Assembly: GCA_028701115.1 (NCBI GenBank)
Contig: JAQVRJ010000006.1
Span: 1-32,964, forward strand
Source: Clostridia bacterium
Lineage (GTDB): Bacteria > Bacillota > Clostridia > TANB77 > SIG350
Reading direction: 5' to 3'
DNA: 32,964 nt
Positions 1 to 32,964 of the stretch are shown piece after piece; position 1 is the first letter of the stretch, and each line of letters begins with the position of its first letter. The notes under the pieces were generated by a model. That model did not search any database. It saw only the letters and a program-made list of their open reading frames with translations, and was not told the DNA's origin. A program made the translations under genes and the position numbers.

Positions 1-83
1 TTCTTATTATCAATACATCCAGAACTCAGTACAATTGCAATTATAACAAGTATAATTACTGGGTAAATAAAACTTTTTTTCAT
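1..83 (-). CDS. Putative lipoprotein, N-terminal 27 codons only (gene continues past window start)
   Basis: Reverse complement of 83..1 reads ATG AAA AAA AGT TTT ATT ... = MKKSFIYPVIILVIIAIVLSSGCIDNK. This gives a Lys-rich n-region, a hydrophobic core and an LSSG|C lipobox-like motif. It is cut by the window edge, so it is absent from the ORF track. Confidence 0.5.
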   Translation of the reverse strand, partial: MKKSFIYPVIILVIIAIVLSSGCIDNK

Positions 84-347
84 ACATATATATTTTACAC
101 TTTTTTTTCATTTATGTCAACTTTTTTTGTAATATATTAACAATAATTACAATATTACCCTATATAATTAATTTATAAAAAAATACTTTCTTAATATAAC
201 AAATGTATAAAAAATAAAAATAATATCAATTAAAAAATTGTTATTATTTTTATGTCTCATTATATATAAATTTTGCTTTTTATATTCTTTCAATCAATTT
301 TGTTTCATCAAATATTTCACATTTTAAAAATGCTAGTAACCATTATT

Positions 348-2186
348 TTAAAGTGCTCCCCACAAGGCTGTACGGAACGAAACGCCGTCACGCGCTACAA
401 CCTCATCAGGGCTAAATCCAAACAAACCTGCCGCCTCACCAATGCCATAAAATCCACCACGTCCATGAAACGTAAGAGTTGAGTTAAGAAAACTAGAAAT
501 ATCTCCATACCATGATGTATTACCAGATGAACTTGTTGATGTCTCATATACCGCATCTCCATATCTATCTCCATATGATGTATAAGCATCATAATATTTC
601 GCATTTGCACTTCCAAAAGTATTTGCTACATTTGTACTTAATCCTGCTGCAACAAATTCCCATGCTCCTCCATTCATGTCAAAAACTACATATTTATTTC
701 CTGTTGTGCTTTGTGTTACACTTGCTCCTGTTATATAGTTTGAACTATTCATTCCAACTTGTACACCATGTCTACCATATTTACTTTGTGCTAAATACGC
801 TACAGCTCCCCATTCACAATTTCTAATTAAATGACTGTTATACTGTGTATACATATCTTTAGATTTCGTAAAACAATCTGCTACCGTTATACTTCTCCAA
901 CTCACTATTCCTGGTTTTGACTGTGGTACATTACTACCATTATTACTCATCTCATATTTTGCTACCCATATTCCTGCTAATTTCTTTTCTGTTCCATCAT
1001 TGTATCTAAATACTGGATGTATATTCCAATTACCCTGTCCTAATGCATTTTGAAATAATATTCTTCCTGTTTTTGATTCATCAGTTAATCCTTTCATAAA
1101 TTCTATATCTATTTTTCCTGAATTATTACTTTCTCTTGTTTGATCATGATATCCACTTGTTATACTATATGCATATCTTGGTATCCATACCCAATAACTT
1201 CCATCTGATGTTTTAGCATTTGCCCATTTACTTGATGTATAATCTGTTGCAAATAATGCTGTACTTCCTGTATAATCATACCAATCATTATATACAAAAT
1301 TAGAGTTTAATACTCCTTCATTATATTGGGCTATTTCATTACCATTTATATCCCAAATATACTGCTATCATTCCTGTATCTAGTTTTGGACTATTCACTC
1401 CTTTATCTGCATTATATGTTCCATCCATTGTTTCTGTATCCTCTAATGTTGTTGTTGAACACACAAGAGACTCCGTTGTATTGCCTAAACTATCTATCGC
1501 CATTACTTTTATACTATATTCTGTTTCTGGATCTAAATTTTCAAATATATAATTCGGATTTGTTGTTCCTTCTTCTGGTTCCCAAGTTATACCTCCATCC
1601 TTACTATATTTATACCTTACAGAATTTACTGATACCATTATTGTTTTACTTTCCGGTGTTATTACTGGCACTAAACTTCCTAATGCAATATTTTCGCCTT
1701 CATTTTCGCCTTCACTTAATGATCCTATTCCTATTGTATCTTTATCATAATAGATATTTCCTTCATATTCAAATCCTTGATAATATACTTTTCCTAATGT
1801 TGTTACATAATACTTTGATACCTCTGTTTCACTTATTGATAAATTATTTTTTAAACTTTCGTCTATTGATAATACATCTTTTCCTGCTATTTGTAATACA
1901 GATTCTGGTAATGCATCATTATTTTCTGCATTTGCTTCTGTATATCCTTGTATTACTCCTACCCATTTATATTTTTCTAAGTCACCTTCTGTTGTTGCAT
2001 ATTTAGCCATATTATTTAACATTTTTAAATTTATTGCGCTTCTTGCACTGTTGATATATTATTTAAAAATACTGCTAACTGTTCATTTTTGGGTGCGTTT
2101 ACTCCTGTTATTACAACTGCCGCAGTTAATATTATTAACACTATTATTGTTATTATTAACGCTACTAAACTTATTCCTTTTTTCAT
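348..2186 (-). pseudogene. Frameshifted paralogue of the pilin-leader / FGE-sulfatase (C-type lectin fold) surface protein at 31246..32964, carrying an extra FN3-like module
   Basis: Three collinear minus-strand frame segments. (a) 2186..2031 = MKKGISLVALIITIIVLIILTAAVVITGVNAPKNEQLAVFLNNISTVQEAQ, then TAA at 2031..2033; RBS GAGAGGGG lies upstream. (b) Track ORF 1339..2022, open upstream to 2058. (c) Track ORF 348..1097, which I read open upstream to ~1355 (WDINGNEIAQYNEGVLNSNFVYNDWYDYTGSTALFATDYTSSKWANAKTSDGSYWVWIPRYAYSITSGYHDQTRESNNSGKIDIEF-MKGL...). Joined, they are collinear with the intact 572-aa paralogue, sharing the blocks YKWVG, GVNSPKL, FVYNDWYDY, SKWANAKTSDGSYWVWIPR, NWNIHP and HLIRN. 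The frame breaks map to ~2031..2040 and to the A-run 1355..1357 (coding strand TATTTGGG here, TATTGGG in the paralogue). Confidence 0.75.
1691..1714 (-). repeat. Perfect 2 x 12-bp tandem duplication inside the pseudogene (encodes GENEGEN)
   Basis: Plus strand reads ttttcgccttca ttttcgccttca at 1691..1702 and 1703..1714. Confidence 0.9.
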
Positions 2187-2254
2187 TATATAACCCCTCT
2201 CATTTTTAACAAAAATACAAAATAAGATTTTATTTTTATTAAAAACTATAACAT

Positions 2255-2286
2255 ATAAAAAACATTTTAAACAACATTAATGTTTT
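2255..2286 (-). terminator. Weak candidate intrinsic terminator after the metal ABC operon
   Basis: Inverted repeat aaaacatt (2259..2266) / aatgtttt (2279..2286). On the minus-strand RNA it is followed by a U-run (plus-strand A-run 2255..2260). The stem is AT-rich and short. Confidence 0.3.
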
Positions 2287-2324
2287 ATATTATTTGCTAA
2301 AAAATAAAATTATTTTTATTTATT

Positions 2325-3122
2325 TTATCTTTTAAAACTCACTAAAAGCAAAGTCATTATATATACTATTCCTAAACAAACTACTATACTTGCTCCAGTA
2401 GGTATTGAAAAATAATATGAAACTATTAAACCAATTACACTCAGAATAATACAACTAATAGTAGAAATTATTATATATTGTTTCATATTTTTTGAAATCA
2501 TTTTAGATATAGCACCAGGTAAAATAAACAATGCACTTACTAATAATATACCAACAATATTAATTGACATTGCAACAGTTATTGCTACCATACTTGTAAA
2601 AATTATTTCATATAGCACAGGACTAATATTTTTACTTTTTGCTAACGATTCATCAACACTTATCAAAACTAGTTTTTTGTATATCAATAAAAATATAATA
2701 ATTAAAATTATTGCTAATATAGCTAATGGTAATAATTGATTTTGGGCAACTAATAAAATATCCCCTACAAGTAATTGAGAAAATTTCTGTAATCCACCAA
2801 AACCAGTTAAAATAATTATACCTACAGCTACACTTATTGATGCAATTATTCCAATAACGGTATCTGGCGCTTCCCCATATCTTCTTTTAATAATAACTAA
2901 TAATACTGCAAATAGAACTGAAAATATTACTACAGGTAACACATTATTAGTTGCTATACCTAATAGTAATCCAATACCTATTCCTAAATATGCACTATGA
3001 CCTAATGCATCAGAAAAATATGCAAGTCTATTATTTAACACCATAGTACTTAATAAACCAAATAATGGCGATATAATCAATATAAGTATCATTGCATTTT
3101 GCATAAATTCATACTCAAACAT
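2325..3122 (-). CDS. Metal (Zn/Mn/Fe-type) ABC transporter permease, ABC-3 family
   Basis: 265-aa polytopic membrane protein resembling ZnuB/MntB/TroD-type permeases. The ATG at 3122 has an AGGTGA RBS and overlaps the ATPase stop codon (ATGTTTGA arrangement). Confidence 0.85.
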   Translation of the reverse strand: MFEYEFMQNAMILILIISPLFGLLSTMVLNNRLAYFSDALGHSAYLGIGIGLLLGIATNNVLPVVIFSVLFAVLLVIIKRRYGEAPDTVIGIIASISVAVGIIILTGFGGLQKFSQLLVGDILLVAQNQLLPLAILAIILIIIFLLIYKKLVLISVDESLAKSKNISPVLYEIIFTSMVAITVAMSINIVGILLVSALFILPGAISKMISKNMKQYIIISTISCIILSVIGLIVSYYFSIPTGASIVVCLGIVYIMTLLLVSFKR

Positions 3123-3861
3123 TTATATCACCTACTTCAAATACTTTTTTAAATTCATCACTATCATAAACTTCTTTGGGACTTCCTTGTTTTAAAACTT
3201 TTTTATCCATTAAAATAACATTATCAGCATAATTATACATACTTTCTAAATCATGTGATACAACAATTATTGCTATATCAAAATTTTCTCTTAACGTAGA
3301 TATTATCTTATAAACTTGAGTTATTCCAATTCTATCAATATTAGCAATCGGTTCATCAAATAATAATATATCTGGGAATGGATTCATTGCTAATGCAATT
3401 AAAACTTTTTGAACCTCCCCACCAGATAGCTCACCCATTTTTTTATTTAATAAATCTGAAATTTTTAATATATCTATTACTTTTTTATAAACATTATTAT
3501 TTATATCTATTTTGGCAATATTTAAAACATCTTTAACAGATATAGGAATATTTTTTTCTACAGATATTTTTTGTGGCACATAACCAATAATTGGTTTTGA
3601 AGTAATATCATCATTTTTATTTAAATATGAAATACTTCCAGTATGTTTAGTCATACCTAATATAGATTTCAATAAAGTAGATTTACCCGCTCCATTAGGC
3701 CCTATAATACACGTTATTTCGCCACAATGCATATGAATATTAATATCATCAAGAATAATTCTATTATCAATTTTTACACTAATATTATTTATTTTTACAC
3801 AACACAATCCACAAGAATTATGTTTTGCAATATGAATTTTTCTTTCAGAATTATTTTCCAT
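3115..3861 (-). CDS. Metal ABC transporter ATP-binding protein
   Basis: Walker A GPNGAGKST, ABC signature LSGGEVQK, Walker B ILLFDEP. I prefer the ATG at 3861 (AAGGAAG RBS ~9 nt upstream) over the TTG at 3867 used by the track. The gene ends at TGA. Confidence 0.9.
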   Translation of the reverse strand: MENNSERKIHIAKHNSCGLCCVKINNISVKIDNRIILDDINIHMHCGEITCIIGPNGAGKSTLLKSILGMTKHTGSISYLNKNDDITSKPIIGYVPQKISVEKNIPISVKDVLNIAKIDINNNVYKKVIDILKISDLLNKKMGELSGGEVQKVLIALAMNPFPDILLFDEPIANIDRIGITQVYKIISTLRENFDIAIIVVSHDLESMYNYADNVILMDKKVLKQGSPKEVYDSDEFKKVFEVGDINV

Positions 3862-4750
3862 ATTCAATCGCTTCCTTTAAAACATTTATATTGTTTTGCA
3901 TTGATTCAATATATTGATTTAAATTATCTGTTGGTTCAACTATTAAATCTATAACAAATATTCTTGCATCTGTATTGCTATTTAGCATTTCAATTAAAGC
4001 TACATTTTCTTTATTAGTTTCACTATCTATTAATATAACTTTTGTATTTGTAGTATTAATTTTATCTATAAAACTCGCTATATCGCTTGCAACATAATTC
4101 CCCTCATGTATAGATAGTAATTCTGCTGAAATATTGAAAATCCCATCATTAGCAAAATATTTAAATGCATCATTTGTTATTGCAATATTAGTTTGACTAG
4201 ACACATTATTATATTCTTGCTTTAGCGCTAGCAACTTAGATATATATGAATCCATATTATCATAATACATATTTTGATTAAAAGGATCATTCTCAATTAT
4301 TTTTTCAGATATTAGCATAACTTGTGAAATATAATTATCAATATTCATCCAACAATGTTTAGATACATTAACATTAGGAATATTACTACTGGAATCAAAT
4401 ATTTCAAAATTATCAAAATATTCTTTATCCAAAAATTCTTCTATACTTTGTCCATTTTTAATAATTAAATCAGCTTCTTCAAATGTTTTCATATCTTTAG
4501 ATGTAAATTCATATTCATGAATACAACCGCCAACATTTTGAGATACATTAACACTATTTACCCCATTAACATTTTGTATTAAATTATTTACAATTAATTG
4601 TACTGGATAAAATGTTGTTACTATATCAAAATCTACATTTATATCTTTATTATTACTATTATTCAAAAAATTATTAACAGCTACTATTAAAATTATACTA
4701 ATAACAATTAATATTACTACTGATAATATTATTTTTTTATATTTTATCAT
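3851..4750 (-). CDS. Metal-binding solute-binding protein, TroA/ZnuA (cluster A-I) family, N-terminally membrane-anchored
   Basis: HEYEFTSKDMKTFEEADLIIKNG, KHCWMN and DAFKYF blocks match the family motifs (dpHeYe...aDl...NG, pHaWl, (H/E)xAFxYF). ATG at 4750 (MIKYKKIILSVV...) follows a GGTGGGTGGA RBS; the track start at 4774 is a TTG. The signal region has no Cys lipobox. Confidence 0.8.
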   Translation of the reverse strand: MIKYKKIILSVVILIVISIILIVAVNNFLNNSNNKDINVDFDIVTTFYPVQLIVNNLIQNVNGVNSVNVSQNVGGCIHEYEFTSKDMKTFEEADLIIKNGQSIEEFLDKEYFDNFEIFDSSSNIPNVNVSKHCWMNIDNYISQVMLISEKIIENDPFNQNMYYDNMDSYISKLLALKQEYNNVSSQTNIAITNDAFKYFANDGIFNISAELLSIHEGNYVASDIASFIDKINTTNTKVILIDSETNKENVALIEMLNSNTDARIFVIDLIVEPTDNLNQYIESMQNNINVLKEAIEYGK

Positions 4751-5882
4751 ATTTTTCCACCCACCATTTTGCAATTTGTTTTTTACTTAAACTTTTTATT
4801 TTATCAATATCTGTAATTACATTATCTTTTTCAATTTCGTTTGGAAGATTATCATCTATAATATAATTAAAATCTCTAACTAATCTAGTTATTTCTTGAC
4901 TCATCTCCAATGATTTAATCCATTCTTTTGTTACATTATCAAGTCCTTTATACAAACCTAAAATTTGACCAACTAATGTAGCTATATTATTTCCATAACA
5001 ACTATTATTTGCTGCAAATAATAGCGCTCTTGAAATATTATCTTTATATACTAAAGATGCATATAATGCTGCACCTAAAACTTCATGTGACTCATCACAT
5101 AATCCAAAGTCATCAAACTTTTCTGGATAATGTGTTTTATCTTTAGACATTTTTATTGCTAATTCTATTTTCTCTAGAACTTGTTCAGAATCTTCTGAAT
5201 CTTTTATAACTATTAATGCATCCGCTATACTCTTTTCTAATGTATCACCATTAGCAATACCAGCTATAATTATAGAATATGCACCAGCAGATAAATATGC
5301 TCTTGGATCATTATGAGTTAATTTAGCAATACTAACAGACATATCAAAAGCTAATTCCATCTCTTTACGAAATACAATTCCAAATGGCATAGCTTTAGTT
5401 ATTGCAGCAAATCCAGAATTATAATTTAATTCGGTAATTTCCTTTTCACTATAAACTTCATTTTCAAGTATATTTATCATTCTTTGTTCTGGACATCTTT
5501 CGCTCTTAAGTTCTTGAATAGAATTTAAATAACTGTCTTCTATCATCTTCATATCTATATATTTATTATATTCTCTTCCTTGATAAACTTGCCATCTCAA
5601 ATAATTATTATATGTAATTTTCCTAGTGATCTCTGTTTCCCTATGAATATGGTATCTAGTATAAGCTCTAATTAATGCATCAATAGTAAATATAGTTAAT
5701 TGAGTATTAGCTGTAATTCTTGCTCTTGAATCACAATCTAAAACTAAATCAGTTATTCCTTTTTTACCATAATCATCAATTATTAAATCAAAAGATAAAT
5801 CTCTAACCGGATAACCTAAAGCATCGCCAATTGCTCCACCAAATATACAATTATATATATTATTAATATCTAATTTTCTCAT
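4737..5882 (-). CDS. ADP-ribosylglycohydrolase (ARH/DraG) family protein with degenerate metal-binding motifs
   Basis: N-terminal FGGAIGDALGYPV is the family hallmark. The expected T-D-D-T motif reads ITANTQ. The C-terminal G-D-x-D-(S/T) motif reads YGNNIAT. The 3' end overlaps the start of the downstream solute-binding protein gene by 14 nt. Confidence 0.8.
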   Translation of the reverse strand: MRKLDINNIYNCIFGGAIGDALGYPVRDLSFDLIIDDYGKKGITDLVLDCDSRARITANTQLTIFTIDALIRAYTRYHIHRETEITRKITYNNYLRWQVYQGREYNKYIDMKMIEDSYLNSIQELKSERCPEQRMINILENEVYSEKEITELNYNSGFAAITKAMPFGIVFRKEMELAFDMSVSIAKLTHNDPRAYLSAGAYSIIIAGIANGDTLEKSIADALIVIKDSEDSEQVLEKIELAIKMSKDKTHYPEKFDDFGLCDESHEVLGAALYASLVYKDNISRALLFAANNSCYGNNIATLVGQILGLYKGLDNVTKEWIKSLEMSQEITRLVRDFNYIIDDNLPNEIEKDNVITDIDKIKSLSKKQIAKWWVEKYDKI

Positions 5883-6008
5883 ACTACCTCTCTTTCAATA
5901 AAATATTATACACCATATATTTCAAAATTTGTATACATTTTTAAATATTTTAATTATCTTTAATTATTATATATTGAAAGAAATATGTAATTATGATATA
6001 ATAAAATA

Positions 6009-6425
6009 GTGATAACTACTTTATCTACTAAGCAACCTGTTTCACTTATTGGTATGGGTTTCAATGAAATATGTGAAATGCATATTAACGGTAATGACGT
6101 AACGGAAAGTTTAAAAAAACTAAATTCTTTCTGTACTGATAATTACAAAATTAGCCATGATATGTTTTTGGCATGTTGTAACACCGTACAAAAAATAAAG
6201 AATAAGATTATTGCTGATTCATATAATGAACCAATTGAAGTCGAATTCAAATATTGTTGTATTGATTTGATTCCTAATGAAAAAGACTTAATGTCACAGA
6301 TGATTCCTATTGCATTAAATGCATATGGATTATACCTCAAAAACATTACTGGAAAAGAAATCTTGCCAAATGATAAAATTTCTTTTCATCATTTCAATTC
6401 TTATATAATCAGTTTAACTAAATAA
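6009..6425 (+). CDS. Hypothetical protein, 138 aa, Cys-rich, no recognised family
   Basis: Only a long ORF in an otherwise gene-free gap, followed by a good terminator. The start is uncertain: GTG at 6009 or ATG at 6054 (MGFNEICEMH). Confidence 0.5.
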   Translation: MITTLSTKQPVSLIGMGFNEICEMHINGNDVTESLKKLNSFCTDNYKISHDMFLACCNTVQKIKNKIIADSYNEPIEVEFKYCCIDLIPNEKDLMSQMIPIALNAYGLYLKNITGKEILPNDKISFHHFNSYIISLTK

Positions 6426-6452
6426 ACAAGGAAAATTTTCCTTGTTTATTTT
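6424..6452. terminator. Intrinsic terminator hairpin between convergent genes
   Basis: aaacaaggaa (6424..6433) pairs with ttccttgttt (6438..6447) around an AATT loop, then tatttt follows. It sits between the convergent 6009..6425 ORF and lgt. Confidence 0.7.
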
Positions 6453-6486
6453 CATATTATTTAATATATACATATTAGCTTCATAA

Positions 6487-7278
6487 TCATTTATCTATTA
6501 TATTTTTATTACCCTGTTTTACAATAAAACACGCTATTACTATTCCTAATAATACTATTAAAACTGATACTATTTGTGAAATTTTGAAATCGCAAATTAA
6601 TAATGAATCAGCTCTGAAAGATTCAACGATAAATCTGCCTACACCATAAACAATTAAATATATAGATAGTAACTGCCCATCGATTTTTTTTGTTTTACGC
6701 TTAATAAATAAATATATAAACAATGACAAAGTTATTAACATTTCATATAAAAATGTTGGATGAACATTTATATATCCACCATTGCTAAATATACTCATCT
6801 TCCAAAATACATCAGTTTGAATTCCATATGCTTCCTGATTTATAAAATTACCAATTCTACCAATACATTGTCCTAAACAAATATATGGAATAACTAAATC
6901 TGCTATTTTTAAAAAACTATACTTAAATTTTTTACATAATAAATATACAGTCAATGCGCCAACTATTAATCCACCATATATTGCTAAACCACCACTTCGA
7001 AAATCTAAAATATTTGCAAATGTTAATTCTAATGGTGAAAAAGCAATATAAAATAAACGTGCACCAAACACCCCCAAAACAGTTGTAGAAACAATTAGAA
7101 TAATAACATTATCTACATTTAGCTTTAATTTTTTTGTATCAATTATTATTAAAATTACAGCTAACAAATAGGCTAATGCAATTATTATTCCATACCAATA
7201 TATATCTATATTACATATTGGAAAAGCAATTCTATCTATTGTTATCCATAAATTAAAATTAGGAAATCCTATAGGCAT
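6487..7278 (-). CDS. lgt: Prolipoprotein diacylglyceryl transferase
   Basis: GGLAIYGGLIVG and GRIGNFINQEAYG are Lgt signature blocks in a polytopic membrane protein. ATG at 7278 (MPIGFPNF) is preceded by AAGGAG and abuts the M16 gene's stop codon. The track start at 7314 lies inside the upstream gene. Confidence 0.9.
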   Translation of the reverse strand: MPIGFPNFNLWITIDRIAFPICNIDIYWYGIIIALAYLLAVILIIIDTKKLKLNVDNVIILIVSTTVLGVFGARLFYIAFSPLELTFANILDFRSGGLAIYGGLIVGALTVYLLCKKFKYSFLKIADLVIPYICLGQCIGRIGNFINQEAYGIQTDVFWKMSIFSNGGYINVHPTFLYEMLITLSLFIYLFIKRKTKKIDGQLLSIYLIVYGVGRFIVESFRADSLLICDFKISQIVSVLIVLLGIVIACFIVKQGNKNIIDK

Positions 7279-7280
7279 TA

Positions 7281-8555
7281 TTATTTCTCCTTCTTTTCTA
7301 CAATTGAAACACACATATTCTCTTCTGTAAACAACTCATTGAAAACTTGCTTTACATCATCAAAACTTATTTTCTCATAATTTTCTGAATAATCTAATGT
7401 ATTTATACCTCTCATATAATCAGCAAAAACCGTCATTCCAATATTTGAAATACTATTAAACTCTTTAATATATTCTCCATATAATGTTTTTCTAATTCTT
7501 TGAAATGTATTTTCATCAAAAGAAATACTTTTCATTTCATTTTTTAATTTTTCAATTACTAATTCTGGATTTGTAGTAGACATTTGCATTATTGCATATG
7601 CTACATCTTTCACATATAAATATTCCAAGGTTAACCTACCAGGTAATAAATTATCATAATATAACTCTTTATATAAATTAGAACTCTTACCCAATAACAT
7701 ATCCATAACAATTTGAACAGATATATCATACTTTATTCTTTCATCATTATTTCGTAATGATATATTGGAATCTTTAAATCCAATTGCCAACAATGGTGTA
7801 TGTATATCCATTTTTGCTACTATCTTTTTTTGAAGTATCTTTTTTTGTTCTACAGGAGATAATTTTTTCAAATCAACTTTTTGAATTTTATTTGGGATTA
7901 AGCTACCAATAAAACTTATTGTTTCATCAATATCTACATCTCCGCAAACACATACAACCATGTTAGACACATTATAAAATGAATTATAACATTTATATAA
8001 TATATCTTTATCGATATTTTTTACTGAATCAACAGTCCCTCCTATATCAATTCTAATAGGATGATTAGAATACATACTTTCTAAAAGATTCATATACACT
8101 TTTGAATTTTCATCATCGTTATACATTTGTAATTCTTGTGTTATTACATCTCTTTCATTATTTATACCATCTTCTGAAAAATGTGGTGATTGAACACATT
8201 TAAATAATATTTTTGCACATTCTTCATAATTATCTATAGTGTCAAAAAAATATGTTGTATGATCATATGTTGTATAGGCATTGGTTAATGCGCCTAATGC
8301 AGATAATTTAGCTAATACTACGCTATTATCTTTTTCTTCAAATACCTTATGTTCTAAAAAATGTGCTATTCCATCAGGCAATTCAACTTTTTCCCCATTT
8401 ATAACAAATTTATTATCTATTGAACCAAATCGTGTACCAAACATTAACAATTTATTAATAAAACCTTTTTTAGGTATAATTAACAATTCAAGTCCATTAC
8501 CATATTTATGTATATATACTTTTTCCTTTATAATTTTATCTTCAAGTATTTTCAT
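7281..8555 (-). CDS. M16 family zinc peptidase (insulinase-like), catalytic-type subunit
   Basis: Inverted zincin motif H-x-x-E-H is present (GIAHFLEHKVFE). 424 aa, with a 4-nt overlap with the upstream paralogous M16 gene. Confidence 0.85.
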   Translation of the reverse strand: MKILEDKIIKEKVYIHKYGNGLELLIIPKKGFINKLLMFGTRFGSIDNKFVINGEKVELPDGIAHFLEHKVFEEKDNSVVLAKLSALGALTNAYTTYDHTTYFFDTIDNYEECAKILFKCVQSPHFSEDGINNERDVITQELQMYNDDENSKVYMNLLESMYSNHPIRIDIGGTVDSVKNIDKDILYKCYNSFYNVSNMVVCVCGDVDIDETISFIGSLIPNKIQKVDLKKLSPVEQKKILQKKIVAKMDIHTPLLAIGFKDSNISLRNNDERIKYDISVQIVMDMLLGKSSNLYKELYYDNLLPGRLTLEYLYVKDVAYAIMQMSTTNPELVIEKLKNEMKSISFDENTFQRIRKTLYGEYIKEFNSISNIGMTVFADYMRGINTLDYSENYEKISFDDVKQVFNELFTEENMCVSIVEKKEK

Positions 8556-9826
8556 TTAGCACCTCTATTCTTTAAAAAATAGATTGTATTTAGCTTGATT
8601 GCCTTAGCAACATTAATAACATTTTTTAATTTAATATTATTTATTTTATTTATTGCTTCTTCTATAGTTATATTAGTATTCATAATTGATTGATTAGCAT
8701 AATAACTAATTGTCCTAAAAGCAGAATCATTAGTAGTTTTATATAATGTCATTAAAACATTTTTTGAACCATTGAATTCTTCTTTTGTTATATTGCCTTT
8801 TTCCAAATCATTTAATTGTTTTTTTATAACTGTTATAGCCTTATCATAACTAACTATATCTATACCTGTCTCAACTAATAATACATTTGTATTACGAATA
8901 AAAGCAGAAATTGCCTCATATGCTAAATGTTCTTTTTCTACAACAAAACGATACAATTTAGAATTAGATTCTATTCCTAAAATCGTATTCAACAATAAAA
9001 TATCATATGTGTCAAATTTTTCTATTTCTTTAATAGTTAATCCTAATACTAATTTCCCTTGAATAACATCCAATTCTTCTACAATATTTTTTTCATTATT
9101 TGTACTCGAAATATATGTAGCCTTAGGTTGATATATTATATTTCTAAATTTTAATATTTCATAATTCAACCTATCCTTTACACATTTTAGAACATATTTT
9201 TCATCCATATCTGAAGAAATCAAAATATCTATTTTAGCATTTTTTAAAATATACATATACTGATTATACAATATTGCATTATTCACATCTATTAAGTCAT
9301 TAATATATCCTAAACTATATAACCCATAATTTTCTTCTTCACATACTTCTTCAATACATCTATTAAAAGCATAATTCATTTTATCATTTATTTTATTTTC
9401 AATTGCAATTTTTAATAGTTCTTTTTCTTGTTGCACATATTCTTGCTTAAATGTACCATTTTCAAGATATGGCTCAAATATTAAACCAAAAAAAGAATCT
9501 AATGATTTTTCAAAAACATTATCATTTACTATACTATCTTTAACTGTTTCTATATAAAACTTTAAAACTTGATTATTACCAAATTTGTCCACCGAAGTAC
9601 CAAAACTTGCTCCATATAAATTTTCTAAGCTTATTTCTATTGCTTGTAAATCTTGATATTTTTGTGTTCCTCTTTTTAAAATTGAAGGAATCAAAACATT
9701 TAATGTTACTGATTCTCTTAATAAAGGAACTGTTAAAAACATAGATATAACATTGGATTTATATTTATCATCTTTTAAGTAATGAAAAGTTATATTATTC
9801 TCTATATCATATTTTTTTAGTTGCAT
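8552..9826 (-). CDS. M16 family peptidase-like protein lacking the HxxEH motif (non-catalytic partner)
   Basis: Same length and fold-level similarity to the downstream M16 gene, but the N-terminal region has no HxxEH. This resembles the ymfF/ymfH-like pairing known in Bacillota. Confidence 0.75.
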   Translation of the reverse strand: MQLKKYDIENNITFHYLKDDKYKSNVISMFLTVPLLRESVTLNVLIPSILKRGTQKYQDLQAIEISLENLYGASFGTSVDKFGNNQVLKFYIETVKDSIVNDNVFEKSLDSFFGLIFEPYLENGTFKQEYVQQEKELLKIAIENKINDKMNYAFNRCIEEVCEEENYGLYSLGYINDLIDVNNAILYNQYMYILKNAKIDILISSDMDEKYVLKCVKDRLNYEILKFRNIIYQPKATYISSTNNEKNIVEELDVIQGKLVLGLTIKEIEKFDTYDILLLNTILGIESNSKLYRFVVEKEHLAYEAISAFIRNTNVLLVETGIDIVSYDKAITVIKKQLNDLEKGNITKEEFNGSKNVLMTLYKTTNDSAFRTISYYANQSIMNTNITIEEAINKINNIKLKNVINVAKAIKLNTIYFLKNRGAK

Positions 9827-9921
9827 ATTTCCTCCTTGATTATTTTACATTATACACCATTTGTTTTTATTGTCAAATAAAAAATAATATAAATAATTAT
9901 TTATGCATAACCATTTATATT

Positions 9922-9950
9922 GAAAAAATACAAGAGGAATACTCTTGTAT
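9922..9950 (-). terminator. Intrinsic terminator after rpsU-yqeY
   Basis: atacaagag (9928..9936) pairs with ctcttgtat (9942..9950). On the minus-strand RNA the stem is followed by a U-run (plus-strand A-run 9923..9928). It lies 8 nt downstream of the yqeY stop. Confidence 0.75.
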
Positions 9951-9957
9951 TTTTATA

Positions 9958-10401
9958 CTATGCTAATTGTTGTTTTACTATTTCATTAATTGTTTTACCA
10001 TCAGCTACACCAGCTGTTTTAGCTTTTACAGCTTGCATTACTTTTCCCATATCTTTCATATCTTTTGCTTCAACTTCAAGAATAGTATCTTTTACTATTT
10101 GTTCGACTTCTTGATATGTTAATTGTTCAGGTAAATATTCTTTAACAACTTCTATCTCTTGTTTTAAGCCATCAATTAAATCTTGTCTTCCACTTTTTTC
10201 AAAGTCAACCATTGCATCTTTTCTTTTTTTCAACTCTTTAGATATTATTTCTATAATACCATTATCGTCTAATTCAATCTTTTGATCTTTTTCGATTTGT
10301 AAAATTGCAGCTCTTATCAATGTAATAGTATTCTTTTTGACAACATCCTTATTTCTCATGGCAACTTTAAGATCATCCATTAATCTTTCCTTTAAAGCCA
10401 T
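9958..10401 (-). CDS. yqeY: GatB/YqeY domain protein
   Basis: MALKERLMDDLKVAMRNKD... matches the YqeY family N-terminus, and the rpsU-yqeY gene order is conserved. The start is ambiguous (GTG 10410, ATG 10407, ATG 10401); I chose 10401. Confidence 0.85.
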   Translation of the reverse strand: MALKERLMDDLKVAMRNKDVVKKNTITLIRAAILQIEKDQKIELDDNGIIEIISKELKKRKDAMVDFEKSGRQDLIDGLKQEIEVVKEYLPEQLTYQEVEQIVKDTILEVEAKDMKDMGKVMQAVKAKTAGVADGKTINEIVKQQLA

Positions 10402-10416
10402 CTGCATCACCCATTT

Positions 10417-10590
10417 CTAAAATTTTCTTTTCCTTGCAGCTTCAGATTTCTTTTTTCTCTTAATACTAGGTTTTTCATAATGCTCTCTTTTTTTATATTC
10501 AGCCATTACGCCATTTTTAGCGCATTGTCTTTTAAATCTTTTTAATACATTATCGAAATTTTCATTTTCTCTTACTTTTATTTCAGACAT
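10417..10590 (-). CDS. rpsU: 30S ribosomal protein bS21
   Basis: Not in the ORF track (57 aa). My translation of the reverse complement is [57 protein letters not shown], then TAG. A GAGGAGGGG RBS lies upstream. Confidence 0.9.
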
Positions 10591-10650
10591 TTATGTTTCC
10601 CCTCCTCTCGGATACTACATGGTATAAATACACACCATAAAGATATATAT

Positions 10651-10679
10651 ATTATATATTATACTGCCTCTTCTGTCAA
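10651..10679 (-). promoter_or_regulatory. SigA-type promoter for rpsU-yqeY
   Basis: Minus strand reads TTGACA (10679..10674), a 17-nt spacer, then TATAAT (10656..10651). Confidence 0.6.
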
Positions 10680-10727
10680 TTAAAAAGTTGCTTTTTAAAG
10701 CATTTTTCGTTTTTTTATGTATATTAC

Positions 10728-10756
10728 TTGAAAAATAGATTATAACATGTTAAAAT
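10728..10756 (+). promoter_or_regulatory. SigA-type promoter for rpsT
   Basis: TTGAAA (10728..10733), a 17-nt spacer, then TAAAAT (10751..10756), ~45 nt upstream of the rpsT ATG. Confidence 0.55.
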
Positions 10757-10802
10757 AGTGAAGTAAAAATATGCAAAGTAAGTATAAGGAGGTGCATTAT
10801 AA

Positions 10803-11045
10803 ATGCCAAATATCAAATCTTCAATAAAAAGAGTAAAAACAACAGCAACAAAAACAGCTCAAAATACAATTAATAAATCTGAATATAAAACAGCTGTTAA
10901 AAAATTTGAAGCTAACCCAAATGAAACAAGCTTTAAAACTGCAGTAAAAGCAATCGATACAGCTTGTGCAAAAAGTATTTTAAAGAAAAATACTGCTAGC
11001 AGAAAAAAATCTTCATTAGCTAAAAAATTAAAAGTTGCTAAATAA
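10803..11045 (+). CDS. rpsT: 30S ribosomal protein bS20
   Basis: MPNIKSSIKRVKTTATKTAQN... is a typical S20 N-terminus. AAGGAGG RBS. Confidence 0.95.
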   Translation: MPNIKSSIKRVKTTATKTAQNTINKSEYKTAVKKFEANPNETSFKTAVKAIDTACAKSILKKNTASRKKSSLAKKLKVAK

Positions 11046-11069
11046 TAAATTTATTTACTTTTTAAATAG

Positions 11070-11110
11070 CCTTTTAATATGTTAATAATAACATATTAAA
11101 AGGTGTTTTT
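11070..11110 (+). terminator. Intrinsic terminator after rpsT
   Basis: ccttttaatatgtta (11070..11084) pairs with aacatattaaaagg (11090..11103), then tgttttt follows. Confidence 0.8.
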
Positions 11111-11185
11111 ATGAATAAAATTATTATTTTATTTTTCATTATATTCTTCTAAAACTTTAATTAAAATAATACAAATTCAATTATC

Positions 11186-11210
11186 ATAAAAAAAGAGCAT
11201 AAGCTCTTTT
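11186..11210 (-). terminator. Intrinsic terminator after the phosphofructokinase gene
   Basis: aaagagc (11192..11198) pairs with gctcttt (11203..11209). A U-run follows on the minus-strand RNA (plus-strand A-run 11187..11193). Confidence 0.65.
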
Positions 11211-11231
11211 CTTTATTTAAATAATTTTATA

Positions 11232-12368
11232 TTAATCTCCAAAGGATATTCCTATTGCTCTTGCAGATTTCATCATATCTCCATTTAGATCTACTTTTCT
11301 TAAATTAGTTCTTTCTGTATAACCTGAGGCAGCACCAATTTCTGTATTATTACCAACCACATTGTCTAATGGTACAAAATCTAATCTTCCATTTTGTTGT
11401 ACAACTAATACATTAAATACACCTTCTGACGCCAACTCTAACGCTTTATATCCATACTCTGTTGATAGAATTCTATCTGTAGCTGTAGGAACTCCTCCTC
11501 TTTGTACATACCCTAAAGTAGTATTACGTGTAACTTGCCCTGTTATATCTTCTATTTGCATAGCTAATTGCTCACCTATTCCACCAAGCCTAATACTATC
11601 TAACCCTGGTGTTGTTTCTAATACCTTTTTTACAGATATTTCTCCATTTTTAGGTTTAGCGCCTTCAGATACTACAACAAGTGAAAAATGCTTTCCAATT
11701 TTATTTCTTGTTTCTATTTTTTCTATAACCTTTTTAATATCATATGGTATTTCAGGTATTAAAATTACATCTGCTCCACCTGCAAGTCCTGAAGCTAAAG
11801 CAATCCATCCTGCATATCTTCCCATTACTTCAAGTATCATAACTCTCTCATGTGATTCTGCAGTTGTATGTAATCTATCTAATGCATCAGTAGCAGTTTG
11901 AACTGCTGTATTAAATCCAAAAGTAACTTCTGTACAAGGTACATCATTATCTATTGTCTTTGGTATTCCAATAATGTTAACTCCTCTTTTTGTAAAATCT
12001 CTAGCAGATTTTTGAGTACCATCCCCACCTAATGTAAACAAACAATCTATTTTTAATTTTTTTAAATTTTTAATACATTGTTCAGATTTATCTACATATG
12101 TTATTTTACCTTTTACAACTTTTTTCATTCTAAAAGCATTAATATCATTTGATGAACCAATTATTGTTCCACCTTTATTTAATAGTCCTGAACTTCTTTT
12201 ACTATTATTTAATTTAACATAGTCATTCTCTAATAATCCTTTATAACCATTTATAAATCCATAGCACTCTATATTCTTTTGTTCAGCCGATCTAATAATA
12301 GCTCTTATAACAGCATTTAACCCTGGGCAATCGCCACCATTAGTTAAAATAGCTACTCTTTTCACCAT
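11232..12368 (-). CDS. pfkA: 6-phosphofructokinase (PfkA family)
   Basis: RVAILTNGGDCPGLNAVIRAI, LGGDGT, IPKTIDNDV and MGRYAGWIA motifs. ATG at 12368 (MVKRVAIL) follows AAGGAGG. The track start at 12395 lies upstream of the RBS. Confidence 0.9.
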   Translation of the reverse strand: MVKRVAILTNGGDCPGLNAVIRAIIRSAEQKNIECYGFINGYKGLLENDYVKLNNSKRSSGLLNKGGTIIGSSNDINAFRMKKVVKGKITYVDKSEQCIKNLKKLKIDCLFTLGGDGTQKSARDFTKRGVNIIGIPKTIDNDVPCTEVTFGFNTAVQTATDALDRLHTTAESHERVMILEVMGRYAGWIALASGLAGGADVILIPEIPYDIKKVIEKIETRNKIGKHFSLVVVSEGAKPKNGEISVKKVLETTPGLDSIRLGGIGEQLAMQIEDITGQVTRNTTLGYVQRGGVPTATDRILSTEYGYKALELASEGVFNVLVVQQNGRLDFVPLDNVVGNNTEIGAASGYTERTNLRKVDLNGDMMKSARAIGISFGD

Positions 12369-12399
12369 ATAATTATTCCTCCTTAGTAATTTCAATTAC

Positions 12400-12428
12400 A
12401 TTTTAATATTTATATACCTAAATGTCAA
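12400..12428 (-). promoter_or_regulatory. SigA-type promoter for pfkA
   Basis: Minus strand reads TTGACA (12428..12423), a 17-nt spacer, then TAAAAT (12405..12400). Confidence 0.55.
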
Positions 12429-12546
12429 TAAATAATAAAAATATAAATAAAGATGTTTAAGTTCTTTTTTGTAAGAATTTTTATATTTAATATCTACATT
12501 TAGGCAAAAAATATATATTTATTAGACTTTTCTTCAGTTACATAAT

Positions 12547-12575
12547 TTGACTTTTACTAATATATTATATATAAT
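12547..12575 (+). promoter_or_regulatory. SigA-type promoter for clpE
   Basis: TTGACT (12547..12552), a 17-nt spacer, then TATAAT (12570..12575). Confidence 0.6.
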
Positions 12576-12608
12576 ATATTAGCATTAAATATGAAAGGAA
12601 ATAATAAT

Positions 12609-14918
12609 ATGTTATGTTCAGATTGTAAAAAAAATCAAGCAATAATCTTTATAAATAAACAAGTTGAAGACAAAAATGAATTAACTGGTCTTTGTTTTTC
12701 TTGCGCCCAAAAAAGAGGAATTAACCCTGTAGAAACATTAATGAAGCAAAGTGGAATTAATCAAGAAACTCTATCAAAATTTGCTGAACAAATTGAAGGA
12801 AATATAGATAATTTTGACGGAAATAATAAATTATCCGAATTAAATTTAGATAATTTAGAATCTGTAGATATGAATTCAGAGGAAATGAAAAACAACCCAT
12901 TTGCAAATATATTTTCACAATTTATGAGTGGTAATCCTAATAATACTATGGACACAGAATCAAAAATTGGTACTAAAGAAAAAACTAAAACAAAAATTGA
13001 AAAAAAGAAAAAATATTTAAATGCATTTGCAGTTAATATAAATAACCTTGCTGAAGAAGGAAAATTAGATAATCTAATCGGTAGAGATTTAGAACTAAGT
13101 CGTGTTGTTCAAATACTAAACAGAAGAACAAAGAATAATCCAGTTTTAATTGGAGAACCTGGTGTTGGTAAAACAGCTATTGCAAATGGTCTTGCTATAA
13201 AAATAATAAACAAAGATGTACCTGCAAAATTACTAAAATCTGAGTTGTATCTTTTAGATCTTACTGCCTTAGTTTCTGGCACTCAATTTAGAGGACAATT
13301 CGAAGCACGAATTAAAGGTATTGTAGAAGAATGTAAACAATTCGGAAATATTATTCTTGTAATAGATGAAATTCATAATTTAGTTGGAGCTGGTAATGCA
13401 GAAAATGCAATGAGTGCAGCTAATATATTAAAGCCAGCATTATCTAATGGTAGTATTCAAGTAATTGGTACTACAACATTAAACGAGTATAGAAAACATA
13501 TTGAAAAAGATTCTGCTTTAGAAAGAAGATTTCAACCAGTTGTTATTGATGAACCAGATATTAAAGCTTCAATTGAAATATTAAAAGGTATTAAAAAATA
13601 TTATGAAATTTACCATAACATTACTGTCCCAGATGATATACTTCAAAAAATTGTAACAATGTCTGAAAAATATATTCATGATAGATTTTTACCAGACAAA
13701 GCAATAGATATCCTTGATGAATCATGTTCAAATGTTAATCTTCATGATAAAAAATTATCTAAAATTACAATATTAAAAAATAGATTAGCAGAAATACAAG
13801 CACAAAAAGATTATGCTATAGAAAATGATTCAACTGAAGATTACCAAAAAGCAGCACAATTAAAAACTGATGAATGCAATTTAATTACAGAAATTGAAAC
13901 ACTAGAAAAAAATTATAAACCAAATGAATTAACAATACATGATATAGCTCAAACTATTGAAACATGGACAAAAATTCCTGCAACAAAAATTTCTGAAGAA
14001 GAAAGTGAAAAACTTTTACATTTAGAAGAAAATTTACACAAGAGAATTATATCTCAAGATAATGCCGTAAATGCAGTTTCAAATGCTATAAGAAGAAATA
14101 GAGCTGGATTAAAAACAAGGAAAGCTCCACCATCATTTATATTTATTGGACCTACAGGTGTTGGTAAAACAGAATTAGTTAAAGCTTTATCTGTAGAATT
14201 ATTTGGTAATGAAAAATCAATAATTCGTATGGATATGTCAGAATATATGGAACAACATAGTGTATCAAAATTAATTGGTGCACCTCCAGGATATGCTGGA
14301 TATGATGAAGCTGGTCAATTAACCGAAAAAGTTAGACGCAACCCATATTCAATAGTATTATTTGATGAAATAGAAAAAGCACATAAAGATGTTTTCAATA
14401 TATTATTACAAATACTAGATGAAGGACATTTAACTGATTCACAAGGCCGAACCGTTTCATTTGAAAATACTATTATTATTATGACATCAAATGCTGGTTC
14501 AGATTATTCAAATAGTTCAATAGGCTTTAATCAAAATGAGCAAATACGTAACGAAAATAAAGTTATGAACAGTTTAAAAGAAATATTCAGACCAGAATTT
14601 TTAAATAGAATTGATGAGATAATTACGTTCCATAATTTAACAAAAGATGATTTACTAAAAATTATATCTCTAATGTTAAAAGAAGTTGAAAATGTTTTAT
14701 TAGAAAAAAATATTATATTTAAAGCAACAGCTAAAGTTAATCAATATATTTTGGAAAATGGTTATGATGAAAAATTTGGAGCTAGACCATTAAGAAGATG
14801 TATACAGAAAACAATTGAAAATCCTATTTCTGAAAAAGTATTAAAAGAAGAAATCAAATATAATTCAACAATTACTGTTGATGTTAAAAATAAAGAATTA
14901 ATATTTGAAATAATATAA
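12609..14918 (+). CDS. clpE: ATP-dependent Clp protease ATP-binding subunit ClpE (two AAA+ modules, N-terminal zinc ribbon)
   Basis: The N-terminus MLCSDCKKNQ...GLCFSCAQKRG is the C-x2-C...C-x2-C zinc finger that replaces the Clp_N repeats in ClpE. Walker A/B 1 are GEPGVGKTA / ILVIDEIH; Walker A/B 2 are GPTGVGKTE / VLFDEIEKA. A UVR-like linker (EDYQKAAQLKTDE) and a ClpP-docking IGF loop (SSIGFNQ) are present. ATG at 12609 is preferred because the predicted -10 leaves almost no leader for ATG 12591, and AAAGGAA lies ~9 nt upstream of 12609. Confidence 0.9.
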   Translation: MLCSDCKKNQAIIFINKQVEDKNELTGLCFSCAQKRGINPVETLMKQSGINQETLSKFAEQIEGNIDNFDGNNKLSELNLDNLESVDMNSEEMKNNPFANIFSQFMSGNPNNTMDTESKIGTKEKTKTKIEKKKKYLNAFAVNINNLAEEGKLDNLIGRDLELSRVVQILNRRTKNNPVLIGEPGVGKTAIANGLAIKIINKDVPAKLLKSELYLLDLTALVSGTQFRGQFEARIKGIVEECKQFGNIILVIDEIHNLVGAGNAENAMSAANILKPALSNGSIQVIGTTTLNEYRKHIEKDSALERRFQPVVIDEPDIKASIEILKGIKKYYEIYHNITVPDDILQKIVTMSEKYIHDRFLPDKAIDILDESCSNVNLHDKKLSKITILKNRLAEIQAQKDYAIENDSTEDYQKAAQLKTDECNLITEIETLEKNYKPNELTIHDIAQTIETWTKIPATKISEEESEKLLHLEENLHKRIISQDNAVNAVSNAIRRNRAGLKTRKAPPSFIFIGPTGVGKTELVKALSVELFGNEKSIIRMDMSEYMEQHSVSKLIGAPPGYAGYDEAGQLTEKVRRNPYSIVLFDEIEKAHKDVFNILLQILDEGHLTDSQGRTVSFENTIIIMTSNAGSDYSNSSIGFNQNEQIRNENKVMNSLKEIFRPEFLNRIDEIITFHNLTKDDLLKIISLMLKEVENVLLEKNIIFKATAKVNQYILENGYDEKFGARPLRRCIQKTIENPISEKVLKEEIKYNSTITVDVKNKELIFEII

Positions 14919-14926
14919 TAGCAAAC

Positions 14927-14962
14927 AAAAACAAACTTTAAAATAAAGTTTGTTTTTATTTC
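14927..14962. terminator. Bidirectional intrinsic terminator between convergent clpE and the 372-aa gene
   Basis: aaaaacaaacttta (14927..14940) pairs with aaagtttgttttt (14945..14957). It is flanked by A-runs upstream and T-runs downstream. Confidence 0.75.
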
Positions 14963-14971
14963 TATATGATT

Positions 14972-16090
14972 TTACTTATTAAAATTCCATACCTTAATTT
15001 TATTTGCACTTTCAACTAATACAATGCTATCTTTTACAAATTCAATATTAGTAACATAGTTATAATCATTACCAGTTAATTCATATGTATTAAGTTTCTC
15101 TTTAGTATTTACATTATACACATCTACATAAACTTTGTTTTTTTCTGGATTTGAATAATCTTCAACTACTACCGCAATATATTTTGCATCAGAAGATAAA
15201 TATGACACATAATGTAATTTTTCATTTTCGGTTTTTTCTACATTAAATACTTCGGTTTTTTCTAACGTATCAATATTTAATTTCATTAATGGCATGTTTT
15301 CATATACATCAACATAATATATTAATGATTCATTATCATATAATAAATAGCCAGCATCATTTATAGAAACAAACTTATTATTTGTACCATCCATATTAAT
15401 AATACCAATACCCTTAACCCATTCATAACCGCATTTTAAATATATTATTTTATCACCAATAAAATCACTAGGATGATATGATTCTGAATCTCTAACATCA
15501 TCATTGCTAATCATTGTTTCAAATAATATTTTAGGATTTTCAAAACAAGGTTCAGATACAAATAATCCTTCATCTGTATTATATGTCCAATACTTATTAT
15601 CTGAAGATATTTTTATATTATATTTATAACCTACATCTTCACTAGTATTCTCAAGTTGCATTGTTTTATAATTTATATTATATAAAAATGTTGGATAAAC
15701 ATTAACTCCATATAATTCTTCATGGTAATAATCTGTACCTATAAAATATGCAAGATCATTTGATTTATCTATTCCAAGAAAATAGCAACCATTATCTATC
15801 TTTATACTATTTTTATTTAAGCCAGTATCCAAATTATATTTATAAATTTTAACTGTTACCATCAAATTATTATCATCGTAACCAGTTATTGGTTTAATCT
15901 CTCTATACTGTATAAAAAAATTTTTATCATCAATTTTTGTTACAGCATCAATTACTAAGTTTTCTGCCTCCTCTATATTTTCTGTATTAAATGTAATAAA
16001 TTCTTCAACTGGTTTATTAAATATACTAGTTACATATAATAATACAATTATTACTATTAACACCAATAAAACATAAATAAGTTTTTTCAT
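14972..16090 (-). CDS. Membrane-anchored hypothetical protein, probable beta-propeller (PD40/TolB-like repeats)
   Basis: N-terminal signal-anchor MKKLIYVLLVLIVIIVLLYV. Recurring S-x-D-x-K-Y motifs (SSDNKYWTYNTDEGLFV, LSSDAKYIAVVVED) resemble PD40 blades. No catalytic motif was recognised. Confidence 0.6.
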   Translation of the reverse strand: MKKLIYVLLVLIVIIVLLYVTSIFNKPVEEFITFNTENIEEAENLVIDAVTKIDDKNFFIQYREIKPITGYDDNNLMVTVKIYKYNLDTGLNKNSIKIDNGCYFLGIDKSNDLAYFIGTDYYHEELYGVNVYPTFLYNINYKTMQLENTSEDVGYKYNIKISSDNKYWTYNTDEGLFVSEPCFENPKILFETMISNDDVRDSESYHPSDFIGDKIIYLKCGYEWVKGIGIINMDGTNNKFVSINDAGYLLYDNESLIYYVDVYENMPLMKLNIDTLEKTEVFNVEKTENEKLHYVSYLSSDAKYIAVVVEDYSNPEKNKVYVDVYNVNTKEKLNTYELTGNDYNYVTNIEFVKDSIVLVESANKIKVWNFNK

Positions 16091-16240
16091 ATTACCACCT
16101 CAATGGAATTATATCATACAACTCATATTTGATTCAATAGAATATTGATTTTTATGTAATTTAAATTATTTTAAAAAATATGTAAGCATATACAGATAAA
16201 CTCAATAAAAAATAAATTAATATATAATATATATATTAAT

Positions 16241-16669
16241 TTATTTACTATAGAAGATTAAATCTGGTTCAAATCCTATAATTGTAGAATCTGCTCCAAC
16301 AAAGTAATCTTTACTACTAGAATTTAGCGTTGGCACAAATGCTCTAAACCCGTTATGAACAGACCCATCAAAACTATTAAGCATATTTGCATAATTAGCA
16401 GATACATTATCATATAAATGTGGTGTTGCTAAAAAGCTTTTTACAAAAGCAACTAGCACTTCCTCATTTATAGCAAATTCTGGCATAATTAGCTTAAATC
16501 GTTTTTCCTTAAAGCATCCCAAATATAGTTTATTCTCATGAAGTGAATAATACGATGGTAAACCCTTCATTTCATATAAACGTATAGCACAATTAAGTAT
16601 AATACCTAATTCTTCATCTGTGCATCCATTGATTTCAAATTTTTGTTCAGAACTATACATTATAGTCAC
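16241..16669 (-). CDS. Hypothetical protein, 142 aa, no recognised family
   Basis: Long ORF on the same strand as its neighbours, with no signal peptide. The function call is not supportable. Confidence 0.5.
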   Translation of the reverse strand: MTIMYSSEQKFEINGCTDEELGIILNCAIRLYEMKGLPSYYSLHENKLYLGCFKEKRFKLIMPEFAINEEVLVAFVKSFLATPHLYDNVSANYANMLNSFDGSVHNGFRAFVPTLNSSSKDYFVGADSTIIGFEPDLIFYSK

Positions 16670-16744
16670 CTTTTGTAAATAACTTATTTACTCAATTATT
16701 ATATCACAAAAATCTATACTATACAATAAAAAAAAATTATAAAC

Positions 16745-16772
16745 ATAAAAAAAGAGTTCAGCAAGCGAACTC
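16745..16772 (-). terminator. Intrinsic terminator immediately after secY
   Basis: gagttc (16754..16759) pairs with gaactc (16767..16772), a GC-containing stem. On the minus-strand RNA it is followed by seven U (plus-strand A-run 16747..16753). It starts 8 nt after the secY stop. Confidence 0.75.
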
Positions 16773-16779
16773 AATTTTT

Positions 16780-18138
16780 TTATTCTAAGAATCCTTTATA
16801 GTTTCTCATTAACATTTGTGATTCTAATTGTCTTGAGAATTCAAGAGCAACACCAACGATAATTAATACCGCTGTACCACCAAATGATACTGGCAATCCC
16901 GTTAATTGGAATGCAATTGGAACAATTGCAACTAATCCTAGGAATAAAGATCCAAACCATGTTAAATTATTTGTAATAGCTTTTAAATAATCTGTTGTTG
17001 GTTTTCCAGGCCTAATACCAGGAACAAAACCACCATTTCTCTTCAAATTATTTGATACTTCTACTGGATTAAATGTAATTAATGTATAAAAGAATGTAAA
17101 TCCAACAATTAACAACATATATATTAAACTATGACCTATAACATACATTATAGCTTCAAAAGTAATACCTTCTGCTGCACCTATTAATAAACTTGGTTGA
17201 GATAAAATTGTTAATGCTCTTAAGAATCCTGAACCATTTGCAATATTATTTACTACATCAGGTGCTACGAAACTTACGATTAACGCAGGGAATGTCATAA
17301 TTGACATAGCTAAAATTATTGGAATAACTCCGGCCATTACTAATTTCATTGGTATATGTGTGCTTTGTCCACCATACATTTTTCTACCAACTACTTTTTT
17401 AGCATATTGAACTGGAACTCTTCTTTCAGCTTCTTGTACCCAAACAACTGCTGTTACTAATATTAAAGCACCTATTAATATACCTAATGCTACTAATGTA
17501 CCAGTTAAGCTAAATGCTCCTACTAATATACCCATTAAATCTAATAACATTGTTATTGCTGAAGGTACTGCTGCTACTATACCAACGAAAATCAACATCG
17601 AAATACCATTTCCTATACCTTTTTCAGTAATCTGATCTCCAAGCCATGTTAAGAAAGCTGTACCAGCCGTTACCGTTAACAAGAATATTGGTATCATATA
17701 TGAATTAGGTAATAAGAATATTCCTTCTGATCCTCCATATGTTACAAACACACCAAAACCTTCGAAAATAGCCAAGACTACTGTTAAATATTTCATAATC
17801 TTATTCATTTTCTTTTTACCTTCTTCACCCTCTTTTTTCATTTGTTCAAGGGCTGGAATAGCTAATGTTAACAATTGTATAACAATTGATGCTGTAATAT
17901 ATGGTGCAATAGATAATGTAAATATTGATAAACGTGTTAATGCTCCACCAGATAATATATTCATTGTTGCTACTAAACTATTTGAATTAGATTCAACATA
18001 TTCAGCTAATTGTAAACTATCTATACCAGGTATAGGAATCATACAACCTATTCTGAATATTAATATTAATAATAAAGTGTATAATATTCTTTTTCTTACT
18101 TGTGGTAATTTCCATGCATTTATAATTGTCTTAATCAC
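16780..18138 (-). CDS. secY: Preprotein translocase subunit SecY
   Basis: 452-aa 10-TM protein. The N-terminus MIKTIINAWKLPQVRKRILYTLLLILIFRIG and its position after rplO are canonical. Confidence 0.95.
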   Translation of the reverse strand: MIKTIINAWKLPQVRKRILYTLLLILIFRIGCMIPIPGIDSLQLAEYVESNSNSLVATMNILSGGALTRLSIFTLSIAPYITASIVIQLLTLAIPALEQMKKEGEEGKKKMNKIMKYLTVVLAIFEGFGVFVTYGGSEGIFLLPNSYMIPIFLLTVTAGTAFLTWLGDQITEKGIGNGISMLIFVGIVAAVPSAITMLLDLMGILVGAFSLTGTLVALGILIGALILVTAVVWVQEAERRVPVQYAKKVVGRKMYGGQSTHIPMKLVMAGVIPIILAMSIMTFPALIVSFVAPDVVNNIANGSGFLRALTILSQPSLLIGAAEGITFEAIMYVIGHSLIYMLLIVGFTFFYTLITFNPVEVSNNLKRNGGFVPGIRPGKPTTDYLKAITNNLTWFGSLFLGLVAIVPIAFQLTGLPVSFGGTAVLIIVGVALEFSRQLESQMLMRNYKGFLE

Positions 18139-18139
18139 A

Positions 18140-18577
18140 CTAAATCACCTCTACCTTCCCACCAACTGCTTCGATTTTCTCTTTTGCAGTTTTTGTTACT
18201 CTTGCTACTTTAACATCTAATTTTTTTGTTAAAGTACCAGTTCCTAAAACTACTATTCCATCATTTACTTTTTTAATTAATTTTTCTTTTTTTAAACTTT
18301 CAGCAGTTACTTCTGTACCTATGAATTTTTCTAATAAATCTAAATTAACTTCTGTGTAAACTCTTTTATTATAGTTTTTAAAACCTATTTTAGGAAGTCT
18401 TCTATATAATGGCATTTGACCACCTTCAAATCCAGGTCTTACACCACCACCAGTTCTTGAATTTTGTCCCTTCATACCTCTTCCTGATGTTTTACCTAGA
18501 CCTGAAGACATACCTCTACCAACTCTTTTTGCTCTTTTCTTAGAACCAGGAGCTGGACTTAAGTTATTTAACTTCAT
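18140..18577 (-). CDS. rplO: 50S ribosomal protein uL15
   Basis: [22 protein letters not shown]... is typical L15. The track start at 18589 is a GTG abutting the GGAGG RBS, so the ATG at 18577 is preferred. Confidence 0.9.
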
Positions 18578-18596
18578 CACAATTTGCACCTCCTCT

Positions 18597-19103
18597 TTAT
18601 AATAATTCTTCTACCTTTTTACCTCTTAACTTTGCAACTTGTTCTACAGTTTTTAATGATTTTAACGCTTGCATTGTAGCTTGAACAGCATTTTGGGGAT
18701 TACTTGATCCCATACATTTTGTTCTAATATTTTTATAACCAGCTAACTCTAATACTGGTCTTACACTACCACCGGCAATTAATCCAGTTCCTTCTTCAGC
18801 TGGTTTTAATAATACTTTTCCTGCTCCAAACTCTCCAATTATTTCATGAGGTACTGTTGTATTTATTATTGGTACTTCTACTAAGTTTTTATTTGCATTA
18901 TCTATTGCTTTTCTAATAGCATCTGGAACTTCAGCTGCTTTTCCTTTACCGATTCCAACATGACCGTTTTCATCGCCAACAACAACTAATGCACTGAATC
19001 TAAAAGTTCTACCGCCCTTAACAACTTTTGCAACTCTATTTATTGAAATAACTTTTTCTTTTAAGCCGTTATTATTTTTATCTTCTTTAAAATTGTTTTG
19101 CAT
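18597..19103 (-). CDS. rpsE: 30S ribosomal protein uS5
   Basis: S5 family sequence ([27 protein letters not shown]) in the conserved operon position. Confidence 0.95.
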
Positions 19104-19120
19104 TAAATTTCCTCCTTTTC

Positions 19121-19459
19121 TTAGAATTCAAGTCCTGCTTCTCTTGCAGCTTCTGCTAATGCTTTAACTTTTCCATGGTATAAATAACCACTTCTATCAA
19201 ACACTACTTTTTTAATATTTGCTTTTTCTGCTTTTACAGCAATTTCTTTTCCAGCTTTTGCACAAGCTTCAGTATTTTTTCCTTCAACTAATGTACTAAC
19301 TAAAGTAACACCTTTCGTATCATCTATTAATTGAATAAATACTTTTTTAAGACTTATATATATACTAAGTCTTGGGCACTCAGGAGTGCCACTGATTTTA
19401 TTTCTTATTCTAAAATGTCTTTTTAATCTTGAAACATTTCTACTTTTTTTAATTATCAT
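19121..19459 (-). CDS. rplR: 50S ribosomal protein uL18
   Basis: L18 family sequence ([15 protein letters not shown]...PRLSIY) in the conserved operon position. Confidence 0.95.
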
Positions 19460-19474
19460 AATTTACACTCCTTC

Positions 19475-20014
19475 CTATTTACCTGTTTTTCCTTCTTTTC
19501 TTCTAATATGTTCATCAACATATTTAATACCTTTACCTTTATATGGTTCTGGTGGTCTTTTAGCTCTTATCTCTGCAGATATTTTACCAACTTTTTCTTT
19601 ATCAGGACCAATAACTGTAATAAGATTTGTTCCTTCAACTTCAAATTTAATTCCATCTTCTTCAATAAATTCTACTGGATGTGAATAACCTAAAGTTAAA
19701 ACTATTTTATTACCTTGTTTGTTTGCTCTATAACCTACACCATTAATTTCAAGTTTTTTACTAAAACCATGTGTTACACCTACAACCATATTATTAACTA
19801 ATGCTCTAGTTAAACCATGTAATGCTTTAACTTCTTTTTCATCAGATGGCCTTGTAAATGTTATTACAGAATCTTTTATTGTTACTGTAATTTTAGCATG
19901 TAATTGTCTTGTTAATGTACCCTTTGGGCCTTTAACTATAATTACATTCTTTGGTTCAAGTTTTACTTCTACACCATCTGGTATAGCTATAGGACTATTT
20001 CCTATTCTTGACAT
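19475..20014 (-). CDS. rplF: 50S ribosomal protein uL6
   Basis: [17 protein letters not shown]... is a typical L6 N-terminus, in the conserved operon position. Confidence 0.95.
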
Positions 20015-20052
20015 CTTAACTTTCCTCCTTACATCTTATATATATATGAATC

Positions 20053-20448
20053 TTACCATACAAATGCTAATACTTCACCGCCAACACCTAATTGTCTAGC
20101 AGTTTTATCTGTTATTATACCCTTTGGTGTTGAAACAATAGCTATACCTAAGCCACCTAATACTGTTGGTAATTCATCACTTCCAACATATACTCTTAAA
20201 CCTGGTTTACTAATTCTTTTAATACCTGATATAACTCTTTCTTTTCCAACATATTTTAATGTAATTCTTATTACACCTTGTTTGTTATTATTGATTTCAT
20301 GAATCTCTTGGATATATCCTTCATTCAATAATACATTAGCTATTTCCTTCTTTATTTTTGACGCAGGTATATCAACTGTTACATGCCTTTTCATATTAGC
20401 ATTTCTAATTCTTGTTAACATGTCTGCAATTGGATCAGTTACATTCAT
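20053..20448 (-). CDS. rpsH: 30S ribosomal protein uS8
   Basis: [13 protein letters not shown] motif, in the conserved operon position. Confidence 0.95.
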
Positions 20449-20480
20449 TTTTTACCTCCTTTTCTCTTCTTTTTCAGCAC

Positions 20481-20666
20481 TTACCAACTAGCTTTTTTAA
20501 CTCCAGGAATTTTTCCTTCGTGAGCTAATTTTCTAAAACATAAACGACAAATTCCGAACTTGCGGATATATGCATGTGGTCTTCCACAAAGTTTACATCT
20601 ATTATAACTTCTTGTACTGAATTTAGGAGTTCTTTTTTGTTTTGCTATTAATGATTTTTTAGCCAA
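20481..20666 (-). CDS. rpsZ: 30S ribosomal protein uS14, short zinc-binding type Z form
   Basis: 61 aa with [22 protein letters not shown] (C-x2-C...C-x2-C), in the conserved operon position. Confidence 0.95.
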
Positions 20667-20678
20667 TTTAAACCCTCC

Positions 20679-21218
20679 TTATTCTGCAAATGGCATTCCT
20701 AATTGTGATAACAACTCTTTAGCTTCTTCATCTGTTTTAGCTGTTGTCACAAATATAATGTCCATTCCTCTTAATTTATCTACCTTTTCATATTCAATTT
20801 CTGGGAATATTAATTGTTCCTTAACGCCCATTGAATAATTACCTCTTCCATCAAATGAATTTACATTTAGTCCTCTGAAGTCTCTGATTCTTGGAATTGC
20901 AACACTTACTAATCTGTCAAAAAACTCATACATTTTTTCACTTCTTAAAGTTACTTTGCATCCTAAATTCATTCCTTCTCTAATTTTAAAACCAGCAATT
21001 GATTTTTTAGCTTTTGTTATAATTGGTTTTTGTCCTGTGATTAAGCCTAAATCTCTTGTAGCATTTTCCAATGCTTTTGGATTTTCTTTGCTATCTCCAA
21101 CACCCATATTAATAACTATTTTTTCTAACTTTGGAACTTGCATTACTGATTTATAACTAAACTTTTTCATAAGGGCAGGTATTACAACTTTTTTATATTC
21201 ATCTTTTACTCTTGACAT
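20679..21218 (-). CDS. rplE: 50S ribosomal protein uL5
   Basis: L5 family sequence ([18 protein letters not shown]-like block), in the conserved operon position. Confidence 0.95.
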
Positions 21219-21233
21219 TTATTATATACCTCC

Positions 21234-21560
21234 TTATATTTCTGCTCCGCATTTTTTACATATACGAACTTTTTTACCATTTTTATTAATACCATGTGCT
21301 GTTCTCGTTGCTTTATTACATTTTGAACAAAACAAATTAGCATTTGATAAACTAACTGGTCCTTCTATTTTTATAATTCCAGCTTGTTCTTTAGCTTTTC
21401 TTGCTTTTTTATGCTTAGTTTTAATATTAACACCTTCAACTGTTATAGTTAAATCTGCTGGTGAAGTATTCATTACTTTACCTTTTTTACCTTTATCTAC
21501 GCCAGTGTTAATAATAACTGTATCACCTTTTTTAATATGCATACTATTAATTTTCTTCAT
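21234..21560 (-). CDS. rplX: 50S ribosomal protein uL24 with a C-terminal four-Cys motif
   Basis: KOW region MHIKKGDTVIINTGVDKGKKGKV. The C-terminus reads CSKCNKATRTAHGINKNGKKVRICKKCG. The start is either ATG 21560 or ATG 21542 (MHIKKGD). Confidence 0.9.
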   Translation of the reverse strand: MKKINSMHIKKGDTVIINTGVDKGKKGKVMNTSPADLTITVEGVNIKTKHKKARKAKEQAGIIKIEGPVSLSNANLFCSKCNKATRTAHGINKNGKKVRICKKCGAEI

Positions 21561-21582
21561 TTAAATTAGCACACCATCCTTC

Positions 21583-21951
21583 CTATAGCACTTCAGGTGC
21601 TAATGATAAGATTTTCATGTATTCTTTTTCTCTTAACTCTCTTGCAACAGGTCCGAAAATACGAGTACCTTTTGGAGTCTTATCATCTTTTATTATTACA
21701 GCAGCATTATCATCAAATTTTACAAATGAACCGTCTGCTCTTTTTACACCATAAGTTGATCTTACCACAACTGCTTTTACTACTTCACCCTTTTTAACAA
21801 CACCATGAGGTGTCGCAGATTTAACAGATGCTACTATTACATCACCTATTCTTGCAACTTTTCTATGTGAACCGCCCATACATCTGATACACATAATTTC
21901 TTTTGCACCAGTGTTGTCAGCTACTTTTAAAATTGATTGTTGTTGAACCAC
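21583..21951 (-). CDS. rplN: 50S ribosomal protein uL14
   Basis: (M)[21 protein letters not shown]... is typical L14. GTG start with a GGAAGGGGGA RBS. Confidence 0.95.
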
Positions 21952-21972
21952 TTTCGATGTCCCCCTTCCTCT

Positions 21973-22227
21973 CTATTTTGCTTTTTCAATAATTTCTACT
22001 AATCTCCATCTTTTATCCTTTGATAAAGGTCTAGTTTCCATTACTTTTACAATATCACCTATACTACACTCATTATTTTCGTCATGAGCTTTTAGTTTAT
22101 ATGTTCTATTTATCATCTTTTTATATATTGGATGACTTACTTTAGTTTCTACAGCAACTACAATAGTTTTTTCCATCTTATTGCTTATTACTTTTCCTAT
22201 TTTTTCTTTACGAAGATTTCTTTCCAC
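21973..22227 (-). CDS. rpsQ: 30S ribosomal protein uS17
   Basis: S17 family sequence ([17 protein letters not shown]...[13 protein letters not shown]), in the conserved operon position. Confidence 0.95.
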
Positions 22228-22262
22228 TAAAATTTCCTCCTTCCATCATTTTAAGGATATGC

Positions 22263-22469
22263 TTATTCTTTAACATTAATTTTTAGTTCTCTTTCTCTTA
22301 AGATAGTTTTGATTTTTGCTATATCTCTTTTAACGATTTTAATCTTTAAAGGATTCTCTAATCCATTTACTGATAAACTAAATTTTAATTTAAATAATTC
22401 ACTCTTCAATTCTTTTAATTCTTTTTCTAATTCTTCAGATGACATTTCTCTTATTTCTTTAGTTTTCAT
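22263..22469 (-). CDS. rpmC: 50S ribosomal protein uL29
   Basis: [30 protein letters not shown] is a typical L29. ATG at 22469 overlaps the rplP 3' end by 11 nt. The track start at 22496 lies well inside rplP. Confidence 0.9.
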
Positions 22470-22899
22470 TACTATCACCATCCGTTCTTTTTTCACGAGT
22501 AATAATCTTTGTTTTAATTGGCAACTTATGTTGAGCTAATCTTAAAGCTTCCCTCGCTGTTTCTTCTGGTATACCAGCTATCTCAAACATTACTCTATCT
22601 GGTTTTACAGCAGCAACCCAATATTCAGGAGCACCTTTACCACTACCCATACGAGTTTCAGCAGGTTTCTTTGTTATTGGTTTGTCTGGAAATATTTTGA
22701 TCCAAACTTGACCGCCTCTTTTTGTATATCTAGTCATAGCAATTCTGGCTGCTTCAATTTGATTAGCAGTAATCCAACAAGCTTCTAACGCTTGTATTCC
22801 AAATTCTCCATCAGTAACTTTATTACCTCTCATTGCTCTACCTTTAGATCTACCTTTTTGCATTTTTCTATACTTAGTTCTTTTTGGCATTAATGGCAT
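22459..22899 (-). CDS. rplP: 50S ribosomal protein uL16
   Basis: [17 protein letters not shown]... is typical L16. TAATG overlap with the rpsC stop, with GGAGG 9 nt upstream. Confidence 0.95.
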
Positions 22900-23558
22900 T
22901 ATTTGTCTCCTCCTTCCACTTTCTTCTTTTCTGGAAGAACTTCTCCTTTATATATCCAAACTTTTACACCTAATTTTCCATAAGTTGTATTAGCTTCAAA
23001 AAAGCCATAATCAACATCTGCTCTTAATGTTTGTAGAGGAATTGTTCCCTCTCTATAAAATTCAGTTCTAGCTATATCGGTTCCACCTAATCTTCCGGCA
23101 ACAGATGTTTTAATTCCTAATGCTCCAGCCTTCATAGCTTTTTGCATTACTTGCTTCATTGCTTTTCTATATGAAATTCTTCTTTCTAATTGACCACAAA
23201 TACTTTCTGCAACTAATTGAGCATTTGTATCAATTGCTTTTACTTCTATAATATTTAAAGAAACTTCTTTTCCAGTTAAAGCTTCAATTTCTTTCTTTAA
23301 AGTTTCAATTGCTTCTCCACCTTTTCCTATTATAAATCCAGGTTTTGCAGTATGAATTGATACTGTAACTTTATTTGCTTTTCTTTCTATTACAATTTTT
23401 GCTATTCCTGAAGTTTGTAATTTGTTCTTTATAAATACTCTTAATTTTTGATCTTCAATTAAGTTTGTTGAAAAATCTTTTTTATTTGCAAACCATTTTG
23501 AATCCCAATCTTTTATAATACCCACTCTTAATCCATGTGGATGTACCTTTTGACCCAT
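22899..23558 (-). CDS. rpsC: 30S ribosomal protein uS3
   Basis: [24 protein letters not shown]... is typical S3. Confidence 0.95.
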
Positions 23559-23579
23559 TGTTTATCCTCCTTTCCAGAA

Positions 23580-23915
23580 TTATTCTCTTTCTGCAAGAAC
23601 TACTGTTATATGACTAGTTCTTTTTCTTTCTCTATATGCTCTACCTTGAGGCGCTGGTCTTACCCTTTTACCTGTTGGTCCTTGATCAGCATATATTTCT
23701 TTAATATATAACTTTTCTTTATTCATAGAATGATTGTTTTCAGCATTCGCCATTGCTGATTTGACTAGTTTTTCAACTATCGGACTTGCTGCTTTAGATG
23801 TATATCTTAATATTGCTAAAGCTTCTGCCGTTTGTTTTCCTCTAATTAAATCTATAACGATTTTAACTTTTCTAGCTGAAATTCTCGCATATTTTAATTT
23901 TGCTATAGCTTCCAC
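23580..23915 (-). CDS. rplV: 50S ribosomal protein uL22
   Basis: L22 family sequence ([18 protein letters not shown]), in the conserved operon position. Confidence 0.95.
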
Positions 23916-23936
23916 TATTTTTCCCTCCTTAATAAC

Positions 23937-24233
23937 CTATTTGCTTTGCACTGTTTTTGCAACAGTAGTTGTTTTTTCTCCTGCATGGCCTCTAAATGTT
24001 CTTGTTGGGGCAAATTCTCCTAATTTATGTCCAATCATTTCTTCTGTTATGTATACTGGAATATGTTTTCTTCCATCATGAACAGCGATTGTATGTCCTA
24101 CAAATTGTGGAAATATTGTTGATGCCCTTGACCATGTCTTTAGAACTTCTTTTTTTCCGTTCTCATTCATAGATTCTATTCTTTTTAATAATTTAGCGTC
24201 TACAAATGGTCCTTTTTTTAAAGATCTTGACAT
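23937..24233 (-). CDS. rpsS: 30S ribosomal protein uS19
   Basis: [12 protein letters not shown]...[29 protein letters not shown] is typical S19. Confidence 0.95.
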
Positions 24234-24251
24234 TTAGACTTCCTCCTTTTT

Positions 24252-25079
24252 CTATTTTCTTCTCTTAACTATAAATTTACTTGTTGGATTTTTTTTCTTT
24301 CTGGTCTTATAACCTAATGTAGGTTTACCCCAAGGAGTAACTGGACCTGGTCTTCCGATTGGTGCTTTACCTTCACCACCACCGTGTGGGTGATCGCAAG
24401 GGTTCATAGCAGAACCTCTAACTGTTGGTCTAATACCCATATGTCTTTTTCTTCCAGCTTTACCTATATTAACATTTGCATAATCTTTATTACCAATTTC
24501 ACCTATTGTCGCTCTACATTCTACATTTATCAATCTCATTTCTCCAGATGGTAATCTTACATGTGCGTATTTACCTTCTTTTGCCATTAATTGTGCTGAG
24601 TTTCCTGCAGCTCTAACAAATTGAGCTCCTTTACCTGGATGTAATTCAATATTGTGTATAAATGTACCAACTGGTATTTCTTTAATTCTTAAAGTATTAC
24701 CTGGTTTGATATCTGCATTAGCTGAAGATATTATTTTATCTCCATCTTTTAAACCGTATGGAGCAATTATATATGACTTTTCTCCATCTTCATATTGAAT
24801 TAAAGCAATATTTGCACTTCTATTTGGATCATATTCAATACCAATTACAGTTGCGAACATATCTTCTTTTCTACGTTTAAAATCTATAATTCTATATTTT
24901 TGTCTGTTTCCACCGCCTTGATGTCTAACAGTTATTCTTCCATATGAATTTCTACCTGCATGTTTATCTTTCTTTGCTAAAAGACTTTTTTCCGGAGTTT
25001 TCTTAGTTATCTCTTCATATGTTAACACTGTCATATTTCTACGTGATGGAGTTATTGCTTTAAAATGTTTTATACCCAT
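24252..25079 (-). CDS. rplB: 50S ribosomal protein uL2
   Basis: L2 family sequence ([30 protein letters not shown]). Confidence 0.95.
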
Positions 25080-25098
25080 TTTTATTTCTCTCCTTTAC

Positions 25099-25458
25099 CT
25101 AGTTATTTGCAGTTGAACCGAAAACTTCGATTGAAGTCTCATATTTTTTATCAACTTTTACTGCTTTTGCACCTTTTGTTAAATATGTTTTTTCAGATGG
25201 ATTTCTATCAATTGTAACAATTGCTTTTTTCCAATCAGATGTTTTACCTTGATGTACACCAACTCTTTTGTTTTTTCCAAGAACTATCATTGTTCTAACA
25301 TCTTTAACTTTAACGTTAAATAATTTTTCTACTGCATACTTAACATCAATTTTTGTAGCTTTTAAATCTACTTCAAAAGTGTACTTACCATTAGCTATAT
25401 TATCGTTTGATCTTTCGCTTATTAATGGTCTCTTAATTATATTTTCTGGATTTTTCAT
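25099..25458 (-). CDS. rplW: 50S ribosomal protein uL23 (with ~20-aa C-terminal extension)
   Basis: L23 family core (IIKRPLISERS...YTFEVDLKATKIDVKYAVEKLFNVKV). TAATG overlap with rplD. Confidence 0.9.
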   Translation of the reverse strand: MKNPENIIKRPLISERSNDNIANGKYTFEVDLKATKIDVKYAVEKLFNVKVKDVRTMIVLGKNKRVGVHQGKTSDWKKAIVTIDRNPSEKTYLTKGAKAVKVDKKYETSIEVFGSTANN

Positions 25459-26081
25459 TATGCGTACACCTCCTCAATTTTTTCAACAGCTTGTTTTGTT
25501 ATAACTAATTTTGTATATTTCAATATATCATATACATTAATAGTACTTACCAAACAAACTTTTGCTCCTGGAATATTCTTAATTGATTTTTGAACATTAA
25601 TATCATTCTCAGGAATAACTACTAATACTTTACTATCTATTTTTAAATTACTTAAAACTTTAATCATGTTTTTAGTTTTAATTTCAGACATTTTAAATTC
25701 ATCAATTACAATTAATTCATTTTCTAAAACTTTTGAACTTAAAACTGATTTAAGAGCTAATCTCTTTACTTTCTTATTCAAAGTGTATTTATAACTTCTA
25801 GGTTTTGGCCCTAAAGCGATACCACCTTTAATCCATTGTGGTGCTCTAATACTACCTTGTCTTGCTCTACCAGTACCCTTTTGTTTCCAAGGCTTGATAC
25901 CGCCACCTCTAACTTCTGCTCTTGTTTTTGTAGATTGAGTACCTTGTCTTTGATTTGCTAAAAAGTTTACAATAGCTTCATGAACAACATCTTCATTTGG
26001 TTCAATTCCAAATATTTCATCATTCAATTTTAAATCTCCAACCTTTGTACCTTCTACATTATACACGTCTATCTTAGGCAT
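25458..26081 (-). CDS. rplD: 50S ribosomal protein uL4
   Basis: L4 family sequence ([39 protein letters not shown]). Confidence 0.95.
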
Positions 26082-26099
26082 TTTAGACAGTCCTCCTTT

Positions 26100-26729
26100 C
26101 TACGCTTTTATTGCAGATTTAATTTTAATTATTGAATTCTTAGCACCAGGCATAGAACCTTTTATTAATATTAAATTTCTTGCAACATCAACTTTAACAA
26201 TTTTTAAATTTTGTATAGTAACAGTTTTACCGCCCATACGTCCAGGTAATTTTTTACCTTTAAATACTCTACCAGGTGTAGATGTAGCTCCCATAGAACC
26301 TGATCTTCTGTGATACATAGAACCATGTGACATAGGTCCTCTTGAAAAGTTATGTCTCTTAATACTACCTTGGTAACCTTTACCTTTAGAAATACCTTGT
26401 ACATCAACTACTTCACCTTCAGCAAAAGTATCTGCTTTTATTTCATCACCTACATTATATGTAGATATATCTTCTAATCTTAATTCAGCTAAATATCTTT
26501 TCAAAGATAATTTTGATTTTGTAAAATGACCAATCTTTGGTTTATTTAATAATTTCTCCTTTACATCAACAAAACCAACTTGAACAGCATTATAACCGTC
26601 TTTATCTATAGTTTTAATTTGAGAAACAACACAAGGTCCAGCTTCTATTACTGTAACAGGAATAGCTAAACCAGCTTCATTAAATATTTGTGTCATCCCA
26701 ATTTTCTTTCCTAAAATTGCTTTTTTCAT
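26100..26729 (-). CDS. rplC: 50S ribosomal protein uL3
   Basis: [16 protein letters not shown]... is typical L3. Confidence 0.95.
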
Positions 26730-26789
26730 TTAAATACCTCCTTGGCTATCGGTTCATATATATGAACATGACCAATTTTTATTTTTCCA

Positions 26790-27119
26790 TTAACCTAATT
26801 TAATATCTACATCAACACCAGCTGGTAGATCCATCTTCATTAATGTATCTACAGTTTCTTGTGTTGCAAATAAAATATCTATAACTCTTTTATGTGTTCT
26901 CATTTCAAATTGTTCTCTTGAATCTTTGTGTTTATGTGGAGAACGTAAAATTGTTATTATTTCCTTTTTTGTTGGTAGTGGAATTGGTCCAGATACTTGA
27001 GCTCCAGTTCTTTTAGCAGTTTCAACAATTTTTTCAGCTGACTGTTCCAAAATAACATGATCATAAGCTTTTAATCTGATTCTCATTTTATCACTAGCAA
27101 TTGCACTTTTCTTAGCCAT
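26790..27119 (-). CDS. rpsJ: 30S ribosomal protein uS10
   Basis: [30 protein letters not shown]... is typical S10. An AAGGAGG RBS lies 10 nt upstream of the ATG. Confidence 0.95.
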
Positions 27120-27320
27120 ACACTCTAAACCTCCTTTTCTTGCAATTTTTGTGTTGGCAAGTTCAACGGAGCCGTGTGTTTCTTTTTGTCCGTTTATTAA
27201 ACCCAGATATAATCTGGGGTAAGTTACTTACTTGCCGCCTAGTTTTATAACTAAACATACTCTGCAAAAGTTCCCTATCTCTACGGATAGCCACATTTTG
27301 CTTCATCGCATAATCACACG
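27120..27320 (-). promoter_or_regulatory. Long GC-enriched, apparently structured 5' leader of the S10 operon (candidate r-protein autoregulatory leader)
   Basis: About 200 nt lie between the predicted TSS and the rpsJ RBS, visibly richer in G+C than other intergenic DNA here. Complementary segments on the minus-strand RNA: GCAAAA...UUUUGC enclosing CUAUC-CGUAGA-GAUAG; CCCAGAU-UAU-AUCUGGG; GGCAAGU...ACUUGCC; CGUGUG...CACACG; AACGGA...UCCGUU. The last three cannot all form at once. Confidence 0.55.
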
Positions 27321-27327
27321 CTTTATT

Positions 27328-27356
27328 ATTATACACTCTATGATTATATATTGCAA
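27328..27356 (-). promoter_or_regulatory. Near-consensus SigA-type promoter of the S10-spc operon
   Basis: Minus strand reads TTGCAA (27356..27351), a 17-nt spacer, then TATAAT (27333..27328). Confidence 0.7.
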
Positions 27357-27468
27357 GCAAATTTAATAAAAAAAATAAAAAAAGAGTAAATAATATATAA
27401 TTTTTACCTTTTTTTCATTATTTATCTAAAATTTTAATTCACTTAAATATATTTTTTATTTCAAATTA

Positions 27469-28512
27469 TCAATTATTTACTTTTAAAACATTACGTATTT
27501 TAAACAAAAAATATAAAACACTATACAAATTATACTTTACACATAATATTACAACTTTAAATTTCCAGGATATATTTTTTAATGAGCAATTATTTAACAA
27601 TTCATTAATATAACTATCTTTTTTTATACTTTCTGTTTCCATTTTAAATTTTTTTAGACTATTACTATTTGTATAAAAGCTATATAAAAAGCAACTTAAA
27701 AAACTTCCTAAATATCTTGCATTTATTGTTTTTCTTTCATCATTACTCATAAAATCATTTTCAATTAATTTATTAATAACAATTTTTGAAAACTTAATAA
27801 AATTCTGTTTATTAATTTCATAATTTTTAACATTAAAACATGCTCCATCTTTATTATACACATAATTATATAAATGACCATTTAAAAAATATATATTTTT
27901 AACATTTAAAAGCACATTTAAAAAAAATATTACATCTTCTCCATAAACAAAATTTTTATCAAATTTATCAATACTATCTATTAAACTTTTTCTATAGAGT
28001 GTTCCCCAAATCGTAATCCCATCAAAAAAGAATTGCTTAAAAACATTAATTGCATCATTTCGCAATAAAATTTTATTCGCAAATTCATCATCATATATAT
28101 ATCTTATACATTTATTATTATCGAGTACTATATTATATGAAGTCTTTACAACATCAACATTATTTTTTTTCATTATATCATATAAAGCGGATATCATACT
28201 TAATTCTATAAAATCATCTGCATCAACAAAAACAATATACTCTCCACTTGAAAGCTTTATGCCATCATTTCTTGCTTCGCTTACTCCTTGATTAACTTTA
28301 TCTATAACGATAATTCTATTATCTTTCTTTTTATATTCATTTATTATTTGCAAAGAATTATCTTTAGATCCATCATTTATGCAAATTATTTCTAAATTAG
28401 TATAAGTTTGATTAACAATAGATTCTAAACATCTCTTTACATATTTTTCAGCATTATATACTGGAATTATTATACTAATCTTTTCATCCATATATCTAAT
28501 TCTCTCTTCCAT
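27469..28512 (-). CDS. Family 2 glycosyltransferase
   Basis: ISIIIPVYNAEKYVKRCLESIVNQTYTNLEIICINDGSKDNS and VFVDADDF (DxD) are classic GT2 (GT-A fold) motifs. Confidence 0.9.
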   Translation of the reverse strand: MEERIRYMDEKISIIIPVYNAEKYVKRCLESIVNQTYTNLEIICINDGSKDNSLQIINEYKKKDNRIIVIDKVNQGVSEARNDGIKLSSGEYIVFVDADDFIELSMISALYDIMKKNNVDVVKTSYNIVLDNNKCIRYIYDDEFANKILLRNDAINVFKQFFFDGITIWGTLYRKSLIDSIDKFDKNFVYGEDVIFFLNVLLNVKNIYFLNGHLYNYVYNKDGACFNVKNYEINKQNFIKFSKIVINKLIENDFMSNDERKTINARYLGSFLSCFLYSFYTNSNSLKKFKMETESIKKDSYINELLNNCSLKNISWKFKVVILCVKYNLYSVLYFLFKIRNVLKVNN

Positions 28513-28523
28513 TATTATATATA

Positions 28524-29201
28524 CTATATTACTTTTCTAATTTTGTCTAATACAATACTATTATCTATTGAAAGAACATATACAATATATCCATTTCTTT
28601 CTATAGCTTTACGATTTACAACTATATCATATTGAGTTTCATCTAAATACATCCATGATCTTTCATATGAAGACATATATTTTTTAATTAAACTAATTAG
28701 ATCCTCTTTATATCCATCAATAGGTTTCATAATTATATACATACTACTTTCAAACTTGCTACTTGAAATTCTTACAATAAATGATTCAACTTTATTCATA
28801 TCAATATTAAAATATGTACTAATTTGATCAGAAGTTAGAGATATCATATCATTAAATATTTTAACATCTGCATCATTTTTCAAATTACTTAATGTAGTTT
28901 TTAATTTATTAAATTTCTCATCTTCTAATTTTACTACTGGATTTTCTATTTTAGGATCAGAATTAGAATTAATTTCTGATATTGGCATTATACTTGTTGA
29001 TGGTATAGCTGTTGCAGGCAACACATCCGTTGCTGGAATTTCTGTTGTAGATGGTATACTCGTTGATGGAATAGTGGTTGCAGGTGGAAGATTATTATTA
29101 TTTGTATTATCCTCTCTTGTATCATTAATAAAATATAAAATAATTATAGTTAGCCCAATAATAATAATTGAAGCAAAAATAAATTCTTTCTTATTTAACA
29201 T
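28524..29201 (-). CDS. Membrane-anchored protein with Pro/Thr/Ser-rich linker; C-terminal domain possibly DUF4358-like
   Basis: N-terminal TM FIFASIIIIGLTIIILYFI, then a low-complexity IP(S/A)T-repeat linker, then a ~130-aa globular region. The family assignment is from memory of DUF4358-like Bacillota proteins and is weak. Confidence 0.55.
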   Translation of the reverse strand: MLNKKEFIFASIIIIGLTIIILYFINDTREDNTNNNNLPPATTIPSTSIPSTTEIPATDVLPATAIPSTSIMPISEINSNSDPKIENPVVKLEDEKFNKLKTTLSNLKNDADVKIFNDMISLTSDQISTYFNIDMNKVESFIVRISSSKFESSMYIIMKPIDGYKEDLISLIKKYMSSYERSWMYLDETQYDIVVNRKAIERNGYIVYVLSIDNSIVLDKIRKVI

Positions 29202-29202
29202 A

Positions 29203-29715
29203 TTAAACTCCTTTTTTATTTTTGTTAATAATATTTCTTCTTACACCTAACATCATAATAATTATTGTTAATAGCATACCTATCATACCTGTAAAACCTT
29301 GAAACAAATTAGATAAACAAGTTAATATTAATGCATTAGAATTTAAAAACAAATTATTCAAATATATAAATAGTAATGCTATACCCGAATCTAAACCAAA
29401 AAACAATAATGTATTTGCTATAATGCATATTACCCCAAAAATAATAAAAATCCAAAACGGTATTGAATATTTCTTAATTCCAACTTTATCCTTTGAAGAT
29501 ATGTAGCCATAAAAATATAACATTGCATATGTAAAAAACATAACTATTATACTTAATATATACATAACTATTTCATTATCAATTAAACCTTGTATAAAAG
29601 CATTTAAAAATACTCCGAAAGAAATAAGCAAAGCATATATTAGAACTCCAACTAAGTTATTAGAAAACAATTTATTAAAATCAAGAGCTTTTGAATTTTT
29701 ATTATTCTTATCCAT
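29203..29715 (-). CDS. Hypothetical polytopic membrane protein (4-5 predicted TM segments)
   Basis: 170-aa ORF tightly packed between neighbours (gaps of 1 nt and 3 nt) with several long hydrophobic stretches. No family recognised. Confidence 0.6.
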   Translation of the reverse strand: MDKNNKNSKALDFNKLFSNNLVGVLIYALLISFGVFLNAFIQGLIDNEIVMYILSIIVMFFTYAMLYFYGYISSKDKVGIKKYSIPFWIFIIFGVICIIANTLLFFGLDSGIALLFIYLNNLFLNSNALILTCLSNLFQGFTGMIGMLLTIIIMMLGVRRNIINKNKKGV

Positions 29716-29718
29716 TTC

Positions 29719-30645
29719 TCACCTTTCTAAACTATTTAAAACGTTAATAAAATCATCTGGTAATTCACTACTAAATTCAATATATTCTTTTGTTGTTGGA
29801 TGAATTAGACCCAATGTTTTAGCATGCAACATTTGACCTTTTATTCCAAATTCATTTTTACCATTTGAATATGTTGAATCACCAACTATAGGATGTCCAA
29901 TATATGCCATATGTACCCTGATTTGATGAGTCCTACCAGTTTCTAATTTACACTCAACTAAAGTATAATTTTTATATCTATCTATAACCTTAAAATGTGT
30001 TATTGCATTCTTGCCTAATGCATTTACACCCATTTTTTTTCTATCTGATTTACTTCTTTTTATAGGAATATTTATTGTTCCTTCATCTTCTTTAATATTT
30101 TCTTTTACTAAAGCTATATATATCCTATTAATGCTATGTACCTTAAACTGTTCAGATAATGATTTATGTGCTTTATCATTTTTTGCAATGACTAATATTC
30201 CTGATGTATCCTTATCTATTCTATGAACAATACCTGGCCTTGCAATTCCATTTATACCAGATAAATTCTTGCAATGAGCTAATAAAGCATTTACTAAAGT
30301 ACCTTCATAATTACCATGAGCAGGATGTACTACCATTCCCTTAGGTTTATTAACAAATAATATATCATCATCTTCATAAATAATATCCAACGGTATATTT
30401 TCAGGTTCTATGTCTAATTTTTTTATTTCAGGTATATTAATTAATAATATATCATTATCATTCAATTTATATGAAGATTTTACTTTTTTATTATTAACCA
30501 ATATATTTCCATCCTCAATCAATACTTGTATATATGTTCTTGATAAATCTAATCCTAATTCTAAAATATATTTATCTATTCTTTTTGAAATTAAAGTTTT
30601 CTTTAAAAAACTTTTTAAACCATTGTTTTGAATCGTAACTTCCAC
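29719..30645 (-). CDS. rluD: RluA/RluD-family 23S rRNA pseudouridine synthase
   Basis: S4-like N-terminus (RIDKYILE...SRTYIQVLIEDGNILVNNKKVK), catalytic HRIDKDTSGILVIAK and GRTHQIRVHMAYIGHPIVGD motifs, and the conserved lspA-rluD order. The start is uncertain: the track uses TTG at 30696. GTG at 30645 follows a GAAGGTGG RBS-like sequence. Confidence 0.85.
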   Translation of the reverse strand: MEVTIQNNGLKSFLKKTLISKRIDKYILELGLDLSRTYIQVLIEDGNILVNNKKVKSSYKLNDNDILLINIPEIKKLDIEPENIPLDIIYEDDDILFVNKPKGMVVHPAHGNYEGTLVNALLAHCKNLSGINGIARPGIVHRIDKDTSGILVIAKNDKAHKSLSEQFKVHSINRIYIALVKENIKEDEGTINIPIKRSKSDRKKMGVNALGKNAITHFKVIDRYKNYTLVECKLETGRTHQIRVHMAYIGHPIVGDSTYSNGKNEFGIKGQMLHAKTLGLIHPTTKEYIEFSSELPDDFINVLNSLER

Positions 30646-31123
30646 GATATGCACCACCTTCTGGCATACTATCCACTTTTTCTTCTGACACTTCAATTAA
30701 ATACATTATTACTAATAATACAACACCAAATACGATTAATATATCTGCAAAATTAAATACAAATGTAGTAAACACATAATTTAATTGTATATAATCTACA
30801 ACAAATCCTCTTACTATATTATCAATTAAATTACTTATTCCACCTGCTATTATCATTGTAAATGTAATTATATTCATTCTTGACCTTACAACTTTTGAAT
30901 ATCTATTCAAAAAGAAAATAACAAAAAAGATTATAAAAGCTATACTAATCAAAATAGATAACCAAGTTAAAGAAAAACCTAATATACTAAATTGATGTTC
31001 TACATATGTAAAATTTGCTAAAAAAGTTTCGACTGTATTACCTACTAAATTTACTGATACAAAATATTTTATAAATTGATCTACAATTATTAAACCAATA
31101 ACTGATACTATAAAAACAATCAT
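30572..31123 (-). CDS. lspA: Lipoprotein signal peptidase II (divergent)
   Basis: Four-TM protein with GGISNLIDNIVRGFVVDYI and FNFADILIV blocks, which carry the two catalytic Asp motifs of peptidase A8. An unusual ~40-aa hydrophilic C-terminal tail overlaps rluD. Confidence 0.8.
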   Translation of the reverse strand: MIVFIVSVIGLIIVDQFIKYFVSVNLVGNTVETFLANFTYVEHQFSILGFSLTWLSILISIAFIIFFVIFFLNRYSKVVRSRMNIITFTMIIAGGISNLIDNIVRGFVVDYIQLNYVFTTFVFNFADILIVFGVVLLVIMYLIEVSEEKVDSMPEGGAYRGSYDSKQWFKKFFKENFNFKKNR

Positions 31124-31245
31124 AACTTCCTCCTTATATTATATATTAAGTATTATATACAAAATATATTAACAATACAAATGTATTTTATTATTTAATA
31201 ATACTTAAAATATTTTTATGCTGTAACACAATAATTTTATATTAA

Positions 31246-32964
31246 CTAATTAACCCATAAAGTAATTCTTGTATATCCAAAACCAGTAACATCACTTGAT
31301 GCTGAATCACCTGCACAATGTGAATGACTATATCCGAAACTTTGATATCTTACAAGTGAATGACATCTTGTATCTCCATTACATGTAAACCCTTGAGAGC
31401 CTCTAGCTCCCCAATTACTTGTACCTCCATAACTATGTGCTCCCTGTGTTGAACTTATTTCATAAATTGCAGCTCCATATGGTTCATATCCATATGTTCC
31501 ATAGATTTCTTTATACTTTGCATCGGCAGTCGCTATAGATGTCCAACCTGTTGGTGTTCCTGCTGTACAATACAAAGCTACAGTATGTGAACAACACCAA
31601 TCGTAAACTCCAGATGCATTACCATTTGAACTATATTGTGTATTCGTTGTAGCTATTGCATTTTGTGAATGTCCAGCATATTGCGTTTGGCAAGTAGCTG
31701 ACCAAGCCATAGTACCATTTCTTCCATGTGCGCTATGAGCTAAATATGATACTGCTGCATATTCTATATTTCTTATTAAATGGCTATCTAAATCATTTAT
31801 ACCAATTCCTTCATTATAATATAAAGCAGAATTAAACTGAACATTAAAAGTTCTCATTTGTGACCAGTATTGTATACCAGGCTTTGATACCAATCTATAA
31901 TATGTACTATTACCTGCAGCTTTTGTTAATTGATACGTAACATTTGATGGTACCCATGTTGAACCTTCATCTGAACTATATTCTTGTGATGACATATATT
32001 TCATAATCCAATAACCGGGTATTTGTGTAGTATTACTAGCTGAATCGGTATAATAAAATGCTGGATGTATATTCCATTTGTTTTCGCCTAACACATTATT
32101 CCATGTTGTATTATCACTTGCCCCAACATCAGAAGTTCCCTTTAAAAAATCAATTGCAATTGGACCAGCTGTAGCAGCATGAAATCCGCTTTGAATATTA
32201 TATGCAAATCTTGGTATCCAAACCCAATAACTACCATCGCTAGTTTTAGCATTTGCCCATTTACTTTCTAAATAATCTGTACCAAAATCTAAACTTGTTT
32301 TTGAATAATCATACCAATCATTATATACAAAATTTGCATCATTACCAGTAATTTCATTCCCATTAGAATCCCAATAAACAGCAACCATACCTTGTGCTAA
32401 TTTAGGACTATTTACTCCTTTTAAAGTATTAAATGATCCATCAGTTGGGCCTTCAGCTATATTAGGTGTAGGTTCAGGACTAGTTGCAGGTATAGTTTCA
32501 GATGTTACTAATCTATTATAATATGTTATACCATCATATAAAAAACCATCATAATATACAATTCCATTACTATCTACATAATATTTATCAAATTCCTCAT
32601 CTGAAATTGACATATTATTTTTTACAATAAAATCTATTTTAGCAACATTTATTCCTTGTATCACAGCATCATTAAAAGATGGCATTATTCCTTCTTCAGC
32701 GCTATTCTCAGTATATTGATTTACAATTCCTACCCATTTATATTTTTCTAATTCAGCTCCACTATTTAATACATAGTGAGTAAGATTGGTATTCCTTTTT
32801 AATATTACAGCGTCTTGAACATTTGAAATATTATTATAAAATACAGCAAGCTGTGCTTCTGGCATTATTTCAAATCCAGTTAACACCGCTGCAGCCGTTA
32901 ATATTATTAATACAATTATTGTTATAATTAATGCAATTAAACTTATTCCTTTTTTTATTTTCAT
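31246..32964 (-). CDS. Surface protein with type IV pilin-like N-terminal leader and C-terminal FGE-sulfatase / C-type-lectin-fold domain (intact paralogue)
   Basis: The ATG sits exactly at the window end (32964). MKIKKG|ISLIALIITIIVLIILTAAAV resembles a prepilin cleavage/methylation leader (KG|FTLIE...), but with Ala in place of Glu at +5. The C-terminal half (NKWNIHPAF...HLIRNIEYAAVSYLAHSAHGRNG...GVYDW...FGYTRITLW) aligns by eye to the WRLPTEAEWEYAAR / GNVWEW / RGG / GFR blocks of PF03781-type domains. It is collinear with the pseudogene at 348..2186. Confidence 0.8.
   Translation of the reverse strand: MKIKKGISLIALIITIIVLIILTAAAVLTGFEIMPEAQLAVFYNNISNVQDAVILKRNTNLTHYVLNSGAELEKYKWVGIVNQYTENSAEEGIMPSFNDAVIQGINVAKIDFIVKNNMSISDEEFDKYYVDSNGIVYYDGFLYDGITYYNRLVTSETIPATSPEPTPNIAEGPTDGSFNTLKGVNSPKLAQGMVAVYWDSNGNEITGNDANFVYNDWYDYSKTSLDFGTDYLESKWANAKTSDGSYWVWIPRFAYNIQSGFHAATAGPIAIDFLKGTSDVGASDNTTWNNVLGENKWNIHPAFYYTDSASNTTQIPGYWIMKYMSSQEYSSDEGSTWVPSNVTYQLTKAAGNSTYYRLVSKPGIQYWSQMRTFNVQFNSALYYNEGIGINDLDSHLIRNIEYAAVSYLAHSAHGRNGTMAWSATCQTQYAGHSQNAIATTNTQYSSNGNASGVYDWCCSHTVALYCTAGTPTGWTSIATADAKYKEIYGTYGYEPYGAAIYEISSTQGAHSYGGTSNWGARGSQGFTCNGDTRCHSLVRYQSFGYSHSHCAGDSASSDVTGFGYTRITLWVN

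Follow-up and report, generated by a model that had tools for sequence, protein, structure and literature searches.

The adenine-poor, GC-rich tract at the 3′ end of a minus-strand gene in the window (the whole stretch of clostridial DNA analysed, 32,964 nt) is probably the variable region (VR) of a DGR target gene, preserved as a fossil relic in a frameshifted pseudogene. It is regarded as a relic that is not currently diversifying because the gene carries two frameshifts, no matching template repeat (TR) was found, and the sequence is static between strains. The block does not reveal a new mechanism and appears as an ordinary relic of a known one. The initial annotation treated positions 348..2186 as one gene, but comparison with intact relatives resolved this region into three ORF fragments (2186..2031, 2022..1339, and 1337..348) with two frameshifts between them. 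The features of the locus are listed below; insertions are given relative to L074, an intact allele of the same locus, and L073, the allele of a diverged strain.

2031..2186, minus strand: N-terminal ORF fragment, 51 aa, starting MKKGISLVALIITIIVLIILTAAVVITG..., with a pilin-like hydrophobic leader
2038..2039, minus strand: frameshift of +2 nt (GC) versus L073 and L074, from alignment
1339..2022, minus strand: middle ORF fragment, 227 aa, with a weak Fn3-like match
1357, minus strand: frameshift of +1 nt (T) versus L073 and L074, from alignment
348..1337, minus strand: C-terminal ORF fragment, 329 aa, C-type-lectin/FGE-like domain with the VR at its end
351..500, minus strand: VR-homologous block, 150 nt, encoding ISSFLNSTLTFHGRGGFYGIGEAAGLFGFSPDEVVARDGVSFRTALWGAL, A-poor and GC-rich
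351..365, minus strand: VR 3′ end TTGTGGGGAGCACTT, candidate IMH-like element, where the TR/VR homology stops in relatives
1..347, minus strand: downstream flank and start of the next gene (MKKSFIYPVIILVIIAIVLSSGC...), compared with the L074 flank

The 348..470 block is the composition extreme of the 33-kb window. On the coding (minus) strand it contains 19 A in 123 nt (15.4%), together with 35% G, 33% T, and 16% C, giving a G+C content of 51.2%, whereas A and G+C account for 39.2% and 33.3% of the remaining reading frame (471..1097), and the overall G+C content of the window is 27.1%. The codon string quoted in the initial annotation matches the minus strand exactly from position 461 down to 348, and its description of an A-depleted, GC-rich 3′ block agrees with these values (15% A and 51% G+C versus 39% A and 33% G+C elsewhere in the frame). 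Among all 111-nt segments of the coding strand, the lowest A content (13.5%) and the highest G+C content (55%) both occur at about 465–472; 0.07% of these segments are as A-poor and 0.009% as GC-rich as the block. A 100-nt profile gave a G+C fraction of 0.54 at 351..450 versus 0.09–0.36 on both sides. The TR known in this lineage (L080/L107) has 43% G+C and 26% A, and its verified VRs have 51–53% G+C and 11–13% A, similar to the window block; this resemblance favours the suggestion that the composition was imposed by a template and by adenine mutagenesis.

The C-terminal domain was modelled with AlphaFold (pLDDT 91.9, pTM 0.92), and the best Foldseek match of the model was TaqVP (PDB 5VF4, E=7e-11, prob 1.00), followed by Mtd (1YU0, 8e-4), FGE (6XTQ, 1e-3), and TvpA (2Y3C, 5e-3). 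When the family profile was compared with PDB sequences, 5VF4 was the sole significant match (E=3e-5). According to the model, the C-terminal domain is predicted to share the fold of DGR variable proteins. The assignment to an FGE-sulfatase/C-type-lectin fold is retained for the fold, as matched by Foldseek, but not for the Pfam FGE-sulfatase model: the Pfam search of the window protein gave no match to FGE-sulfatase (PF03781) and no Pfam match for the C-terminal fragment, and PF03781 was found below the threshold in 20 of 50 relatives (best E=1.8e-4). The predicted likeness of the window protein to FGE-sulfatase is thus at the fold level only. In the middle fragment, which is joined to both neighbouring fragments in the intact orthologue L074, Pfam fn3 (E=1.6e-4) and FN3_DSCAM (E=1.3e-5) were detected, both falling short of the cut-offs. 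The leader, KKG followed by ISLVALIITIIVLIIL, was compared with the prepilin motif (G followed by F/I-T-L-x-E, then a hydrophobic helix); the Gly and the hydrophobic helix are present, and Ala replaces Glu at +5. N_methyl was matched weakly in 11 of 50 family members, the match of relatives to the GspG N-terminus was weak (E=0.0026, far below the cut-off), and the match of PilE1 8pfb to the family profile had an E-value of 0.059. No pilus genes were found in the window.

Relatives of the window gene are bona fide DGR targets with canonical cassettes. In L012 the target, TR, reverse transcriptase (RT; RVT_1), bAvd, and MutS_I genes are clustered, and the TR and VR differ at 14 A sites and at no non-A site. 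In L080/L107, where the gene order is target-TR-MSL-Avd (MSL is a small MutS-like protein), the TR and VR differ at 22 of 39 A sites and at 1 of 111 non-A sites. In L108 the order is MSL-bAvd-RT-TR-VR (target) on the opposite strand. The relatives examined also include a periodic contig of 4047 bp with an IS30 insertion. Register homology was assessed with the VRs that have a verified TR and RT (L012, L080/L107, and L087): the window VR agrees with them in length and register, and the span from RGG to SFR comprises the same 30 codons in the window VR and in the verified VRs. The fold, the family, and this in-register homology support the earlier proposal of a DGR-type variable region located at the very C-terminal end of a C-type-lectin/FGE-fold domain. 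The family comprises about 2,900 clusters at 50% identity, and its members are often multicopy, frequently in tandem arrays. Entropy across 12 clade VRs was 1.34 bits at TR-A sites versus 0.67 bits elsewhere (p=7e-10). Most of the clade VRs do not match the single TR recovered, and orthologous VRs of other paralogues change at the gene-body rate.

The window block 351..500 aligns codon for codon and without gaps to the L080/L107 TR core and to the L080 and L074 VRs. Mismatches between the window VR and the lineage TR were found at 27 of 39 A sites and 38 of 111 non-A sites (OR 4.3, p=1.5e-4). All 14 Asn codons (AAY) of the TR correspond to codons for other residues in the window VR, and the third-position pyrimidine is kept in 12 of these 14 codons versus 41% in the gene body (binomial p of about 8e-4, an estimate). 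Judged from these alignments, the window VR appears to carry the footprint of AAY templating, and, since the lineage TR mismatches it at so many non-A sites, its DGR origin rests on homology and statistical footprints. We infer that the window VR was itself written by a DGR and that this DGR acted in trans. The 3′ ends also differ: the L080 and L074 VRs end TTGTGGGGGGCACTT, and the TR reads TTGTGGGGGGCACTC and then diverges, so that GTGGGGAGCACTT at the end of the window VR stands against GTGGGGGGCACT in the TR and the TR-fitting VRs. Contrasted in this way (GGGGGGCAC versus GGGGAGCAC in the window), the window 3′ end has an A that breaks the G run. The difference in the G run may have a role in homing, the segment being a candidate IMH-like element; a downstream hairpin or cruciform was not significant (z=-1.55). 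The window VR presumably became frozen once it no longer matched the TR or had lost the 3′ element.

As originally noted, the window itself lacks an RT, an Avd, and a TR: an A-wildcard scan finds no template copy, and the genes around the locus are housekeeping genes. The scan was ungapped and covered both strands with the full block and with 40-nt sub-blocks, and it returned background matches in A-rich DNA only; none of the MSL/bAvd/RT cassette genes is present in the window, and tRNA and Rfam scans of the window gave no matches. Among 112 fetched loci, scanned with each clade VR, a TR was found for L080 and L074 only and none for the window VR. Viral contigs showed no match to the semi-degenerate 3′ pattern, the 3′ end of the L080 TR, or the MSL protein. 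The anticipated template repeat, matching 348..470 save at adenines, was therefore not found in the window, the 112 fetched loci, or the viral contigs. A search seeded with the L108 RT returned 5,868 relatives, and no RT of the window's MAG was recognised by accession range among the best 120 of them. Another contig of this MAG, 9 kb long and carrying paralogues (P0007, P0013), might hold a cassette. The closest RT contigs among the matches listed (L110–L112) have a conserved GreA-GH18-HTH-MSL-Avd-RT locus and belong to other organisms; the A-wildcard scan found no fitting TR in them.

The metagenome with a contig identical to the window also holds the intact allele L074, which has a different VR. 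Divergence between the two alleles is 6.9% across the gene body and 0.3% downstream and reaches 44.7% within the VR core (p=1e-31), which demonstrates locus-specific hypervariability between alleles. The window flank 1..347 has a single mismatch in 346 nt to that of L074 (99.7% identity), which places the 3′ end of the hypervariable tract at the stop codon. The L074 VR differs from the L080 TR at 20 of 39 A sites and 4 of 111 non-A sites, and the differences between the L074 and L080 VRs number 20 at A sites and 3 at non-A sites (p=2e-11). The TR that fits the L074 VR lies on a different contig of the same metagenome; an intact allele of the same locus thus fits a remote TR, consistent with the initial view that any DGR would have to act from elsewhere. 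The paralogue-like tract of L074 is about 310 nt long, approximately twice the TR-homologous 150 nt, and, since it exceeds the TR span, paralogue gene conversion also moves 3′ ends in this family and could have contributed to the window 3′ end. L074 is probably not a chimeric assembly; this possibility was rejected because its two putative parents have no more than about 9 nt in common at the 3′ junction.

The window allele is static. Compared with L073, from a strain diverged by about 5%, it shows 3.3% difference in the VR core and 4.9% in the remainder of the gene (2186..501; p=0.55), so the VR is no more diverged than the gene body, and 0 of the 5 VR differences are at TR-A sites; this frozen state is read from consensus assemblies. 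The strain-level A-site variability expected for a diversifying region was thus not seen in this copy. The L071 sequence shows no difference from the window, L072 matches it at 99.9% identity up to its own end at window position 355, and the identical sequence was found in two JGI sample series and in an NCBI MAG. Both insertions (2038–2039 and 1357) are common to L071, L072 aligns without gaps across both sites, and a 249-aa ORF with at least 90% identity is present on ENA contig P0300, the identical ORF being annotated in the NCBI MAG, which holds protein MDD4066561.1 (locus tags PHH22_). Assembly errors were rejected as the source of the frameshifts because these recur in L071, L072, and the ORF calls of the NCBI MAG and the ENA contig. 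L073 has one frameshift, in a poly-A run, and the strains are mosaic in their flanks.

These observations point to the following probable scenario. The protein encoded by the target gene would be of a surface type, with a hydrophobic pilin-like leader, then an Fn3-like spacer, and finally a ligand-binding domain of the C-type-lectin/FGE fold at the C-terminus; the last ~50 codons of the gene would form the diversified surface. The DGR, consisting of a reverse transcriptase, bAvd, and a small MutS-like protein, would copy the A-rich TR into cDNA with misincorporation opposite adenines, and this cDNA would replace the 3′ end of the target gene, so that AAY (Asn) codons become many other codons; in an AT-rich genome, the expected result is an adenine-depleted, GC-enriched tract. 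The window copy would be an earlier product of a TR related to, and distinct from, the recovered one, and would now be a relic with two fixed frameshifts and no TR match, including the 3′ G run, probably not rewritten since the strains split by ~5%.

Other interpretations of the block were weighed. One could suppose that it is an active remote target, with 351..500 rewritten in trans from an unsampled cassette of RT, Avd, MSL, and TR. Such an arrangement would be in keeping with L074, evidently written at the same locus from a TR located elsewhere, with non-phage DGRs having documented remote targets (Wu et al., PMC5758913), and with an A-poor, GC-rich composition equal to that of the TR-fitting VRs. 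It nevertheless appears unlikely, given a VR core no more diverged from L073 than the gene body and with none of its five differences at TR-A sites, two frameshifts recurring in independent assemblies, a sequence identical in two JGI sample series and the NCBI MAG, and a 3′ G run unlike that of the only TR known in the lineage. The 3′ end could instead be a recombination patch, brought in either through gene conversion with a paralogue or horizontally, its composition coming from the donor and not from adenine mutagenesis at this locus; at this very locus L074 has a paralogue-derived tract that exceeds the TR and replaces the 3′ end, members of the family occur in many copies that are often arrayed in tandem, and the strain flanks are mosaic. 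However, neither the 12 clade VRs nor the other loci include a donor VR, and the tract immediately upstream (~501..690) is native to the window's subfamily, matching, for example, P0002. This route is considered quite unlikely. Any VR supplied by a donor would have been generated by a DGR too, so that the alternative concerns how the block arrived and leaves its origin unchanged.

If the block were simply an ordinary ligand-binding loop evolving fast under diversifying selection, free of any retroelement and with a composition due to an accident of codon choice, this would account for the lack of a TR or RT within the window and for the failure of most clade VRs to match the recovered TR. This alternative is hardly credible in view of the A-specific TR/VR pairs flanked by RT and bAvd at the same position in the same family, the concentration of variation at template-A sites (p=7e-10), a composition that is the extreme of 33 kb, and the fold of DGR variable proteins. 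Finally, it may be hypothesised, with considerable doubt, that the DGR in this uncultured Clostridia lineage is a generator of a heritable repertoire and not a continuous diversifier, the window allele being a silenced cassette of that library and not simply a decayed copy. A TR-linked 'master' copy, and occasionally a remote locus like that of the window, would be rewritten, and gene duplication and paralogue gene conversion would distribute the products; most copies would then drop the match to the TR end and freeze. Each genome would thereby possess at least 10 pilin-like adhesin genes, each with a fixed, distinct binding tip, and copies would be switched off by short-repeat frameshifts (two in the window, one in the poly-A run of L073). 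A DGR-written VR fossilised in a pseudogene is the interpretation we favour.

The relic interpretation implies that a DGR variable region can be flagged by composition alone, from a tail that is poor in A and rich in G+C against an AT-rich genome, with the RT and TR outside the sequence in hand. It also adds to the DGR catalogue a large family of targets with a pilin-like leader and a C-terminal domain of the C-type-lectin fold. Most VRs in this lineage appear frozen, and a single locus occurs as live-looking and dead alleles in the same community, which is relevant to estimates of how frequently the targets of DGRs really undergo diversification instead of just bearing the scar.

Several known systems can be compared with the window gene. 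TaqVP (PDB 5VF4), the best structural match, has a similar C-type-lectin/FGE-like fold and a C-terminal VR; the sequence identity is about 14%, and TaqVP lacks the pilin-like leader and the Fn3 spacer and has a cognate TR and RT, whereas the window copy is frameshifted and has no cognate TR or RT in view. The leader only weakly resembles those of type IV and type II pseudopilins, and no pilus machinery is encoded nearby. DGR-diversified pilus adhesins have been described, including Bacteroides type V pili and rare 'GspG-type pilin' domains with a VR (e.g. PMC11661182); the parallel would lie in a pilus-like surface protein whose tip or adhesive module is varied by a DGR.

TvpA of Treponema denticola (PDB 2Y3C) is a lipoprotein and resembles the window protein in its FGE-type C-type-lectin fold and C-terminal VR. 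In Treponema, one DGR serves several targets far from the RT and uses an HRDC accessory gene (Wu et al., PMC5758913). These remote targets resemble the L074 VR, which fits a TR on a different contig; in the window lineage, MSL and bAvd take the place of the HRDC accessory, and most paralogue VRs, including that of the window, do not match the TR, unlike the remote VRs of Treponema, all of which do. DGRs containing MSL, including the Legionella DGR, have been classified as 'Architecture D' (Wu et al. 2018, PMC5758913), and the cassettes of the relatives, combining a small MutS domain I protein with bAvd and RT, are similar to it; the gene orders in L080/L107 and L108 are those given above. Mtd of Bordetella phage BPP-1 (PDB 1YU0), the founding DGR target, shares the C-type-lectin fold, the C-terminal VR, AAY codons in the TR, and adenine-specific substitutions. 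It is a phage tail-fibre protein and the single, adjacent target of its DGR, whereas the window gene is chromosomal, located among housekeeping genes, and belongs to a multicopy cellular family.

Read from 461 to 348, the minus strand gives precisely the codon string listed in the initial annotation, which had proposed at 348-470 a candidate variable region (VR) of a DGR, a retroelement whose template repeat (TR) rewrites the VR of a target gene with changes at template adenines. The composition anomaly at 348..470 is real and far beyond chance: 19 of the 123 coding-strand nt are A (15.4%) and G+C is 51.2%, compared with 39.2% A and 33.3% G+C in the same reading frame outside the block (471..1097) and 27.1% G+C over the whole window. 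Among all 111-nt windows of the coding strand, both the A minimum and the G+C maximum lie at about 465-472; 0.07% are equally A-poor and 0.009% equally GC-rich.

The gene had been read as one open frame over 348..2186, which proved wrong, as three fragments were found.

Fragments of the gene, and frameshifts relative to intact relatives
2186..2031, minus strand, N-terminal ORF fragment
2022..1339, minus strand, middle ORF fragment
1337..348, minus strand, C-terminal ORF fragment, 329 residues
2038-2039, minus strand, +2 frameshift, insertion of GC (GC to GCGC)
1357, minus strand, +1 frameshift, insertion of T (TT to TTT)

In Pfam, the middle fragment gave Fn3 matches below threshold, and no match was obtained in the C-terminal 329 residues. 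A search of a 5.8-billion-protein collection revealed 2,944 relatives, and 2,949 clusters (50% identity) resulted when the search used no word index. Full-length relatives consist of a hydrophobic pilin-like leader (MKKGISLVALIITIIVLIIL...), with a weak resemblance to pseudopilins, a variable spacer, and a conserved C-terminal domain ending in ~40 residues that are hypervariable on the fixed scaffold RGG.Y....AG.F.F.........SFR.VLWG. An AlphaFold model of the C-terminal domain reached a pLDDT of 32 with 50 close homologues, and a pLDDT of 91.9 and a pTM of 0.92 with 78 more diverse sequences. Foldseek matched the C-terminal model in the PDB to the Thermus DGR variable protein TaqVP (5VF4, an identity confirmed against the literature; E=7e-11), Bordetella phage Mtd (E=8e-4), formylglycine-generating enzymes (FGE, E ~1e-3), and Treponema TvpA (E=5e-3), and the family sequence profile also matches 5VF4 (E=3e-5). 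Because of these matches, the C-type-lectin/FGE fold assigned initially is correct, although the Pfam FGE-sulfatase model does not reach the window protein.

Individual genomes contain many copies of relatives at 30-45% identity (63 loci in species-representative genomes), and the window MAG (locus tags PHH22_, protein MDD4066561.1) carries at least three further paralogues. An 11.6-kb contig (L007:1-11591, GCA_043956595.1) is packed with genes encoding 520-600 aa; at least four of these, arranged in tandem, are family paralogues with different VRs, and no reverse transcriptase (RT) is present. The rabbit-gut MAG Lapin-018__bin73 (among L010-L068) has at least 15 family loci, and giant family proteins contain up to 13 matched domain stretches (P0304, 4340 aa).

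In five of the 63 loci, an RT with the DGR-type motif GNYTSQ...YMDD adjoins a family member. Several relatives carry cassettes with the accessory protein bAvd (Avd) or a small MutS-like, MutS domain I protein (MSL).

DGR cassettes at loci of relatives
L012: target (514 aa), TR, RT (RVT_1), bAvd, MutS domain I protein; 14 A-site and 0 non-A TR/VR differences
L080, and L107 from another sample: target-VR-TR-MSL; TR/VR mismatches at 22/39 A sites and 1/111 non-A sites
L108: MSL-bAvd-RT-TR, VR on the opposite strand; pair read from translated TR/VR peptides, not counted

In L107, the MSL gene is followed by the apparent start of an Avd gene. The L080 contig, which comes from the same metagenome as a contig identical to the window, contains no RT, and its MSL gene is cut short by an IS30-like element, which carries HTH_38 and rve and is itself split. 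This contig (L080:1-7042, Ga0265294_10019570) comprises 1.74 copies of a 4047-bp unit in the order target gene, TR, truncated MSL and IS30-like element, before the target gene recurs; a circular molecule, a tandem duplication or a loop in the assembly could each account for this arrangement. The conserved chromosomal order GreA - hypothetical - GH18 - (HTH) - MSL - bAvd - RT was observed in several related organisms from metagenomes (L108:4435-11943, L110:2172-7976, L111:3742-9125, and L112), and its recurrence across organisms suggests a DGR that is inherited vertically and is not phage-borne. In length and register, the window block matches the VRs of relatives, with 30 codons from RGG to SFR. 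The window gene thus belongs to a bona fide DGR target family, and the proposal of a DGR-type VR on a C-type-lectin-fold domain is upheld by the fold, the shared register and the TR/VR pairs.

Three versions of the window locus are present in JGI metagenome 3300028602. The gene in L071 is identical to that of the window, both frameshifts included; L073, the contig also designated L006, shows 5.1% divergence over the gene body (2186..701) and has nearly the same VR; and L074 can be aligned across both flanks, its gene being intact at 613 aa. A contig from another sample series (L072) has 99.9% gap-free identity to the window. The frameshift in L073, an extra A in a poly-A run near window coordinate 2092, differs from the two in the window. 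Short-repeat frameshifts have inactivated the gene independently in two alleles, which may reflect decay or on/off switching; the third allele is intact.

Divergence between the window and L074
2186..701, gene body: 6.9%
700..501: 20.5%
500..351, VR core: 44.7%
346 nt downstream: 0.3%

The excess in the VR core over the gene body is highly significant (p=1e-31). The L074 VR differs from the TR of L080 at 20/39 A sites and 4/111 non-A sites (p=1e-10), whereas between the L074 and L080 VRs 20 differences fall at template-A sites and three elsewhere (p=2e-11). Since the L074 VR fits this TR and departs from the L080 VR at A sites, these alignments indicate that, in one or more strains of the species, a DGR acting in trans has written the window locus. 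In addition, L074 has a mosaic structure (L074:1-3100 against window 1..2467), being window-like upstream and downstream and similar to the L080 paralogue in its last ~310 nt. This tract is roughly twice the TR-homologous 150 nt, which implies that gene conversion between paralogues contributed to L074 alongside A-site diversification.

The VR of the window itself differs from the TR of L080/L107 (the lineage TR) at 27/39 A sites and 38/111 non-A sites, many of the latter being third positions; given the non-A mismatches, it was not written from this TR. Nevertheless, its mismatches are enriched at A sites (OR 4.3, p=1.5e-4). The TR has 14 Asn codons, all of which are replaced by codons for other residues in the window VR; 12 of the 14 retain a third-position pyrimidine, compared with 41% in the gene body. 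At the level of sequence, the window VR shows the putative footprint of an AAY-rich template. Replacement of template adenines by any base would, in an AT-rich genome, raise G+C and lower A. Against a genomic G+C of ~27%, the lineage TR reaches 43% G+C with 26% A; the two VRs fitting it have 51-53% G+C and 11-13% A, and the window VR core has 48% G+C and 16% A, with 14 G, 12 A, 7 T and 6 C at TR-A sites. These values of relatives support the original explanation of the odd composition by a template and adenine mutagenesis.

Comparison of the window with L073 gives a difference of 3.3% in the VR core and of 4.9% in the remainder of the gene (2186..501; p=0.55), and none of the five VR differences falls at a template-A site. 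The 3' G-run ending the TR/VR homology reads GGGGAG in the window, versus GGGGGG in the TR and the two fitting VRs. Orthologous VRs of other paralogues are conserved across samples like the upstream gene body (89.3% vs. 88.1%; 92.0% vs. 90.5%), and at least four samples share an identical copy of paralogue P0008. Neither the window nor the 112 fetched loci nor viral contigs yielded a TR for the window VR, and none of the best 120 of 5,868 relatives of the L108 RT could be tied to the window MAG. Taken together, we consider it fairly likely that the block is a DGR-type VR in a twice-frameshifted allele, a relic unchanged since strain divergence, with its cognate template not found.

The downstream gene (1..83, minus strand) starts with MKKSFIYPVIILVIIAIVLSSGC; it resembles a lipoprotein gene, as previously noted, in its signal peptide ending in Cys, but residue -3 is Ser rather than Leu. 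Its L006 orthologue (299 aa) has no Pfam match. Three minus-strand ORFs, 14972..16090 (372 aa), 16241..16669 (142 aa) and 31246..32964 (572 aa), likewise lack Pfam matches and sit among housekeeping genes for SecY, a Clp-type double-AAA ATPase, PFK and an RluA-type pseudouridine synthase, together with a group of small ORFs that resembles a ribosomal-protein operon.

Of mild interest are a target family that is pilin-like and present in very many copies, and the co-occurrence of frozen alleles with one that looks live. Both DGRs containing MSL and remote DGR targets have been described previously (Wu et al., PMC5758913), and the window VR adds a member to this known kind of system, with its MSL/Avd/RT cassettes and its remote targets.
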